Of a stretch of DNA of 64,000 nt, positions 1-64,000 are shown piece after piece (position 1 is the stretch's first letter; each line of letters starts with the position of its first letter). The translations under genes and the position numbers were made by a program. The stretch comes from Dehalococcoidia bacterium (lineage in GTDB: Bacteria; Chloroflexota; Dehalococcoidia; Lucifugimonadales; UBA3495): the NCBI GenBank assembly GCA_965226875.1, contig OZ245439.1:3271081-3335080 (forward strand). Reading direction: 5' to 3'. A model generated the notes under the pieces. It was not told where the DNA came from, made no database searches, and saw only the letters and a list, made by a program, of their open reading frames with translations.

Positions 1-1069
1 TGCGCTCGAGGCCGGGGTACTGCTTTTCCACGGCCTTGATCTGCTCGATGACCCGGTCGGGCGGGCCGGCGAGGAAGGCACCGGATTCCACCGCGCTCTG
101 GATGGTCGGCAGGCCAGCGTTGGGCGCGCGGCGCGGGTCGCTGATGTCGCGGATCTGCTCGTCGGACAGGCGGCGGCTCAGGCGCAGCGGGCCGAACATC
201 TTGAGGTTCTCCTCGAAGAAGCCCTGGGACTCCTCCATCGCCTGCTCCACGGTGGGGGCGAGATGGAAGTGAAAGCCCACGCTGATGCCTTCGCCGGGCT
301 GCGGGTCTTCGTGTCCGGCGCGAATCATCGCGTCGCGGTAGCCATAGATGACGCTGTCCATCGCGCCGCCCTCGGCTACGCCGCCGCCGATGATGCCCTT
401 GATGCCGTGCTTGACCATGAAGTCCAGTGCTCGCCGGGTGCCGCCCTGGATCGGCTGCCAGCACTCGACGGGCAGCTTGCGCGGGCGAGGCACCAGGGTC
501 AGCTCCTTCAGCGTGTAGCCGCGATACGGCACTTCCGGCGGCAGGGTGTAGTTCTTGCCTTGATGCGACCAGGACTCTTCGTTGAACGCCTTGAAAATGA
601 TCTCCACCTGCTCCTCGAACAGCTCGCGGTTGGCGTCCTGGTCCTGTAGGGGCGATCCGAAGCTCTCGACCTCGCGGGTGTGGTAGCCCCGGCCCACGCC
701 GAAGATGACGCGCCCGCCGGTCAGGATGTCGGCGGTGGCGAAGTCCTCGGCCAGCCGCAGCGGGTGCCACATGGGAGCGATGTTGAAGCCGCAACCGAAC
801 TTGAGGTTCTTGGTGATGTGGGCCAGATGGACGTTGACCATCAGCAGGTTGGGCAGGCATTCGTAGCCTTCCGGCTGGAAGTGGTGCTCGGCCATCCACA
901 TGGTGTCGTAGCCGTTCTGGTCCATGGTGGTGGCGATGGCCTCGGTCTTCTCGAAGACAGTGGACAGGTGGTCGTTGTCGAAGAGGCGGTCATTGACCGC
1001 AGTGCCGCCGTAGCCGATGTTGGTCATGTCCACATGGCCAGCGTAGAGGCTGTCGAACTTGGTAATCAT
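1..1069 (-). CDS. LLM-class (luciferase-like) flavin/F420-dependent oxidoreductase; 3' end runs off the left edge
   Basis: Absent from the ORF track because it is open at the window edge. My reverse-strand translation from ATG 1069-1067 (GGAGG 6 nt upstream) reads MITKFDSLYAGHVDMTNIGYGG...TMWMAEHHFQPEGYECLPN...GGRVIFGVGRGYHTREVESFG..., the luciferase-like TIM-barrel pattern. Plus-strand ORFs 263-649 and 680-1126 are its antisense shadows. Confidence 0.8.
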   Translation of the reverse strand, partial: MITKFDSLYAGHVDMTNIGYGGTAVNDRLFDNDHLSTVFEKTEAIATTMDQNGYDTMWMAEHHFQPEGYECLPNLLMVNVHLAHITKNLKFGCGFNIAPMWHPLRLAEDFATADILTGGRVIFGVGRGYHTREVESFGSPLQDQDANRELFEEQVEIIFKAFNEESWSHQGKNYTLPPEVPYRGYTLKELTLVPRPRKLPVECWQPIQGGTRRALDFMVKHGIKGIIGGGVAEGGAMDSVIYGYRDAMIRAGHEDPQPGEGISVGFHFHLAPTVEQAMEESQGFFEENLKMFGPLRLSRRLSDEQIRDISDPRRAPNAGLPTIQSAVESGAFLAGPPDRVIEQIKAVEKQYPGLER

Positions 1070-1109
1070 GCGGAACCTCCCAAAGTGTGCTCGCATTTAT
1101 TGTTGGCGA

Positions 1110-1400
1110 TTATCGGGGGATGTTGAGACCCAGTTGCCGTTCAACCTCGTCGGTAACTTGTTGTGGTGGGCCTGAGAGTGTCCACCCAAATCGCACGATG
1201 TTGCTGACGTTGTAAACCGCCGAAGGGTTCCTCAGAAAGATAATCCCGGTTGGTTCATTTAGGATCGAAATCTTATTGGCGATTTCACCAACGATTTCAT
1301 TGCGCTGCCGTTGATCTCTCGGAAGGTCGTATACGTGAATCCACGGCCCACCACTAGTGGAATTCACCGTGAGTACCAATTTGAAGATCGGACCTTCCAT
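1110..1400 (-). CDS. hypothetical small protein (about 96 aa)
   Basis: ORF-track 1110-1415; I prefer the internal ATG at 1400 (GGGAGA 5 nt upstream). No recognisable motif. Visibly more AT-rich than both flanking LLM genes and co-directional with them. Confidence 0.4.
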   Translation of the reverse strand: MEGPIFKLVLTVNSTSGGPWIHVYDLPRDQRQRNEIVGEIANKISILNEPTGIIFLRNPSAVYNVSNIVRFGWTLSGPPQQVTDEVERQLGLNIPR

Positions 1401-1501
1401 GTGATCTCCCGGCATATGAGCTGGCTATTTTCCTGTTGAAGACCACACGAACATTCACGTATTCGTTGCCCGCTTTTTCGGAGGCACGAGTTATTGCCTT
1501 A

Positions 1502-2665
1502 CTACTCGTAGGGCTGGAGTTGGATTTCGTGGAGGGCGGGGATGACTTCCTTGCCCAGCAGCTCGACGGAGCGCATCACGTCGGCGTGGTTCATGTTGCC
1601 CTCGTTGCCGTAGATGTGCAGGTAGCCGGGGTTCAGCCGCTCTATGATATTCCTGAGCTTGCGGGTAACGGTGTCGGGGCTGCCGACGATTACGTTGTCC
1701 ACGTCCTGCAATTCCTGGTAGGTCATGCGGCGTCCGAAGCCCCCGGCGCCGGGCAGCTGACGCTGGATGCGCACGGCCTCGCGGGACTGGTAGCCTGGCG
1801 GGTCGTTGTGCTCCACCGGCCCCCGGTTGCGGTGGTTCTCCGTCCAGAGGAAGGTCTCGCCGATTCGCTGGGCTTCCTCGTCTGTGTCGGCGCAGAAGAC
1901 CCGCAGCAGGTATCCGAAATGCTCCGGGCCGGGGGTGAAGCCGACCTCCTTGGCGGTGTCGATGTAGACGCCCTTCAATCCCTCGGTGTAGTCCAGCAGG
2001 GATCCGAGGTTCATGTATGGGTGCTGGTGCCGGGCGGCCCAGACCACGCTCTCGGCGCTGGACAGGCCGGGGAACCAGATGGGCGGGTGCGGGTCCTGCA
2101 CCGGCAGCACCCAGGGGTTCACCACCCGGTAGGAGTAATGCTTCCCTTCATAGCGGAAGGGGCCGGGCTGCGTCCAGCATTTTATGATGAGGTCGTGGGC
2201 CTCCTCGAATCTGGAGCGGTTCTCGGCGGGGATGATGCCCCCGGCCAGACTCTCGACGGCGGTGCCCCGCACGAAGCCGGAGATAATGCGTCCGTTGGAG
2301 AAGCAGTCCAGCATGGCGATTTCCTCGGCCATGCGAATGGGGTCGTTGACCGCGATGACGTTGCCGAGGATGGCAATCTTGGTGTTCTTCGTTATCTTGG
2401 AGATGACCGCAGCGTCCAGGTTGACCGCCGGCTTCATGCACCAGTAGGAGGCGTGATGCTCGTTGGACATGATGCCGTCAAAGCCCACCTCGTCGGCCAG
2501 GGCGTACTGCTCGTGGTATTGGTTATAGAGGATGTGGGCCTTCTCCGGGTCGAAGAAGGTGTTGGGGAAGCCCAGCCGGCCGGAGTCGTACTGCTCCAGG
2601 TCGGCGTCGGTGACGTGGGCGTAGGGCTGCTCGGAAAACCAGAAAACCTCGATGGTGTCTTTCAT
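1502..2665 (-). CDS. LLM-class flavin-dependent oxidoreductase (luciferase-like monooxygenase family)
   Basis: 387-aa ORF with GFDGIMSNEHHASYWCM, GRIISGFVRGTAVE and C-terminal VIVGSPDTVTRKL, typical of bacterial luciferase-like proteins. Plus-strand ORF 1436-2689 is an antisense shadow. Confidence 0.85.
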   Translation of the reverse strand: MKDTIEVFWFSEQPYAHVTDADLEQYDSGRLGFPNTFFDPEKAHILYNQYHEQYALADEVGFDGIMSNEHHASYWCMKPAVNLDAAVISKITKNTKIAILGNVIAVNDPIRMAEEIAMLDCFSNGRIISGFVRGTAVESLAGGIIPAENRSRFEEAHDLIIKCWTQPGPFRYEGKHYSYRVVNPWVLPVQDPHPPIWFPGLSSAESVVWAARHQHPYMNLGSLLDYTEGLKGVYIDTAKEVGFTPGPEHFGYLLRVFCADTDEEAQRIGETFLWTENHRNRGPVEHNDPPGYQSREAVRIQRQLPGAGGFGRRMTYQELQDVDNVIVGSPDTVTRKLRNIIERLNPGYLHIYGNEGNMNHADVMRSVELLGKEVIPALHEIQLQPYE

Positions 2666-2808
2666 GCGTCAACGGCTCCTGGAAGTTAGCGTAACAGTTT
2701 GGCAGGCCCGCCGGGGCGGAACTGCGATTGCCCGCAATCTAACCATTGGGCGGCAGGGTGTCAAGGATAATAGACGCGACACCGGCCCACCCGTCACCGG
2801 CCCACCCG

Positions 2809-4110
2809 TCACCCCACCGCCGCCGGTTTCGCCGCCAGCTCGCGCCCGGCGCCGCGGCCCAGGCCGAACCAGAAGGTCACCAGCAGCATCAGGCCCGCCG
2901 CTATCGTTATCGCCAGTGGCCAGCTTGTTTCGGCGGCAACGAAGGACAGGGGCAGAGCGCCTATGTAGTGGAAGCCGGGAGTGAAGTGGAAGACGCCCAT
3001 CACCCGCCCCCGAAGTTCCGGCGGTGTCGAGAGTTGCAGGATGGTGGTCGCCAGGGGCCAGACGGTGCCGAGACTCAATATCCCCACCACGGCGAACAGG
3101 CCCCACGCCAACCAGAAGGAATTGGACCAGCCAAACAGGGTCAGCATTACGGCGAAGCTCACCAGGCACACCAGCAGCCAGCGATAGAGCCAGGCCCTGT
3201 GCATGAAGGTTATGAACACGTTGCCCAGCAACGAGCCGACGCCGGAGGCTTGGAGGATCAACCCGGCCTGAGTAGCATCAGCCCCCAGTTGGTCCTTGGC
3301 GAAAGCAGGGATCACCTGGAGGTGGGACATTCCGAACCCACCGAAGGAGCAGGCCAGCACAATAACCGTCAGCAGTAGCGGGCTGTTCTTGATGGCTGAG
3401 AACCCGTTAATAAAGTTGCGCACCAGCCGCTCGCGGGCCACTTCCGTCGCCCTGAATGTGCCGCGTATGGGCAGGATGCACAGGACGCTCAGGCCGTAAA
3501 AGGCTGCGTTTGCGGCCAGGCCTGCGCCAATCCCCCACACGTCTGCGTACCCGGCGATCAACGGCGGGCCGTCAATGAGCACTCCGGCCAGCGGCGGGCC
3601 AATTATCCGACCGATGTGAACCGCCCCGTTGAACTGGGCCACAGCGTCCAGCAGGTTGGTATGGCCCACCAGGTCGGACAGCATGGTCACCCGCGCCGGT
3701 TGGTTCAGGGCTTGCAGCACACCCAGCAGGGCCACCGCGAGGTACACGTGCCAAAGGGCGACAGCACCCACGACGGTCAGCGCGGCCATGACGCCAATCA
3801 GCACGGCAACTGACGCTTGGGTGGCCATCAGCAGCAGCTTGCGGTCAATGCGGTCGGCTATGACCCCGCCGATGGGCAGCATCATGGTGTTGGGAATTCC
3901 ATACAGGAAAACAACCAGGCCCAGTTGCTGTATGGAAGACCCGGTGAGCTCCAGCACCAGCCAGCCAAGCACCAGGAACTGCATCCCCTGGGCCACCGAC
4001 TGGGAAAAGGAGCCCAGCCAGTACCAGCGGAAACCGGCGAACCGCCACGGCCCCCTCAATCTGGTCCAATAGGACGCCCCCGCGGGGGTTGACGATGCGT
4101 TCGTTACCAC
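2809..4110 (-). CDS. MFS transporter
   Basis: 433-aa ORF with about 12 hydrophobic spans, the MFS loop motif GGVIADRIDRKLLL and an N-terminus FRWYWLGSFSQSVAQGMQFLVLGWLV. Confidence 0.85.
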   Translation of the reverse strand: MVTNASSTPAGASYWTRLRGPWRFAGFRWYWLGSFSQSVAQGMQFLVLGWLVLELTGSSIQQLGLVVFLYGIPNTMMLPIGGVIADRIDRKLLLMATQASVAVLIGVMAALTVVGAVALWHVYLAVALLGVLQALNQPARVTMLSDLVGHTNLLDAVAQFNGAVHIGRIIGPPLAGVLIDGPPLIAGYADVWGIGAGLAANAAFYGLSVLCILPIRGTFRATEVARERLVRNFINGFSAIKNSPLLLTVIVLACSFGGFGMSHLQVIPAFAKDQLGADATQAGLILQASGVGSLLGNVFITFMHRAWLYRWLLVCLVSFAVMLTLFGWSNSFWLAWGLFAVVGILSLGTVWPLATTILQLSTPPELRGRVMGVFHFTPGFHYIGALPLSFVAAETSWPLAITIAAGLMLLVTFWFGLGRGAGRELAAKPAAVG

Positions 4111-4242
4111 GCTGAGATTCTCACGGTCTCTCTCTTCTGCCGCCGTCGCCCGGCTTGGCTGGAGCTATGCCACCCGCCGGGGATTCGCTGATTGTGCATC
4201 TGTTGAATCCGTGGGGAAATCGGGGACTTCAATTTCAGATCT

Positions 4243-5544
4243 TCACACGAGCGCCGGGTGCGCTGCCAGCTCCCGGCCTGTCTTGCGGACCAGGCCGAAG
4301 GTGAGCGCTACCAGCAGGGTCACTCCCGCCGCTCCGGTTATTGCCAGCGGCCAGCCCACTCCGGCGGCGGCCAGGGTCAGGGGCCAGGCCCCAAGGAAGT
4401 GAAAGCCCGGGACGAGGTGGATCACTCCCATCACCCGGCCCCGCACCTCCGCCGGAGACGACAGTTGCATAATTGTGGTCGTCAGCGGCCAGATCCATCC
4501 TATGGCCACAACACCCACCAACAGAGTGAACACCCAGGTTGCCCAAAACCAGCCAGCCCAGGATGTCCCGGTCAGGTCATCGAAAGACCCACTCCAGGCA
4601 AAGAACATCAGTAACATGGTAAAAGTTACGAGGCAGAACAGCAGCCAACGGTATAGCCAGGCCCGGTGCATCAACGTCAGGGTCAGGCTGCCTGCTAGGG
4701 CGCCTATGCCCGAGCCCAGGAGCAGCAGTCCGACCTCGGAGGCGCCGCTGCCGAGTTGCTCCTTGGCAAAGGCGGGTATCACCTGCAAGTGCGCCATCCC
4801 GAACCCGCCAAAGAAGCAAGTGATCACCAGGACCGTTAGTAGCATCGGAGTATCACGGATAACGGATAGCCCCTCCCCGATATGGCGCAACAGGGGCTGG
4901 CGAATCGCCGGAGGGCGGCTGTACATCCCGCGGACCATGGCCAACAGGAGAACACTGGCCCCATAGCACACGGCGTTCAGGACCAGCACCACGCCCATGC
5001 CCCACTGGTCTATCAGAACTCCCGCCACCGGGGGGCCGACGATCCTGCCGGCGTGCTGCGCCGCGTTGAACTGCGCCACGGCGTCCAGCAGTCTGCGCTC
5101 GCCCACAAGGTCCGCAAGCATCGCCAACCTGGCGGGCATATTCAACGCCTGCAACACTCCCAGCAGGGCCGCCGAAAGGTAGATGTGCCAGAGCGCCACG
5201 TTTTCCGTGATGGTGAGCACGGCCAGCCCGGCAATCACGGCTCCCACCATCGCCTGCGTGACCATCAGCAGCCGCTTTCGGTCCATCCGGTCGGCGATGA
5301 TGCCGCCAGCCATCAGGAAGCCGATGTTGAGAACGCCGTAAAGGGACACCGTCAGCCCCAGCTGGGTCTTGTCGCCGGTGACCTCCAGCACCAGCCAGCC
5401 GAGGACCAGGAACTGCATCCCCTGGGACATGGACTGGGCCAGCGATCCGGCCCAATACCAGCGAAAAGAAGGAACCTGCCACGGCCCCGTAATCCGGCTC
5501 CATAAAGGGGGTGAAGCCGAAGCAGGCGGCGGGTTGGCTACCAA
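4243..5544 (-). CDS. MFS transporter, tandem paralogue of 2809-4110
   Basis: 433 aa, colinear with the neighbour (FRWYWAGSLAQSMSQGMQFLVLGWLV, GGIIADRMDRKRLL). Same length and same strand. Confidence 0.85.
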   Translation of the reverse strand: MVANPPPASASPPLWSRITGPWQVPSFRWYWAGSLAQSMSQGMQFLVLGWLVLEVTGDKTQLGLTVSLYGVLNIGFLMAGGIIADRMDRKRLLMVTQAMVGAVIAGLAVLTITENVALWHIYLSAALLGVLQALNMPARLAMLADLVGERRLLDAVAQFNAAQHAGRIVGPPVAGVLIDQWGMGVVLVLNAVCYGASVLLLAMVRGMYSRPPAIRQPLLRHIGEGLSVIRDTPMLLTVLVITCFFGGFGMAHLQVIPAFAKEQLGSGASEVGLLLLGSGIGALAGSLTLTLMHRAWLYRWLLFCLVTFTMLLMFFAWSGSFDDLTGTSWAGWFWATWVFTLLVGVVAIGWIWPLTTTIMQLSSPAEVRGRVMGVIHLVPGFHFLGAWPLTLAAAGVGWPLAITGAAGVTLLVALTFGLVRKTGRELAAHPALV

Positions 5545-5608
5545 TTGACAGCGCTCACTGACGGACTGCCGCGTCCGGATCGCCGAGTGGTCAAAATGAG
5601 CAAGACTC

Positions 5609-5772
5609 TAGGTTCTGTTGACATTTGCATTTGTAACCGATGTGCAGGCCCATTTCATGTCATTCCAAGTGCAGGAAAGCACTAATGGCCTTGAATCGGA
5701 GTGATAAGTCCAGGATTCTTCGTCGCTATTTCCCCGGAATGACCCGCAACAGCGAAATGTCAACAGAACCTA
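5609..5772. mobile_element. MITE-like non-autonomous element (160 bp between TA flanks)
   Basis: Perfect 16-bp terminal inverted repeat GGTTCTGTTGACATTT (5611-5626) / AAATGTCAACAGAACC (5755-5770). It is flanked by TA on each side inside a CTAG context (c-TA-[element]-TA-g). No ORF inside. Confidence 0.5.
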
Positions 5773-6105
5773 GTCGGGGATTCCCATGCTGACGCTGCGG
5801 TAGCTGCCGTTAATGGCGCGGGTCTGGTGGCCCTGGCCGGTCATATCCTCGGCCAGCAGCACGTCGCCCGCTTGGAACTGGCGGATGGCGCCGTCGCCGC
5901 AGATTACCTCCATTTGCCCTTCCAGGACGATGAGGTACTGGCGGCGGGTGGGATGGTGCCAGTCGCTGAAGCTGTTTTCGGCAGAGCGGCGAAACACCAG
6001 GTCCTCGCCGGACTTGGTGGTAACGCGCAGCGCGTCATCGCTGGGCATTCCCACGTCATCAAAATGGGACAGGCCATCGTCTCCGGTATAAATTCGGACG
6101 AGCAT
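5770..6105 (-). CDS. cupin-domain protein
   Basis: ORF 5770-6195 trimmed to ATG 6105 (GGAG 6 nt upstream). Contains WHHPTRRQYLIVLEGQMEV...FQAGDVLLAED, a two-motif cupin barrel pattern. Its stop codon lies in the CTAG at the MITE-like element end. Confidence 0.7.
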   Translation of the reverse strand: MLVRIYTGDDGLSHFDDVGMPSDDALRVTTKSGEDLVFRRSAENSFSDWHHPTRRQYLIVLEGQMEVICGDGAIRQFQAGDVLLAEDMTGQGHQTRAINGSYRSVSMGIPD

Positions 6106-6373
6106 AAGTATCTCCCAACTCGGATTAGCGGCCCGCGCCGGAATGATGCGGCCGCCAACGCAAGTATAAGCCATCGCACAAGCAGGAACGGGCAATTGTC
6201 AGGGCTTTCCCGTTCTCCCTTTCTCTTGATGGAAAGGGTTGGGGGAGGGTGAATCTTACGCATCAAGCGTCGAGGGGAGGGAACATTTCCAGGCAGCCCA
6301 AACTCGCCTTCGCAGCCCACCGCCGCACTCCTGCCTTTCCCGCCTGCGTGTTAAAATATCCGGCGTCTGGAAC

Positions 6374-6407
6374 CGTAATCTGAACTTCGCCGTAATCTGA
6401 ACTTCGC
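6374..6407 (+). repeat. perfect 17-bp tandem duplication CGTAATCTGAACTTCGC x2
   Basis: Read directly at 6374-6390 and 6391-6407, ending 8 nt before the ATG at 6416. Confidence 0.9.
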
Positions 6408-6415
6408 AGGGATCG

Positions 6416-7030
6416 ATGGGTCAACTATACATTGTTCGCCACGGCGAAACTGTCTGGAACCGCGAGGGCCGCATCCAGGGCCATACCGACGTTGGCCTGT
6501 CGCACAGGGGCTTGGAGCAGGCGCGGATGCTGGCGCAACGGCTGAAAACCGTTCAGTTCGACGCGGCCTACGCCAGCGACCTTTGCCGGGCATCCGATAC
6601 CGCCGCCGCCGTCCTCGATGGGCGCGACGTCCCCATTGTCCCCACGCCGCGCCTGCGCGAGTACCACAAGGGCGCTTTCGAGGGGATGACCGAGAGCGAA
6701 CTGCGGGCGCGGTATCCCTCGGAGTATCCCGGTTACGTCGCCAAGGACCTCGATTACGCTCCCGAGGGCGGCGAGTCCACCCGGGGCGTCAGCGAGCGAA
6801 TGGCCTCCGTCATCAACGAAATCAAGGAACGTCACCTTGACGACACCGTGCTGGTGGTGGGCCACGGCGGTTCCCTGAGGGCGGCGATGATGGCGTTGCT
6901 GGGAATGTCCCTGGACGCCAACTGGCGCTTCGTCTTCGGTAACTGCACCCTCACCATCGTGGACACCTACCACGACAACGCCGTGCTGCGGCTGTTCAAC
7001 GACTCATCGCACCTCAGCGGGTTAGGGTAG
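6416..7030 (+). CDS. histidine phosphatase family protein (phosphoglycerate mutase / CobC alpha-ribazole-phosphatase-like)
   Basis: N-terminal catalytic motif YIVRHGETVWN and a later VLVVGHGGSLRA; 204 aa. Confidence 0.8.
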   Translation: MGQLYIVRHGETVWNREGRIQGHTDVGLSHRGLEQARMLAQRLKTVQFDAAYASDLCRASDTAAAVLDGRDVPIVPTPRLREYHKGAFEGMTESELRARYPSEYPGYVAKDLDYAPEGGESTRGVSERMASVINEIKERHLDDTVLVVGHGGSLRAAMMALLGMSLDANWRFVFGNCTLTIVDTYHDNAVLRLFNDSSHLSGLG

Positions 7031-7088
7031 GGCCGGGGAAATTTCCGCGCACCGGCGCATACCGCCGTGACCGCAGGGGCGCACAGCA

Positions 7089-8054
7089 ATGCGGCCCTGC
7101 CTTACCGACTTTAGCAGAACGGGAGAACACCCCTTGAACTCCGACCACAATCAAGATACGGATTCACCCCCGCTGACCATTGGCTCGGCGACGGCTCGGG
7201 CGACGGGAGTCTGCGGCGTGCTGGCCCAGGGCGCCATCGGCGAGATGCACTTCTCGGTCACCTGTCCTGTTGATTTCTATTCCCGCGTGCGGGTGGAGTT
7301 GAGCGCCGACGGGCCGGGCGTGGCCGCCACGGATGGCTGCGAGAAAACCGTCGCAGCGGTGCGGCGGACGCTGGCGCACCTTCGGCGGGCCAGGGTGCGA
7401 GCCGACGTGCGCGTCAGCAGCCCCATTCCCCGGGGCAGGGGTCTGGGAAGCAGCAGCGCCGACCTGTCGGCTGCAATCGCCGCCACCGCCCTGGCCCTCG
7501 GCGAGGAACTCACCCCCGAGGCCATCGCCCAGATCGCCCTCTCCATCGAACCCACCGGCGGGGTGATGATGCCGGGGCTGGCCCTGTTCGACCATCGCGC
7601 CGGGCTGGTGCGGGAAAGCCTCGGCCCGCCTCCGCCCATGGAAATCGTGGCGCTGGACTTCGGCGGCTCCTCCCGTTCCGGGTACTTCAACCTGTCGGAC
7701 CGGCCCCAGCGATGGCATGGAGTCAACGACCAGACCGCCGAGGCCCTGAACCTGATCCGCCGCGGAGTGGCGGAGAAGAGTCCCGCGCTGGTGGGCCGGG
7801 GCGCGACCATCGCTGCGGAGGCCGGCAGCCGTGTTACCTCCCGGCCCCGGCTGGAGGAAGTCGCCGCCTTCGCCCGCGAAGTCGGCGCCGTCGGCATCAA
7901 CGGCGGCCAGAGCGAGGGCGTCACCGGGGTGCTACTGGACGCCACCGAGCGGCGCGGCAAGTCCACCTACCTCAAGGCAAAGCAGGCGTTCCCGGACGCC
8001 GAAACGGTCTATCACTTCCGGCTGCTGGGCGGCGGCGTCCAAACTGTTACCTAA
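7089..8054 (+). CDS. GHMP-family kinase, PduX-like (possible L-threonine kinase)
   Basis: GHMP motif PIPRGRGLGSSSADLSAAIAA. N-terminal GVCGVLAQGAIGEMHFSVTCPVDFYSRV resembles PduX-type kinases as I recall them. Start codon uncertain. Confidence 0.6.
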   Translation: MRPCLTDFSRTGEHPLNSDHNQDTDSPPLTIGSATARATGVCGVLAQGAIGEMHFSVTCPVDFYSRVRVELSADGPGVAATDGCEKTVAAVRRTLAHLRRARVRADVRVSSPIPRGRGLGSSSADLSAAIAATALALGEELTPEAIAQIALSIEPTGGVMMPGLALFDHRAGLVRESLGPPPPMEIVALDFGGSSRSGYFNLSDRPQRWHGVNDQTAEALNLIRRGVAEKSPALVGRGATIAAEAGSRVTSRPRLEEVAAFAREVGAVGINGGQSEGVTGVLLDATERRGKSTYLKAKQAFPDAETVYHFRLLGGGVQTVT

Positions 8055-8087
8055 ACGCCGAGATTCTTAACCGCAGAGGGCAAAGAG

Positions 8088-9158
8088 ATGGCTGAGTATA
8101 ACCTGGCTGTAATTCCCGGCGACGGCGTGGGGCCGGAGGTTATCGCCGAGGGGCGCAAGACACTGGAGGGGCTGGCGGCCTCTGGAGGCCCTTCCTTCCG
8201 ATTCACCGAGTTCCCTTGGGGCAGCGACTACTACCGCGAGACCGGGCGCCTGATGCCGGAGGACGGGCTGGAGTTGCTGTCCGGCTTCGACGCCATCCTG
8301 TTCGGCGCGGTGGGCGACCCGAACATTCCCGACCACATCACGCTGCACGGACTGTTGCTGCCGATGCGCCGGGGCTTCGACCAGGGTATATGCGTGCGCC
8401 CTGCCTATCTCTATCCCGGCGTGACCTCGCCCCTGTCGGGCAAGAAGCCCGGCGACATCGACATGGTCATCTTCCGCGAGAACACCGAGGGCGAGTACGC
8501 GCCCGTGGGCGGGCGCCTGAACGCCGGCACGCCCCACGAGACGGTCATCCAGAGCAACGTGTTCACCCGGCGAGGAACCGAGCGCATCATCCGCGCTGCC
8601 TTCGAGCACTGCGTCCGCCGCAACAAGCGCAACAAGGTGACGTCGGTCACCAAGTCCAACGCCCAGTCCTTCGGCATGGTGTTCTGGGACGAGGTGTTCG
8701 AGGACGTGGCCGCCGACTACCCGCAGGTGGAGACGGAGTCGCTGCTGGTGGACCGGGCCTGCATGGACTTCGTGCGCTGGCCCGAGGACTTCGACGTGGT
8801 GGTGGCCTCCAACCTGTTCGCCGACATCCTGTCGGACATCGCGGCGGTGGTGACGGGCAGCATGGGCCTGGCCCCCAGCGCCAACATCAACCCCGACAAG
8901 GTGCACCCATCGCTGTTCGAGCCGGTGCACGGCGCGGCCTTCGACATCATGGGCAAGGGAATCGCCAACCCGCTGGCGACCATCTCAGCCGTGGCCATGA
9001 TGCTGGACCATCTGGGCGAACCCGAAGCCGCCGCCCGAGTGGACGCCGCCGTAGCCCGCTGTCTGGAGGAGCGCCGGGTGCTGACGGCAGACCTCGGCGG
9101 CAACGCCAGCACATCGCAGATGGGCGACGAAGCGGCGCGGCTGGTGCGCGAGGGGTAG
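8088..9158 (+). CDS. isocitrate/isopropylmalate-dehydrogenase-family enzyme, tartrate/D-malate dehydrogenase-like
   Basis: Contains AVIPGDGVGPEV, FGAVGDPNIPDH, IFRENTEGEY and NLFADILSD; 356 aa. A canonical LeuB is separately present at 55199. Confidence 0.85.
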   Translation: MAEYNLAVIPGDGVGPEVIAEGRKTLEGLAASGGPSFRFTEFPWGSDYYRETGRLMPEDGLELLSGFDAILFGAVGDPNIPDHITLHGLLLPMRRGFDQGICVRPAYLYPGVTSPLSGKKPGDIDMVIFRENTEGEYAPVGGRLNAGTPHETVIQSNVFTRRGTERIIRAAFEHCVRRNKRNKVTSVTKSNAQSFGMVFWDEVFEDVAADYPQVETESLLVDRACMDFVRWPEDFDVVVASNLFADILSDIAAVVTGSMGLAPSANINPDKVHPSLFEPVHGAAFDIMGKGIANPLATISAVAMMLDHLGEPEAAARVDAAVARCLEERRVLTADLGGNASTSQMGDEAARLVREG

Positions 9159-9205
9159 TCGGTTGTGGCGCAGTTGTAGGCGGTCGCCCAGAACGGAGGA
9201 AGCGC

Positions 9206-9619
9206 ATGATTTTCGAGAGCGAGCCCATACCTCTCAATATCCCCGAAGGCCTGCCGCTGTACCGGGATGAACGCGGGACAGTCCGGGTGAGTAATAGCCG
9301 CGTTCTTCTGGACATCGTGGTAGGCGCGCGCGCACTGGGCTACAACGCCGAGGAAATTTCAAGCCAGTACACAACGGCCAGCGCCGCCGCCGTGAAAGGA
9401 GTGCTGACTTACTACCAAGCCAACAAGGGCGAAGTGGATGAGTATCTGCGGATACGCCGAGAGCGGGGAGACAAAATCAAGGAATACTTCCAATCTCAGC
9501 CCGAATATACGGAATGGCTTAAACGGTTCAGAGAGCGGGTCCGGGAAAAGGGCTTAATTCGGCGACTCGCTTTCTGGCGGACGAGAACTTCAGAATCGAG
9601 ATTGTCCGACGAGTGTTGA
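9206..9619 (+). CDS. DUF433-type putative antitoxin
   Basis: ATG 9206 with GGAGGA upstream, inside the artefactual long ORF 8216-9619. RGTVRVSNSRVLLDIVVGARALGYNAEEISSQY...VLTYYQANKGEVDEYL matches the DUF433 (COG2442) pattern. Confidence 0.6.
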   Translation: MIFESEPIPLNIPEGLPLYRDERGTVRVSNSRVLLDIVVGARALGYNAEEISSQYTTASAAAVKGVLTYYQANKGEVDEYLRIRRERGDKIKEYFQSQPEYTEWLKRFRERVREKGLIRRLAFWRTRTSESRLSDEC

Positions 9620-9915
9620 GACAAGACCCTGCCACTGACATTGTTCGCGCTCAGGATGTTAATTTGGCCCGAACTCCAGACTCGATAGTGCTGGAGCGAG
9701 CTGCGGAGATGGGCCGGGTGCTGCTGACCCACGACTATGGCGATATGCCTTTCTACATTGATGAAAGACTTCGGGCCGGTCTGCCAATGCCGGGGGCAGT
9801 GCAGATTCCCTGGACATTGCCGACAGGGCAGGCGGTTGAAGACCTGCTGCTCCTAATTGGGGGCAGCCTTGAGCATGAATGGGAGAACCGGGTGCACTAC
9901 CTACCTCTCCCCTGA
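9613..9915 (+). CDS. DUF5615 (Mut7-C/PIN-like) putative toxin; N-terminus problematic
   Basis: ORF-track GVG start 9613 is GTG. The same frame is open from 9523 and reads ...TRFLADENFRIEIVRRVLRQDP..., the family's conserved N-terminus, but there is no ATG, GTG or TTG upstream of FLADEN. Confidence 0.5.
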   Translation: MLRQDPATDIVRAQDVNLARTPDSIVLERAAEMGRVLLTHDYGDMPFYIDERLRAGLPMPGAVQIPWTLPTGQAVEDLLLLIGGSLEHEWENRVHYLPLP

Positions 9916-9944
9916 AACGTTCGCCCATGTCCGCTAACGGCCCC

Positions 9945-10037
9945 GAAGAGCGCCGGGTGCTGACAGCAGACCTCGGCGGCAACGCCAGCGCATCACAGAT
10001 GGGCGACGAGGTGGCGCGGCTGGTGCGCGAGGGGTAG
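9945..10037 (+). pseudogene. orphan duplicate of the last 30 codons plus stop of the dehydrogenase gene at 8088-9158
   Basis: 93 bp aligned by eye to 9066-9158 with 87/93 identities. In frame it reads EERRVLTADLGGNASASQMGDEVARLVREG*, versus ...TSQMGDEAARLVREG* in the intact gene. Confidence 0.8.
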
Positions 10038-10130
10038 GGGACTGTTCCGGTCCTGCTGCAAGGCCCGGCTTTCACGGCATTCCCTTTTACCGTCCGGGTG
10101 ATATCAATTATTGAATATTGACGTCTCCTA

Positions 10131-10986
10131 GGGGGTGTCGTCAAAGTGAGAGTGTGATAATAAGCTGATATTGCAATTAGTGCAGCAGGATTGGGCAATG
10201 CCAGCAGTAGCCGTAGCCCCGGCGCACCGGCGCCACGATATTTCAGACCGGGTATGGGAAATCTTGGAACCCCTTCTCCCCGGCGGCAAGGGCAAGACAG
10301 GCCGGCCGGCCCAAGATAACCGCCGTTTCATCAACGCCGTGTTCTGGATTTTGCGCACCGGCGCCCCCTGGCGGGATCTGCCCCCGGACTACGGGGACTG
10401 GAAGAACACCCACCGCCGCTTCTGCCGCTGGCGGGACCGGAACGTCTGGGCCGGGCTGCTGGAGGCGGTGATGGATGACCCTGATTATGAATGGCTGATG
10501 ATTGACGCCAGCTACATCAAGGCCCATCCCCACAGCGCCGGGGCCCGGGGCGGCAACCAAGCCATTGCCCGCACAAAAGGGGGCTCAACAGCAAGCTGCA
10601 CCTGGCGGTGGACTCCCACGGAATGCCGGTAAGGCTGGCGGTAACCGCAGGCACTGTGGCTGACTGCTCCCAAGCGCTGCCCCTGATTGAGGGCATCAAG
10701 GCGGAACACCTGCTGGCGGACAAAGCCTATGACACCAATGAAATCGTGGCCGGGGCCTCGGCCCGGGGGATGAATCCGGTGATACCGCCCAAGAGCAACC
10801 GGAAGGAAAAGCGGGACTACGACCGGGCGCTGTACAAGTTGCGGCATTTGGTGGAGAACGGTTTCCTGGAGTTCAAGCAGTGGCGGGGAGTGGCGACCCG
10901 GTATGCCAAGAACTCCCTTTCTTACCTGGCCATCTGCCAGATTCGGGCCATGGCGATTTGGACTAAATTACTTTGACGACACCCCC
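10131..10986 (+). mobile_element. IS5-family insertion sequence (two-ORF, -1 frameshift type), 856 bp, apparently intact
   Basis: Perfect 17-bp terminal inverted repeat GGGGGTGTCGTCAAAGT (10131-10147) / ACTTTGACGACACCCCC (10970-10986). TA on both flanks within CTAG (10128-10131 and 10986-10989). Confidence 0.85.
10198..10976 (+). CDS. IS5-family DDE transposase, two frames joined by a -1 frameshift at the A4G5 run 10575-10583
   Basis: ORFs 10171-10632 and 10608-10976. Frame 1 ends ...IARTKGG and the -1 frame continues LNSKLHLAVDSHGMPVR.... The DDE context is present: MIDASYIKAH, LLADKAYD and ENGFLEFKQWRGVATRYAK. Confidence 0.8.
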
Positions 10987-11154
10987 TAGAGACTCAGCTG
11001 CTATTTCTCCATCGCATTCGTAACAGAGAAGCCGTGTCGTCGTTGGAGTTCATCGTAAATCCCAATCATGACATCGATTTAAGATCGGGATCCTTGATCA
11101 AATCCGCCGGTTTGTCAATGCCCCTAAACTTGACCGTCAGCTCATCCCCCTCGT

Positions 11155-11949
11155 CTACTTAGCCGATGAACCGATAACGTCCTCTTCCCAAGAATTCGAG
11201 AATATGTCCGTCTCTGAGCACTTGTAGCTGTTGGCGTGGCGGATTTTCGGCGCGATGTGTCGGTTCTCCGGGTGCTGCGTTGATAGTGTCTCAGTAAACC
11301 GTGCATAGAATTGCCGGAGAGTGAATTCGGGGCTGCGGGTCTCCGCTGCCAGGGTGCGGACACAGGCGAGAATATCCACGCCCCATCCGCCGGATGCCCT
11401 ACTATCGGAGCGCAGGAACTCGAATCTGCGCCAGTGTTCCCGCACGGATTCCACTGGCCGCGGAGTGCTTGCGGACACGATGTTGATGCGTCCGTCAGGT
11501 GGTATCTCACCCAGCAGGATATTTGACCCTATCCAGCCGCTACGTCTTGCGGATGAGCTAAGCGGATTTCTTTGTTTAATGACGCTCCGGGTAAAGAAAT
11601 GACCCGGAACGACAAATAAATCGGTTATGCGCCAATCGCTGCTGGAGAACTGAAGGAAAGCGTAATTGGGAACCCTACCCGCTTCGATGGCGTCAATTTT
11701 GGAATAGTAGGCCGAGTTACTGACTGTCCGCCCGAATCTTCTGCCTGTGGCCTTCAGTTGATAGGTGGATTCGCATTCCGGGCAGGTAAAGTCTTTTACT
11801 CGCGTGTTGTCTGGCTCTGCACTGATTGACGAAGAAGAGCACGCTACGCAAAAGAGGTTTTTGGCTGCCCAATCCTCCGTGATGACCCTAGCTTTTTGGC
11901 TAGAGCTTGAGTAATTATCGCCAACAGCGGGGTCCAAGTTCAGGTTCAT
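11155..11949 (-). CDS. DpnI-like methyl-directed (type IIM) restriction endonuclease, C-terminal frameshift (possible pseudogene)
   Basis: YSSSSQKARVITEDWAAKNLFCVACSS...FTCPECES...ARRSGWIGSNILLGEIPPDGRINIV parallels the DpnI sequence as I recall it. The last ~27 aa are out of frame because of a CGCCA tandem duplication (plus-strand 11232-11241). AT-richer than the backbone. Confidence 0.7.
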   Translation of the reverse strand: MNLNLDPAVGDNYSSSSQKARVITEDWAAKNLFCVACSSSSISAEPDNTRVKDFTCPECESTYQLKATGRRFGRTVSNSAYYSKIDAIEAGRVPNYAFLQFSSSDWRITDLFVVPGHFFTRSVIKQRNPLSSSARRSGWIGSNILLGEIPPDGRINIVSASTPRPVESVREHWRRFEFLRSDSRASGGWGVDILACVRTLAAETRSPEFTLRQFYARFTETLSTQHPENRHIAPKIRHANSYKCSETDIFSNSWEEDVIGSSAK

Positions 11950-11960
11950 AAAAACCCGGC

Positions 11961-12521
11961 CTACACCCCCAGCACCACCGAGGCCATGCGCTTTTCCAGC
12001 GCGCGGCCTATCTGCATCGTCAGGTCGGCGCGCTCGTAGTCGCCTATGGTGCCTATGAAGGCCACGCCCAGCAGGCGGCCCAGGCGGAAGTCCACGACGG
12101 TCGACGAAATCAGGCCGCTGGGGCCGCCCTGTAGCACCCGCAGGGCCACCGACTCGTCGAAGAAGCCGCCTGTTTCGATGCGGTTGGCTGCCACCAGTTG
12201 ATGCCCTTGGCCGACACTATCTCCCACATGGTCCTCAAAGTCCTTGAGGAAGATTTCGTGCATCCAAATGCTCACCGACTCGGGCGTGTCGAACAGGTGA
12301 ACCACCGACGCTGCCATGAAGTCGAAGCCGTCGACCATCGCCATGTTGGAGGTGGGGCCAAGCTCGCGCATGGTCCCGGTCACCCGGCCCGCCTCCCGGA
12401 AGCGCTGGGCGGTGCTGCCGACGAACCCGTTGCGGGCCAGTCTCTCGTTGTCCAGTTCGCCCTCGCGGACGACCTGGTGGGCCTGGAAGTCGCTGGGGAA
12501 TTCGCTCTTCTCCAGCACCAT
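11961..12521 (-). CDS. hypothetical protein
   Basis: ORF-track 11961-12707. The first ~60 aa look like non-coding read-through, so I prefer the start at M63 (12521) or a nearby TTG. No motif recognised; composition matches the backbone. Confidence 0.4.
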   Translation of the reverse strand: MVLEKSEFPSDFQAHQVVREGELDNERLARNGFVGSTAQRFREAGRVTGTMRELGPTSNMAMVDGFDFMAASVVHLFDTPESVSIWMHEIFLKDFEDHVGDSVGQGHQLVAANRIETGGFFDESVALRVLQGGPSGLISSTVVDFRLGRLLGVAFIGTIGDYERADLTMQIGRALEKRMASVVLGV

Positions 12522-12721
12522 CTCTTCCAGAGTATCTTCGGTAACGCGATATGTGGCTCTAGTCAATGCAGAGGTCGCCAAACTGGCCCTCCGGGAAGAT
12601 GGAATTGTGGAATTGCGGTGAATCCGGTCGCGTAACTGCGGGGCGCCATGGTGAATCCGACCTTTGTTATGGGGGCGGAATGCGGATGTTCCACCGCCCG
12701 CCCCCATAGCCGGATCCCTGT

Positions 12722-13780
12722 CTAGCCGCAGACCATGGGGTAGATGTGGAGATAGCGGGTGGACTCCACGGGCAGCATACTCTTGCTCCAGGACTGTCCA
12801 CCGTCCCCGCTGCTGTACACCTCGCCCGAGTAGGAGGCGCAGCTAATGCGCGCGGGGGCGGCGGGATCGATGGCGACCTGCATCATGCGTCCCGGCGGAA
12901 TGTCGCCCAGGTCGAGGCGCTCCCAGGTCCGGCCCACGTCGCGGCTGCGGAACAGCGCGCCTTCCGGCACGGTGTCGGGCGGGGCCGCGCCGCCGCCTGC
13001 CCCGGAGGCCAGGTAGATGGTGCTGGGGTCGTCGGGAGCCACCGCCAGGTCGCGGCAGTAGGAGCCGCCGGGGAACATATCGTCTACCTGGACGTGTTCC
13101 CATCGCGTCCCCTCGTTGAGGCCGCGAAACATGGCTATCTGGGTGGCGATTTGCACCGTCTCGTGATCGGCGGCGCTCACCTGAGCGGCGTGCAGGTCCA
13201 GGGTATTGTTGCGGAGATACGGCCCGTCCATCAACTGCTTCCAGGTCTCGCCGCCGTCATGGCTGGCCAGCAGGCCGCCCACCTCGATGGCCGCGTACAT
13301 ATTGTTGGGATCAACCGGGTCGATGGCGATGCCGATGACCCGCTTGCCCAGGGGAGCCATATAGGTGGTGATGTGCGGGAAGATGACCTTGCTGGTGTCC
13401 ATGTCTTCCCAAGACTCGCCGCCGTCCCGCGAGCGGGCGATGGCGCAGGGCTCGTAGCCCGCGAAGATGGTGCCGGGGTCGGAGGGGTGGGCCGCCAGCG
13501 ACCATACCTCGCGCCCTTCGGCGGGGTCGGGCAGGCGCTGCCAGTTTGCGCCGCGGTCAGAGCTGCGGTAGACGCCGTCCTGCGTGCCTGCGAACACCAC
13601 GGCCGAGTTGTCCGCCTTGACAAGCAGGGCGCGTACCTGGGGGTTGCCGGGCAATCCGGCGGATATGTCTTCCCAGGCGTCCTCCCCGTCGGCCTGGCGG
13701 AGCAGCCCGCCCTCGCCGATGTAATCGCCCTCGCCGGCCAGCCCGACGTAGGTGTAGGTACGATGATTGGTTGCAACCAT
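12722..13780 (-). CDS. BNR/Asp-box repeat beta-propeller protein
   Basis: Five Asp-boxes: SSDRGANW, SRDGGESW, SHDGGETW, SRDVGRTW and SGDGGQSW. Start taken at M6 (AGGAG 7 nt upstream). Confidence 0.7.
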   Translation of the reverse strand: MVATNHRTYTYVGLAGEGDYIGEGGLLRQADGEDAWEDISAGLPGNPQVRALLVKADNSAVVFAGTQDGVYRSSDRGANWQRLPDPAEGREVWSLAAHPSDPGTIFAGYEPCAIARSRDGGESWEDMDTSKVIFPHITTYMAPLGKRVIGIAIDPVDPNNMYAAIEVGGLLASHDGGETWKQLMDGPYLRNNTLDLHAAQVSAADHETVQIATQIAMFRGLNEGTRWEHVQVDDMFPGGSYCRDLAVAPDDPSTIYLASGAGGGAAPPDTVPEGALFRSRDVGRTWERLDLGDIPPGRMMQVAIDPAAPARISCASYSGEVYSSGDGGQSWSKSMLPVESTRYLHIYPMVCG

Positions 13781-13882
13781 AATAAGACTCCTCATTCGGG
13801 TCGATTGCTAGTTGGATTTTTCGGCCTAACCCTTCCTGTTGTCAAGGGGCATTGACTGTCACGGCCGTGCCGCCATGATAAA

Positions 13883-14272
13883 ATGCCAACAGAAAATAAT
13901 CAGAACAGGATGAATCAGTGCCGGAATCGGAACCCGGAAGATACCTCATTTCAGACCCTATGGAGATGCTGGGTCAAGGAGGCGGCCTGGAACGCCTCCG
14001 GGTTGGCGACCAACACTCTGATTTTTGAGCGTACCGGACGCGGACCGGAGTTTGTGTGGGAAACCTCCAGTGAAGTCCTCTTTCTGAGCCAAGAGAGCGA
14101 TGGCCAAGAGAGCGAGGAGCTCGACACATTCTGCTACCGCTTCGTCACCCGGATTCACGACTTGTACGGCGATTGCATCATCGAGGGCCACTGTGACCCT
14201 GAGGATTACTATACCGAGATAATCCGCGACACCGGCAGCTTCATCCGCGAGGCCGAGCGGATGGCGGGCTAA
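13883..14272 (+). CDS. hypothetical protein
   Basis: 129-aa ORF, AT-richer than the flanks, with no motif recognised and an uncertain start. Confidence 0.3.
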   Translation: MPTENNQNRMNQCRNRNPEDTSFQTLWRCWVKEAAWNASGLATNTLIFERTGRGPEFVWETSSEVLFLSQESDGQESEELDTFCYRFVTRIHDLYGDCIIEGHCDPEDYYTEIIRDTGSFIREAERMAG

Positions 14273-14379
14273 ACGGGGCTCGTGGCGCTCGCCCACGCCC
14301 CCCCGGTGGCGCGTTGCCGCGCTCTGCGCTAGTATTTGTCGCAATTACTCCGCAATTACCCCCGGAGGGTTAGACGCCC

Positions 14380-15096
14380 ATGAAAAACAAGGTCTACGCC
14401 ACCATGGACGAGGTGGTGGCCGACATCCCCGACGGCTCCACCATCATGTGCCCCGGCTTCTCCGGCGTCGGCGTTCCACGCAACCTGCTGGCCGCCGTCA
14501 ACCGCCAGGGCGCCAGGGAGCTGACCTGCGTCTCCAACAACGCCGGCACCACCGACGAGCTGGTGGACGTCGGCACCCTGGTCGAGGCGGGGCAGGTCAA
14601 GAAGATGATTTGCGCCTTCACCGCGCCCACTCACCCCTCGATGGTCTCTCCCTTCGTCCGTATGTACAACGAGGGACTGGTGGACGCCGAGCTAGTGCCG
14701 CAGGGGACGCTGGCCGAGCGCATCCGCATCGCCGCCGCCGGTATCGGCGGGTTCTACACCCCCACGTCGGTGGGAACCGAGCTGGCCGAGGGCAAGGAGC
14801 ACCGCGAGATGAACGGCCGTACCTACGTGCTGGAGTATCCGATCCACGCCGACTACGCCCTGATCCGCGCCTGGAAGGCCGACAAGTTCGGCAACCTGCA
14901 ATTCCGCCTGTCCCAGCGCAACTTCAACCCCATCATGGCCATGGCCGCAAAAATCACAGTCGTCGAGGTCGAGAACGACGTGGTGGAAATCGGCGAGCTT
15001 GACCCCGATCAGGTCCACGTATCCGGCATCTACGTCGACCGCATCGTCAAGATTCCCGAAGACGGCATCTGGTCAGGCGCCAAGCCGGGGCTGTAA
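14380..15096 (+). CDS. 3-oxoacid CoA-transferase, subunit A
   Basis: MKNKVYATMDEVVADIPDGSTIMCPGF...CVSNNAG...EYPIHADYALIRAWKADKFGNL is the typical ScoA/AtoD pattern. Confidence 0.9.
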   Translation: MKNKVYATMDEVVADIPDGSTIMCPGFSGVGVPRNLLAAVNRQGARELTCVSNNAGTTDELVDVGTLVEAGQVKKMICAFTAPTHPSMVSPFVRMYNEGLVDAELVPQGTLAERIRIAAAGIGGFYTPTSVGTELAEGKEHREMNGRTYVLEYPIHADYALIRAWKADKFGNLQFRLSQRNFNPIMAMAAKITVVEVENDVVEIGELDPDQVHVSGIYVDRIVKIPEDGIWSGAKPGL

Positions 15097-15110
15097 CCCT
15101 GAAATAGTTT

Positions 15111-15143
15111 CCTCTCCCTCTTGGAGAGGGTTAAGTGAGGGTA
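15111..15143. repeat. CCCTCTCCC-loop-GGGAGAGGG palindromic element followed by GTGAGGG
   Basis: CCTCTCCCTCTTGGAGAGGGTTAAGTGAGGGTA lies between the two CoA-transferase subunit genes. Related copies are at 39274, 56312 and 61332, with degenerate copies at 6216 and 18603. Confidence 0.7.
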
Positions 15144-15181
15144 TACCCCAAGACGATGGAGCGCCTCGAGGAGTATCGAAA

Positions 15182-15856
15182 ATGACCGACAAGGCAAAGC
15201 TGACCCGCCAGGCCATGTGCGACCGGCTGGCGATGGAATTCCAGGAAGGCTGGATTGTCAACCTAGGCGTGGGAATGCCCACTCTCTGCTCCAACTACGT
15301 TGACACGTCGCGGGAGATCATCAACCACTCAGAAAACGGCGTCGTCGGATACGGCCCGCTGGCCACCGAGGGACAGGAAGACCGGCACCTTGTCAACGCC
15401 GGCGGACAGCACGTCACGGCGTTGCCGGGCATGGGCATCGTGCATCACGCCGACTCGTTCATGATGATCCGAGGCGGGATGATTGACGTTACCGTAATGG
15501 GTGCCTACGAGGTAGCTGAGAACGGCGACTTCGCCAACTGGCGCATCCCAACCCGCAAGGGCGGCGGCATCGGCGGCGCCATGGACCTGGCGGCCTGCGC
15601 CAAGCGCGTCTTCATCGCCATGGAACACTCCACCCGAGAAGGAGCACCCCGTCTGCTCCACCGCTGCAACCTGCCGATAACCGCCCCCGGCGTGGTCAAA
15701 ATGCTGGTCACCGACTTGGGCCTCTTCGGCATCACCCCTGACGGATTCGAGCTGCTGGAACACGCCCCCGGCTGGAACCCGGAGGAGATTCAGGAGCTGA
15801 CCGGGGCCACGATTAACATCTCTCCCGACCTGAAGGAGTTCCGATTTAGGGATTAG
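15182..15856 (+). CDS. 3-oxoacid CoA-transferase, subunit B
   Basis: Internal ATG 15182 of ORF 14999-15856. Contains WIVNLGVGMPT...SENG...GGAMDL, with the catalytic-Glu region SENG. Confidence 0.9.
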   Translation: MTDKAKLTRQAMCDRLAMEFQEGWIVNLGVGMPTLCSNYVDTSREIINHSENGVVGYGPLATEGQEDRHLVNAGGQHVTALPGMGIVHHADSFMMIRGGMIDVTVMGAYEVAENGDFANWRIPTRKGGGIGGAMDLAACAKRVFIAMEHSTREGAPRLLHRCNLPITAPGVVKMLVTDLGLFGITPDGFELLEHAPGWNPEEIQELTGATINISPDLKEFRFRD

Positions 15857-15945
15857 GCGATTGCGGCGCGGAAGGCGGCTCCAGTATGCGGGTAATGCGG
15901 AAAGTTTGCGGCACTACCCGCAAGCATCCATAGAGGTTGAGCGCA

Positions 15946-17040
15946 ATGTACACCTCATTCGCCATCGAAAATTTCCGTTGCTTCGAGGACTTGACTGTCC
16001 AGCCGCTGGCTCGTGTCAACCTGATAGCCGGCCAAAATAACGTAGGCAAAACGGCGTTGCTTGAGGCGCTGTGGCTGTTCAGCCACCCCACCGAGCCAAG
16101 AAACGCGCTTCAGACCATCCTGCGGGAATTGGCCGATTATGGTCAAGGAGAGTTTTTCGCGGACCTGTTCCCTCAGTACCAAACTGGATTAACCATTAAA
16201 TTACAGGCGGAGAACATACAAAGCCGCAGGTTCAGAACCCTCTGCATCCGGCGTAAGTATCGCGCCCAGCAGCCCCTTTTTGATTGGTCAAAGGATCCTG
16301 AAACCGAATTGGACGACGACGCGATTGCCGATTTCGATTTCAGCAATGAACTTGCCTTTGAATACGTTGACGAAACCGGCAAGGAGGTACTGACTAGCGC
16401 CTGGCTGAATGCGGAGCCAGGGGTAGGCTGGCTACGTCCTATGCTGAGAGACAGCAGAACATCAATGGCACCACCTGAGTATCCGTGCGTATTTGATCAT
16501 CCCAGAACCCGGTACAACGCCCGCGCCCTTGCTACCCGTTTTGGCAGAGCGGAGCGTGAAAGATATTCATCGGCCATCGAGAAAGCTATCCGGTTACTGG
16601 AGCCTAGATTAAAGCGGATGACCACGATTGCCGACAGCCGCGGACGCCCCTCACTTCACGGGGACATTGGCACTGGCCGATTATTCCCCATGGCGATTAT
16701 GGGGGAGGGAACCAAACGCTTGTTGGCTTTATCGCTGGCCTTTCTATCCGCCCGCGACGGAATAATACTCATTGATGAGATCGAAAACGGGCTGCATCAT
16801 AGCGTTTTGGTGGATGTCTGGAAGAACCTGGACTGGTTGTCCCGCGAATTCAACGTGCAGGTTTTCGCCACCACCCATAGCTACGAGTGCATCGTAGCGG
16901 CAAACAACGCTTTCACGGAAATAGAATCCGACGACCTTCACTTTCATCGCCTGAACCGGAAGGGCGAACAGGTAAGAGCGGTTACATATACCAAGGCCAT
17001 GTTGGCTACCAATATCGAATACTTTTGGGAGCTCCGCTGA
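15946..17040 (+). CDS. ABC/SMC-type AAA ATPase (AAA_15/AAA_21-like), AriA/OLD-ATPase-like
   Basis: ENFRCF N-terminus, Walker A GQNNVGKT (nt 16030-16053), signature-like MGEGTKRLLAL, Walker B IILIDEIENGLH and H-loop ATTHS. ATG 15946 is preferred (GAGG 9 nt upstream) over the TTG at 15937. Confidence 0.8.
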   Translation: MYTSFAIENFRCFEDLTVQPLARVNLIAGQNNVGKTALLEALWLFSHPTEPRNALQTILRELADYGQGEFFADLFPQYQTGLTIKLQAENIQSRRFRTLCIRRKYRAQQPLFDWSKDPETELDDDAIADFDFSNELAFEYVDETGKEVLTSAWLNAEPGVGWLRPMLRDSRTSMAPPEYPCVFDHPRTRYNARALATRFGRAERERYSSAIEKAIRLLEPRLKRMTTIADSRGRPSLHGDIGTGRLFPMAIMGEGTKRLLALSLAFLSARDGIILIDEIENGLHHSVLVDVWKNLDWLSREFNVQVFATTHSYECIVAANNAFTEIESDDLHFHRLNRKGEQVRAVTYTKAMLATNIEYFWELR

Positions 17041-17699
17041 TGACGGCGCAGCGGGAATCCCAGCATACCCTCAAAATCACACAGCCCGTCCTGTTGCTGG
17101 TTGAAGGCCCGGACGACGACCATTTTTTCCAGCGAATCATAGAGCGGCGCGAGAACCAAGGGATACAAGTCGTCCCATACGGCGGCAAGGACAACCTTGG
17201 AAATTTTCTGGTCAACGTCCTGGTTCCCAGGCTAAGGTCTTCTGCTGTGGTCAAGGCCATTGGCGTAACGAGGGATGCCGATTGTTATTACAACCGCGCC
17301 TTTCAAAGCATTGACGACTCGCTGCGTCTGGCAGGCTTGCCGTCGCCAACATCTCCATTAACATACGCAAAGGGAATGTTAGACGACGACCGTATTCGTG
17401 TAGCAGCCTATGTTATGCCCGATAACGCATCCCCGGGCGACCTCGAAACATTGTGTCTCAATGCGGTTAGCGAAGCACCCGCAATCCCTTGTGTTAACCG
17501 TTACTTTGATTGCTTGCAGTCAATCGGCCACGTTCCCAGACAGGAAAGCAAGGCGCGTCTGCGGGCGTTCCTGTCGGCGAACCCGGATAATCCCAATCTG
17601 CTTATAGGTCAAGCTGTTGCGGCAGACGTTATACCGTGGAACAGTCCGGTTTTTGCCGGTATCAACCAATTCCTTGATATGTTGACCTCAGTAAACTAA
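17040..17699 (+). CDS. TOPRIM-like protein (DUF4435/DUF3226-type), AriB-like
   Basis: ATG overlaps the upstream stop (TGATG). LLLVEGPDDDHFF, then GVTRDADCYY about 75 aa later, gives the E...DxD layout of TOPRIM; 219 aa. The family assignment was made by eye only. Confidence 0.6.
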   Translation: MTAQRESQHTLKITQPVLLLVEGPDDDHFFQRIIERRENQGIQVVPYGGKDNLGNFLVNVLVPRLRSSAVVKAIGVTRDADCYYNRAFQSIDDSLRLAGLPSPTSPLTYAKGMLDDDRIRVAAYVMPDNASPGDLETLCLNAVSEAPAIPCVNRYFDCLQSIGHVPRQESKARLRAFLSANPDNPNLLIGQAVAADVIPWNSPVFAGINQFLDMLTSVN

Positions 17700-17718
17700 T
17701 GTCGTCCCCGACCTCCAA

Positions 17719-18468
17719 TTAGAAGTACGCCGTCCCCCCATTCACGTGCAGCGTTTGCCCGGTCACAAACCCGCAATCGTCGGTGGCGAAGAACACGCAC
17801 GCCGCGGCGATGTCGTCGACGTGGCCCAAGCGAGCCAAAGGTATCTCGGACGTGTCGGCCATGTTCTGCCTGGGATACCAGGACAGGTCGCGGCTGGTGT
17901 CGATGCGGCCCGGAGAGACCACGTTGACCCGGATGTTGTGGCGCGCGAACTCCGACGCCAGCCCCCGGGCCAAGCCCACGACGCCCATCTTGGCCGCGGA
18001 GACGTGGGAGCGTTCCGCCGAGCCGTTCCAGGCGCCGTCGCCGGTGAGGAACACGATGCGCCCGAAGCCGTTGGCCTGCATCGCCGGTATGGCGTTGCGG
18101 GCGCAGTAGAACGCCCCGTCCAGCACCACGCCGCGCACTCGCTCCCAGTCGTCCAGCGTCAACTCGGTAAACGGCTTGTGCGGGCGGATGGCGGCGTTGC
18201 TGACCAGCACATCCACCTGCCCGAACCGCTCGGCGGCGGCGGCGAACATTCGCTCCACCTGCTCGCGGTCGGCCACGTCGGCCAGCGCCGCCAGCGCCTC
18301 CACTCCCAGGCCGCGGACTTCCTCGGCCACCGCCTCGGCCTCCTCTCGGTTGCAGCGCGCGTTGACCACCACGTTGGCCCCCTCTCCCGCCAGCTTCAGG
18401 GCGATGGCCCGCCCGATGTTTCGTCCCGCCCCGGTGACCAGGGCCGTCCTGCCTTCCAGTCGCGTCAT
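17719..18468 (-). CDS. SDR-family oxidoreductase
   Basis: TALVTGAGRNIGRAIA (TGxxxGxG), NAAI and a catalytic S...Y/K region SHVSAAKMGV. Start taken at M11 of the ORF. Confidence 0.9.
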   Translation of the reverse strand: MTRLEGRTALVTGAGRNIGRAIALKLAGEGANVVVNARCNREEAEAVAEEVRGLGVEALAALADVADREQVERMFAAAAERFGQVDVLVSNAAIRPHKPFTELTLDDWERVRGVVLDGAFYCARNAIPAMQANGFGRIVFLTGDGAWNGSAERSHVSAAKMGVVGLARGLASEFARHNIRVNVVSPGRIDTSRDLSWYPRQNMADTSEIPLARLGHVDDIAAACVFFATDDCGFVTGQTLHVNGGTAYF

Positions 18469-18863
18469 AACGGCAAACCTCTTCAGAATAATGTGCAATG
18501 CCGAATTGTAGCGGAAGTTCCCGGCGATGAGCCTTCAGGATAACATTCCTGCCGGGACAGCAACGAAGGGAAACTGCCTTATCAGCGCAGGCGCCCCATC
18601 GTAACCCTCTCCCGGAGAGTGGTAACAACTCAAAAAGAGCGCATTGGCCGCCAACCGGCGTCGGAGGACTCCATTGGCGCCGCCGTTTGCCGTAGTGCCG
18701 GGGATGGTAGCAGTGTGCGTGGACACGCGGAGACCGGCGATTTTGCGGCGAATACAGGCCGATGGACTGGAATCCCCACACATAAAACGAAACACAGCGC
18801 CGGACCGCACGTTTGACGCGAAAAACGCATTCAGCTTTGGCGCAATTTGCTGTCTACAGCATA

Positions 18864-18892
18864 TTGACACGCAATTGCGTAAACCATACAAT
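18864..18892 (+). promoter_or_regulatory. near-consensus sigma70-type promoter
   Basis: TTGACA (18864-18869), a 17-nt spacer, then TACAAT (18887-18892), about 60 nt upstream of the small gene at 18954. Confidence 0.45.
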
Positions 18893-18953
18893 ATTTGGAG
18901 GCCATGGCGAAAGGAGCCTAGTCATCACGCCGCACGGAAAGTGAGGTGAGGGT

Positions 18954-19181
18954 ATGCCTCCACGGAAGTCCCGGGCCAAGAAGGAAGAAACAGCCATGCC
19001 CGTTCTGACCGCCTATTGCACCAAGCTGCGCAAAAAGGTGGAAATGGACCAGATTGAACTGGTAACCATGAAGAACGGTCGGCCCGCGGCCAAGGGCGTG
19101 GCCAAGGAAGATCCCAGTTTGTCGGTTTTCCGCATACTCAGCAAGGCGGAAGCCGAAGAATTGGCCAAGGCCCTGTCTTAG
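18954..19181 (+). CDS. small DUF5679-like protein with degenerate zinc ribbon
   Basis: AYCTKLRKKVEMDQIELVTMKNGRPAAKGVAKEDPSLSVFRIL resembles the C-x2-C...KNGR.A.KG.C..CG..FRI family, but only one Cys remains. GAGGTGAGGG lies upstream. Alternative start M15 (18996). Confidence 0.45.
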   Translation: MPPRKSRAKKEETAMPVLTAYCTKLRKKVEMDQIELVTMKNGRPAAKGVAKEDPSLSVFRILSKAEAEELAKALS

Positions 19182-19320
19182 CCCTCGCATTGGCCACTCA
19201 ATTACCAGGACACCGGACGGACGGGGGATAAATCTCCGCGTCCTTGGGTGCCCGGTGAAAAGCACCCGGCAGCAGTTATTTCCTGACCACTATGGTCGGG
19301 TAATTGCTTTTGACCATACG

Positions 19321-19360
19321 GCACTAAATTGGCCGGAAAGGCACTAGATTGGCTGGAAAT
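19321..19360 (+). repeat. imperfect 20-bp tandem repeat
   Basis: GCACTAAATTGGCCGGAAAG followed by GCACTAGATTGGCTGGAAAT. A related AATTTGGCCGGAAT occurs at 19846-19859. Confidence 0.7.
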
Positions 19361-20078
19361 CTGAATAAACCTTGACCGACGGCCGGAAGTCCCTCCCCTC
19401 CGGTCGTTATATTTCCGTTATAGTTCTCTGCTACCTTATTGTCCTGGTGGCCTTGAGGCGTACCGGGGGAATGGCAAAATCCCTTGAGAATCGTCCCCCT
19501 CTCCCTCCGCTCAAGGCCTTGCCGGCCCACCCGCGATTCCTGGCCGCGCTCGGAACGTCAGGCGATCACAGTTGCTTTGCAATCGTTTTGGAGGCATACC
19601 GCAGGAATCTTGCCCGGTTTTTGAGAACAGGCGCCTTCATTCAGAAGAGTGGCAGAAGAGTGGGTTTCCCGGCAGGAAATCGTTAAATCGTTGCGGAACA
19701 AAGGACGCCTCCCAATCTACCGGTCGCCTTGCCAAGGGGGTCGCAGACACCTTTGGGGCGCCGGAATCTGGCTTGACCTAGACAGGGAGTCTGTGATTGA
19801 ATACCGCCCGCACAACTACCCGGCATCTCTTCGGGGTGGCGTAAGAATTTGGCCGGAATTCAAACCCGGTCTGAAATGCGGGCGAATTTACAGACATAAA
19901 CTGTTGAATTACCGGACAGGTGTTAGGTATGATGTTGCGGACATTCTACGGGGTTGTCTACGCCTCCCAGTTCGAACATCCCGATAGGAACGGGAACAAG
20001 CGCTGAGTCCGAATGGACCAAGGCTGGAAGGGAGGGTACCGGCTTTATGGAGACTACATCTTTTTTGGAGCCACTTCA

Positions 20079-22064
20079 ATGAGCTTGATTCAACGTAATG
20101 CTGTCCCCTTGTTCATCCTGATTGCGGTAATTGCCGTGGGAGTCGGGGTGCTTATGGTCAACAGCCCCTTCGCCGCCGGCCAGGAGCCGCCCCAGTGCGA
20201 CACCTCCGCCGTTGGCATATCCATCATCACCACCGACGACTCCGGCAGCTCGGTGACCGTGGTCTCCCACGGCGACAACATCGGCTACACGGTCAACCTG
20301 TCCATCCCGGAACTGCCCGAAGGGGAGACCGCTTGTAACTACGGCAGCGGCATCCTGACACTTACTTTGCCCAGCGGCGAGCAGGTTGCCGTGGCCGGCA
20401 CTGATGATACCGAAATCATTCCCACCGTCCAGGTCGGCTCGGTCTACACGGCCCCCCGGATCGCGTACACTGTCAACCAGAACGACGGCGTCCAGAACGC
20501 GTCCGGCAACGTGGAACTGACCGCCCGGGTCGACTATTCCGGCGGCACCACCTTCAGCGCAGTGGAAGGCGAGGAGGCCGCAGCGTCCCAGTCCAAACGG
20601 GCTCGCATGACTCCGCCCTCGATCGTGATAGAGGTGACGCCCGCCGGGAATCCCGGCGCCGACACCCAGACGGTTTACCAAGGCCAAGAGGCGCTCTTCG
20701 AAATCACCGTAACCAATACCGGCGGTTTCGAGTTGTCCGACATCACTGTTACCGACGCGCTGGCTCCGGACTGCGACCGGGCTGCCGGCACTCTCGACAC
20801 TCTGCCCGTCGGCGCGTCAGCGGCGCCCTATGTCTGCGGCGTGACGCCGGATACGTTCTTGACCAACGAAGCGATAGTGACCGCCAAGGCGACGGCCAAG
20901 GACTCTAGCGGCGCGCCCGTGGAAATAGAGGCCACGAATTCCGACACCTCCGAAGTCGTTTTCGGCGAAGTGGCCGTCGGCATTACCATCGATCCCCCAG
21001 TGCAGGTTATCCGCACCGGGACCGAGGCCACCTTCGACATCACCGTCACCACCCCGTCGGTCACGGCCTTGGACGACGTCACCGTCACCGTTGTAAGAGT
21101 AGACGGGGACGACGGCAGCTTTGACCTCAGCGAGTGCAGCAGCGCATTTGGCACGGTGGCCGCGGACGCGGAGGTGTCTCCTTACTCCTGTAGTGCCATC
21201 CTGCCCTTGGGGAGGAGCATGGTTACGGCCACTGTCGTCGGCACATTGCCGGGAACCACAGAACCTCTGCCCGCAGCGACCGCTTCCGCTGAGGTCCAGG
21301 TCATCGCCCCAGGGTTGGCCATCGTAGCCACCTCGGGAGCGGATACGATCCGGGGGTTGCCGACGGTTCGCAAAGGTCAAGCGGCGGCCCTTGCCATTTC
21401 CGTGTACAACAACGGCGACTCAACGCTGTCCGACGTGTCGGTGGTTAACAGTGTTGGGTACCCCGAGGCGCAAAACTGCGACCTCAGCCTGATTAGCTTG
21501 GGGCAGCTCAATGCGGGCGAATCCCTGACCGTTAACTGCTCCACCGGCAATCTCGACGCAATAACGAACTTCGCCTTCAACGTCACCGCCAACGCCAGAG
21601 ACGGCAGTGAAGAGAGGGCCGAATCCGATCCGGTCACCATCAACATCCTGGACTCCAGCACCGCTGTCGGCCTCAGCGAGCATAACACCGTGGTGCTGCG
21701 GCTGGTGGTGCAAACCCTGACCGTAACCGAAACCAACGATGGCGACTCCCTGCTGAGAGATGTCCAGGTGGAGCTCCAGTCCAACGGCGTCGTGCCGCTG
21801 TCCCGCGAACCTCTGACCCGCGACTCCATGGAATACGTCGGCGGCGACTTAAACGACGACGCCATACTTGACCCAGGGGAGACTTGGGAGTGGCGGGTGG
21901 TAACCGTGTCGGTGGCCGGTGATGTCGTGCTGCTGTCCGGAGACGCCCTGAATCTGGAACTGACTGCCATCGGATACGGCGTCGATGAGTTGGACGGCGT
22001 GGTAACTCACCCCGGCGACGTGGAAGAGCTTAGCACCATAGAAGTCCCGATAGTTACCCAGTAG
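20079..22064 (+). CDS. secreted/surface protein with DUF11-type (conserved repeat domain) beta-sandwich repeats
   Basis: N-terminal signal/anchor LFILIAVIAVGVGVLMV. Repeated ...FEITVTNTGGFELSDITVTD..., ...ISVYNNGDSTLSDVSVVN... and ...LTVTETNDGDSLLRDVQVEL.... Start at ATG 20079 (GGAG 10 nt upstream). Confidence 0.7.
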   Translation: MSLIQRNAVPLFILIAVIAVGVGVLMVNSPFAAGQEPPQCDTSAVGISIITTDDSGSSVTVVSHGDNIGYTVNLSIPELPEGETACNYGSGILTLTLPSGEQVAVAGTDDTEIIPTVQVGSVYTAPRIAYTVNQNDGVQNASGNVELTARVDYSGGTTFSAVEGEEAAASQSKRARMTPPSIVIEVTPAGNPGADTQTVYQGQEALFEITVTNTGGFELSDITVTDALAPDCDRAAGTLDTLPVGASAAPYVCGVTPDTFLTNEAIVTAKATAKDSSGAPVEIEATNSDTSEVVFGEVAVGITIDPPVQVIRTGTEATFDITVTTPSVTALDDVTVTVVRVDGDDGSFDLSECSSAFGTVAADAEVSPYSCSAILPLGRSMVTATVVGTLPGTTEPLPAATASAEVQVIAPGLAIVATSGADTIRGLPTVRKGQAAALAISVYNNGDSTLSDVSVVNSVGYPEAQNCDLSLISLGQLNAGESLTVNCSTGNLDAITNFAFNVTANARDGSEERAESDPVTINILDSSTAVGLSEHNTVVLRLVVQTLTVTETNDGDSLLRDVQVELQSNGVVPLSREPLTRDSMEYVGGDLNDDAILDPGETWEWRVVTVSVAGDVVLLSGDALNLELTAIGYGVDELDGVVTHPGDVEELSTIEVPIVTQ

Positions 22065-22121
22065 CCCAGCCAACGCGCTCCACCGCCACCCGGCGGATGC
22101 GAGAACGAAAGGACGCCCAGA

Positions 22122-22159
22122 GATGGCCGGAGGTTTGAACCCCCGGCCATCGACTTTTT
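22122..22159 (+). terminator. rho-independent terminator
   Basis: GATGGCCGGAGG-TTTGAA-CCCCCGGCCATC stem-loop followed by GACTTTTT. Confidence 0.6.
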
Positions 22160-22296
22160 CCGCCCCGGTCATCCGCGCTAAGCCGCGGCCCGTTCATTGA
22201 AAGACCTTGGGCGCAACCTTGCCGCTGGCAGGGCCGGTGGCTTGCTGGTATCATTTGGCGGCATCATTACCTTTGCCCGTGGGGGCGGGAGGCGCC

Positions 22297-23202
22297 ATGT
22301 CTCAGAACGAACCCATCGTTTTCCTCAACGGCGAGTTGGTCCCGGAATCTCAGGCGGGCATTCCCATCCGCGACCGGGGGTTTATCTACGGCGACGCGGT
22401 TTTTGACGCCGCCCGTACCTTCAACGGCGTCCCCTTCAAGCTGGCCGAGCACGTCAAGCGGCTGTACGACTCCCTGCGCTACGTCCGCATCGACCCCGGC
22501 ATAGGCATGGACGAAATGGAAGATTGGTCGCGCCACGTGGTCGAACACAACTATCCGCTGCTGCCGCCCGGTCAGGATATGTGGGTGATGCAGCGGGTGA
22601 CCCGCGGCGTCGAGGGCGGGTCCGACGAAGGGACGCCGACGGTGCTTATCGAAACCCACGCCATCCCCTTCGCAGCCAGAGCGCCTCTGTACCGCGACGG
22701 GGCGCGGGTCACCACGCCCTCGGTGCCCCGTGTGCCGCCCCGCTTCATGAGTCCGCGGGCCAAGACGCACAACTACCTGAACCTGGTGCTGGGCGACCTC
22801 GAAGCCCAAGGAACCGACCCCGGCTCGTGGGCGGTGCTGCTGGACGAGGCCGGCAACCTGACCGAGGGGCGCGGCTCCAACATCTTCCTGGTCAAGGACG
22901 GAGTTGTCGCCACTCCCAAGGGACAGTACGTGCTGGAGGGCATCACCCGCGGCACCGTGCTGGACCTGTCGCAAGGGCTGGGACTGGAAACCGGAGAGCG
23001 CGATCTCGATCTCTTCGACGCTTATACCGCCGACGAGGCGTTTCTGACCTCCACCAGCTTGTGCATCTGCCCCATTTCCGCCATCAACGGCGCGGCCGTC
23101 GGCGACGGCCGGCCCCCCGGCCCGGTCTCGCGGCGGCTGATGCAGGCCTTCAGCGACCTGGCAGGCATGGACTTCGAGGAGCAATACCTAGCCCACCTCT
23201 AA
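22297..23202 (+). CDS. class IV aminotransferase (branched-chain / D-amino-acid aminotransferase family)
   Basis: ATG 22297 (GGAGG upstream). Contains FLNGELVPESQAGIPIRDRGFIYGDAVFD, ...KTHNYLNLVL... and ...EGRGSNIFLVKDG.... Confidence 0.85.
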   Translation: MSQNEPIVFLNGELVPESQAGIPIRDRGFIYGDAVFDAARTFNGVPFKLAEHVKRLYDSLRYVRIDPGIGMDEMEDWSRHVVEHNYPLLPPGQDMWVMQRVTRGVEGGSDEGTPTVLIETHAIPFAARAPLYRDGARVTTPSVPRVPPRFMSPRAKTHNYLNLVLGDLEAQGTDPGSWAVLLDEAGNLTEGRGSNIFLVKDGVVATPKGQYVLEGITRGTVLDLSQGLGLETGERDLDLFDAYTADEAFLTSTSLCICPISAINGAAVGDGRPPGPVSRRLMQAFSDLAGMDFEEQYLAHL

Positions 23203-23223
23203 AGTCCCCTCTCCAGATACACC

Positions 23224-23316
23224 GTCATTCCCGCGAAAGCGGGAATCCAAAGGCCCCGGCAGATACCAGCGTTCCTGTGGCGAGTATGTATGGATTCCCG
23301 CTTTCGCGGGAATGAC
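23224..23316. repeat. inverted pair of GTCATTCCCGCGAAAGCGGGAATCC palindromic units
   Basis: The unit at 23224-23248 and its exact reverse complement at 23292-23316 are 43 bp apart. A partial third copy CGCGGGAATGACCCGC is at 23321-23336. Related copies occur at 55047-55070 and inside the MITE-like element (5726-5740). Confidence 0.85.
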
Positions 23317-23384
23317 AGGGGCGCGGGAATGACCCGCATTAACACACGTTGAGAATATCTAATCCACATCGAACGGAGGTTGTC

Positions 23385-24290
23385 ATGGCGGACTTGCTAC
23401 CGGGAATCGTGGAATCTGGCGCGGAAGCGCAGCAGCTTGCCACCGGCTTCGGGTTTACCGAGGGGCCGCTGTGGCACCCCGACGGCTACTGGCTGTTCGT
23501 GGACATTCGCGCCTCGCTGGTGCACCGGATGACACCGGACGGACAGACCGAGATCTTCCGCGATAACAGCGGCGGCTCCAACGGGTTGACCTTCGATCTG
23601 GCCGGCAACCTGATTCTGTGCGAGGGCGACAACCGGCAGCTTGCGCGGCGCAACTCCGACGGCTCCTATACCGCCATCGCAACTCATATCGGCGGACAGC
23701 GCATCAACCGCCCCAACGACGTCGCAGGCCGCTCCGACGGGTCGCTGTACTTCACCGACCCCAGCGGACGCCTGACCGCCGAGGAGCGGGAGTTGGACTT
23801 CAGCGGTGTTCACCGGGTGTCCCTCACCGGCTCGCATACCATCGCCACTCGCGACACGGAATATCCCAACGGCATCGCTTTTTCGCCCGATGAAAGTGTG
23901 CTGTACGTGGCCATAACCAGGCTGGACGACAGTTGCATTGGCGAAAAGGAACGCGGCGAGGTGTGCGAGCATCAGTTCATACGCACCTTCGACGTGGCCG
24001 CCGATGGCTCGCTGAGCAACAACCGCATCTTCGCCAATATGCACTCCGCAGAGGACGGCGTTCCCGACGGCATGAAGGTGGACGTGGAAGGCCGCGTCTA
24101 CTGCACCGGCTCCGGCGGCTGCTGGGTGTTCGACGCCGACGGCAACCACCTGGGCGTCATCGTCCTGCCCGAGGTCCCGGCCAACTGCGCCTGGGGCGGC
24201 AGCGACAACCGCACCATGCTCTTCACCGCCCGCACCTCGGTCTACTCCCTGCGTATGACCACCCCCGGCACGGCAATTCCCCAGGGGTAG
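23385..24290 (+). CDS. SMP-30/gluconolactonase/LRE-family protein
   Basis: GFGFTEGPLWHPDGYWLFVDI, SNGLTFD, RPNDVAGRSDGSLYFTDP and PDGMKVD; ATG 23385 with GGAGG upstream. Confidence 0.85.
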   Translation: MADLLPGIVESGAEAQQLATGFGFTEGPLWHPDGYWLFVDIRASLVHRMTPDGQTEIFRDNSGGSNGLTFDLAGNLILCEGDNRQLARRNSDGSYTAIATHIGGQRINRPNDVAGRSDGSLYFTDPSGRLTAEERELDFSGVHRVSLTGSHTIATRDTEYPNGIAFSPDESVLYVAITRLDDSCIGEKERGEVCEHQFIRTFDVAADGSLSNNRIFANMHSAEDGVPDGMKVDVEGRVYCTGSGGCWVFDADGNHLGVIVLPEVPANCAWGGSDNRTMLFTARTSVYSLRMTTPGTAIPQG

Positions 24291-24316
24291 AAATCCCGCC
24301 CAAGAGTTGGCAATTC

Positions 24317-24350
24317 GGCGTAGGGGCGCACGGCTGTGCGCCCCTACGCC
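24317..24350. terminator. perfect 15-bp-stem GC hairpin (REP-like or terminator, no U-tract)
   Basis: GGCGTAGGGGCGCAC-GGCT-GTGCGCCCCTACGCC lies just after the gluconolactonase-like gene. Its core AGGGGCGCA is shared with the terminator at 49099. Confidence 0.4.
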
Positions 24351-24399
24351 GATGAAAGGCCCGAAGGCACGGAAGCACCAGAAAGAACTGGGATATGTG

Positions 24400-25533
24400 A
24401 TGAACGAATACGACGCCATAGTCATCGGAGTGGGCGGCATGGGCAGTGCGACGCTGTATCATCTGGCGCAGCGAGGCTGGCGCGCGTTGGGGCTGGAGCA
24501 GTTCGACGTGCCACACGAAATGGGGTCGTCCCATGGCTACTCCCGGATGATTCGCTACACCCTCCAGGAGCATCCCTCCTATGTGCCGCTGGTACGCCGC
24601 GCCTATGAACTCTGGCACCAACTGGAGAACGCATCCAGGGAGCGGCTGCTGGTGACCACCGGCTCCATCCGCGCCGGTTATGCCGAGAGCGAGTACTTCC
24701 AGGGGGCGGTGGCGGCCTGCGAGGAGCATCATATCCCCTACGAAGTGCTGACCGGCCCCGAGACCGGGCGCCGGTTCCCCGGCTACCGCTTCGACCACGA
24801 CATCGCCGCCGTATACCAGGCCGATGGGGGATTCCTGTTGCCGGAGCGTTGCATCATCAACCACGTCAACGCCGCGCTGGAGGCCGGGGCCGAGGTCCAC
24901 GGGCGGGAGCGGGTGCTGGACTGGGAGCCGTCGGGCGAGGGGGTGGTCGTCCGCACGGCGCGGGACAGCTACCGGGCGGCCCGGCTGGTGGTATCGGCCG
25001 GCCCCTGGGCCGCCAAGGTGGTCCCGGCGCTGGCACGGTACGCCGTCGCCGAGCGGCAGGTGCTGGGCTGGTTCCAGCCGGAAAGGCCGGAGCTCTTCCG
25101 CCCCGACACCTTCCCCGTGTTCGGACTCTACGCCGAGGAGGGGCGCTTTTACGGCTTTCCGGTCTATGGCGTGCCGGGCTTCAAAGTGGGCCGCTCCCAC
25201 CATTTACACCAGACAGCAGACCCCGACCAACTGGACCGCGACGTCTACCCGGAGGATGAAGCGGTGCTGCGGAGCTTCGTGGAGCGTTACTTCCCGGCGG
25301 CGGCCGGGCCGGCCCTGTCGCTCAAGACCTGTATGTTCACCAATTCGCCGGACGGTCATTTCATCATAGACCTGCATCCCCAATACCCGCAGGTGTCGCT
25401 GGCCTCCGGCTTCTCCGGGCACGGCTTCAAGTTCGCCAGCGTCATCGGAGAGATCATGGCCGACCTTGCGATGTTCGGCGAGACCACCCACGACCTCGCC
25501 CTGTTCCGCCTAAGCCGTTTTGCCGACGACTAA
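24400..25533 (+). CDS. FAD-dependent amine oxidase, monomeric sarcosine oxidase / N-methyltryptophan oxidase-like
   Basis: YDAIVIGVGGMGSATLYHLAQRG (GxGxxG), ...GFSGHGFKFASVIGE... and a covalent-FAD-region-like TNSPDGHF. Confidence 0.8.
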   Translation: MNEYDAIVIGVGGMGSATLYHLAQRGWRALGLEQFDVPHEMGSSHGYSRMIRYTLQEHPSYVPLVRRAYELWHQLENASRERLLVTTGSIRAGYAESEYFQGAVAACEEHHIPYEVLTGPETGRRFPGYRFDHDIAAVYQADGGFLLPERCIINHVNAALEAGAEVHGRERVLDWEPSGEGVVVRTARDSYRAARLVVSAGPWAAKVVPALARYAVAERQVLGWFQPERPELFRPDTFPVFGLYAEEGRFYGFPVYGVPGFKVGRSHHLHQTADPDQLDRDVYPEDEAVLRSFVERYFPAAAGPALSLKTCMFTNSPDGHFIIDLHPQYPQVSLASGFSGHGFKFASVIGEIMADLAMFGETTHDLALFRLSRFADD

Positions 25534-25847
25534 AGCAGTGCTTGGTATAATCGGCGTTGACGTAAATTATTGGCGAGGCGCACTATATGACCAATCCCGG
25601 CCTGGACGCAGACACGGAGCAGAGCGCTGAGCAGGAACCGGAAGGAATACGCCTGCTCAGAGAAGCATGGCAGAACCTGGAGGCAATGCCCCCGGTGTAG
25701 AACGGATGTAGAACGGGAGGCGCGCGGAGGCCGAGGGCAGCCTGACTATCGTTCGCATCCGGGAGCGGTGAGCCGGGGCGGAACCGCCTCAACAATTCTC
25801 CCCTATGTTAGACTAGAAGCAATTCTCCAGGGAAGCACGGGAGCACG

Positions 25848-26708
25848 ATGGACTTTCTTGCCGTTGATCACCAGCCCGACCGCAAGCTGACTACACTGGT
25901 AATAGCCTTCAGCGGCTGGGCCGACGCCGCCGAAGGCGCGACCGGCGCAGTGAAGTTCCTCAAACGGAAGTTCAAGGCACAAAAATTCGCCGAGTTCGAC
26001 CCCGAAGAGTTCTACGACTTCACCCAGACTCGGCCCACGACGACGCGCACCCGCGACGGAAAGCGCCACATCCATTGGCCGGCCAACGAGTTCTTTCACC
26101 TGGATAACCCCGATACCGGCGACGGCGTCATGGTCTTCACCGGGGTGGAGCCGAACCTGCGCTGGCGCTCCTACTCCCAAGGCGTCGCCCGGCTCGCCGC
26201 CGAGCAGGGTGTGGAGACCGTCATTCATGTCGGCGCGCTGCTGGACGCCGTGCCCCATACCCGGCCGGTCAAGCTCAGCGGCACAGCCACGCGGCCCGAC
26301 CTGTCGGAGTTCCTGGAAGGGCGGGAGATCCGCTCCTCCAACTACCAGGGACCCACGGGCATCAGCTCGTCGGTCATGGACGCCTGCGTCAAGCAAGGCC
26401 TGGGCTACTCGTCCATCTGGGGCCACACGCCCCACTACCTGCAGGCCGCGCCCAACTATCGAGTTGCCTATTCTCTCATCCAGACACTGACCCGCCTGCT
26501 GCGCCTGCCGATGGACCTTGAGGAGCTCCGGGGCGCCGCGGCCAAGTTCGACGAAGAAGTGGCCCGCGCCGTGCAGGACGACGACCAGATCGGCTCCTAC
26601 GTTGCCAAGCTGGAGGGGCAGTACGACGAGAGCTTGGCCGACAACTCGATCCTCGACCCCGAGGACCTGGTGCGCGACGTGGAGCGGTTTCTGCGAGGCG
26701 AGCGCTGA
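25848..26708 (+). CDS. PAC2-family (proteasome assembly chaperone-like) protein
   Basis: LVIAFSGWADAAEGATGAVKFL...FTGVEPNLRW...GPTGISSSV pattern. The call was made by eye. Confidence 0.65.
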   Translation: MDFLAVDHQPDRKLTTLVIAFSGWADAAEGATGAVKFLKRKFKAQKFAEFDPEEFYDFTQTRPTTTRTRDGKRHIHWPANEFFHLDNPDTGDGVMVFTGVEPNLRWRSYSQGVARLAAEQGVETVIHVGALLDAVPHTRPVKLSGTATRPDLSEFLEGREIRSSNYQGPTGISSSVMDACVKQGLGYSSIWGHTPHYLQAAPNYRVAYSLIQTLTRLLRLPMDLEELRGAAAKFDEEVARAVQDDDQIGSYVAKLEGQYDESLADNSILDPEDLVRDVERFLRGER

Positions 26709-26957
26709 CACAAACGTCACCCCGGCAGTATCTCGTCCGCCGCTTGGCCGGCCCCACTTAATCCGGGGCTGGCCATCATTATTCTCGACTCCGGCGGAAA
26801 GCCCGGATTTACGGCGACTATATTATTCCATTTTCTGTCTTCTTTACGAACATTCTAACCGGAATTCGCCACCCTATTGAAGGTATCCAGGCAATATAAC
26901 GGCTGCCGTTGGCGCTTTATTTTACGTTAAATCTGGCCTGCCTCGCGGTGCGAGTCC

Positions 26958-26985
26958 TTGACAAACGCCTCCCCACGCATATAAT
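26958..26985 (+). promoter_or_regulatory. consensus sigma70-type promoter for the ABC importer operon
   Basis: TTGACA (26958-26963), a 16-nt spacer, then TATAAT (26980-26985), about 98 nt upstream of GTG 27084. Confidence 0.5.
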
Positions 26986-27083
26986 CCGTCCGGCCCTTCG
27001 CACTTGCGCCCGGTGTTGCCAGGCCAAGAGCAGGCCATCTCAGGCCGAGAGTTCTTAACACCCGTGACCTCAAAGGAGAGAGT

Positions 27084-29036
27084 GTGTTTAACCCGAGAAA
27101 GATCCTATCGAGAATTTGGTTTCCATTCCTGATGCTATCGGCCCTGGCGCTGGTAGTGGCCTGCGGCTCATCGGCGACGGAAGCGCCGCCAACCGCTACA
27201 TCAGCGCCCCAGACCACGGCTGCGCCGACGGCGATGGCCGAGCAGCCCACAGCGATGGCCGGGGTGCCTACGGCAATGGCCGAGCAGCCCACCGCGAGGG
27301 CTGAGCAGCCCACACCGGCTCCAACATCCACCCCCAGGCCGGCGCCGACCAGGGTGGTGGAGACGACCCACCAGCCGGAAGGAGTGATGAACTACGCGGT
27401 CAAAGAGACCGGCGTGTTCGAGGGGCACCCGCGGTTTATGTCCAGCCCCCGTGTTCAGTACTCCGCCGTGAGTTTCGGGGAGTCAATGGTTGCCATCCAG
27501 CCCGATCTCTCGCCTGGCCCGTTGCTGGCCGCCGAGTGGAACATCTCCGACGACGGCCAGTTTTGGACTTTCAGAGTCCGGGATGACGTGGAGTTCCATC
27601 ACAAGTGCGGCGAGTCCGGCGACCAGAGCTGCGGCACACTGAACATCCACGACATTCTTTGGAACTACAAGGAATGGTACGAGGGCGCGCTGAACGCCCG
27701 CTCCGGCATCATTGGCGACTTCTGGGTTGGCAAGAAGGGCGGCTCCCAGACGGTGATCGACAATTACACCGTGGAGATAGACACCGGCGAGCCCTGGCTC
27801 CGGGAGCGAGCTTTCGAGTTCATGCGCCATCTGGGCGGCGTCAGCACCACCATCGTCAGCAGGCAGCAGACGCAGGAGTTGGTGGAAACCGCCGGAGGCA
27901 GCATGGACGACACCACCACTGCTGAGTACGAAGCAGGTGCCAAAGGGGCCAGCAAGAACATCTCCGCCACCGGCCCCTGGGAAATAATCGGACCTACCAA
28001 CGACAGCAGCGTCTGGCGCTTCAAGGCCGTGGAAAACCACTGGCGGCAGACCCCCTACTTCGCGGAATTCAATATGAGGTCCATCCCCGAGGAGGCAACG
28101 CGAGTAGCAGCCTTCCAGACCGGTGAGTTGGACATCATGGAGATGGCGTTCGACTCTTTGGCTGCGGTGAAAGCCGTGGAAGGCACGGAAATCGTCGCCT
28201 GGCCCTTTGCCACTCAGTCCGGGTTGAACATTTACGGCCAGACCTACGGCCTGGACAGGGAGGGAAATCCCTACCAGCATCTTGACTGCAACAACGCCTG
28301 GGTGTCCTGCAATGAAGACCCCACCTCGGAAGAGTGGCTGAACTCCGTCAAGGTCAAGAAGGCCATGTCCGTGGCCATCAACCGGCAGGAGATTGTCGAT
28401 ACCATTTTCTCCGGTTTTGGCGCACCCCTGTACATGAGGGACTGGATGGGGCACGAGGCCAAGGCAGACCCGCGTTGGACCTTTGAGTATGACCCGGATC
28501 TGGCCCGGCAATTGCTGGCGGAAGCCGGTTACGGCCCTGACAACAAGTTCAGTATCACCCTCGCCACTGCCATACGCGGTAGGCCAGGTGAAGTTGAGGC
28601 TTGTGAGGCCGTGTCGGGCTATTGGCAAGAAGTCGGCATTGACGTCGACCTCCAGCGAATTCCCTACGCCACCATCCGCCCGGAGTTGATTAACCGTGTA
28701 TATCAGGGCGCAACCTGCCACAGCCTCAGCGGACGCCTGACCCCGGGCATCGGGGCCTCCAACTACGTCGCTGAGTCCACCTTCAGCTACGGCACGGAAC
28801 ACCCGTGGATGCAGGAAAACATCACCGACCTACTGGGCGAGACCAACCCGGTTCAAGTCACTGAGAAGGAGCGCAAGGTCTACGGCTGGATGTATGACAA
28901 CGTCATGGCCTTCGCCATCTACTCTGTTGACGGAATCTGGCCTGTCGGCAAGCGGCTCGATCACAACTGGCGGCCCATAGACTTCAGCGAAGTCTCGTCG
29001 CCCTCCGGCTTCGAGTACATCAAGCACCGTCAGTAG
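27084..29036 (+). CDS. ABC transporter substrate-binding lipoprotein, family 5 (Opp/Dpp/Nik-type)
   Basis: Lipobox LALVVAC, then a Pro/Thr/Ala linker. The body is typical of family-5 SBPs. GTG start with AAGGAGAG upstream. Confidence 0.85.
   Translation: MFNPRKILSRIWFPFLMLSALALVVACGSSATEAPPTATSAPQTTAAPTAMAEQPTAMAGVPTAMAEQPTARAEQPTPAPTSTPRPAPTRVVETTHQPEGVMNYAVKETGVFEGHPRFMSSPRVQYSAVSFGESMVAIQPDLSPGPLLAAEWNISDDGQFWTFRVRDDVEFHHKCGESGDQSCGTLNIHDILWNYKEWYEGALNARSGIIGDFWVGKKGGSQTVIDNYTVEIDTGEPWLRERAFEFMRHLGGVSTTIVSRQQTQELVETAGGSMDDTTTAEYEAGAKGASKNISATGPWEIIGPTNDSSVWRFKAVENHWRQTPYFAEFNMRSIPEEATRVAAFQTGELDIMEMAFDSLAAVKAVEGTEIVAWPFATQSGLNIYGQTYGLDREGNPYQHLDCNNAWVSCNEDPTSEEWLNSVKVKKAMSVAINRQEIVDTIFSGFGAPLYMRDWMGHEAKADPRWTFEYDPDLARQLLAEAGYGPDNKFSITLATAIRGRPGEVEACEAVSGYWQEVGIDVDLQRIPYATIRPELINRVYQGATCHSLSGRLTPGIGASNYVAESTFSYGTEHPWMQENITDLLGETNPVQVTEKERKVYGWMYDNVMAFAIYSVDGIWPVGKRLDHNWRPIDFSEVSSPSGFEYIKHRQ
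27225..27308 (+). repeat. in-frame 21-bp tandem repeat x4 (PTAMAEQ / PTAMAGV / PTAMAEQ / PTARAEQ)
   Basis: Units at 27225, 27246, 27267 and 27288, read directly. They lie in the linker after the lipobox Cys. Confidence 0.9.
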
Positions 29037-29043
29037 GAATACA

Positions 29044-29074
29044 GGCAGGGACGGGTTTCAGACCCGTCCCTGCC
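29044..29074 (+). promoter_or_regulatory. perfect 13-bp-stem hairpin between the SBP and permease genes
   Basis: GGCAGGGACGGGT-TTCAG-ACCCGTCCCTGCC, 8 nt after the SBP stop, with no U-tract. Confidence 0.5.
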
Positions 29075-29257
29075 ATAAGCTCCGTCCGAAACGGGATATG
29101 CCGGGCCAAGGGCCTCCCACGGGTGGCCTCCCGGTACTCAAGAACGTCCTGATATAGATAAATTGGCTTCCTGCCTGTACCTTTACTGGCTATAGTGTCA
29201 TATCGCATATAATCATATTCATTCCGTCAAAAGTCTTTGCTTGCGATTTAGGGTGTC

Positions 29258-30175
29258 ATGCAAAAATTCCTAGTCCGCCGGTTGGTTCTTGCCGTCGTCA
29301 CCCTCTTGGCTGTCTCGCTGATCATTTTTATACTAAGCAGGTCCGCGGGCGATCCGGTTTCCCTCATGCTGGACGAATACTCCACGCAGGAGGATATTGA
29401 CCGGATGATGGCGAAACTGGGAACCGACAAGCCGTACTATCAGCAGTATTTCCTATTCCTTGGGGACGCCGTCCGGGGAGATCTGGGAAATTCAATCAAA
29501 GAAGGCCGCCCGGTAAGGGATGTCATCCTGGAGCGTCTTCCGGCCACACTGTACCTGGGGCTGACGGCTTTCATAGTTTCCTTGCTGGTTGGCATTCCGC
29601 TGGGAATACTGTCATCCATCAAGCGAGGGAGCTTGATTGACCAGGTTGGAAAAGTAGTCGCACTGCTGGGCCAGTCGGCGCCGCCCTTCTGGCTTGGCAT
29701 AATGCTGATCATTTTCTTTTCCGTCTCCCTGAGATTTTTCCCGACTTCCGGACGGGAGAACTGGGACAGCATCGTCCTGCCGGCGGTCACCCTGGGCTGG
29801 TTTTACGCTGCGGCCAATCTGCGGCTAGTGCGATCAGCGATGCTGGACGTGCTGGACTCGGAGTACATTAAGCTGGCCCGGGCCAAGGGTGTGCCGTACT
29901 GGAGCGTCGTGCTGCGCCACGCCTTCCGTAACGCCTTGATACCGCCCCTGACCTTCGCCGGCGTTACCCTGGGCGCGCTGGTAACCGGGTCACTGGTGGT
30001 GGAAACGGTGTTCGCTTGGCCCGGCCTGGGCAAGCTGGCGATAGACGCGCTCTTCGCCTTCGACTACCCGTTGCTTCAAGGGGTGGTGGTCGTCTTCACG
30101 CTGCTATATGTCCTAGTCGCTTTCCTTGTGGACGTGCTTTACGCCTATATAGACCCCCGCATACGCTACGCATAG
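29258..30175 (+). CDS. ABC transporter permease (DppB/OppB-like)
   Basis: 305 aa with multiple TM spans and the EAA-like region SEYIKLARAKGVP. Confidence 0.9.
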   Translation: MQKFLVRRLVLAVVTLLAVSLIIFILSRSAGDPVSLMLDEYSTQEDIDRMMAKLGTDKPYYQQYFLFLGDAVRGDLGNSIKEGRPVRDVILERLPATLYLGLTAFIVSLLVGIPLGILSSIKRGSLIDQVGKVVALLGQSAPPFWLGIMLIIFFSVSLRFFPTSGRENWDSIVLPAVTLGWFYAAANLRLVRSAMLDVLDSEYIKLARAKGVPYWSVVLRHAFRNALIPPLTFAGVTLGALVTGSLVVETVFAWPGLGKLAIDALFAFDYPLLQGVVVVFTLLYVLVAFLVDVLYAYIDPRIRYA

Positions 30176-30192
30176 GAAGGGAAGGGCGCGCC

Positions 30193-31260
30193 ATGGCGAT
30201 CAACACAACAACCGAAATTTTCACTCCGCGCGGCAACGGTATTGGCGTGCGGCTGGTCGGGATTTATCGCGCCTTTCGGCACTGGCCGGTGATTCCGGTG
30301 TTTCTGCTGGGGCTGGTGCTTTTCGCCGGCATTGCCGCGCCCTTGATCTCGCCCCACGACCCCAACAAGCAGTCACTACCCGAGAGAAGGTTGCCGCCCT
30401 TCTGGTATGAAGCCAGAACGGAAAACGTCACCAGAACTGTGGTACAGCGGGTTCTACCCGGACAAGATGCCCGAATATCCTTGGCGGATGCCCAGGCGAT
30501 AAACCCTGACATCCAGATTGGCGATAGCATCGAAGCCCTCAATGTAACTCGTGCAGGAGGCAGCAGCAAATTCCTGCTAGGCACCGACCAGCTTGGGCGA
30601 GACATACTTTCCCGCATCATCTACGGAGCCCGGATTTCCCTGCTGGCCGCTGTGGTGACTCTCGGCATCGGCGGGTCCTTCGGCGTACTGCTTGGGCTGG
30701 TGGCCGGTTGGTACGGCGGAGTGGTGGACGAAACAATAATGCGGTTCGTGGACATCCTGCTCGCCATCCCTCTGGTCTTGATCGCCCTGGCAATGGTGGC
30801 CACCCTGGGAACTTCGTTAGGTATTATTGTCGCAGTGCTGACCATATTCATCTGGCCGCGCTTCGCCCGCCAGTTGCGGGGCGAGGTGTTGCAGCTGAAA
30901 AACATGGACTACGTGGCGTTGGCCAAGGTGGCCGGGGCCTCCACTCCGCGGATTTTGTTTGTTCACATATTTCCTGGGACGATTAACACCCTGATTGTGG
31001 TGGCAACCCTCCAGGTGGGAATAGTGATACTGCTGGAAGCCACATTGAGCTTCCTCGGCGCCGGCGTGCCGCCGCCAACTGCCACTTGGGGAGGTATGGT
31101 GGCGGACGGACGAAACCATCTGGCCGGGGGGTTCCAGACCGGCTCATGGTGGATTTCCACCTTCCCCGGCGTCGCCATCGTGCTCACCGTTATGTCGCTC
31201 AACCTATTTGGCGACTGGCTCCGAGACAAGCTCGACCCGCGCCTGCGCCAAATAGAGTAA
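30193..31260 (+). CDS. ABC transporter permease (DppC/OppC-like)
   Basis: ATG 30193 inside ORF 30016-31260. Contains LGTDQLGRDILSRIIYGAR and MDYVALAKVAGAS, with a long periplasmic insert after TM1. Confidence 0.9.
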   Translation: MAINTTTEIFTPRGNGIGVRLVGIYRAFRHWPVIPVFLLGLVLFAGIAAPLISPHDPNKQSLPERRLPPFWYEARTENVTRTVVQRVLPGQDARISLADAQAINPDIQIGDSIEALNVTRAGGSSKFLLGTDQLGRDILSRIIYGARISLLAAVVTLGIGGSFGVLLGLVAGWYGGVVDETIMRFVDILLAIPLVLIALAMVATLGTSLGIIVAVLTIFIWPRFARQLRGEVLQLKNMDYVALAKVAGASTPRILFVHIFPGTINTLIVVATLQVGIVILLEATLSFLGAGVPPPTATWGGMVADGRNHLAGGFQTGSWWISTFPGVAIVLTVMSLNLFGDWLRDKLDPRLRQIE

Positions 31261-31344
31261 AATAGGGCAGCGGCGATTAAAGACTGCGGGCGCAAAGAAG
31301 GCCAGATCAATTCCCGGTGTTCTCTGCGCCCCCTGTGTTTTAGC

Positions 31345-31408
31345 CAACCCGTTTTATGCAACCCGTTTTATGCAACCCGTTTTTTCCAACCCGTTTTATC
31401 CAACCCAA
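31345..31408 (+). repeat. 14-bp tandem repeat CAACCCGTTTTATG x about 4.5
   Basis: Copies start at 31345, 31359, 31373, 31387 and 31401 (partial), ending about 10 nt before the ATG at 31419. Confidence 0.9.
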
Positions 31409-31418
31409 GGGGTTGAAC

Positions 31419-32408
31419 ATGGCTACCGAAGTGGCAACCGAACGCGAAGTAGTTCTCCAGGTGGACGATCTGCGGACCTATTTCCAGACCCGCTGGGGAA
31501 CGGTCAAGGCGGTGGACGGCATCAGCTTCGACCTGCGCCGGGGAGAGACGCTGGGCATCGTCGGCGAGTCCGGCTCGGGCAAATCGGTGACCATGCTGTC
31601 GCTGATGCGCCTCATCCCCATGCCTCCCGGACGCATCGTATCCGGCAGCATAATGCTGGACGGCGAAAACCTGTTGCAGCTCTCCGACAGCGAGATGAAC
31701 AAGGTGCGGGGCAGCAAGATAGCCCTCATCATCCAAGACCCGATGACTTCGCTCAACCCGGTTTTCACCATCGGCAATCAGGTATCAGAAGCCATCGCCA
31801 TCCACCAGAACATTCCGAAGCGGTCGATCAAGGAGCAGGCCCTATCGATGCTGCGGAAGGTGAACATCCCTGCCGCCGAGTCGAGGATGCGCGACTACCC
31901 CCACCAGATGAGCGGCGGCATGAGGCAGCGGGTCGTGGGAGCTATCGGCATATCCTGCCAGCCCCAGGTGCTCATCGCCGACGAGCCGACCACTTCGCTG
32001 GACGTCACCATTCAGGCCCAGTACCTCGCGCTGCTCAAGGAATTGCAGCGGGACTCCAACGTGGGCCTGATCTTCATCACCCACGACTTTGGCATCGTTG
32101 CCAAGATGTGCGACCGCGTGGCGGTGATGTACGCCGGGCGCATCGTGGAGCAGGGCAGCGTGCGCGACATTTTCAATCGCCCGTCCCACCCCTACACCGA
32201 GGCGCTGCTGGCTTCGGTGCCCAAGATGGAGGAGGACGTCGATCGGCTGTACTCTATCGAGGGCCAGCCCCCCACGCTGCACGACCTGCCCACCGGCTGC
32301 CCCTTCGCGCCCCGGTGCAATTACGTAATGGACCATTGCCGCGAGGAATACCCCACTCGAACTACGGTAAGCGAGGGCCACTTCGCTTCCTGCTGGCGGT
32401 TGAACTGA
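31419..32408 (+). CDS. ABC transporter ATP-binding protein (DppD/OppD-like)
   Basis: Walker A GESGSGKS, signature MSGGMRQR, Walker [12 protein letters not shown] and a C-terminal oligopeptide-type extension CPFAPRC. Confidence 0.9.
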
Positions 32409-32409
32409 T

Positions 32410-33438
32410 ATGACAACTGCAAACGTAATTTCTCCGGAAAACACTTCCAGCGGTTCCGTCTCCGTGGACAGGGGCGCCCCGCTGCTGGAAGCCGTCGGGC
32501 TGAAGAAGCACTTCCCGGTTACCAAGGGACTGCTCATCAGCAAGATCACCGGCCATATCAAGGCGGTGGACGGCGTGTCCTTCCAGTTGTGGCCCGGCGA
32601 GACTCTGGGAGTCGTCGGTGAGTCGGGCTGCGGCAAAAGCACCACCGCCAAGATGATGCTGATGCTGGAAGAGCCTACGGAAGGATCCATTCGCTTCGAA
32701 GGAAAGGAGGTAAGGGACGGCGACCCTGAGACTCGCCGGGAGTACCGGCGGTCGGTGCAGGCGGTGTTCCAGGACCCGTGGAGCTCCCTCAACCCCCGGA
32801 TGCGGGTGCGCGACCTCATCGCCGAGCCCATGGTCATCAACTGGGACATGGGCCGCGGCGAAATACAGGAGCGGGTGCTCAAGCTGCTAAACGACGTGGG
32901 CCTCAGCGCCTATCACGCCAACCTGTACCCGCACGAGTTCTCCGGCGGGCAGCGTCAGCGTCTGGCCATCGCCCGCGCCCTGTCCCTCAACCCCAAGGTC
33001 ATCGTGCTGGACGAGCCGGTTTCGGCGCTGGACGTGTCCATCCGCGCCCAGATAATGAACCTGCTGAAGGACCTCCAAGCCGAATACAACGTGAGCTATA
33101 TGCTCATCGCCCACCACCTGGCCACGGTGCGCTATATGTGTACCTGGGTGGCAGTAATGTACTTGGGGCGCATCGTCGAGCTGTCCCCGGTGAAGGACCT
33201 GTTCGTGAACCCGTTGCACCCCTACACCAAGGCGCTGATGTCGGCGGCCCTGCCCTCGCACCCGGACATCGCTCAGGACGAGATGATACTGGCCGGCGAG
33301 GTGCCATCGCCCCTGAACCCCCCGACGGGCTGCCACTTCCACACCCGCTGCCCCTTCGTCATGGACCGTTGCAGCATGGAAGACCCCCAGGTCAAGGAAG
33401 TAGCGCCGAGCCATACCGTCGCCTGCCACCTGTTTTAG
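32410..33438 (+). CDS. ABC transporter ATP-binding protein (DppF/OppF-like)
   Basis: GESGCGKST, FSGGQRQR, IVLDEPVSALD and CHFHTRCP. Confidence 0.9.
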   Translation: MTTANVISPENTSSGSVSVDRGAPLLEAVGLKKHFPVTKGLLISKITGHIKAVDGVSFQLWPGETLGVVGESGCGKSTTAKMMLMLEEPTEGSIRFEGKEVRDGDPETRREYRRSVQAVFQDPWSSLNPRMRVRDLIAEPMVINWDMGRGEIQERVLKLLNDVGLSAYHANLYPHEFSGGQRQRLAIARALSLNPKVIVLDEPVSALDVSIRAQIMNLLKDLQAEYNVSYMLIAHHLATVRYMCTWVAVMYLGRIVELSPVKDLFVNPLHPYTKALMSAALPSHPDIAQDEMILAGEVPSPLNPPTGCHFHTRCPFVMDRCSMEDPQVKEVAPSHTVACHLF

Positions 33439-33724
33439 CCGACAAAGAATTGCGGCGGCCACAACAGCCTCCGGTTTCACTGGGGTCAACACAACCAGAG
33501 TCTTTTCGTCGCAGATGTAGGGTGTCCTCAAGTAGCATATTTGGTTGTTGAGCAGGGAGTTTCCGCATCCCTGTTTCCCTCAGGACGATTGCAAAGCCCT
33601 TGAGAGTCCGCTGGTGGTGAACCTTCTTAACCATTGACGGATTCTGAACATCCGTCCTTCGACAGGCTCACCACCAATGGAACCCGGCGACTTTGGACAA
33701 ACCTTGGGTTTCCCTTATGCGATA

Positions 33725-33753
33725 TTGAGACTGGACTGCGTGGGTGCTAGAAT
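33725..33753 (+). promoter_or_regulatory. sigma70-type promoter with extended -10, positioned for a leaderless or near-leaderless transcript
   Basis: TTGAGA (33725-33730), a 17-nt spacer, then TGcTAGAAT (-10 at 33748-33753). The ATG at 33761 is only 7 nt downstream, with no SD. Confidence 0.4.
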
Positions 33754-33760
33754 TTCCGCT

Positions 33761-34570
33761 ATGGCTGAGAAGCATTTGAAGCGCCGCAGTCCGACAATGT
33801 CGCCCGCCCGCATTGCCCGCGCCGTCGAGTTGATGGAGCGGGAGTATGGCCCCTTCGAGGTGGAGCGGCGGCTGCCCCCGGCCGACGAGATGGTATTCAC
33901 CATCCTGTCGCAACATACGTCCGACATCAACTCCGGGCGCGCCTACCACCGGCTGATGGAGCGGTTCGGGACGCTGGAAGGGGTGTCGCGGGCCGACGTT
34001 TCGGCCATCGAAGAGGCCATCGCCCTCGGGGGGCTGGCCAAGGTCAAAGCCCCACGCATCAAGGAAGTCCTCGAAAAGGTACTGGAACTCAACGGCGGCT
34101 CGCTGGACCTGTCCTTCCTGCGGGAGATGCCGCTGGCCGAGGCCAAGGCGTGGCTGCGCCAACTGCCGGGCATCGGCCCCAAGTCCACGGGCATCGTCCT
34201 CAATTTCTCCTTGGGCATGCCGGCCATGGCGATAGACACCCACATCTTCCGGGTGTGCCAGCGTCTCCGGGCCATCGACGCCAAGACCGGAGCCGACAAG
34301 GCCCACGACGTTATGGAAGCCAAGGTGCCGCCTGGGGAAGTGTTCAACTTCCACGTGGCCTTTATCAACCACGGACGGCGGGTCTGCAAGGCGCAGCGGC
34401 CCCTCTGCGGCGAATGCGTCGTGGGTGAGATGTGCCCTTCGCGCAAGGAATTTATGCCGAAATCAGCCGAGGCTGAAGACGGAGCGAAGACAAGCCGGCC
34501 GTCAAAGACCGCCCGGAGCGGCCCCGGCCCGCTTCCCCATGTCCCTCTCCCTTCGGCAAGCACAGTGTAG
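33761..34570 (+). CDS. nth: endonuclease III-family HhH-GPD DNA glycosylase with 4Fe-4S loop
   Basis: LPGIGPKSTGIVL (HhH), AIDTHIFRV and C-x6-C-x2-C-x5-C (CKAQRPLCGECVVGEMC). A low-complexity C-terminal tail follows. Confidence 0.75.
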   Translation: MAEKHLKRRSPTMSPARIARAVELMEREYGPFEVERRLPPADEMVFTILSQHTSDINSGRAYHRLMERFGTLEGVSRADVSAIEEAIALGGLAKVKAPRIKEVLEKVLELNGGSLDLSFLREMPLAEAKAWLRQLPGIGPKSTGIVLNFSLGMPAMAIDTHIFRVCQRLRAIDAKTGADKAHDVMEAKVPPGEVFNFHVAFINHGRRVCKAQRPLCGECVVGEMCPSRKEFMPKSAEAEDGAKTSRPSKTARSGPGPLPHVPLPSASTV

Positions 34571-34651
34571 ACTAGCAGCGTTGAGACCCGTCGGCGCACG
34601 ACAAAACCAGCATCAAAAATCGGCAGGCCAGCGACAAGGAGGGCTAGGAAA

Positions 34652-35683
34652 GTGAAGGTAGGAATCATCAACGTCACTGGATACTCAGGTTCGGAACTGG
34701 CCCGTATTCTGCGCCGCCATCCAGAGGTGGAAATCGCCTCGGTCACCGGCAGGAGCGCTGCCGGCCAGCGTCTCGGCGATGTGTTTCCCCACCTGGACAG
34801 CCTGGACCTGACCATCGAGCCGGAACTGAGCGGCAGCCTGGACCTGGTGTTCTCGGCCCTGCCCCACAAGGCCAGCGCCGAAGCCTGCATCCCGGTGCTG
34901 GAGCAGGGCGTCAAGGTGGTGGACATCAGCGCCGACTTCCGCCTCAAGCAGGCCGACGAATACGAAGAATGGTATGGGGTGACGCACCAAGAGCCTTCGC
35001 TGCTGGAGGAAGCGGTCTATGGCCTGACCGAGCTGCACCGCGAGGAGATCCGGGCGGCGCGGCTGGTGGCCAACCCTGGATGCTATCCCACCAGCGCCAT
35101 CCTGGCCCTGGCCCCGGCGGTGTCTGCCGGCGTCATCAGTCCCGAAATCATCGTGAGCAGCCTGTCCGGCGTATCCGGGGGCGGGCGCAGCCTCACGATG
35201 ACCAATCACTTCTCGGAAGTGAACGAAAACGCCTTCGCCTACGCGGTGAACGGACACCGGCACCTGCCGGAGATAACCCAGGAACTGAACCCGCTGACCT
35301 CCCAGCCGGTGCGGGTGACCTTCCAGGTGCACCTGATTCCGATGACGCGGGGCATTTTTAGCTCATGCTACGCGCCCCTGTCCAACCCCGGCGAATGGGC
35401 GGGCGACGAGGGCAAGCAGCGGCTGGTGGACATTTACCGCGACTATTACGCCGATCATCCTTTCGTCAAGGTGGTTTCCGCCCCGCCGCAGACCAAGCAG
35501 ACGCTGGGCAACAATATGTGCCTCCTGCATCCGGTCATAGACCGCCGCACCGGGCGCCTGATGGTCTTCAGTGTCCTGGACAACCTGGTCAAGGGAGCGG
35601 CAGGCCAGGCGGTCCAGAACATGAACCTGATGTCCGGCTTCCCGGAGGATACGTCGCTGGACGAACTGGCGGTATACCCGTAG
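34652..35683 (+). CDS. argC: N-acetyl-gamma-glutamyl-phosphate reductase
   Basis: VGIINVTGYSGSEL and the active-site NPGCYPTSAILALAP; 343 aa, GTG start. Confidence 0.9.
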   Translation: MKVGIINVTGYSGSELARILRRHPEVEIASVTGRSAAGQRLGDVFPHLDSLDLTIEPELSGSLDLVFSALPHKASAEACIPVLEQGVKVVDISADFRLKQADEYEEWYGVTHQEPSLLEEAVYGLTELHREEIRAARLVANPGCYPTSAILALAPAVSAGVISPEIIVSSLSGVSGGGRSLTMTNHFSEVNENAFAYAVNGHRHLPEITQELNPLTSQPVRVTFQVHLIPMTRGIFSSCYAPLSNPGEWAGDEGKQRLVDIYRDYYADHPFVKVVSAPPQTKQTLGNNMCLLHPVIDRRTGRLMVFSVLDNLVKGAAGQAVQNMNLMSGFPEDTSLDELAVYP

Positions 35684-35726
35684 CACAGGGCGGCGAGGTA
35701 TGCTAAACTCAAAATGTACAGAGCGT

Positions 35727-35804
35727 GCCCCGGTCGTCTAGCCAGGTCAGGATGCCACCCTTTCAAGGTGGAGATCAGGGGATCGAAGCCCCTCCGGGGT
35801 ACCA
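35727..35804 (+). tRNA. tRNA-Glu (anticodon UUC), CCA encoded
   Basis: Hand-folded cloverleaf. Acceptor GCCCCGG/CCGGGGT, D-arm GTCT-AGCCAGGTC-AGGA, and anticodon arm CCACC-CTTTCAA-GGTGG (TTC at positions 34-36). Variable loop AGATC, T-arm AGGGG-ATCGAAG-CCCCT, then A-CCA. Non-canonical G1:U72 and A54. Confidence 0.8.
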
Positions 35805-35839
35805 CTCCTTTCCAAGATTTTTCATAGGGTGAAGTAACT

Positions 35840-36157
35840 ATGAACGCCCAATCCTTCAACATCAGGTTGTCCTATGATGTCTCGTTGCAAGACCGCGGCG
35901 ACCATTGGGCGGCAATAGTCGAGCAGATTGGAACGACTGTCTACGCACAGGATGAGCAGGCCGCGTTGAAGCGGGCAGATGAGATGGTTCAGTTTATAGT
36001 CTCGTCCTTCAACAAGTACGCGACACTGGATGATTTCCGCGAGTATATGGACAGCCACGGACTCCAGCATACCATTACCAAGGCAGTAGGTGCGGAAAAC
36101 TATGACTTGGGGTGGTTCAGCCCTTATCGAAGGGAGGGTGCTTTTGCCTTTGCCTAG
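35840..36157 (+). CDS. hypothetical protein, weak HicB-N-terminal-like pattern
   Basis: 105-aa ORF immediately after the tRNA. YDVSLQDRGDHWAAIVEQIGTTVYAQDEQAALKRADEMVQFIV is reminiscent of the UPF0150/HicB antitoxin fold. Confidence 0.35.
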   Translation: MNAQSFNIRLSYDVSLQDRGDHWAAIVEQIGTTVYAQDEQAALKRADEMVQFIVSSFNKYATLDDFREYMDSHGLQHTITKAVGAENYDLGWFSPYRREGAFAFA

Positions 36158-36418
36158 CCAACATCGCCCTTCGCTCTCCAGCGTACATATCGCGCTGACT
36201 CAAACTGGGCTGCCAAATGGTAGCCCAGAATGGCGAAATGCGTTGGTACCAACTTCAGGAACACACCGAAGTCAACCTATTCCTGGATCTCGGAGAGTTG
36301 ACTACGTTTGAAGATCTCTCCAGAGCATTAGCCAAGAACGGAGAGAATCCTGATGCGTTTTTCGCCATGTACGAATCGCTTTAGATCTCCCGCGAGTTGC
36401 GCTATCGGTGGAGCGTAG

Positions 36419-36628
36419 ATCAGCTATCGCAGAAATGGACGCCCGGTCATGGCACTGATGTCTTGGGAGCTTTTCGAGGCTCTGGCAGACACTATCGAAA
36501 TACAGTCCGACCCGGAGCTCATGGCGCAAATTAACCAGCGCGAAATCGATGTCTCTCAAGGGAAAACGATTCTACCCAGTGAGATTATAGCCGTGCTCAA
36601 CATTAAGCCGGATGCCGCTCCCGCTTAG
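36419..36628 (+). pseudogene. C-terminal two-thirds of a Phd/YefM-type antitoxin (remnant)
   Basis: My translation gives ...NGRPVMALMSWELFEALADTIEIQSDPELMAQINQREIDVSQGKTILPSEIIAVL.... The frame is closed by TAG at 36416. The only ATG is at 36449 (59 aa, below the ORF-track cut-off), and no N-terminal DNA-binding part or toxin partner is present. Confidence 0.35.
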
Positions 36629-36812
36629 TCAGAAAGCGGCCACTAAAACCGCATAACATCTGCCCGCAAGTGTCAAGGACTGGGGGGAGAAGTAGTTTTG
36701 GTCAGGAAACTCTCGACTTGATGCGCGACACGACACTGGTCAATGTCCAATGTTCCCTCGTAGCTGATTTGTATCTGGAATTATTTGACATCTCAATGGT
36801 CAATGTCCTGAC

Positions 36813-37295
36813 ATGAGTCGCATCGAAATGACCGCATCCTGGCAGCAGTTCGCGGCCCAGGCCCCTGAGCTGGCGGCGCTGGGCGAGGCGCAGTTCGCGC
36901 GGACGGGGCTGGCGCTGGTGGGGACGCTGCGGCGGGACGGCTGGCCGCGCATCTCGCCAGTGGAGCCGTTAATCACCGGGGGGCAGTTGTACCTGGGCAT
37001 GATGTGGCGCTCGGTGAAGGCGCTGGACCTGTTGCGCGACTCCCGCTGCGTCGTCCACAGCACGGTGTCCAACCGGGACGGCACGGAGGGCGAATTCAAG
37101 GTCTATGGGCGGGCCGTAGAGGTCAACGACCCCGAGGAGCGGCGGCGTTTCGGGGACGCAGTGTTTGCCGCCATCGGCTTTCGGACGGAAGAGCCGGAGT
37201 TCCACTGCTTCGCCATCTCCATCGAGAGCGTGGTTTTCTCCCACCTCCGGGACAGCGAGTTTCACCGGCAGGTATGGAAGGCCGGACAAACGTAG
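36813..37295 (+). CDS. pyridoxamine 5'-phosphate oxidase-family (split-barrel flavin/F420-binding) protein
   Basis: 160 aa with LVGTLRRDGWPRISPVEPLITGGQLYLGM...VHSTV...EFKVYGRAVEV, the PPOX-like barrel pattern. Confidence 0.65.
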   Translation: MSRIEMTASWQQFAAQAPELAALGEAQFARTGLALVGTLRRDGWPRISPVEPLITGGQLYLGMMWRSVKALDLLRDSRCVVHSTVSNRDGTEGEFKVYGRAVEVNDPEERRRFGDAVFAAIGFRTEEPEFHCFAISIESVVFSHLRDSEFHRQVWKAGQT

Positions 37296-37344
37296 AGGAC
37301 GCAGGAAAAATCCCCGCGTCCCCCCGATTCCAGTGTTGCCGGCC

Positions 37345-38361
37345 CTAGTCGAAGACGAACACGCACTTGCCCGTGGTGGCGCCGTCAAAGGTCTGGAAGG
37401 CTTCGATGGCCTGGTCCAGGCCGTAGCGGTGGGTTATCAGCCGGTCCAACGGGGCCTTGGTGTCCACGAAGAAGCGGGCGATTTCAATGAGCTCCGCCTT
37501 GCTGAACGTCCATGAGCCGAAGATGGTCAGCACCTTGAAGATCACGTCGCGGTTGAAGTCTATCTCCGCTGGCCCGCCGACGCCCACGTAGCAGGCGCGG
37601 GCGAAGGGGCGCAGGCAGGAGAGCGTCTGCTGCCGGGCCGTGGGGTTCCCAGACGTTTCCAGCGACGCCGTGGCCCCTTGTCCGTCGGTGAGGTCGAGGA
37701 TGGCCTGCACCGGGTCGTTGGTAGCGGCGTTGATGGTGTGGTCGGCCCCCAACTCCGTCGCCAGCCTCAGCCGTTCATCCACAACGTCGACGGCGATGAC
37801 GCGGGCTCCCATTGCCTTGGCCGATAGAGTGCCGCTCAGGCCCACCGGCCCCTGCCCGAACACCGCCACGATATCCTTGCCGTTAATGTCCATCTTGTTC
37901 AGCCCGTTCCAGGCTGTGCCGGTGCCGCAGGATATGGCCGCGCCCTCCTCGAAGGAAAGCTCGTCGGGCAGATGCACCAGCGTGCGGGATGGACAGATCA
38001 TGTAGTCGGCGTTCGCCCCGTGTCCCGTGCCGCCGCCGAAGGTGACGTGGCCATGGGGGCATAGCTGCTCGTAACCCATGGAGCAGATTTCGCAGACGCC
38101 GCAGCCCTCGTAGTGGTGGCACATCACCCGGTCGCCCAGCTTCAAGCCCGGGGGAGCACCCGGCCCCAGCTCCTCGATGACGCCGCAAGGCTCGTGGCCG
38201 GTGATCATCTCCGTCGGTTCCGCGTCGCGGTAGCGGTGCAAGTCTGTGCCGCACAGCCCGGAGGCGCGAATTCGCAGCACTACCTCCCCCGGCCCGGCGT
38301 GGGGCTCGGGAAACTCCCGTAGCTCGGCCTCCCGGTTACCCTTAAACGTGACTCCGCGCAT
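37345..38361 (-). CDS. zinc-dependent alcohol dehydrogenase (MDR family)
   Basis: GLCGTDLH, GHEPCGVIEE, a structural-Zn region CGVCEICSMGYEQLC and GQGPVGL Rossmann motif. Start at M23 (38361). Confidence 0.9.
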   Translation of the reverse strand: MRGVTFKGNREAELREFPEPHAGPGEVVLRIRASGLCGTDLHRYRDAEPTEMITGHEPCGVIEELGPGAPPGLKLGDRVMCHHYEGCGVCEICSMGYEQLCPHGHVTFGGGTGHGANADYMICPSRTLVHLPDELSFEEGAAISCGTGTAWNGLNKMDINGKDIVAVFGQGPVGLSGTLSAKAMGARVIAVDVVDERLRLATELGADHTINAATNDPVQAILDLTDGQGATASLETSGNPTARQQTLSCLRPFARACYVGVGGPAEIDFNRDVIFKVLTIFGSWTFSKAELIEIARFFVDTKAPLDRLITHRYGLDQAIEAFQTFDGATTGKCVFVFD

Positions 38362-38777
38362 GATTTTCTCCCGTATCGAAATGGATGAACAGATGATACC
38401 AAACGCAGCATGGACAGGAAATGACAATCACACAGAGACACCCCAAGGCGCACAGGCTTAAAATGGCCCACAGCGTAGGGTACTGACTATGACCATGCTG
38501 AAACCCCGCTCCGGGATGCGGTGTGACCGCCGACGACACGCTGACGACACCGCTGCTCCCTGGCCTCGCCATACCGCTGGCCGACGTGTTCCGCCATCGC
38601 CGCCGCCCGGTGGAACAAAGCCCTTAGGCCAGCGCCTCTGCCACCCCTCCCGCCTTTCCAGACGCCCGCTTTGCCGCCTTTTTCGCTGGTATGCCCGCGC
38701 GGTTTGGATGTATGATAGGGGCGTCTCGCCGGACGGCGGGCCGTCCCTTTCCATAACCGCCCTTCGAGATTTGTTCT

Positions 38778-39347
38778 TTGGAAGAATTGCCTAGCCTCCA
38801 GGCATTAGTGTCGGTGGATGAGCCGTATGAGGGCGAAATCGATGCCGGGTGGCTGGAAGGTGTGGCTCGGATAGCTCTGACCGCGACAGACACCCCGGGA
38901 AACGCCGAGGTCAGCCTGCTCATCACCGACGACGATACAGTGCGCGAGCTGAACGCCGAATACCGGGGGCTGGACGAGACAACCGACGTTCTGTCCTTCT
39001 CCGCCGAATACACGGGCCACTGGGAAGGCGACGGCGACGGGCCAACGCAGAGCGGGGGAGAGTTCGTCCTGCCGCCGGACATCCCTCAGCCGTTGGGCGA
39101 AATTATCATTTCCTGGCCGCAGGCTCAGCGGCAGGCCGGGGAGCATGGCGTCAGCCCGATGCAGGAGTTGGCCCACCTCGTCATTCATGGCGCCCTGCAC
39201 CTGGTGGGCTACGACCATGTGGAACCGGAAGAGGCCGCGCTGATGCAGGCCCGGGAACACCAAGCGCTAACCGCCCTCACCCTGACCCTCTCCCTGGGGG
39301 AGAGGGAAAAAGGGAATAAGGGAATGATGGAGTCCTCGCCGCCATGA
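38778..39347 (+). CDS. ybeY: rRNA maturation endoribonuclease YbeY
   Basis: TDVLSFS and HLVIHGALHLVGYDH (the H-x-x-x-H-x-x-x-x-x-H zinc motif). The C-terminal ~25 aa are translated from a palindromic repeat copy. TTG start uncertain. Confidence 0.85.
   Translation: MEELPSLQALVSVDEPYEGEIDAGWLEGVARIALTATDTPGNAEVSLLITDDDTVRELNAEYRGLDETTDVLSFSAEYTGHWEGDGDGPTQSGGEFVLPPDIPQPLGEIIISWPQAQRQAGEHGVSPMQELAHLVIHGALHLVGYDHVEPEEAALMQAREHQALTALTLTLSLGEREKGNKGMMESSPP
39274..39306. repeat. CCCTCACCC + CCCTCTCCC-loop-GGGAGAGGG element, inverted orientation relative to 15111 and 61332
   Basis: CCCTCACCCTGACCCTCTCCCTGGGGGAGAGGG lies inside the 3' end of ybeY. Confidence 0.7.
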
Positions 39348-41017
39348 CCTCGCAGGTCTACTATCGCAAGTGGCGCCCCTCCAGCTTCGCCGAACTGGCC
39401 GGGCAGGAACACGTCTCCACCACCCTGCGCCAGTCGGTGCGGCTGGGGCGTATCTCCCACTCCTACCTGTTCTGCGGGCCTCGCGGCTGCGGCAAGACCA
39501 CCACAGCCCGCATCATTGCCAAGGCCGCCAACTGCCTCGACCTGCAAGACGGCGACCCATGCAACGCCTGCTCCGTCTGCCAGTCCATCAACGAAGGCCG
39601 CTTCATGGACATCATCGAGCTGGACGCCGCCAGCAACCGGGGCATCGACGAGATACGGGACATCCGCGACAAGGTGAACTTCGCGCCGGTGCAGGGACGC
39701 CGCAAAGTCTACATCATAGACGAAGCCCATATGCTCACCGACGCCGCCTCCAACGCCTTCCTGAAGACGCTGGAAGAGCCGCCGGCCCACGTCATCTTCG
39801 TCCTCTGCACCACCGAGGCCCACCGCATCCTGCCCACCATCATCTCCCGTTGCCAGCGGCTGGACTTCCGCCGCATCCCGTCGGAGACGGTCTTCGGGCG
39901 CTTGTCGGAGATTGCGGACGCCGAGGGCGTGGCGGTGGAGCCGGCCGCCCTGCGCATAATTGCCCGCTACTCCGCCGGCAGCCTGCGCGACGCCGAGAAC
40001 CTGCTGGAGCAGCTTGTCGTCTCCAGCCCTGACGGCGTTACCGCGCCGCAGGTGGAGAATCTGCTGGGCATGGGCAGCGACGAGACGGCCCTGGAACTGG
40101 TCAAGTACCTGTTGCTGGGCAACACCACAGCGTCGCTCTCGGCGGTGAACCGGGCAGCGTGGGAGGGAAGCGACATGCGTCAACTGCACCGCCAGACCTC
40201 CGACCTGTTGCGCGGATTCATGCACCTGCAATGGGGTTCCGAGGACGCGGTGGACCTGCCCGAACATGTGCGGGCGCAGTTGAAAGAGTTGGTGGGCCAG
40301 CAACCGCCGTGGCGAATCGTCCATGCCCTGAAGATCTGGGGCGCGGTCAATATGCGCTATGACGCGCCGTCAACGCTGCCGCTGGAGCTGGCGGCGGTGG
40401 AGATTTGCGAGGAAACGGCAGCTCCCGCCCCGGTGTCCGAGGCACCACCTGCCGCGCCAGCCCCGGCCCGCAGGGCTCCCGAACCGCAGCAGCCTCCGCG
40501 GGCCGCGCCCCCGCCGCGGGAGCCGCGCCCGGAGCGTCCGCCGCCCCGGGAGCGCCCGGCGGCTCCGGCTCCCGCCGCTGCCCGCGGCCCCGCGCCTCAG
40601 CCCGCCGGCGCGGGCGGCGGAAGTACGGGAGGCGATTCCAACGAGCTGTCGGTACAATGGAATAACGCCGTAAAGTCGCTGTCGCGGCACAAGGGCCGAA
40701 AGTACAATCTGGGAGCCTTGCTCCGGGATTGCAAGGTCAACAGCATATCGCTGGACGGCCAGACCCTTGTATTGCCCTTCACCAACAAGGCCAACCTGGA
40801 GCGGTTGCAGGAGGAGCTGGAAGACCCGGGTTCCCGCACACGCATGGCCGAGGCGCTGGCCAGTTCCTTCGGCGAGGGCTGCGATTATAGGTTGACCCTG
40901 GCCAGCGGACAGCCGGCCAACGGAGGCTCCAGCAAGACGGCCCAGCAGAGCCCGCTGGTACGCGCCGCCCTGGGTATGGGCGCACGAATCCTCCACGAAG
41001 AAGAGGTGGAAGAATGA
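39344..41017 (+). CDS. dnaX: DNA polymerase III subunit gamma/tau
   Basis: YRKWRPSSFAELAGQEHV, GPRGCGKTT, a zinc module C..C..C and IIDEAHML, plus a Pro-rich linker. Overlaps the ybeY stop (ATGA). Confidence 0.9.
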   Translation: MTSQVYYRKWRPSSFAELAGQEHVSTTLRQSVRLGRISHSYLFCGPRGCGKTTTARIIAKAANCLDLQDGDPCNACSVCQSINEGRFMDIIELDAASNRGIDEIRDIRDKVNFAPVQGRRKVYIIDEAHMLTDAASNAFLKTLEEPPAHVIFVLCTTEAHRILPTIISRCQRLDFRRIPSETVFGRLSEIADAEGVAVEPAALRIIARYSAGSLRDAENLLEQLVVSSPDGVTAPQVENLLGMGSDETALELVKYLLLGNTTASLSAVNRAAWEGSDMRQLHRQTSDLLRGFMHLQWGSEDAVDLPEHVRAQLKELVGQQPPWRIVHALKIWGAVNMRYDAPSTLPLELAAVEICEETAAPAPVSEAPPAAPAPARRAPEPQQPPRAAPPPREPRPERPPPRERPAAPAPAAARGPAPQPAGAGGGSTGGDSNELSVQWNNAVKSLSRHKGRKYNLGALLRDCKVNSISLDGQTLVLPFTNKANLERLQEELEDPGSRTRMAEALASSFGEGCDYRLTLASGQPANGGSSKTAQQSPLVRAALGMGARILHEEEVEE

Positions 41018-41313
41018 ACCGAAACATGATGCGCCAGGCCCAGAGGCAACTGGCCCAACTGCAAAAGATTCAGGAAGAATTGGAAACCCTCACCGTCGAG
41101 GGCACCGCCGGGGGCGGCGCGGTCAAGGTCGTGATGACCGGCAAGCAGATGGTGGAGTCGGTGTTCATCGAACCGGAAGCAGCGGAAGACGTGGACCTGC
41201 TGCAAGACATGATGGCCGCCGCCTTCAACGACGCCGCCATAAAAGCGCAGGAATTGGCCGCCAGCAAGATGAGCGTCATAACCGGAGGCATGAACATCCC
41301 AGGGCTGACGTAG
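41014..41313 (+). CDS. ybaB: YbaB/EbfC-family nucleoid-associated protein
   Basis: 99 aa with MMRQAQRQLAQLQKIQEEL...GGGAVKVVMTGKQMV...; conserved dnaX-ybaB-recR order. Confidence 0.9.
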   Translation: MNRNMMRQAQRQLAQLQKIQEELETLTVEGTAGGGAVKVVMTGKQMVESVFIEPEAAEDVDLLQDMMAAAFNDAAIKAQELAASKMSVITGGMNIPGLT

Positions 41314-41411
41314 GGGACGAGCAAAAGGCTCCCTCTCAAACCGGAACCGCCCAATATGCCCCTCACGGCATTAGACGGAAAACACTCAACGTTCTGACCG
41401 CAGGCTTACTT

Positions 41412-42026
41412 ATGACCCCCGACAACCTCCCATCCGCCGCCCCTTCCCTCGCCCGGCTGGTGCAGGAGCTGAACCGGCTGCCCGGCATCGGGCCGAAGAG
41501 CGCGCAGCGGCTGGCTTACTACATCATCCGCCTGCCGGATGAGGAAGCGTATGCGCTGGCCGAGGCGGTCACTGCGGTCAAGCGCAACACCATCTTCTGC
41601 GGCGAGTGCCAGAACCTTGCCGAGGCCACTCCATGCGTCATCTGCGCCGACCATCGCCGCAGCCGCTCCATCATCTGCGTGGTTGAGGACCCGATGGACG
41701 TGCTGGCTCTGGAGCGCACCCGCAGCTTTCGCGGGCTGTATCATGTGCTGCACGGGGTCATCTCGCCCATTAACGGAATCGGCCCGGACCAATTGAAGCT
41801 GAGGGAACTGGTTTCGCGGCTCGACGCTCCGGAGGTAACGGAACTGGTGGTGGCGACCAACCCGACGCTGGAGGGGGAGGCCACCGCCATGTACATCCAG
41901 CGGCAACTCAACCGCGACGACCTGCGCATCACCCGCCTGGCCCGGGGGCTGCCGGTGGGCGGCTCGCTGGAGCACACCGATGAGACAACGCTGGGCCGCG
42001 CTTTCCAGGGACGGCAGGAGTTGTAG
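41412..42026 (+). CDS. recR: recombination protein RecR
   Basis: LPGIGPKSAQRLAYY (HhH), a C4 zinc finger FCGECQNL...CVIC and a Toprim VVEDPMDVLALE. Confidence 0.95.
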   Translation: MTPDNLPSAAPSLARLVQELNRLPGIGPKSAQRLAYYIIRLPDEEAYALAEAVTAVKRNTIFCGECQNLAEATPCVICADHRRSRSIICVVEDPMDVLALERTRSFRGLYHVLHGVISPINGIGPDQLKLRELVSRLDAPEVTELVVATNPTLEGEATAMYIQRQLNRDDLRITRLARGLPVGGSLEHTDETTLGRAFQGRQEL

Positions 42027-42028
42027 CC

Positions 42029-42838
42029 GTGGCGCCCCTGGGCGGAATAGAAAGGGCGCGCACCTATCGCTGCGAGGGGCTGACGCTGAGAAAGGCGTCC
42101 ATCGGGGAAGCCGACCTCGTGGTCACCGTGTTCACCGCTGAGCGGGGCAAGGTGCGCGCCGTAGCCAAGGGCGCCCGCCGCTCCAGCAGCAGACTGGTGG
42201 GCCACCTGGAGCCGCTGACGCTGGCCCGGCTGTCCATGGCTCACGGGCGCGAGCTGGACATCGTCACCCAGGCGCAGGTGGAGGATGGCTTTGCCGCGCT
42301 GAAGGATGACCTGACCTCCTTGACGCGAGGTCTGTACGTCGCCGAACTGCTGGACGGCTTTGGCCCCGAGGACAGCCCGTCGCCAGGGCTGCTCAGGCTG
42401 GCGATCAATGTGCTGCGGGCCTTGCCCGGCGCGGCGGAGCCGGAGGCCCCGTTGCGCTACTTCGAGTTCCACCTGTTGCGACTGACCGGGATGCTGCCCG
42501 AACTCTACCAGTGCGTGGAGTGCCGGAGGGAAGTGGAGCCCGACGCTCATCGCTTCAGCGTAAATCTGGGCGGAGTGCTGTGCCCCGGTTGCAGTCCGCT
42601 GGAAGCCCAGGTGCGTCCCCTTTCGCTGCGGGCCATGAAAGTGTTGCGGCTCATACACCGGCGCAGCCTGGGCGAAGTTTGCGCGCTGAGCCTCAGCCCG
42701 CCCCTTGCCGCCGAACTGAAGTCCATCCTGTCCAACGCCGTCCGCTACTGGCTGGGCAAGGAAATTCGCTCGGGCGCTTTCCTGGAACGGCTACAAGGCG
42801 AAAGGCCCGGCGGATCGGGAGCGGCCACCGGGGAGTGA
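42029..42838 (+). CDS. recO: DNA repair protein RecO
   Basis: The OB-fold N-terminus EGLTLRKASIGEADLVVTVFTAERGKVRAVAKGARR and a zinc motif CVECRREV...CPGC. GTG start. Confidence 0.85.
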   Translation: MAPLGGIERARTYRCEGLTLRKASIGEADLVVTVFTAERGKVRAVAKGARRSSSRLVGHLEPLTLARLSMAHGRELDIVTQAQVEDGFAALKDDLTSLTRGLYVAELLDGFGPEDSPSPGLLRLAINVLRALPGAAEPEAPLRYFEFHLLRLTGMLPELYQCVECRREVEPDAHRFSVNLGGVLCPGCSPLEAQVRPLSLRAMKVLRLIHRRSLGEVCALSLSPPLAAELKSILSNAVRYWLGKEIRSGAFLERLQGERPGGSGAATGE

Positions 42839-43036
42839 GCGAGCTGCATCTGATAGCAATCGAACTACGCAACGGCGCTATTGCCAGCGTTTCGAGTGTT
42901 TAATCCTGAAAACGTGTTGCAAAAAACAGGCAATATCGTAGCGCACAGTGGTAATATGTCGGCTCATTAGAGCCGGGCTATGCCACGCCCGCGCCAGGTT
43001 GGGAGTCGAGCGACAGATTCAGGGAGGGGTGCGCCG

Positions 43037-44617
43037 ATGTTTTCCAAGGTACTGATCGCAAACCGGGGCGAAATCGCCTGCCGTGTAATCCGCGCCTGCC
43101 AACGTCTGGGCGTCAAGACCGTTGCGGTGTACTCCGACGTTGACGCAGGTTCGCTGCCGGTGCAGCAAGCTGACGAAGCGGTGCCCTTGGGCAACGCGGC
43201 TCCCCAGGACAGCTACCTGAATGTCGAAAAGATTCTCGCGGCCGCCCAGTTGGCGGGGGCGGATGCAATCCATCCCGGTTACGGATTCCTGTCGGAAAAC
43301 CCCCACTTCGCCCGCCAATGCGAGCGGGCGGGCATCTGCTTCATCGGCCCCAGACCGGAGGTCATGGAGCAGATGGGAGACAAACTTTTCGCCCGCAGCC
43401 TGGCCCGAGAGGAAGGGCTGCCCCTGCTGCCCGGAACGGACGACGCCGTGCCTGACGGCGAAGCGGCGGAAACGGCTTGGCGGCTCGGGTTCCCGCTGAT
43501 GGTCAAAGCGGCGGCGGGCGGCGGCGGGATCGGCATACACGTTGTTGAGTCGCCCGAGGAACTGGCTCCCCTCATAGAGCGCTCCCGGCAGGCGGCCTCC
43601 GGCGCATTCGGAAGCGGGCGCCTTTACTTCGAGCGCTACCTGAAAGACGCCTCGCACATCGAGGTCCAACTGCTGGGAGACAACTACGGCAACCTGGTCC
43701 ACCTGTTCGAGCGCGACTGCTCGGTGCAGCGACGCAACCAGAAGCTCATCGAGGAAACCCCGGCTTCGGCCAAGCTCACCCCCCAGACGCAGCGGCGGCT
43801 GGCGTCGCTGGCCCTCACCCTGGGACGGCGCATCGGCTACAACAACGCCGGCACCGTGGAGTTTCTGGTCTCCCGCGACGGCAGCGTCTATTTCCTGGAA
43901 ATGAACACCCGCCTTCAGGTGGAGCATGGCGTTACCGAGCTGACCACCGGCCTGGACTTGGTCGAGTTACAGCTCAGAGTCGCCTGCGGAGAGAGACTCC
44001 CGATAGCGCAGGAGGACGTCGTCCAGAGGGGGCACGCCATAGAAGCCCGCATCTACCCCGAGGACCCGGAAACCTTCATGCCCGACGCCGGGGAGATTAC
44101 CAGCCTGCATCTGCCGGCGGGCGAAAATGTGCGCATTGATACCGCTCTTTGCGATGGCTACACCGTTGGGTTAGACTACGAGCCGTTGCTGGCCAAGGTG
44201 ATGGCCTGGGGCGAAAACCGGGAACAGGCCATCAGGACTTTGCAGCGGGCCCTATTGGAGTTGCGCCTTGAAGGAGTCAGGAACAACGTCCCGCTCTTGC
44301 GCAGCATACTGGCCAGCAAAGAATTCATCGGTGCTGCACATCATACCGGGTCGGTCCCGCATTGGGTGAACGAGTTGCGACAGAGGCATCTGGCCCGTCA
44401 GTCCGGTATGCCTGCCCACCTGCTCCACGGCAATGAGCCGGCCAGGAGCGGCAACGGCCACGACCGGCCCGAAAAGGAAATGGCCGCCGCCATCGGTGTT
44501 GCCTTGGCGATGGCAATGCAACAGTCCTCGCCCGAAACGGAGACCAGCGGGTGGCGCACCCAGCGACGGCGAGAGCAGCTCTACTCCCGGAGCATGGGGA
44601 GCCGGGGTTGGCGATAA
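43037..44617 (+). CDS. biotin carboxylase (AccC-like) with ~80-aa C-terminal extension
   Basis: MFSKVLIANRGEIACRVIRAC, KAAAGGGGIGI, EMNTRLQVEH and EARIYPEDP; 526 aa from ATG 43037 (AGGGAGGGG upstream). Confidence 0.9.
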   Translation: MFSKVLIANRGEIACRVIRACQRLGVKTVAVYSDVDAGSLPVQQADEAVPLGNAAPQDSYLNVEKILAAAQLAGADAIHPGYGFLSENPHFARQCERAGICFIGPRPEVMEQMGDKLFARSLAREEGLPLLPGTDDAVPDGEAAETAWRLGFPLMVKAAAGGGGIGIHVVESPEELAPLIERSRQAASGAFGSGRLYFERYLKDASHIEVQLLGDNYGNLVHLFERDCSVQRRNQKLIEETPASAKLTPQTQRRLASLALTLGRRIGYNNAGTVEFLVSRDGSVYFLEMNTRLQVEHGVTELTTGLDLVELQLRVACGERLPIAQEDVVQRGHAIEARIYPEDPETFMPDAGEITSLHLPAGENVRIDTALCDGYTVGLDYEPLLAKVMAWGENREQAIRTLQRALLELRLEGVRNNVPLLRSILASKEFIGAAHHTGSVPHWVNELRQRHLARQSGMPAHLLHGNEPARSGNGHDRPEKEMAAAIGVALAMAMQQSSPETETSGWRTQRRREQLYSRSMGSRGWR

Positions 44618-45042
44618 CCAGACTGCGCGTCCGGGTCGGGGATAACTGGTACAACGTCGAGGTGGGCGACCTCGACCGCTCGCCCGTGCAGGTGACGGTG
44701 GAAGGCGAGACGTTCTCCGTGGAGGTGGAAGGCCTACCAGCTCGCGCCCGCCCCCGGCGGGGACGCACTCAGACCCCCGGCATCTTGGTGCCGCCGCCGG
44801 CCAGCCGGGTCAACCCCACCGGCGGCGACGGCAACTTCATCCGCTCCCCCATGCCCGGCCGCGTCATTTCCATCATGGTGCGCCCCGGCGATACCGTTTC
44901 CGTGGGCCAGGAAGTGTGCGTGGTGGAGGCGATGAAGATGGAACAGAGCATCCGATCGCCCCGGAACGGCGTGGTCAAGGAAATCCGCGTACAGCCCATG
45001 GACTCCGTCCGCACCAACGACCCGCTGATGGAGCTTGAGTAG
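44608..45042 (+). CDS. biotin carboxyl carrier protein (biotin/lipoyl attachment domain)
   Basis: Biotinylation motif VVEAMKMEQ. I prefer the TTG at 44608 (GGGGAG upstream, 10-nt overlap with the accC-like stop) to the ORF-track ATG at 44551. Confidence 0.8.
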   Translation: MAITRLRVRVGDNWYNVEVGDLDRSPVQVTVEGETFSVEVEGLPARARPRRGRTQTPGILVPPPASRVNPTGGDGNFIRSPMPGRVISIMVRPGDTVSVGQEVCVVEAMKMEQSIRSPRNGVVKEIRVQPMDSVRTNDPLMELE

Positions 45043-45118
45043 GGGCGACGATTGCGCTGGCGGTAACTGACAGGCAATTTATGTATAATGTCTCCTCTAC
45101 CTTCAGGAAGCCTTAACC

Positions 45119-45481
45119 GTGCCCTGGGACGTTGAGTATACCGACGAGTTTCTCAAGTGGTGGAATGAAATATCCGGCAGGGAACAGGACTCAGTTTCAA
45201 TATCTGTTGACCGCCTGATAGAAGACGGCATCAGTCTTGGCTTCCCTCACTCGTCAGCGATACACTCTTCTCGGCACAGCCATATGCGAGAATTGAGAGT
45301 GCGAGGCGGAAGGAGTTCCATTCGTGTCTTCTATGCGTTCGACCCGCGGCGTACCTCAATACTGCTAGTTGGCGGCTTCAAGACTGATGGGGAACGATTC
45401 TACCAGCAGTACGTACCTATCGCGGACCGTCTTTATGACCAGTATCTTGAAGACTTGCGCCAGGAGGGGCTGATTCCATGA
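45119..45481 (+). CDS. RelE/ParE-superfamily toxin, HigB/Gp49-like
   Basis: WDVEYTDEFLKWWNEIS...MRELRVRGGRSSIRVFYAFDPRRTSILLVGGFKTDGERFYQQYVPIADRLYDQY is the typical Gp49/HigB-2 addiction-module pattern. AT-richer than the flanks. Confidence 0.75.
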   Translation: MPWDVEYTDEFLKWWNEISGREQDSVSISVDRLIEDGISLGFPHSSAIHSSRHSHMRELRVRGGRSSIRVFYAFDPRRTSILLVGGFKTDGERFYQQYVPIADRLYDQYLEDLRQEGLIP

Positions 45482-45813
45482 GCGGACACCGCCCGTTTTC
45501 TGAATTGATCCAGGATTTTCCTAAGGAACGCCTCGAAGGGATAAAATTGGGCTCTGAGCGCCTGGAAGTCAAAATTCAGATATCCAGAGCCATCGGCGAG
45601 GAACTGCTGCGAGAGAACAATGAGCTCTCTGATCTGCTGTGCGAGGCGGAGTTGGACTTTTCAGACAAGGAACTGGCCCAAGCCATTGAGGAGCAAATCG
45701 CGGCTGTTGAAGGGACTGAGCGGGCATTCACCTCGGAACAGCAACGGCATATCAAAGAGCTAACTAACGAGGTTCACAGTTGGATTGCGCTGAACGAATC
45801 AGTCAAGGTTTAA
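45478..45813 (+). CDS. putative cognate antitoxin, atypical (no recognisable HTH)
   Basis: ATGA overlap with the toxin stop. The N-terminus HRPFSELIQDFPKERLEG resembles the start of HigA-type partners. The remainder is acidic, helical and coiled-coil-like. Confidence 0.5.
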   Translation: MSGHRPFSELIQDFPKERLEGIKLGSERLEVKIQISRAIGEELLRENNELSDLLCEAELDFSDKELAQAIEEQIAAVEGTERAFTSEQQRHIKELTNEVHSWIALNESVKV

Positions 45814-45862
45814 TTCTCGAAGACAAATACCAGGCGCCTAAAGACTCATAGGAGGTTCAAGC

Positions 45863-47428
45863 ATGAAGTACGACTACATTATTGTGGGGGGCGGCTCGGC
45901 GGGATGTGCCATCGCCACGCGGCTTTCGGAAGACCCGAACAATTCGGTGCTGCTGCTGGAAGCAGGGCCGGACTACCCCGATTTCGAGACACTGCCCGAC
46001 GACCTGAAGCTGGGTAACAACGTCTGGTTCTCGGCCTACGGCGAGCATAGCTGGGCTTACCGGGGACACATGACCGACGAGCTGCCCGACCTGGAGATCC
46101 CCAGGGGCAAGGCCACCGGCGGCTCCAGCGCCATCAACGGCCAGGTGCTGTATCGCGGCGTCCCCGACGACTACAACCGCTGGGCCTCTTGGGGCAACGA
46201 CGAGTGGGGTTTCACCAACTGCCTGCCCTACTTCAACAAATTGGAGACCGACCTGGACTTCGGCGGCAGCGACTTCCACGGCTCCGAAGGCCCTGTGCCG
46301 GTCAGGCGCGCCCCGCGCAGCGAGTGGCTGCCCCATGCCGCCGCCTTTGAGCAGGCGGCCCTGGCCGAGGGATTCGAGATCTCCGAGGACATGAACGACC
46401 CGGAGTCCACCGGCGTGTCGCCTCGCGCCCGGAACACCCTCAATTTTAAGGGCAGCACTGGCGTGCGGATGAGCATGGCCCTGAACTACCTAGACATGGC
46501 GCGCCACCGCCTGAACTTCACCATCCGCGGCAGCGTCATCTGTCGCCGCATCCTGTTCGAGGGGAATAGGGCCGTTGGAGTCGAGGCCGAGAGCGGCGAA
46601 GAAATCTTCACCGTAGAGGGCAACCAGATCATCCTGTCCAGCGGCGCCGTGGCGTCGCCCCAGATCCTGATGCTTTCCGGCGTTGGACCCAAGGAACAGC
46701 TGGAAAAGTTCGGCATTCCGGTAGTGCATGATTCGCCCGGCGTGGGCAAGAACCTGCGCGACCATCCCTCCGCTGCCGCCATCTACCAGGCCCAGGGCGA
46801 CAAGCCCGACGTGCAGGCGCCGGTGATCCAGGTGGGCCTGCGTTACCAGGTGCCGGGCAGCCCCCTGGAAAACGATATGCAGCTCTCGCCCATGCTGATG
46901 ACCAGCGAACACCGCCCGGCACAGGTGGACATTGACGACGACCTCAACTATGTCGGCATGAGCGCCAGCCTGCAGTTGGCCTTGGGGCAGGGCGAGTTGA
47001 CCCTCCAGGCCAACGACCCGCACGTCCAGCCCTTCATCAACTACAACTACTACCAGGAAGAGGAAGACCTGCGCCGGATGCGCGAGGCCATCCGATTGGG
47101 CGTCCGCATGGCCGAGAACCACGGTATCTACAAGGACATCATCATCGAGCGGATAATGCCCACCGACGATGAGCTAGCCGACGATGCGGCTCTCAACGAG
47201 TGGCTGAAGCGCAACTCCGGCACCTCTCATCACATCTCCGGCACCTGCAAGATGGGGCCGGACAGCGACCCGCTCGCGGTTGTGGACCAGCACCTGCACG
47301 TCAAAGGCGTGGAGGGCCTGCGCGTCGCCGACGCCTCCGTCATGCCCGACTGCATCCGCGCCAATACCAACGCCACCACCATCATGATCGGCGAGCGCTG
47401 CGCCGACTTCATCAGGGACGGCAAGTAA
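45863..47428 (+). CDS. GMC-family FAD oxidoreductase (choline dehydrogenase-like)
   Basis: YDYIIVGGGSAGCAIATRLSED, GGSSAINGQV and the C-terminal HISGTCKMG...VADASVMP. Confidence 0.9.
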   Translation: MKYDYIIVGGGSAGCAIATRLSEDPNNSVLLLEAGPDYPDFETLPDDLKLGNNVWFSAYGEHSWAYRGHMTDELPDLEIPRGKATGGSSAINGQVLYRGVPDDYNRWASWGNDEWGFTNCLPYFNKLETDLDFGGSDFHGSEGPVPVRRAPRSEWLPHAAAFEQAALAEGFEISEDMNDPESTGVSPRARNTLNFKGSTGVRMSMALNYLDMARHRLNFTIRGSVICRRILFEGNRAVGVEAESGEEIFTVEGNQIILSSGAVASPQILMLSGVGPKEQLEKFGIPVVHDSPGVGKNLRDHPSAAAIYQAQGDKPDVQAPVIQVGLRYQVPGSPLENDMQLSPMLMTSEHRPAQVDIDDDLNYVGMSASLQLALGQGELTLQANDPHVQPFINYNYYQEEEDLRRMREAIRLGVRMAENHGIYKDIIIERIMPTDDELADDAALNEWLKRNSGTSHHISGTCKMGPDSDPLAVVDQHLHVKGVEGLRVADASVMPDCIRANTNATTIMIGERCADFIRDGK

Positions 47429-47524
47429 GCGCCATCTGATCTTGAGGTAAGCTCTCAGAGCGCAGGGGGTTTAGATTCACTCTCCTCTGCGCTCTTTGTA
47501 ATTTAGAACGTCTGGAGGGGTCCG

Positions 47525-49072
47525 ATGAAATACAACTACATCGTAGTCGGCGGCGGTTCGGCGGGCTGTGTCATGGCGTCGCGGTTGTCGGAAGACCCGG
47601 AGGCCACGGTGCTGCTGTTGGAGGCCGGGCCGGATTATCCTGCTTTTGAACAGCTTCCCGACGACCTCAAGCAAGGCAACAACGTCTGGCTGTCGGCCTA
47701 CGGCCCGCACAGTTGGGCCTACCGCGGCCACATGACCAACGAGCTGTCAGACCTGGAGATTCCGCGCGGGAGGGCCACCGGCGGCTCCAGCGCCATCAAC
47801 GGCCAGGTGTTGCTGCGCGGCATACCGGAGGACTACGACCGCTGGGCCGAATGGGGCAACGACGAGTGGGGCTTTACCAGCTGTCTGCCCTATTTCAACA
47901 AGTTGGAGACCGACCTGGACTTTGGCGGCGGCGACTTCCACGGCAACAACGGGCCGGTCCCCGTGCGGCGCTATCCTCGCGCGGAATGGCTACCCCATGC
48001 CTCCGCCTTCGAGCGGGCCTGCGTGGCCGAGGGCTACCCCGTCCACGAAGACCAGAACGACCCCGATTCCACCGGAGTGTCGCCCCGCGCCCGCAACACT
48101 ATCGACGGCGTGCGCATGAGCAACGCCCTCAACTACCTGGACCCCGCCCGCCACCGTCTCAACCTCACCATCAGGGGCGGCGTGACTGCTCACCGGGTGC
48201 TGTTCCAAGGAAAGCGAGCCGTCGGGGTGGAAGCTGAGAGCGGCGGCGAGATGTTCACGGTCGAGGGCGACCAGATCATCGTGTGCAGCGGCGCGGTGGC
48301 CTCCCCCCAACTGCTGATGCTCTCCGGCGTCGGGCCGGCCGACCACTTGCAGAGCTTTGGCATCGGGGTGGTACACGACTCGCCGGGAGTGGGCAAGAAC
48401 CTGCGGGACCACCCTTCGGCTGCGGTGCTGTACCGGGCGACCGGCGAGCGGCCCGAAGTGCAGGCCCCTATGACCCAGGTGGGTATGCGCTACACCGCCA
48501 CCGACTCCCCCTTGCGCAACGATATGCAGCTCCAGCCGATGCTGATGACCAGCGAACACCGCCCGGCCCAGATCGAAATCGACGACGACAGCAACTACAT
48601 CGGAATGAACGCCAGCCTCCAACTGGCGTTGGGACATGGAGAGCTGACCCTCCAGGCCACCGACCCCCACGTTCAGCCCTTCATCAACTACAACTACTAC
48701 CAGGAGGAAGAGGACCTGCGCCGGATGCGGGACGGCATTCGCCTCGGCATTCGCGTTGCCGAGCAGCCCACTTACCAAGGCATCCTGCAAGAGCGGGTCA
48801 CGCCCACCGACGAGGAATTGGCCACCGACGAGGCCCTGAACGGCTGGCTGAGGCGCAACTCCGGCACATCGCACCACATCTCCGGCACCTGCAAGATGGG
48901 GCCGGACAGCGACCCGATGACCGTTGTTGACCAATACCTGAAGGTCAAAGGCGTGGAGGGACTGCGCGTAGCCGACGCCTCCGTCATGCCCGACTGCATC
49001 CGCGCCAATACCAACGCCACCACCATAATGATCGCCGAGAAGCTCGGCGACTTCATCAAGGCAGGGAAGTAG
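47525..49072 (+). CDS. GMC-family FAD oxidoreductase, tandem paralogue
   Basis: Colinear with 45863-47428 and roughly three-quarters identical by eye, with the same motifs. Confidence 0.9.
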   Translation: MKYNYIVVGGGSAGCVMASRLSEDPEATVLLLEAGPDYPAFEQLPDDLKQGNNVWLSAYGPHSWAYRGHMTNELSDLEIPRGRATGGSSAINGQVLLRGIPEDYDRWAEWGNDEWGFTSCLPYFNKLETDLDFGGGDFHGNNGPVPVRRYPRAEWLPHASAFERACVAEGYPVHEDQNDPDSTGVSPRARNTIDGVRMSNALNYLDPARHRLNLTIRGGVTAHRVLFQGKRAVGVEAESGGEMFTVEGDQIIVCSGAVASPQLLMLSGVGPADHLQSFGIGVVHDSPGVGKNLRDHPSAAVLYRATGERPEVQAPMTQVGMRYTATDSPLRNDMQLQPMLMTSEHRPAQIEIDDDSNYIGMNASLQLALGHGELTLQATDPHVQPFINYNYYQEEEDLRRMRDGIRLGIRVAEQPTYQGILQERVTPTDEELATDEALNGWLRRNSGTSHHISGTCKMGPDSDPMTVVDQYLKVKGVEGLRVADASVMPDCIRANTNATTIMIAEKLGDFIKAGK

Positions 49073-49098
49073 GCGCGAACGGAACGAGTACGGGCAAT

Positions 49099-49136
49099 AG
49101 GGGCGCACTCCTCTGCGCCCCTGCGTTTTCACTTTT
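49099..49136 (+). terminator. rho-independent terminator
   Basis: AGGGGCGCA-CTCCTC-TGCGCCCCT followed by GCGTTTTCACTTTT. Confidence 0.6.
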
Positions 49137-49328
49137 AATACCAAAACCGAGTGTCTGCCTGTGTACCCGGTTAGCTCACAGGAGTTTGTCAAAAGTCGGG
49201 CTTCCTCGATAATATGAACTCAAAAACTATCCCAAAATTAACTGGCCCTCCTGATATACCGGCATCGATGACCAAAGCCCATAGATTCCAGAAGGATACC
49301 CAGCGAGAGCAGGACGGTCACTAAAGCC

Positions 49329-50474
49329 ATGAAACGCAGCGAAACACGCATACTAACGACCCACACCGGCAGCCTGCCCCGGCCCGACGGGCTGGTGGAG
49401 ATGCTGGGCGCGGTGGCGCGGGGCGAGCCGGTGGACGAGGCGGCGCTGGCCGGGGCGGCGCGGGAGGCTACCGCCGGCGTTGTTCGGGCGCAGGCCGAGG
49501 CGGGCGTTGACGTGGTCAACGGCGGCGAGCAGTCGCGTATCAGCTTCTCGACCTACGTGACGCAGCGGATGTCCGGGTTCGGCGGCGGCTGGACCCGCCG
49601 GGGACACCGCGACCAGAACGAGTTTCCCTCCATCGTCCGGCCCCGGGTGGTGCAGATCATGCGGGATGTTCCCATGTGCGTCGGCCCGCTGTCCTACAAC
49701 CGGCTGGACATTGCGGAACGGGAATGCGACGACTTGTTCAGCGCCGTCGCAGGGTCAAGCGCGGCCCACGAGGAACTCTTCATGACCGCCGCCGCGCCGG
49801 GAATCATCACCCTCACCATGAAAAACGACCACTACGCCACCTATGAGGACTACGTGTTTGCCGTGGCCGAGGAGATGCGCAAGGAGTACGAGTTGATCGT
49901 CTCCAAGGGTCTCATCCTCCAACTGGACTGCCCCGACCTGGCGATGGAGCGGCACGTGTCGTACCAGGACGAGCCGCTGGAGGCGTTTCAGGAGGTGGTG
50001 CAGTTGCACATCGAAGCCATCAACCGCGCCCTGCGCAACATACCGCGCGAGCAGGTGCGGCTGCACGTCTGCTGGGGCAACAGCGAGGGCCCGCACCATT
50101 ACGACGTGCCGCTGGAGGACATACTGCCCATCATCTACCGGGCCAACGTCGGTGCGCTGGTGATGGAGATGGCCAACCCACGCCACGCCCACGAGTACAA
50201 GGTCTATGGGCAGCTGCCCCTGCCCGACGATATGCTGCTGGTGGCAGGCGTTATAGACACCAAGACCAACTACGTGGAACACCCGGAGGTGGTGGCCGAC
50301 CGGCTGAGGCTGGCAGTCCAGGCGGCGGGCGGCGACCCGACGCGGGTGATGGCGGGCACCGACTGCGGCTTCGACACTTCGGCCGGTTCCAACCGCGTAG
50401 ACAAGGGAGTTGTCTGGCTCAAGCTGGCGGCCATGCGCCAGGGCGCCGACATCGCCAGCCGCGAGCTGTTCTAG
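49329..50474 (+). CDS. cobalamin-independent methionine synthase (MetE C-terminal domain)-like protein
   Basis: ILTTHTGSLPRP N-terminus, ...HVCWGN... and ...GTDCGF..., the MetE/UROD-like zinc-site pattern; 381 aa. Confidence 0.8.
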   Translation: MKRSETRILTTHTGSLPRPDGLVEMLGAVARGEPVDEAALAGAAREATAGVVRAQAEAGVDVVNGGEQSRISFSTYVTQRMSGFGGGWTRRGHRDQNEFPSIVRPRVVQIMRDVPMCVGPLSYNRLDIAERECDDLFSAVAGSSAAHEELFMTAAAPGIITLTMKNDHYATYEDYVFAVAEEMRKEYELIVSKGLILQLDCPDLAMERHVSYQDEPLEAFQEVVQLHIEAINRALRNIPREQVRLHVCWGNSEGPHHYDVPLEDILPIIYRANVGALVMEMANPRHAHEYKVYGQLPLPDDMLLVAGVIDTKTNYVEHPEVVADRLRLAVQAAGGDPTRVMAGTDCGFDTSAGSNRVDKGVVWLKLAAMRQGADIASRELF

Positions 50475-50851
50475 GGGCCGGGAGCAACCCGATGAACGCT
50501 GGACGGAGGCGGGAAGCGATTGCCCGTCAGCTTCTGCTCGATGGCTTCAACGACCCACTCGTCCATTTCCAAGCCTTCTGCCGCAGAGGCTGTAGCAATC
50601 CTCTGGTATAGCTCTCGGTACAGAGGCAGTTCCAACTTCCCAGGAAACGGCTTGGCAGGCTCAATGCCATCCTCCTCGCACGCGGCCAAATATACTTCAA
50701 TGGAAATTTGAAACTCGCGTTTCAGCCCTTCCACATCGGACGCCATAAAGTTGACTATAGGATACGAGGCAGCATTTATGACGTGGCCATACAGGAGGTC
50801 TATGGAGTCGTCAAACCCAATGACGGCGATGTAGCCCTTGTATTCCATCAT
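50471..50851 (-). CDS. hicB: HicB-family antitoxin
   Basis: YKGYIAVIGFDDSIDLLYGHVIN...VEGLKREFQISIEVYLAACEEDGIEPAKPFPGKLELPL. Overlaps the hicA stop (ATGA). Its stop shares a CTAG with the convergent MetE-like stop. Confidence 0.8.
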   Translation of the reverse strand: MMEYKGYIAVIGFDDSIDLLYGHVINAASYPIVNFMASDVEGLKREFQISIEVYLAACEEDGIEPAKPFPGKLELPLYRELYQRIATASAAEGLEMDEWVVEAIEQKLTGNRFPPPSSVHRVAPGP

Positions 50852-51102
50852 GGTACAACTCCTATGTCATTCAGAAACTTGGCTATGCCACGTACTGCCC
50901 GCCTTTCCATATCCGGGCTGGGGTGAGGACGATGTACAACCAAACTCACTCGGTCTTTTCTCAACCTTACCCTGGAACCTGATGCCTCCGTTACTTCAAC
51001 ACCCAAAGCCCGCATTAAAGCCTCGACTTCAGCCCACCGTATGTTCGCCGGAGTAGGGTGATCCAGAATCCGCTCTAGTGTGCGTCTATGTCTTCCCGTC
51101 AC
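50848..51102 (-). CDS. hicA: HicA-family mRNA interferase toxin
   Basis: 84 aa with TLERILDHPTPANIRWAEVEALMRALG...GSRVRL...VHRPHP. Confidence 0.8.
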   Translation of the reverse strand: MTGRHRRTLERILDHPTPANIRWAEVEALMRALGVEVTEASGSRVRLRKDRVSLVVHRPHPSPDMERRAVRGIAKFLNDIGVVP

Positions 51103-51241
51103 GAATACATACTACCATCAGCAAAGGCTGGGATACACGTTGGTAGTAGTCAGACCATTTCCTTCCAAACTTTCCAGCCCGACCCACCGGCCCGTATGGT
51201 AAACTGCCGACGAATTCTGTTTTTAACAGCGGAGGAACAGG

Positions 51242-52312
51242 TTGGCAGACAACTTGATTACTGACGAGGTGCGCGCCCTCATCGGGACGGAGATGGCGCC
51301 GGAGCGGAACCGCTTTCCCATCAGCGAGGAGATGGCCTACGATGTGGCCGACGCCACCGAGGACCCGAACCCGCTGTACGTGGACCGCGAGGCAGCGGAG
51401 ACGAGCCGCTTCGGGGGCATCATCTGCCCGCCGCTGGCGACCTGGAAGGACATCGCGCCGCCAATCGGCTACTTCGGGGCGGGGCAGGAGTCCCACTTCG
51501 AGGTTCCTCTGCCCTTCAACAGCTACGGCCTCAACGGCGGCAGCGACTGGCAGTTCCTTCGCCCTCCCTACGTGGGAAGCTGGATCACCCGCCAGTTCAA
51601 GATTCTCGACATCTTCCAGAAGCAGGGCCGCTCCGGGCCGCTGGTGTTCGTGGAGCGGCTGGAAACTCAGACCGACCAGCACGAACAGGTCATCCTGCTG
51701 GCCCGCCGCGTCAGCATTCACCGGGCACTGGACCAGAACGCCAGCTCTCCTCAGCAGGGTGCGACGGTGGCCAGCGGCTTGCAGAATGTCAACATCTCGC
51801 CGCCCGGCCCTGGCGAGGAGGTGCCTCGCCCCACGCCCTCCGACCGGCCGCAACTCTACTTTGAGGACGTCTCTGAGGGGATGGAGCTGCCACCGGTGGT
51901 CAAGGGGCCGCTGACGACGACCCACCTGGTGCGGTGGGCCGCGGCAAACGGGAACTACGCCCGGATTCACTGGGACCTGCCCTTCGCCCAGATGCAGCAG
52001 GGCCTGGAAAACGTGGTGATCAACGGCTCCCTCAAGAACCAGTACCTCGGTCAATTGCTGGTGGACTTCGCCGGGTTGGCCGGCTGGCTCCGCCGCTTCT
52101 ATGTTCAGCACCGGGGCATGGACTACCCCGGCGACGTGATGACGGCCAAGGGCATCGTCAACGGACTACGTGAGCTGGACGGCATCGGCCACGCGGATTG
52201 CACCGTGACCCTGACCAACAGCCGGGGGCACCAGACCGCGTCCGGCGTGGGCACGGTGGCGCTCCCCCGCCGAGGCCAGGAGTTGCCACTGCTCTGGCAG
52301 CCGGAGGACTGA
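51242..52312 (+). CDS. double hot-dog MaoC-family (R)-hydratase/dehydratase
   Basis: The N-terminal half has the MaoC_dehydrat_N/FAS1-like pattern (DATEDPNPLYVD). The C-terminal half has HLVRWAAANGNYARIHWD, a MaoC hydratase motif variant. TTG start. Confidence 0.7.
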   Translation: MADNLITDEVRALIGTEMAPERNRFPISEEMAYDVADATEDPNPLYVDREAAETSRFGGIICPPLATWKDIAPPIGYFGAGQESHFEVPLPFNSYGLNGGSDWQFLRPPYVGSWITRQFKILDIFQKQGRSGPLVFVERLETQTDQHEQVILLARRVSIHRALDQNASSPQQGATVASGLQNVNISPPGPGEEVPRPTPSDRPQLYFEDVSEGMELPPVVKGPLTTTHLVRWAAANGNYARIHWDLPFAQMQQGLENVVINGSLKNQYLGQLLVDFAGLAGWLRRFYVQHRGMDYPGDVMTAKGIVNGLRELDGIGHADCTVTLTNSRGHQTASGVGTVALPRRGQELPLLWQPED

Positions 52313-52313
52313 G

Positions 52314-53498
52314 TTGCTGGACGGACTGCGCGTACTCGATTTCGGGCCGGGCATCGCCCCATCCTTCTGCGCCAAGCTGCTGGCCGACTACGGGGCCACG
52401 GTCGTCAAGGTGGAACCACCGGGACAGGGCGACCCGGCGCGGCGCATGGGGCCTTTCGTTGGCGACGACCCACACCCTGAAAAGAGCATTCCTTTTCTTT
52501 ATGTCAATACAGGCAAGCGGAGCGTTACCCTCGACTACTCAACCGATTCGGGCCGCGCCGTTCTGCTCAAGCTCCTTGATGACGCCGACGTATTGGTGGA
52601 AGGATTCTCCCCATCGCAGACCGAGCAATCGGCAATTTGCTATAAGGAGCTGTCCCGCGCCCATCCGCGGCTGGTGGTCACATCAGTAACTCCCTTCGGG
52701 CAGGACGGGCCATACCGGGACTTCCAGGCCACAGACATCATCACCTGCGCCATGAGCGGGTTGATGTACCACTCCGGCGATTCCGACAAAGAGCCGCTGC
52801 GCAACGCCCTCGACCAGTCCCTATACGTGGCCGGGGCCAACGCGGCGGCGGCCACTCTGGTCGCGGTGTTCGCCCGGCTCGCCTCCGGGGAGGGTCAGCA
52901 CGTTGACGTTTCTGTGGCCGAGTGCCTGGCCGCCCACTTGGTGCAGCCCGTGCCATATTACAACTACATGGGCGCCACCAAGGGCCGCCGCCCGGTGCGC
53001 GGCTCCGGGTTCGAGGAACTGTTGCCCGCCCGCGACGGCTACGCGGTGCCGTCGGTGCAGGGTTCGCAGCCGTGGGAGACCGTCGCCACCCTCATCGGGC
53101 TGGAGGAGCTGCACGATCCCCGGTTCGCTTCGGGCGCGGGGCGCATCGCCCACGGGGAGGAACTCAAAGCCCTGCTCATCGAGGGGCTGGCCCAATGGGA
53201 CCGGCTGCCGCTGTTCGTCGCATCGGGCGAGCGGCGTCTGGTGTTCGGCATGGCCCAGGATGCCGGCGACCTGGTCGCCTGCTCTCACCTTGCCGCGCGA
53301 GGGTTCTATCAGGAAGTCGAGCATCCCGTGGCAGGAATCGCCACCTACCCAGGCATGGCAGCCGCGCTCTCGGAGCGTCCGGTTCAGGCCCCGACACCGG
53401 CACCGCTGCTGGGGCAGCACAACGCCGAAATCTACGGCGGGGATCTAGGATACGATGGCGACGAACTGGCAGCGCTGCGATATGCGGGGGTGATATGA
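52314..53498 (+). CDS. family III CoA-transferase (CaiB/BaiF)
   Basis: LDGLRVLDFGPGIAPSFCAKLLADYGATVVKVEPP is the typical CaiB N-terminus; 394 aa. Confidence 0.9.
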   Translation: MLDGLRVLDFGPGIAPSFCAKLLADYGATVVKVEPPGQGDPARRMGPFVGDDPHPEKSIPFLYVNTGKRSVTLDYSTDSGRAVLLKLLDDADVLVEGFSPSQTEQSAICYKELSRAHPRLVVTSVTPFGQDGPYRDFQATDIITCAMSGLMYHSGDSDKEPLRNALDQSLYVAGANAAAATLVAVFARLASGEGQHVDVSVAECLAAHLVQPVPYYNYMGATKGRRPVRGSGFEELLPARDGYAVPSVQGSQPWETVATLIGLEELHDPRFASGAGRIAHGEELKALLIEGLAQWDRLPLFVASGERRLVFGMAQDAGDLVACSHLAARGFYQEVEHPVAGIATYPGMAAALSERPVQAPTPAPLLGQHNAEIYGGDLGYDGDELAALRYAGVI

Positions 53499-54862
53499 GC
53501 CGCGCGCCGCTGGAGAACATCCGCGTGGTGGACCTGAGCCGGGTCTTCGCCATGCCCTTCGCCGGGGCGAACCTGGCCGATCTGGGCGCGGAGGTCATCA
53601 AGATAGACACCTGCCAGACCCAGTTCATGGAGACCACACGCACCATCACCGGCCCCTTCCCCGACAACCAGCCCGGCGAGCTGTGGTGGGAGCAGGGCGG
53701 CACCTTCCAGACGCTGAACCGGGGCAAGCGCAGCCTGACCCTCGACCTGCGCTCGGAGGAGGCCCAAGGCATCCTCAAGGAACTGGTGTCGGTCAGCGAC
53801 ATCGTGCTGGAGAACTTCACGCCCCGGGTGATGGCCCGCTTCGGGCTGGATTACGCCTCGCTGCGGGCGGTCAAGCCGGACCTGATCATGGTCTCCAACA
53901 CCGGCTACGGGCATTCCGGCCCGTGGAGCAGCTTCGGTGCCATGGCCTCGGCCCTGGAGCCGACCCACGGCACCGGCGCATTCATGGGCTACCTCGAAGA
54001 CGACGGTTCCGGCGCCCTGCGCGAAGGCAATGTCCCCAACAAGGTTGGAAACTCCTACACCGACTTCCTTGCCACCTGGACCGCCCTTGTCTCGATTATG
54101 GCCGCCCTGCTGCACCGGGCCAAGACCGGGCGAGGAACATGGATTGACCTGGCAATGTACCAGGCCGGGGCGTCCTTCATCGGCGAGGGATTGCTGGCCT
54201 ACGCCTTCAACGGCCAGCGCGCCCAACGAATCGGCAACCGGCATACGGCCATGGCCCCTCATGGCTGCTATCCCTGCTTGGGCGAGGACCAGTGGGTGAC
54301 CATCGCCGTGCGCGACAATGCCGACTGGCTGGCCTTCTGCCACGCCATCGGCGCCCCAGGGCTGGCCGCCGACCCGCGCCTTGCCACCGCGTCGCAACGG
54401 CTGATGGAGCAGGACGAACTGGACTCCATCGTATCGGGCTGGACTGGGGAGCGCACCTCGTACCAGGTGATGGAAACGCTACAAGGCGCGGGCGTTCCCG
54501 CCGGGCCGGTGCTGACTGCCGGGCAGGCGTTGGCCGATCCTCATTTCCGCCACCGGGGATTCTTCGAGAAGGTGACCCACCCGGCAGAGACGGGGTTGGG
54601 CGAAAAGGAATACATCGGCCGGGGCTGGAAGTTCTCGGCAAGCCAGGCTGGCATCACCGGGCCTGCTCCCCTGCTTGGCGAGGCCAACGGTTACGCCCTG
54701 CGCGAGATTCTGGGGCTGACCCCGGAGCGGGTGGACGCCTTGGCCGATCAGAGCATCATCGGAGTTGAACCCATCGGCGGCGGCCCCTCAGCCCAAGTGC
54801 CGTTGGAGACTCAAGTGGAACTAGGTTGGGTGGCGGCCTACGATCCAGGGTTCAAGGGTTAG
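53495..54862 (+). CDS. family III CoA-transferase (CaiB/BaiF), second copy
   Basis: ATG 53495 overlaps the upstream stop (ATGA), inside artefactual ORF 52922-54862. Contains LENIRVVDLSRVFAMPFAGANLADLGAEVIKI. Confidence 0.9.
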   Translation: MSRAPLENIRVVDLSRVFAMPFAGANLADLGAEVIKIDTCQTQFMETTRTITGPFPDNQPGELWWEQGGTFQTLNRGKRSLTLDLRSEEAQGILKELVSVSDIVLENFTPRVMARFGLDYASLRAVKPDLIMVSNTGYGHSGPWSSFGAMASALEPTHGTGAFMGYLEDDGSGALREGNVPNKVGNSYTDFLATWTALVSIMAALLHRAKTGRGTWIDLAMYQAGASFIGEGLLAYAFNGQRAQRIGNRHTAMAPHGCYPCLGEDQWVTIAVRDNADWLAFCHAIGAPGLAADPRLATASQRLMEQDELDSIVSGWTGERTSYQVMETLQGAGVPAGPVLTAGQALADPHFRHRGFFEKVTHPAETGLGEKEYIGRGWKFSASQAGITGPAPLLGEANGYALREILGLTPERVDALADQSIIGVEPIGGGPSAQVPLETQVELGWVAAYDPGFKG

Positions 54863-55046
54863 CGGCGCTGCGGCAGGGTCATCTGGTAGTTACCACTCCA
54901 TCCGGGGGGAGGTTAGGCCGGGGCGTACTCGTGCGCAAGGAACCATCGTCCAGTCCCGGCAAATCACCCTCACGTCGGCGCGCTCCCTCAAGGAAGTGGG
55001 AAGACCAATAAGAGACTATCTCAAAACGTGGCCCGGCACCCAACCC

Positions 55047-55070
55047 GTCATTCCCGCGAAGGCGGGAAGC
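55047..55070. repeat. GTCATTCCCGCGAAGGCGGGAAGC palindromic unit
   Basis: Same family as 23224-23316, located in the intergenic region upstream of leuB. Confidence 0.8.
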
Positions 55071-55198
55071 TATGGTCTTTACGGTCTGTTGCGCCTCATG
55101 GCGCAGGTTGAAAAGGCCCTGATCGCCTCCCCTACCCCGCGCTGGGGGGAGGCTGTATACTGTTGCCGGTTTCTGGCGCTGCTACAAGGAGGGGTTTC

Positions 55199-56293
55199 GT
55201 GGAGTTCAAAATTGCAGTTATGGGCGGCGACGGCATCGGGCCGGAGGTCACGGACCAGGGCGTGCGCGCGATGGAGGCTGTCGGCCGCGCCTTCGGACAC
55301 AGCTTCAATCTGTCCTATGGCGACATCGGCGGCATCTCGATAGACAAGCACGGCATCCCCTTCACCGACGAGGTGCGGGCGATGTCCGGCGACAACGACG
55401 CCGTGCTGTTCGGCGCAGTGGGCGGCCCCAAGTGGGACGACCCCAACGCCACGGTGCGCCCCGAGCAGGGCCTGCTGGACATTCGCGCCCACATGGGCGT
55501 CTTCGCCAACATCCGCCCGGTCAAGGTCTATCCCCAGCTGGCCGACGCCAGTCCCCTCAAGCCGGAGGCGCTGGAGGGCGTGGACATGGTGGTGGTGCGC
55601 GAGCTGACCGGGGGATTGTATTACGCCGAGCCGCGCGGTCGCCGCGAGACGCCCGGCGGCATCGTCGCCGAGGACACCATGCGTTACACCGAGGGCGAGA
55701 TCGAGCGTGTGCTGCGCGTCGGGTTCGAGCTGGCCCGGGGACGCCGCAACAGGCTGACCTCGGTGGACAAGGCCAACGTGCTGGAATGCTCCCGCCTCTG
55801 GCGCACGGTGGCGACTCGCCTGGGCGAGGAATACCCCGACGTGGAGCTGGAGCATGTGCTGGTGGACGCCTGCGCCATGCAGCTTATACAGATCCCCTCG
55901 CACTTCGACGTTATCGTTGCCGAGAATACCTTCGGCGACATCCTGACCGACGAAGCATCGGTGCTGGGGGCGTCAATGGGTATGCTGCCCTCGGCCAGCC
56001 TGGCCGGCGTGCCAGTGGAGGGGCAGCCCTCCATCGGGATGTACGAGCCGATCCACGGCACCGCGCCCACCATCGCGGGGAAGGGCATTGCCAACCCCAT
56101 CGGCTCCATCCTTAGCATGGCCATGATGCTCCGCTACTCGCTGGGCCTGACAGAGGGGGCCGCCGCAGTGGAGCGGGCCGTTGAGCAGGCGCTGGAGGGC
56201 GGCATCCGCACCGCCGACATCGCGGGCGGCGCCACCGCCGTCGGCACCGTGGAGATGGGCGACCGCATCGTCGCCGCCATCGAGCGGGGATAG
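55199..56293 (+). CDS. leuB: 3-isopropylmalate dehydrogenase
   Basis: KIAVMGGDGIGPEV, FGAVGGPKWD, VRELTGGLYY, NTFGDILTDEAS and GSAPxIAG-like HGTAPTIAG. GTG 55199 with AGGAGG upstream. Confidence 0.9.
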   Translation: MEFKIAVMGGDGIGPEVTDQGVRAMEAVGRAFGHSFNLSYGDIGGISIDKHGIPFTDEVRAMSGDNDAVLFGAVGGPKWDDPNATVRPEQGLLDIRAHMGVFANIRPVKVYPQLADASPLKPEALEGVDMVVVRELTGGLYYAEPRGRRETPGGIVAEDTMRYTEGEIERVLRVGFELARGRRNRLTSVDKANVLECSRLWRTVATRLGEEYPDVELEHVLVDACAMQLIQIPSHFDVIVAENTFGDILTDEASVLGASMGMLPSASLAGVPVEGQPSIGMYEPIHGTAPTIAGKGIANPIGSILSMAMMLRYSLGLTEGAAAVERAVEQALEGGIRTADIAGGATAVGTVEMGDRIVAAIERG

Positions 56294-56311
56294 CGTACAG
56301 GGTCTTTTAAT

Positions 56312-56337
56312 TCCCTCTCTCCCAGAGGGAGAGGGGA
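56312..56337. repeat. CCCTCTCTCCC-loop-GGGAGAGGGG palindromic element
   Basis: TCCCTCTCTCCCAGAGGGAGAGGGGA lies just after the leuB stop. Confidence 0.7.
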
Positions 56338-56379
56338 TGTTTTAACACTCTCTTACAGATAGATGGAAGGGCCTGCCGG

Positions 56380-57498
56380 ATGATTGAATTTTCCAGCCTG
56401 ACGATTGCCATTCTGGTGTTCCTGGGCAGCGCCGCTGCGGTTATCTTCTTCGGGATCCGGCTGGCGGTGTATGGCGACGCCCTGGCTACGCTGACCGGCT
56501 GGGGCCGGCTGTTCGTGGGCAGCATCCTAGTCGCCCTGGCTACGTCGCTGCCGGAGCTGGCCACCAACATCACGGCGGTCAGCCTGGTGTCGCCACCCAA
56601 TCCGGGCTTGGCCTTCGGCAACGTGGTCGGCGCAAATATGCTCAACATGTTCACCTTCGCCGCGGTCGCGTTGGTGTTCGGCGGCAAGCTGTTCTTGGAG
56701 CGCGTAGCCCCGGAGCAGGGCTACCTCGTGGTCACCGCCGTAGTGCTGACCGGGCTGGCCCTGTTGTTCGGCGCGATGAAGCTGGAAATTGCCGCCTTCA
56801 AGATCGGACTGGCCTCACTAATCCTTCTCGTCGTTTTTGTGATCGGAATGTACGTGGTCTACAAGACCCGTCCCGCCGAGGAGGACAACGGGGAAGAAGG
56901 GGACACCGGGATGAACTTGGGCAAGGCGTGGCTGATGTTCTCGCTGGTGTCGTTGGGAGTGATCGTGTCGGGCTACTTCCTCGGCGTCAGCACCGACAGC
57001 ATCGCAGGGATCACCGGCATTTCGTCGGGAACCCTGGGCATCCTGCTGGTGTCGCTGGTCACCACCATGCCCGAGGCGTCGTCCACCATCGCCGCGGCGA
57101 GGATGGGGGCCTTTGACCTGGGCGTGGCCGGGTTGTACGGGAGTTGCGCCTTCAACGTAACGATCCTGTTCTACGCTGACATCTTCTACCGCGGCGGCGA
57201 GGTGGTGGAGGGCACCGGCGTCGGTGTGGACAACGTGGCCATCCTGCTCAATCGCCCGCAGCCCGAGCACTTTCTGGCCGGCACCGTGGCCATCGTCCTG
57301 ATGCTAATCGGGCTTTTCTTGATTCTAGCGCGCAACCGCATCCTGCCCCTGCTAGCCCGCGCCGGCCTGTACGTAATGGCCATCGTTTACCTGGCCGCCG
57401 CCATAGGCGTTGGCTATCTCGGCAGCGCAGATACGGGCAGCGACGACGAGGTGCGGCGGAGCGGCGAGTACGTGGAAACGGTAGATAGGGAGGGGTAG
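56380..57498 (+). CDS. Ca2+/cation antiporter (CaCA / sodium-calcium exchanger) family membrane protein
   Basis: Two alpha-repeat regions: SLPELATNITAV...GNVVGANMLN and TMPEASSTIAAAR...GSCAFNV. About 10 TM spans. Confidence 0.8.
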   Translation: MIEFSSLTIAILVFLGSAAAVIFFGIRLAVYGDALATLTGWGRLFVGSILVALATSLPELATNITAVSLVSPPNPGLAFGNVVGANMLNMFTFAAVALVFGGKLFLERVAPEQGYLVVTAVVLTGLALLFGAMKLEIAAFKIGLASLILLVVFVIGMYVVYKTRPAEEDNGEEGDTGMNLGKAWLMFSLVSLGVIVSGYFLGVSTDSIAGITGISSGTLGILLVSLVTTMPEASSTIAAARMGAFDLGVAGLYGSCAFNVTILFYADIFYRGGEVVEGTGVGVDNVAILLNRPQPEHFLAGTVAIVLMLIGLFLILARNRILPLLARAGLYVMAIVYLAAAIGVGYLGSADTGSDDEVRRSGEYVETVDREG

Positions 57499-57540
57499 GA
57501 TAGAGGCAGGAAGTAAATTGCGGCTGATTCAGGGAGCCTG

Positions 57541-57936
57541 ATGCTCGCAACTGACCGAGTAAAAGAAATCTTCGCCGACGCCCATGAGATGCACGGCGAC
57601 GCCTTGGAGCGACTGGCCGCCGGCGACATCCGCGACGCCGCCGAAAAAGCGTGGTGCGCCACCTTGCGAGCTACGGATGCGCTAATCCTATCGTGGACGG
57701 GCCATGAGCCGGAGTTATCTCCCGCGACTACCCGTGAATTGGACAGGTTAGCGGACGGAGACCGGCGGCTCAAACCGTTAGTGGGGCGATACTACTCCCG
57801 GCAAATGTCGCTCCACGGTCATTGCTTTTACTTGGGATTATGCGACCCGCCCGAAACGATAGAACGACGAATCCGCGAGACTATCGACTACATCACCGAC
57901 GCCGAAGCCCTGGCATACGAGGGCGAAGCAGTTTAG
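57541..57936 (+). CDS. PaREP1-like / HEPN-fold protein
   Basis: LAAGDIRDAAEKAWCATLRATDALI...SLHGHCFYLG is the pattern I associate with the PaREP1 (HEPN superfamily) domain. No nucleotidyltransferase partner is nearby. Confidence 0.4.
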   Translation: MLATDRVKEIFADAHEMHGDALERLAAGDIRDAAEKAWCATLRATDALILSWTGHEPELSPATTRELDRLADGDRRLKPLVGRYYSRQMSLHGHCFYLGLCDPPETIERRIRETIDYITDAEALAYEGEAV

Positions 57937-58032
57937 CTCTACACCACCTCCAGCGCCTCCTCCGTGACCCCTCCGCGCTCGATTCTGAAGATACGGACGG
58001 AGGGGTAAGCCTCGCTCCTCGTGTGGGAGAAG

Positions 58033-58521
58033 CTAGACCTCCTCGCCCGCATAGCTCGCTATTTGTACGAACCCCTCCTCTTCGTCGGACCAAGCAAACA
58101 ACGCCGCCCCTTCCACGCGGGTTTCCGTTATCCCCACTACAAGCTGCTGTACTGGATAGGCGGGGCCATCACCCCAGGGGCTGATGGCGACTTCCCGGTC
58201 GGTCGGCGAGAAGTAGGCCCGGCCGTTGGGGTGCGAGTGAAAGATAACCTTGGCGGGAGTTTCGCTATCCAGACTCTGGTTCAAGGATAACAAGTCGCTG
58301 CCCGTGATGACGTAAGCCGTTTCGGCGCCGCGGGCCGCCTGGGTGGGGTGGGTGCCCGAATCCTGGGCGTTTTCGCAGCTCCGGACGGTCTCGACCATCG
58401 GGTGCTCCGCGGGGCCGGCCAGCCAGCCGCAGCACTCAAATGGGAACGCTCTACGGGCCTCCCGGTAAACCTCCGCAAGGACTTGGGCGGGTATGTCCAA
58501 AGGTGTTGGCAATTCGGCCAT
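58033..58521 (-). CDS. JAB/MPN (JAMM) metalloprotease-domain protein
   Basis: PFECCGWLAG and the JAMM motif HSHPNGRAYFSPTD. Start at M11 (AAGGAG upstream). Confidence 0.8.
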   Translation of the reverse strand: MAELPTPLDIPAQVLAEVYREARRAFPFECCGWLAGPAEHPMVETVRSCENAQDSGTHPTQAARGAETAYVITGSDLLSLNQSLDSETPAKVIFHSHPNGRAYFSPTDREVAISPWGDGPAYPVQQLVVGITETRVEGAALFAWSDEEEGFVQIASYAGEEV

Positions 58522-58573
58522 GGAAGGGCTCCTTGTGGGGCGAATAGGCACAGCGCGGGCTAAGAATGTCCCA

Positions 58574-59044
58574 TCACCCGGCGGAATAGCCTCCTGCGGC
58601 GCGCCTGTCGGCGTACTCGTGTACGGCGGCCTCCTGCTCCGGCGTCTGGATGGAGCCGGGGCGCAGTCGGCGCACCTCGTTGATGGCGTCGGACGGCACC
58701 GCGCCGCGTCTCACCAGGTAGCAGGCCAGCACCGTTCCGGTGCGCCCGATGCCGGCGTAGCAACTGACCATCACCGGACGCCCGCCTTCAACCGCCTGCT
58801 CGTCGATGAAGTCAATCATCCTCTGAATCTGTTCCTGGTCCGGGGGAGTGAAATCGCGCACCGGCTCGTACATATCCACGATGTCCACGTAGCCGCCTGT
58901 GTCTGCGGGGATTGTCCGCGCTTCCATGCGGATGACGGCCCGCACTCCCTGCTGGTAGAGGAAGAAAAGGTCCTGTAGGCTGACCGGCCCCTGCGATCCG
59001 GCCAACTCGTTTTCCAGCACCCATCCGAAGTTCATGTACTGCAT
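58574..59044 (-). CDS. Cys-based dual-specificity protein phosphatase
   Basis: P-loop SCYAGIGRTG (C-x5-R-T) preceded by the acid-loop region DFTPP; 156 aa. Confidence 0.8.
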   Translation of the reverse strand: MQYMNFGWVLENELAGSQGPVSLQDLFFLYQQGVRAVIRMEARTIPADTGGYVDIVDMYEPVRDFTPPDQEQIQRMIDFIDEQAVEGGRPVMVSCYAGIGRTGTVLACYLVRRGAVPSDAINEVRRLRPGSIQTPEQEAAVHEYADRRAAGGYSAG

Positions 59045-59054
59045 TTATCCGTCT

Positions 59055-59420
59055 TTAAGCCCCCCCTCGAAATCCCTCTCTCGAAGAAGCCGTTATGTTG
59101 AATGCCGCTCCCTGCTGCCCATTCAGCAAGTGCGCTACCTCTTTCTCTGTCATCCTTTCCACCGCCACCACCTTGTCTCGGGCCGCATGGCCCCGGACGA
59201 TACGGAGGCGCGACTTGGCGATGCCCAGGCTCGCGGCCAGCAACTCCAGCAACGCGGCGTTGGCCTTACCGTCGTGAGGCGGAGCAGTGACGCTGACCCG
59301 CAACGCCCCTTCGCGGAACCCCTGTACGCGGTCGCGGGAGGCCCTGGACTGGACCCGGACTTTGATTGTGCAGTCGTTGGGGCCGTCCAAAAGTCCTCTA
59401 CTGAGCGCGAAGGGCATCAA
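59055..59420 (-). CDS. DUF167 (YggU-family) protein
   Basis: IKVRVQSRASRDRVQGFREGALRVSVTAPPHDGKANAALLELLAASLGIAKSRLRIVRGHAARDKVV. Confidence 0.8.
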   Translation of the reverse strand: MMPFALSRGLLDGPNDCTIKVRVQSRASRDRVQGFREGALRVSVTAPPHDGKANAALLELLAASLGIAKSRLRIVRGHAARDKVVAVERMTEKEVAHLLNGQQGAAFNITASSREGFRGGA

Positions 59421-59464
59421 GTCGGGTATAGTATACGGTAAATCAAGTACACACCGGAGTTGCT

Positions 59465-60244
59465 TTGGAATACGCCAGTGTCAAGCTATCAAAAGAGCAG
59501 GGAATCGCCACCATCCACCTCAACCGTCCCGACGCAATGAACGCCCTGGGACGCGAGTTGGTGGCCGATCTGTCGTCGGCCTTGGATGACGTGGCCGGAG
59601 ATGAATCAGTCAAGGCGCTGGTGCTGCGGGGCGAGGGGCGCTGCTTCTGCGCCGGCGCCGACCTCAAGTATTTCCAGGACGCCTTCGAGAGTCCAGAAGC
59701 CTTGCGGGGCTACCTGACTGAGATAAACGATGTAATCTTTCAGGTGGAAGACCTTCCCATCCCGGTGATAGCCGTGGTTCACGGCTTCGCGCTGGCGGGC
59801 GGGCTGGAGTTGATGATGGCCTGCGACATGGCGCTGGTGGCCGACAACGCCCGCATCGGAGACCAGCACGTCAACTTCGGCCTGATGCCGGGCGGCGGCT
59901 CCACTATCCGGCTGCCCAGGCTTGTGGGGCCGCAGCGGGCGATGGAACTGCTGACCACCGGCCGCTGGCTCAACGGCCCCGAAGCCGTCGAATGGGGCCT
60001 GGCCCTCCGCTCCGCGCCGCTGGAGAAGCTGGACGAGGAGCTGGAAAAGCTGGTGGCTCCCCTGCGCGGCAAGAGCCGCCCCGGACTCGGCTGGATCAAG
60101 CAGGTGACCCACCGGGGGCGCGACCTGACCATCCGCGACGGCGTGGCCGTCGAAGGTATGGCCTTCGCCCAGTACGTCGCAACCTCCGGCCACCCCGCCG
60201 AGGGCGTACAAGCTTTCGTCGAGAAGCGCACCCCGCAGTTTTAG
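59465..60244 (+). CDS. enoyl-CoA hydratase/isomerase (crotonase) family protein
   Basis: ATIHLNRPDAMNAL, RCFCAGADLK and HGFALAGGLELMMACD. TTG start. Confidence 0.9.
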   Translation: MEYASVKLSKEQGIATIHLNRPDAMNALGRELVADLSSALDDVAGDESVKALVLRGEGRCFCAGADLKYFQDAFESPEALRGYLTEINDVIFQVEDLPIPVIAVVHGFALAGGLELMMACDMALVADNARIGDQHVNFGLMPGGGSTIRLPRLVGPQRAMELLTTGRWLNGPEAVEWGLALRSAPLEKLDEELEKLVAPLRGKSRPGLGWIKQVTHRGRDLTIRDGVAVEGMAFAQYVATSGHPAEGVQAFVEKRTPQF

Positions 60245-60396
60245 TATCGCATTCCCTTCTATTCCGGGAGGATGCTTGAGTCGCCTTCAACCCTATCGCC
60301 TTTCAGTAGAAGTTCAGGTCTCTTTTCAATCCCACGTCTCAATGGGATAGGGTTAGGGCGAGGGCAAAATTATCATGGAGGAACAATACAAAGGTT

Positions 60397-61275
60397 TTGA
60401 AGATACGCGAAATGCTCCAAGAGGGGCGCACCATATCCTTTGAATTCTTCCCGCCGAGGAACGCCGACGGCATTCCCGGCGTGCTGGACTCAGTGGCAGA
60501 ACTGACCGCCTACTGTCCCGATTTCGTCTCGGTGACCTACGGCGCGGGCGGCTCGACCCGGCACTTCACTGAGGAAATCACCGTCCGGGCCAAGGAGTCG
60601 GCGGGCGTTGAGGTAATGGCCCACCTGACCTGCGCCGGCCAGACTGTCGAAGAACTTGACGACGTGCTGCAAAGGCTGGAGGGCGCGGGAATCGAGAACG
60701 TCATCGCGCTGCGGGGCGACCCGCCGCGGGGTGAACAGCAGTTCACCGTCACCGAGGGCGGGTTCAGTCACGCCTCCGACCTAGTGAGCCATATAAAGGC
60801 CAACTACGAATTCGGCATCGCCGCCGCCTGCTACCCCGAAGGCCACGCCGAGTCCGAGAGCCTGGAACGAGACCTCGAGTACGCCAAGCTCAAGGTGGAC
60901 AACGGCGCAGAATTCCTGATTACCCAGCTCTTCTTCAACAATGACGATTACTTCGCCTTCGCTGACCGGGCCGCCGCCGCCGGGATCAGTGTGCCAGTGA
61001 TTCCGGGAATTCTGCCGGTGCTCAGCGGCCCGCAGATTCGCCGCTTCACCGCCCTGTGCGGCTCCAGGATACCGTCCGACCTCGACGCAGAACTGGACCG
61101 GCTGGGCGACGACGATGAAAGCGTGCGCGAGTTGGGGGTGGAACACGCGGCGGGGCAAGTGCAGGAACTGTGGGCCGCCGGTGTTCCCGGCGTCCATTTC
61201 TACGTGCTGAACCGCAGCTACTCGGTCTCCAAAATTCTCGACCGGCTGGCCATTCCAGGACACATCCCGGATTAA
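60397..61275 (+). CDS. metF: methylenetetrahydrofolate reductase
   Basis: ISFEFFPPR, SVTYGAGGSTR, HLTC, ALRGDPP and FLITQLFF. TTG start. Confidence 0.9.
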   Translation: MKIREMLQEGRTISFEFFPPRNADGIPGVLDSVAELTAYCPDFVSVTYGAGGSTRHFTEEITVRAKESAGVEVMAHLTCAGQTVEELDDVLQRLEGAGIENVIALRGDPPRGEQQFTVTEGGFSHASDLVSHIKANYEFGIAAACYPEGHAESESLERDLEYAKLKVDNGAEFLITQLFFNNDDYFAFADRAAAAGISVPVIPGILPVLSGPQIRRFTALCGSRIPSDLDAELDRLGDDDESVRELGVEHAAGQVQELWAAGVPGVHFYVLNRSYSVSKILDRLAIPGHIPD

Positions 61276-61308
61276 CCCGGAATATCCTGGATTAACCCGG
61301 ATTAACCC
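61269..61308 (+). repeat. 10-bp periodic repeat GGATTAACCC / GGAATATCCT / GGATTAACCC / GGATTAACCC spanning the metF stop
   Basis: Read directly. The first unit contains the metF stop TAA (61273-61275). Confidence 0.85.
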
Positions 61309-61331
61309 GGACTCACAAGGTTGCCATCATT

Positions 61332-61365
61332 TCCCTCTCCCCTTGGGAGAGGGCCAGGGTGAGGG
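61332..61365. repeat. CCCTCTCCC-loop-GGGAGAGGG + GGGTGAGGG palindromic element
   Basis: TCCCTCTCCCCTTGGGAGAGGGCCAGGGTGAGGG lies immediately upstream of acpS. Confidence 0.7.
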
Positions 61366-61375
61366 CGTACCCGCC

Positions 61376-61750
61376 ATGCTTTCCACCGGCGTTGACATCA
61401 TCGAAATAAGCCGGATAGCCAGGACGCTGGAGCGGTACGGCGAGCGGTTCCTGCGCCGCATCTACACGTCCGGCGAGCTGGAATACTGCCGGGGGCGCCC
61501 CTCGAAGCTGGCCTCGCGCTTCGCCGCCAAGGAGGCCACCATGAAGGCACTGGGCACGGGCGTGAGAGGCGTGGGCTGGAAGGACATCGAGGTCACCCGC
61601 GCTCCCAGCGGCGCACCCGGCATCCTCCTGCATGGCCGCGCCAAGAGTCGCGCCGAACGCTTGGGCGTGCTGGAAATTTCAATCAGCATGTCCGACTCCC
61701 GGGACAACGCCGTCGCCTTCGTGGTAACCCGCCGCGAAGACCCGGTGTGA
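61376..61750 (+). CDS. acpS: holo-[acyl-carrier-protein] synthase
   Basis: GVDIIEISRI, FAAKEATMKALG and SISMSDSRDNAVAFVV. ATG 61376 inside ORF 61343-61750. Confidence 0.9.
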   Translation: MLSTGVDIIEISRIARTLERYGERFLRRIYTSGELEYCRGRPSKLASRFAAKEATMKALGTGVRGVGWKDIEVTRAPSGAPGILLHGRAKSRAERLGVLEISISMSDSRDNAVAFVVTRREDPV

Positions 61751-62052
61751 ACGAACGCAAGTATCATGAAAGAGTTAGAGCGTCACAGCATTACGATAAC
61801 CCCTGAGGTAGCGGAAGCAGTTTTCGGCGACCCTACCAAGAGCGGGACCTGACCGGCAACCTGGACTTTACGCATTTTAAGCGGCATAAGCGAGGGAATC
61901 TGCAATACGATGGTACAGAGTGGCGGGGAGTTTCTGTACATCGGAGTTGGCGGTCGATAGTGAAAAACCCTCCGACACCAACCACCAGTGGCTACGCACA
62001 AAGGTGATGTCATCCATTACTTTTCCTGGATTTTGCGTAAAGTCGAGGCAAC

Positions 62053-63621
62053 GTGAAAGTAGTAACCGCCGCGCAGATGACCGCCATCGAGCAGGCGTCG
62101 GAGCGGGCCGGCGTCAGCACCGATGCGCTGATGGAGAACGCTGGGCTGGCGGTGGCGCAGGCGGCGCGCGACGAACTGGGCGGCGCGGCGGGTGCCCGCA
62201 TCGTCGTGCTGGTGGGGCCGGGCAACAACGGGGCCGACGGTCTGGTGGCGGCCAGACACCTGCGACGCTGGGGCGCCGAGGTCACCTGCTGCCTGCTGAC
62301 GCGCCGCCCCGAATGCGACCCCAAGCAGGCCCTGGCGCGGCAGTATGGCGTCGAAATCGCAGCCAACCCGGATGACGAGACGCTCAAGCGCCTGGTGAGC
62401 CGCTCGCAGATGGTCATTGACGCCGTGCTGGGAACCGGCCGCTCCCGGCCGTTGGCCGGCCCTGTCGGCGACGCGATGCTGCTGCTGCAACGCTCCCGCG
62501 AGCTCCCCAAAGCGCCCACGCTGCTGGCCCTGGACCTGCCCACCGGCCTGAATGCCGACACCGGCGAGGTTGACCCGGCCTGCCCCCACTTCGATACGAC
62601 GCTGGCCCTGGGCTATCCCAAGGCCGGGCTGCTTCGCTTTCCTGGCGCGGAGCGGGCAGGGCGGCTGCTAGTGCTGGATATCGGCGTTCCTCCCGGCCTG
62701 CCCGAAGAGCGGTCGGTGGACGTGGAGATGCTCACTCCCCAGTGGGTTGCGGATCATCTGCCGTCCCGTTCCCTCGACTCCCACAAGGGAACCTACGGAC
62801 ACGCGCTGGTGGTGGCCGGCTCGCGCCACTACGTCGGCGCAGCCTGGCTGGCGTCGCAGGCATCGGTCCGCACCGGGGCCGGGCTGACCACCCTGGCCAG
62901 CCCCGAAAGCGTCTATCCCATCGCTGCGGCCAAAGGCGCCGAGGCCATCCACCTGCCGCTGCCTGAGGATGGCGATGGGAGGATAGACACATCCGCCGCC
63001 GCCATAATCCGGCAGTCGGAGCGCAGGTTCACCGCCATGCTGGCAGGCTGCGGCATGGGCTGGTCTCAAAGCACCACCGAATTCCTGCGCCTGTTGCTGG
63101 TCGAGACCCAAGACAGACTGTTCGGGTTGCCTGTCCTGATTGACGCCGACGGACTGAACAACCTTTCCAACATCAAAGACTGGCCCTCTTTAGTCAACTC
63201 CCCGGCGATTCTCACACCCCACCCCGGAGAGATGTCTACGCTGACCGGCGTGCCTGTCGCCCAAATCCAGGCCGACCGCGTGGCGGTGGTGCGGGAGTGG
63301 TCGGAACGCTGGGGAGCAACTCTCGTGCTGAAGGGCGCGCACACCGCCATCGCCAGCCCCGGGGAGCCGGTGCGCATCGCTCCCTCCGCCAACCCCGGCC
63401 TCGCCACCGGCGGCACCGGGGACGTGCTGAGCGGCGTCATCGTGTCGCTGCTGGCCCAGGGCCTGCGTCCGGCAGACGCCGCCGCAGTCGGTGTCTGCCT
63501 GCACGCCGAAGCTGCCCGCATCGTGACCGACCGCATCGGTCAGACGGGCTTGGCCGCGTCCGACCTGCTTGATGCCCTGCCTCCCGCCATTGCCCGCCTG
63601 CGCCGTGCTAAACTTATGTAG
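62053..63621 (+). CDS. nnr: bifunctional NAD(P)H-hydrate epimerase / ADP-dependent dehydratase
   Basis: The YjeF_N part has VLVGPGNNGADG and the C-terminal kinase-fold has GGTGDVLSGVI; 522 aa, GTG start. Confidence 0.9.
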   Translation: MKVVTAAQMTAIEQASERAGVSTDALMENAGLAVAQAARDELGGAAGARIVVLVGPGNNGADGLVAARHLRRWGAEVTCCLLTRRPECDPKQALARQYGVEIAANPDDETLKRLVSRSQMVIDAVLGTGRSRPLAGPVGDAMLLLQRSRELPKAPTLLALDLPTGLNADTGEVDPACPHFDTTLALGYPKAGLLRFPGAERAGRLLVLDIGVPPGLPEERSVDVEMLTPQWVADHLPSRSLDSHKGTYGHALVVAGSRHYVGAAWLASQASVRTGAGLTTLASPESVYPIAAAKGAEAIHLPLPEDGDGRIDTSAAAIIRQSERRFTAMLAGCGMGWSQSTTEFLRLLLVETQDRLFGLPVLIDADGLNNLSNIKDWPSLVNSPAILTPHPGEMSTLTGVPVAQIQADRVAVVREWSERWGATLVLKGAHTAIASPGEPVRIAPSANPGLATGGTGDVLSGVIVSLLAQGLRPADAAAVGVCLHAEAARIVTDRIGQTGLAASDLLDALPPAIARLRRAKLM

Positions 63622-63623
63622 TC

Positions 63624-64000
63624 ATGGCCATTGAAGTGTTCATAGAAGCAATTGCCGACGAGTCCGCGCCGCTCTCCGACGCCCCGTTCCACGAGGCGTC
63701 GGATGCGTCTGCCGACGAGGTCGCGGAATTTGCCCAGGTCTGCCTGGACTTGGACGAAGTGCGCCGCCGCGAAGTGGTGGCAGCGATGGTGGAGCAGGCC
63801 GAAGAAAACGTGGAGCTGGACTTCACCGCCATCTTCCGCCAGTGTCTCAAGGACGATGACGACCGGCTGGCGCAACTGGGAATTGAGGGCCTGTGGGAGC
63901 AGGAAGACCGCTGGCTGGTCACGGAACTGGTCGAATTGCTCCGGTCTGAGCGAGGGCCGCAGGTGCGCGCCGCCGCCGCCCTGGCCTTGGGGAAGTTCTC
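63624..64000 (+). CDS. HEAT-repeat protein, 3' end runs off the right edge
   Basis: Absent from the ORF track (open at the edge). My translation from ATG 63624 reads MAIEVFIEAIADESAPLSD...LVELLRSERGPQVRAAAALALGKF, a HEAT/PBS-lyase-like repeat signature. Confidence 0.6.
   Translation, partial: MAIEVFIEAIADESAPLSDAPFHEASDASADEVAEFAQVCLDLDEVRRREVVAAMVEQAEENVELDFTAIFRQCLKDDDDRLAQLGIEGLWEQEDRWLVTELVELLRSERGPQVRAAAALALGKF

What the first reader, a model, noticed from the sequence alone, without database searches (positions are those of the whole stretch)
15860..17715. AT-rich two-gene cassette: ABC-type ATPase translationally coupled to a small TOPRIM-like protein (compact PARIS/OLD-like candidate defence module)
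Seen in sequence: ORFs 15946-17040 and 17040-17699 overlap by one base (TGATG), so they are almost certainly co-translated. ORF1 carries Walker A GQNNVGKT, a signature-like MGEGTKRLLAL, Walker B IILIDEIENGLH and H-loop ATTHS. About 210 non-conserved residues separate Walker A from the signature, which is the SMC/OLD/AAA_15-AAA_21 layout. ORF2 (219 aa) begins LLLVEGPDDDHFF and has GVTRDADCYY about 75 aa later, an E...DxD TOPRIM-like arrangement as in DUF4435/DUF3226 proteins. Established knowledge: a separate ABC ATPase plus DUF4435 TOPRIM nuclease is the PARIS architecture (AriA/AriB), and the fused form is the OLD/GajA nuclease family. Inference: both proteins here (about 364 and 219 aa) are clearly shorter than the AriA/AriB sizes I remember, so this may be a minimal or distinct subtype. 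The cassette is compositionally foreign. My hand count gives 27/60 G+C for 16141-16200 versus 47/60 for 15541-15600 in the adjacent CoA-transferase gene. It sits alone between metabolic genes.
Basis: partly seen in the sequence, partly recalled or inferred. Interest (0 to 1): 0.8.

Follow-up and report, generated by a model that had tools for sequence, protein, structure and literature searches.

The report
ABC ATPase plus TOPRIM-like defence candidate
This is a real two-gene operon pairing an ATPase with a small nuclease-like protein; it belongs to an already catalogued but untested family of candidate anti-phage systems (PADLOC PDC-M38, related to AbiL and PARIS), so it is a sound but fairly ordinary defence candidate.

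Summary
ORF1 (15946-17040, 364 aa) and ORF2 (17040-17699, 219 aa) share a TGATG stop/start overlap, all quoted motifs are present, and the hand G+C counts are exact.

ORF1 is an SMC/Rad50-type ABC ATPase. Its best matches are PADLOC PDC-M38A (2e-54) and AbiLi (2e-50). ORF2 is a full-length DUF3226 protein (3e-28) and matches PDC-M38B. It carries OLD-type TOPRIM motifs (E22-G-x-x-D26, D79-x-D81). It is not DUF4435/AriB, so the pair is a PDC-M38 member, not PARIS proper.

- **Conserved pairing:** the ATPase sits immediately upstream of DUF3226 in every relative locus examined (26-99% identity).
- **Accessory, not housekeeping:** several probable Chloroflexota genomes carry it at this same site, but none of 80 loci with closely related CoA-transferase genes carries it, and about half of them show the flanking genes adjacent.
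- **Persistent low GC:** GC3 is about 0.6 against about 0.85-0.9 in the flanks, in every Chloroflexota locus, so it does not indicate recent import.
- **Hypervariable insert:** the ATPase insert (aa 81-190) falls into at least 8 types, decoupled from the rest of the cassette.

The most likely function is a PARIS-like sensor plus nuclease module, but this is untested. It is a new member of a known kind and of modest interest.

The parts
15857..15945 (+). Leader between the CoA-transferase B stop codon and the ORF1 start. It carries a Shine-Dalgarno-like GAGG at 15933-15936. No sigma-70-like promoter was found.
   Evidence: Sequence. The promoter scan found no sites. The hairpin at 15887-15922 is not unusual (z = -0.17). 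In relatives the spacer is only 14-23 bp (L004, L008, L010), which suggests read-through transcription from the upstream operon.
15946..17040 (+). ORF1, 364 aa: an SMC/Rad50-type ABC ATPase (AAA_15/AAA_21; PDC-M38A / AbiLi-like).
   Evidence: Pfam AAA_15 4e-24 and AAA_21 8e-21. PADLOC PDC-M38A 2.1e-54 and AbiLi 1.9e-50, both full length, and AriA 1.3e-27. The AF2 model has pLDDT 84, and Foldseek finds PtuA, SMC heads, GajA, Rad50 and Ts OLD at E 1e-13 to 1e-10.
16030..16053 (+). Walker A motif, GQNNVGKT (aa 29-36).
   Evidence: G29, N31, N32, G34 and K35 are invariant in 29 homologues.
16186..16515 (+). Hypervariable insert domain of the ATPase (aa 81-190, beta-rich; Insert 1 of the ABC fold). 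Proposed sensor or specificity module.
   Evidence: Column conservation is 0.35-0.47 here against 0.85-0.94 in the core. Across 41 cassettes, insert identity is mostly 10-30% and falls into at least 8 types, while the core is 50-90% identical. Spearman correlation of insert with DUF3226 identity is 0.15, against 0.48 for the core. This segment has the lowest GC3 in the cassette (0.555).
16699..16731 (+). ABC signature-like motif, MGEGTKRLLAL (aa 252-262).
   Evidence: G253, G255, R258 and L260 are invariant.
16762..16797 (+). Walker B and D-loop, IILIDEIENGLH (aa 273-284).
   Evidence: D277, E278, E280, G282 and H284 are invariant.
16867..16881 (+). H-loop, ATTHS (aa 308-312).
   Evidence: A308 to S312 are invariant.
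17027..17042 (+). Translational-coupling junction: GGGAG Shine-Dalgarno inside the end of ORF1, then the TGATG stop/start overlap.
   Evidence: A one-base stop/start overlap (TGATG, TAATG or TAGTG) is present in 11 of 13 relative loci, usually with a GGAG-like element upstream.
17040..17699 (+). ORF2, 219 aa: DUF3226 family (PDC-M38B), an OLD-type TOPRIM-like putative nuclease with a C-terminal helical domain.
   Evidence: - Pfam DUF3226 3.3e-28 covering 3-206 of 208 profile positions; OLD-like_TOPRIM 1.2e-4 (22.9 bits against a cut-off of 23.2).
- PADLOC PDC-M38B 1.4e-11.
- A family profile hits PDB 2P62 (PH0156) at 3.9e-6.
- The AF2 model has pLDDT 91.8.
- The best TM match is 6NK8, the B. 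pseudomallei OLD C-terminal region (0.49/0.53).
- hhalign places the family on P2 Old residues 389-456.
17103..17117 (+). TOPRIM Glu motif, E22-G-P-D-D26 (the EGxxE/D pattern of OLD nucleases).
   Evidence: V21, E22 and G23 are invariant, and position 26 is always D or E in the 33 homologues. The motif aligns to the LLVEGKTE of P2 Old.
17274..17282 (+). TOPRIM DxD motif, D79-A-D81.
   Evidence: D79, A80 and D81 are invariant. The motif aligns to ADCD of P2 Old and to the VRDVDE of PH0156.
17433..17570 (+). Helical-domain segment holding further invariant residues (G133, E136, L138, L140, K171). These are candidate extra catalytic or substrate-binding residues.
   Evidence: The assignment is by analogy with the helical domain of OLD nucleases and is inferred, not tested.

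Best explanation
**What it is.** The cassette is a two-gene operon with overlapping stop and start codons, which suggests translational coupling. It belongs to the PADLOC candidate defence family PDC-M38. That family sits in the wider group of ABC-ATPase plus TOPRIM systems that includes AbiL, PARIS, OLD/Gabija and HEC-01.

**ORF1.** It is an SMC/Rad50-type ABC ATPase with intact Walker A, signature, Walker B and H-loop motifs. Its insert domain (aa 81-190) is hypervariable.

**ORF2.** It is a 219-aa DUF3226 protein with OLD-type TOPRIM metal-binding motifs (E22-G-x-x-D26 and D79-x-D81) followed by a helical domain.

**Most likely mechanism (inferred by analogy with PARIS, not shown).**
1. An ATPase oligomer holds the nuclease in an inactive complex.
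2. The variable insert recognises a phage-derived trigger.
3. ATP-dependent rearrangement releases or activates the nuclease.
4. The nuclease cuts nucleic acid (tRNA as AriB does, or DNA as OLD and GajA do) and stops growth of the infected cell.

**In the genome.** It is an accessory insertion between the CoA-transferase B gene and a convergent SDR gene, and is probably transcribed by read-through from the upstream operon. It is maintained at that site in several probable Chloroflexota lineages. Its alleles, and especially the insert domain, appear to be exchanged or diversified.
For: **Shown here.**
- **Gene structure, motifs and overlap**.
- **Family assignment.** PDC-M38A 2e-54, AbiLi 2e-50 and AriA 1e-27 for ORF1. 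DUF3226 3e-28 and PDC-M38B 1.4e-11 for ORF2. All 33 homologues match PDC-M38B, and 25 of 33 match OLD-like_TOPRIM.
- **Catalytic-type residues are invariant:** E22, D79 and D81, plus E136 and K171. The ATPase motifs are also invariant.
- **Link to a solved structure and to AriB.** The family profile hits PH0156 (2P62), and the literature reports that the same structure is the top HHpred hit of an AriB.
- **The pair is the conserved unit.** In 13 further loci (26-99% identity, at least 7 different genomic contexts) an AAA_15/21 ATPase of 340-378 aa lies immediately upstream, with a one-base stop/start overlap in 11 of the 13.
- **Accessory nature.** None of 80 loci with CoA-transferase B at 76-89% identity carries the pair. 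In about half of them the SDR gene lies immediately downstream of the CoA-transferase genes, in some only 10-140 bp away.
- **Fast evolution.** Flanks are 88-93% identical where the cassette is 55-70%.
- **Hypervariable, modular insert** with at least 8 types, decoupled from DUF3226 identity.
- **Recent allele sharing between two close strains.** There are 5 differences in 1755 nt of the cassette against 25 in 1392 nt of the adjacent CoA-transferase genes (Fisher p = 2e-5).

**From the literature.**
- PDC systems were nominated because homologues are embedded in BREX, DISARM and type I RM loci (bioRxiv 10.1101/2024.01.29.577857).
- PARIS works as an AriA-held AriB toxin that cleaves tRNA-Lys, and AbiL is grouped with PARIS (PMC13064643).
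Against: - No member of PDC-M38 or DUF3226 has a demonstrated function in the searched literature. 'DUF3226', 'PF11536' and 'PDC-M38' returned no main-text hits.
- In this lineage the cassette sits among housekeeping genes. No RM, BREX or CRISPR genes adjoin it in any of the 14 loci. Only scattered TA genes, IS elements and, in this window, a DpnI-like gene lie a few kb away.
- No homologue was found on plasmids, phages or IMG/VR contigs.
- Fold support for TOPRIM is weak by E-value: no PDB hit at E <= 1e-3, and the best TM is about 0.5.
- hhalign to P2 Old gives only 23% probability.
- The window protein scores 22.9 bits on OLD-like_TOPRIM, just under the 23.2 cut-off.
- Physical interaction, toxicity, nuclease substrate and trigger are all inferred.
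Confidence: 0.6

Rival explanations
1. The pair is a selfish addiction (toxin-antitoxin-like) module. ORF2 would be a toxic nuclease and ORF1 its ATPase antidote. It would persist at the locus by post-segregational or loss-penalty effects and give no real anti-phage benefit.
For: - It persists at one chromosomal site across lineages whose flanking proteins are only about 75% identical.
- It is isolated from defence islands.
- PARIS itself behaves as a type II TA (PMC13064643).
- Other TA-like pairs are scattered in the same window.
Against: - A plain addiction module has no obvious need for a hypervariable, type-switching insert in the antidote.
- Many close relatives have clean empty sites, so loss or absence is tolerated.
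- Homologous cassettes were nominated as defence candidates because they are embedded in BREX, DISARM or RM loci.
Confidence: 0.15
2. The pair has a housekeeping or stress-related DNA repair or replication role, analogous to RecF (ABC ATPase) with RecR (TOPRIM) or to SbcCD/Rad50-Mre11. In that case conserved synteny would reflect a core function.
For: - ORF1 weakly matches RecF, Rad50 and RecN models at its N terminus (recF 5.5e-11).
- Structural neighbours include Rad50 and SMC heads.
- The position next to metabolic genes is conserved in several genomes.
- No defence island adjoins it.
Against: - The recF score is 42 bits against a cut-off of 172 and covers only residues 4-73.
- ORF2 has no RecR or Toprim_4 match.
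- The pair is absent from all 80 loci with closely related CoA-transferase genes.
- The cassette proteins are far less conserved than the flanking proteins, about three- to five-fold more divergent in amino acids.
- GC3 is about 0.6 against about 0.85-0.9 in core genes.
- The insert is hypervariable.
- All of this is atypical of core repair genes.
Confidence: 0.07
3. ORF2 is not a nuclease. On this reading the DUF3226 TOPRIM-like fold binds a nucleotide, metal or nucleic acid and acts as an adaptor or regulator, and the module's output is something other than cleavage.
For: - Fold and profile links to catalytic TOPRIMs are marginal.
- The only solved family member (2P62, PH0156) is an uncharacterised structural-genomics entry.
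- Some TOPRIM proteins are non-catalytic (RecR, from general knowledge).
Against: - The full OLD-type acidic set is invariant or conservatively kept across 24-99% identity: E22, D/E26, D79 and D81, plus E136. That is hard to explain without metal-dependent chemistry.
- The relatives AriB, OLD and GajA are nucleases (literature).
Confidence: 0.1

Closest known systems
PADLOC phage defence candidate PDC-M38 (PDC-M38A + PDC-M38B; Payne et al., bioRxiv 10.1101/2024.01.29.577857)
   Same: - Both proteins have PDC-M38 models as their best PADLOC hits (A: 2.1e-54 over 1-360 of 364 aa; B: 1.4e-11 over 13-204).
- Protein sizes match the models: 364 and 219 aa, against 362-383 (four of the five PDC-M38A models) and 219-240.
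- Gene order (A then B), strand and adjacency are the same.
- All 33 ORF2 homologues match PDC-M38B.
   Different: - PDC-M38 was nominated from cassettes embedded in BREX, DISARM or type I RM loci. This cassette and its relatives lie among housekeeping genes.
- PDC-M38 itself is untested, so membership gives no proven function.
AbiL (AbiLi + AbiLii) of Lactococcus
   Same: - It is a two-gene system of an ABC ATPase and a predicted TOPRIM/OLD-like protein (PMC13064643).
- ORF1 matches the AbiLi model over its full length (1.9e-50).
   Different: - ORF2 does not match AbiLii. Only 1 of 33 family members does, at 1.5e-6.
- AbiL is plasmid-borne in Firmicutes, and its mechanism is unknown.
PARIS (AriA + AriB)
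   Same: - The ABC ATPase and the TOPRIM nuclease are separate genes.
- ORF1 hits the AriA models (1.3e-27).
- The N-terminal beta1 'VEG' region of ORF2 hits AriB/DUF4435 weakly.
- DUF4435 and DUF3226 are remote homologues: an AriB's top HHpred hit is 2P62.
- It is the best-understood mechanistic model (ATPase scaffold, released nuclease, tRNA cleavage).
   Different: - ORF2 is DUF3226, not DUF4435 (Pfam E 0.18; AriB model 0.003, over 36 aa only).
- ORF2 is about 90 aa shorter than the AriB chains in the PDB (308-316 aa).
- AriA did not appear among the top 50 structural matches of ORF1.
- Trigger and substrate are unknown.
OLD-family nucleases and Gabija GajA
   Same: - The same ABC ATPase plus TOPRIM chemistry.
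- The best TM match of the ORF2 model is the B. pseudomallei OLD C-terminal region (6NK8).
- The EGxxE/D and DxD motifs align to P2 Old.
- GajA and Ts OLD are among the ORF1 structural hits.
   Different: - In OLD and GajA the ATPase and TOPRIM are fused in one polypeptide. Here they are separate genes.
- There is no GajB/UvrD-type helicase partner next to the pair in the window or the other syntenic loci.
Pfam DUF3226 / PDB 2P62 (Pyrococcus horikoshii PH0156)
   Same: ORF2 is a full-length DUF3226 member at 99 bits. The family profile finds 2P62 at 3.9e-6, with the VEG and DxD motifs aligned.
   Different: PH0156 is an uncharacterised archaeal structural-genomics protein with no assigned function or partner. 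It did not appear among the top 50 Foldseek hits of the ORF2 model.

Membership tests
PADLOC PDC-M38 | A protein matching a PDC-M38A model (ABC ATPase) | tested here: met
   PDLC04611 at 2.1e-54, covering residues 1-360 against profile positions 1-379 of 383.
PADLOC PDC-M38 | An adjacent protein on the same strand matching a PDC-M38B model | tested here: met
   PDLC04624 at 1.4e-11 (residues 13-204 against profile 10-206 of 220) and PDLC04623 at 1.7e-9. The genes overlap by 1 nt. PADLOC itself, with its own thresholds, was not run.
PADLOC PDC-M38 | Embedded in or next to a BREX, DISARM or type I RM system (the discovery criterion) | tested here: not met
   No such genes are next to the pair in the window or in 13 relative loci. 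This was the discovery criterion, and the paper also searched for non-embedded homologues, so it is not taken here as a membership requirement.
PADLOC PDC-M38 | Demonstrated anti-phage activity | not testable with these tools
   PDC systems are described as untested candidates.
Pfam DUF3226 (PF11536) | Score above the gathering threshold over most of the model | tested here: met
   99.3 bits against a cut-off of 27, covering 3-206 of 208 profile positions. All 33 homologues match.
TOPRIM / OLD-like TOPRIM domain | A conserved Glu after beta1 and DxD after beta3, plus the second acidic residue of EGxxE/D | tested here: met
   E22, D79 and D81 are invariant, and position 26 is always D or E. The motifs align to the same motifs in P2 Old and PH0156.
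TOPRIM / OLD-like TOPRIM domain | A significant profile match to a TOPRIM model | tested here: inconclusive
   PF20469 scores 22.9 bits against a cut-off of 23.2 for the window protein. 25 of 33 relatives match at E <= 0.01, the best at 1.1e-5. hhalign to P2 Old gives E 8.6e-4 but only 23% probability.
TOPRIM / OLD-like TOPRIM domain | TOPRIM fold in the structure | tested here: inconclusive
   The AF2 model (pLDDT 91.8) has alternating beta-alpha units followed by a helical domain. Its best TM match is 6NK8, the OLD C-terminal region, at 0.49/0.53, but at E 0.026 and with no hit at E <= 1e-3.
PARIS (AriA/AriB) | An AriA-type ABC ATPase | tested here: inconclusive
   The AriA models hit at 1.3e-27 and 2.5e-23, but PDC-M38A and AbiLi score far better. 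AriA is not among the top 50 structural hits.
PARIS (AriA/AriB) | An AriB effector of the DUF4435 family | tested here: not met
   Pfam DUF4435 gives E 0.18. The PADLOC AriB model gives 0.0032, covering residues 18-53 only. PDB AriB chains give E about 0.7.
AbiL | An AbiLi ATPase | tested here: met
   PDLC02336 at 1.9e-50, covering residues 1-358 against profile positions 1-334 of 340.
AbiL | An AbiLii partner | tested here: not met
   ORF2 has no AbiLii hit at E <= 1. Only 1 of 33 relatives matches.
OLD / Gabija | ATPase and TOPRIM fused in one protein (plus a GajB helicase for Gabija) | tested here: not met
   Here they are two separate ORFs. No helicase gene is adjacent.
RecF/RecR | A RecF equivalog score and a RecR (Zn-finger plus Toprim_4) partner | tested here: not met
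   recF scores 42 bits against a cut-off of 172, at the N terminus only. ORF2 has no RecR or Toprim_4 hit.

The most novel reading that the evidence does not exclude
In a Chloroflexota clade this PDC-M38 cassette may be a chromosomally anchored, polymorphic immune-receptor locus. It would sit at one fixed site behind the CoA-transferase operon and be expressed by read-through. Its ATPase insert would be a swappable specificity module with at least 8 types. Alleles would move between lineages by homologous recombination through the conserved flanks, which would also explain the persistently low GC3 and the near-identical cassette in two strains whose flanks differ. Mechanistically it would be a compact PARIS-like, ATPase-caged DUF3226 nuclease, and would give the first function for DUF3226.
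Probability: 0.35. Interest if true: 0.55.

Novelty: new member of a known kind. Interest (0 to 1): 0.35.

Why it matters
DUF3226 is a large family: 6641 cluster representatives at 50% identity match its profile. It has a solved structure (2P62), but I found no described function for it. PDC-M38 is one of 145 untested defence candidates.

This locus adds comparative evidence that the ATPase plus DUF3226 pair is a real conflict-type module. It is accessory, evolves fast, has an invariant OLD-type acidic site, and has a hypervariable ATPase insert that behaves like a specificity domain.

That makes for a compact system to test, about 1.75 kb in two genes, with clear point mutants (K35, E278; E22, D79, D81) and a natural panel of insert types for asking how ABC-ATPase defence sensors choose their triggers.

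It does not change the current picture of ABC-ATPase/TOPRIM defence. It extends that picture to a poorly studied phylum and to a 'solitary' chromosomal setting outside defence islands.

Tried and rejected
- **Genome-contig scan with ORF2.** It returned only two Flavobacteriia loci. These proved to be PurT genes sharing the peptide ENQGIQVV, so they are false positives.
- **Sequence search of ORF1 and ORF2 against the PDB.** Nothing useful. Only the family profile found 2P62.
- **Foldseek of the ORF2 model.** Against BFVD there was no significant hit; weak hits included TOPRIM primases, a topoisomerase and an RloB-like protein. Against the PDB there was no hit at E <= 1e-3.
- **tblastn of ORF2 against plasmids and phages, and a profile scan of IMG/VR.** No relatives. 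There is therefore no evidence of carriage on known mobile elements.
- **PHROGs.** Nothing for ORF2.
- **Insertion scars.** There are no terminal direct or inverted repeats beyond chance-level short matches. There are no cassette remnants in empty sites.
- **Upstream hairpin 15887-15922.** z = -0.17, and it is absent from L004, L008 and L010, so it was rejected as a regulatory element.
- **Promoter scan.** No sigma-70-like site. The scan does not cover other promoter types, so this is weak evidence.
- **Literature.** 'DUF3226', 'PF11536' and 'PDC-M38' returned no main-text hits. PDC-M38 was found only in a supplementary table.
- **Taxonomy from cluster members.** No organism names came back. 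The Chloroflexota assignment rests on source names of homologues.
- **'Recent foreign acquisition' as the cause of low GC.** Rejected, because the same GC3 deficit appears in every Chloroflexota locus, including syntenic ones.
- **'Housekeeping syntenic pair'.** Rejected because of the empty sites and fast evolution.
- **Caveat on the 41-cassette analysis.** This is an inference, reliable for long contigs and less so for short ones.


Full report
**1. Observation**

The two ORFs are exactly as described. ORF1 runs from ATG 15946 to TGA 17038-17040 (364 aa). ORF2 runs from ATG 17040 to TAA 17697-17699 (219 aa). They share a TGATG one-base overlap, and Shine-Dalgarno-like GAGG and GGGAG lie 8-9 nt before each ATG.

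The ORF listing offers TTG 15937 and GTG 16887 as earlier starts. Homologue alignments begin at the two ATGs, where M1 is invariant or nearly invariant in both families.

All quoted motifs are present:
- ORF1: Walker A at aa 29-36, signature-like motif at 252-262, Walker B at 273-284, H-loop at 308-312.
- ORF2: LLLVEGPDDDHFF at 18-30 and GVTRDADCYY at 75-84.

The DxD is 57 residues after the Glu, not about 75.

The hand G+C counts (27/60 and 47/60) are exact. The cassette is 0.53 GC, against 0.63-0.69 in the flanking genes and 0.624 for the whole window.

**2. What the proteins are**

*ORF1.* It matches Pfam AAA_15 (4e-24) and AAA_21 (8e-21). In PADLOC-DB it matches PDC-M38A (2.1e-54, full length), AbiLi (1.9e-50, full length) and AriA (1.3e-27), with weaker hits to GajA, PtuA, HEC-01A/02A and others. 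NCBIfam gives only sub-threshold partial hits to MAD3, RecF, PtuA and Rad50. Its AF2 model (pLDDT 84) finds PtuA, SMC heads, GajA, Rad50, retron-associated ATPases and Thermus OLD at E 1e-13 to 1e-10. It is therefore an SMC/Rad50-clade ABC ATPase of the kind common in defence systems. All ATP-binding and hydrolysis motifs are invariant in 29 homologues.

*ORF2.* It is a full-length DUF3226 protein (PF11536, 3.3e-28, 99 bits). It has a just-sub-threshold OLD-like_TOPRIM hit (22.9 bits against 23.2) and a marginal DUF4435 hit (0.18). In PADLOC it matches PDC-M38B (1.4e-11), and matches AriB only over residues 18-53 (0.003).

Family-level evidence is stronger:
- All 33 aligned homologues match DUF3226 and PDC-M38B. 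25 of 33 match OLD-like_TOPRIM, 10 match AriB, 2 match mad4, 1 matches AbiLii and 1 matches HEC-01B.
- The family profile finds PDB 2P62 (P. horikoshii PH0156, uncharacterised) at 3.9e-6, with the VEG and DxD motifs aligned.
- The literature reports 2P62 as the top HHpred hit of a lactococcal AriB (PMC11381338). DUF3226 and DUF4435 are therefore remote relatives.
- Invariant residues are V21, E22, G23, F29, D79, A80, D81, P103, P127, G133, E136, L138, L140, K171, L178, G190 and L212. Position 26 is always D or E. This gives the EGxxE/D ... DxD pattern of OLD-type TOPRIMs.
- hhalign places the family on residues 389-456 of P2 Old, matching LLVEGKTE and ADCD (E 8.6e-4, but probability only 23% against a single sequence).

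The AF2 model is confident (pLDDT 91.8). Foldseek against the PDB gives no hit at E <= 1e-3. The best TM match is the C-terminal (TOPRIM plus helical) region of B. pseudomallei OLD, 6NK8 (TM 0.49/0.53, probability 0.97, E 0.026).

I therefore call ORF2 'TOPRIM-like with an OLD-type acidic site'. It is well supported at motif and profile level and only moderately at fold level.

**3. The pair is the conserved unit**

I examined 13 further loci holding ORF2 relatives at 26-99% identity: L003-L010, L091-L096. In every one, an AAA_15/AAA_21 ATPase of 340-378 aa lies immediately upstream on the same strand.

In 11 of the 13, stop and start overlap by one base (TGATG, TAATG or TAGTG), usually with a GGAG-like element upstream. 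One locus has a GTGA four-base overlap and one has a 4-nt gap.

The DUF3226 profile finds 6641 cluster representatives (50% identity) at E <= 1e-3. Of these, 1235 score at E <= 1e-30, and the best 150 are nearly all 200-250 aa. The family is large.

**4. Genomic behaviour**

*Lineage.* Source names on homologues point to Chloroflexota ('Chloroflexi bacterium', 'Anaerolineae bacterium', 'Ktedonobacteraceae'), with one distant member in Pseudenhygromyxa. The window itself could not be named.

*(a) Synteny.* In L003 (99%), L004 (70%) and L005/L006 (66%) the pair sits at the same place as in the window: CoA-transferase A, CoA-transferase B, ATPase, DUF3226, then a convergent SDR gene. L010 (53%) has the same arrangement. 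L008 (55%) has the pair after the CoA-transferase genes but without the SDR gene. A second clade (41-42% identity; L009, L091) sits between hisB and a glycosyltransferase gene. More distant members have other housekeeping neighbours.

*(b) It is nevertheless accessory.* A metagenome scan with CoA-transferase B returned 80 loci at 76-89% identity. None encodes either cassette protein (tblastn at 1e-4). In about half of them the SDR gene lies immediately downstream of CoA-transferase B. The gap is 10-140 bp in some, for example L020 (12 bp) and L011 (89% identity, 140 bp). These empty sites hold no cassette remnants. On a neighbour-joining tree of CoA-transferase A+B, the cassette-bearing loci form two groups, each next to cassette-less loci. 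This implies either at least two gains or several losses (a weak tree on about 460 aa).

*(c) Rate.* Where the flanking proteins are 88-93% identical, the ATPase is 55-62% and DUF3226 66-70% identical. Where the flanks are about 75%, the values are 46-49% and 53-55%. The ranking agrees with the flanks, but the cassette proteins have diverged about three- to five-fold more in the closer comparisons.

*(d) Composition.* Cassette GC3 is 0.55-0.65 against 0.76-0.92 in neighbouring core genes. This holds in every Chloroflexota locus, syntenic or not. Only the Myxococcota member matches its host (0.84-0.90). The low GC is therefore a standing property of the cassette pool, not a sign of recent arrival in this genome.

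*(e) Modularity.* The ATPase region between Walker A and the signature, especially aa 81-190, is hypervariable, with column conservation of 0.35-0.47 against 0.85-0.94 for the core. Core identity is 50-90% and DUF3226 identity 40-80%. Insert identity is below 30% in 673 of 820 comparisons, and the inserts fall into at least 8 types. Insert identity barely tracks DUF3226 identity (Spearman 0.15, against 0.48 for the core). In 57 cassette pairs DUF3226 is at least 65% identical while the insert is below 30%.

*(f) Recent exchange.* Between the window and the near-identical strain L003, the CoA-transferase genes differ at 25 of 1392 nt. The cassette differs at only 5 of 1755 nt, with none between 15873 and 17005 (Fisher p = 1.8e-5). 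Synonymous differences show the same contrast, so selection does not explain it. This suggests the cassette allele was shared between the two strains more recently than its flanks. The caveat is that this rests on only two metagenome-derived sequences.

*(g) Mobile elements nearby.* L003 has an IS inserted at the ORF2 stop codon. L005/L006 have an IS in or between the CoA-transferase genes. The window has an IS, a DpnI-family gene and a TA-like pair 4-6.7 kb upstream. No RM, BREX or CRISPR locus adjoins the pair in any locus. No homologue was found on plasmids, phages or IMG/VR contigs.

**5. How it most likely works**

*Shown:*
- An intact ABC ATPase with a hypervariable insert.
- An invariant OLD-type acidic site in the partner.
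- Obligate pairing with a conserved stop/start overlap, which suggests translational coupling.
- Accessory distribution, fast evolution and modular diversification of the insert.

*Inferred by analogy with PARIS.* In PARIS, AriA holds the AriB toxin. A phage trigger releases it, and AriB cleaves tRNA-Lys (PMC13064643). Payne et al. propose that the inserts of ABC-ATPase defence proteins set trigger specificity. By analogy:
1. An ORF1 oligomer cages ORF2.
2. The insert senses a phage product.
3. ATP binding or hydrolysis drives release or activation.
4. ORF2 cleaves tRNA or DNA and arrests the infected cell.

The short or absent spacer after the upstream gene in most loci (13-34 bp in L004, L008, L009, L010, L091 and L093; 89 bp here), together with the lack of a recognisable promoter, suggests read-through expression. 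This too is an inference.

I put 0.6 on 'conflict or defence module of the ABC-ATPase/TOPRIM kind'. The specifics are less certain.

*Rivals:*
- A pure addiction module (0.15).
- A non-nuclease DUF3226 (0.10).
- A RecFR- or SbcCD-like housekeeping role (0.07). This is disfavoured by the empty sites, the rate, the GC3 and the hypervariable insert.

**6. Comparison with known systems**

It meets the HMM and adjacency criteria for PADLOC PDC-M38. That is one of 145 untested 'phage defence candidates', derived from genes embedded in BREX, DISARM and type I RM loci. PDC-M38 corresponds to cassettes CAS_00138 and CAS_00155 in the supplement.

- **Not PARIS:** the effector is not DUF4435.
- **Not AbiL:** there is no AbiLii match, although the ATPase is AbiLi-like.
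- **Not OLD/Gabija:** the ATPase and TOPRIM are not fused, and there is no helicase.

On sizes, ORF2 is about 90 aa shorter than the AriB chains in the PDB (308-316 aa). ORF1 is about the length of one PADLOC AriA model (373) and of four of the five PDC-M38A models (362-383). The pair is thus typical of its own family, not a 'minimal' PARIS.

**7. Verdict**

The feature is real and correctly read in outline by the first stage. It is a new, probably Chloroflexota, member of an already catalogued but experimentally untested candidate family.

The session adds three points:
- The hypervariable, modular ATPase insert.
- A fixed but presence/absence-polymorphic chromosomal site.
- A persistent GC3 deficit, with a hint of recent allele exchange.

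Interest is modest at 0.35. A defence specialist would not be surprised. The locus is, however, a compact and well-defined test case for giving DUF3226/PDC-M38 a function.

Noticed in passing
window 11155-11949 (-): A DpnI-family gene (PF06044 3e-55, plus DpnI_C), i.e. a methyl-directed restriction-endonuclease-like protein. It sits in its own low-GC patch (GC 0.536, GC3 0.61). No methylase is evident next to it. The near-identical strain L003 has it, but L004, L005 and L006 do not.
   Followed up: partly
window 10171-10976 (+): An IS4/IS5-type transposase split over two overlapping frames (DUF4096, then DDE_Tnp_1). This looks like a programmed frameshift or a disrupted copy.
   Followed up: partly
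window 9260-9915 (+): A small overlapping pair with weak DUF433 (3e-4) and DUF5615 (1e-4) matches, so TA-like. L004 has a DUF433/DUF5615 pair on the opposite strand in the same region.
   Followed up: partly
window 45119-45813 (+): A second low-GC islet (0.53). It holds a Gp49/HigB-like toxin gene (PF05973, 5e-13) that overlaps by 4 nt with a 111-aa partner gene, so it is probably a type II TA pair.
   Followed up: partly
window 35727-37000: tRNA-Glu(ttc) at 35727-35804 is followed by a low-GC stretch (0.548 over 36001-37000) with only small ORFs. One of them (35840-36157) has a weak phage tail-chaperone hit (2.5e-4). This may be a remnant of an integrated element.
   Followed up: no
window 19200-20000: A low-GC (0.55) stretch without a convincing ORF, upstream of the 683-aa CARDB/CLIPPER-like protein (20013-22064). 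It includes a 20-nt x2 tandem repeat at 19320-19359.
   Followed up: no
L003 10660-12316 (window equivalent: right after 17699): In the 99%-identical strain an IS (DDE_Tnp_1_4/DDE_Tnp_1) is inserted at the ORF2 stop codon, changing TAA to TAG. The window lacks it.
   Followed up: yes
window 15873-17005 vs L003: There are no nucleotide differences over 1133 bp of the cassette, whereas the adjacent CoA-transferase genes differ by about 1.8%. This suggests recent sharing of the cassette allele between the two strains.
   Followed up: yes
L005/L006 5850-7898: An IS (DDE_5) is inserted between the CoA-transferase A and B genes in L006. In L005 the same region is called as one fused product. This shows that IS elements target the same neighbourhood in a relative.
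   Followed up: no
ORF2 aa 139, 151, 158 (window 17454-17513): Three nearly invariant cysteines (C139, C151, C158) lie in the helical domain of the Chloroflexota DUF3226 subfamily. The most distant aligned member (P0097) lacks two of them, C151 and C158. They may form a metal or structural site.
   Followed up: no
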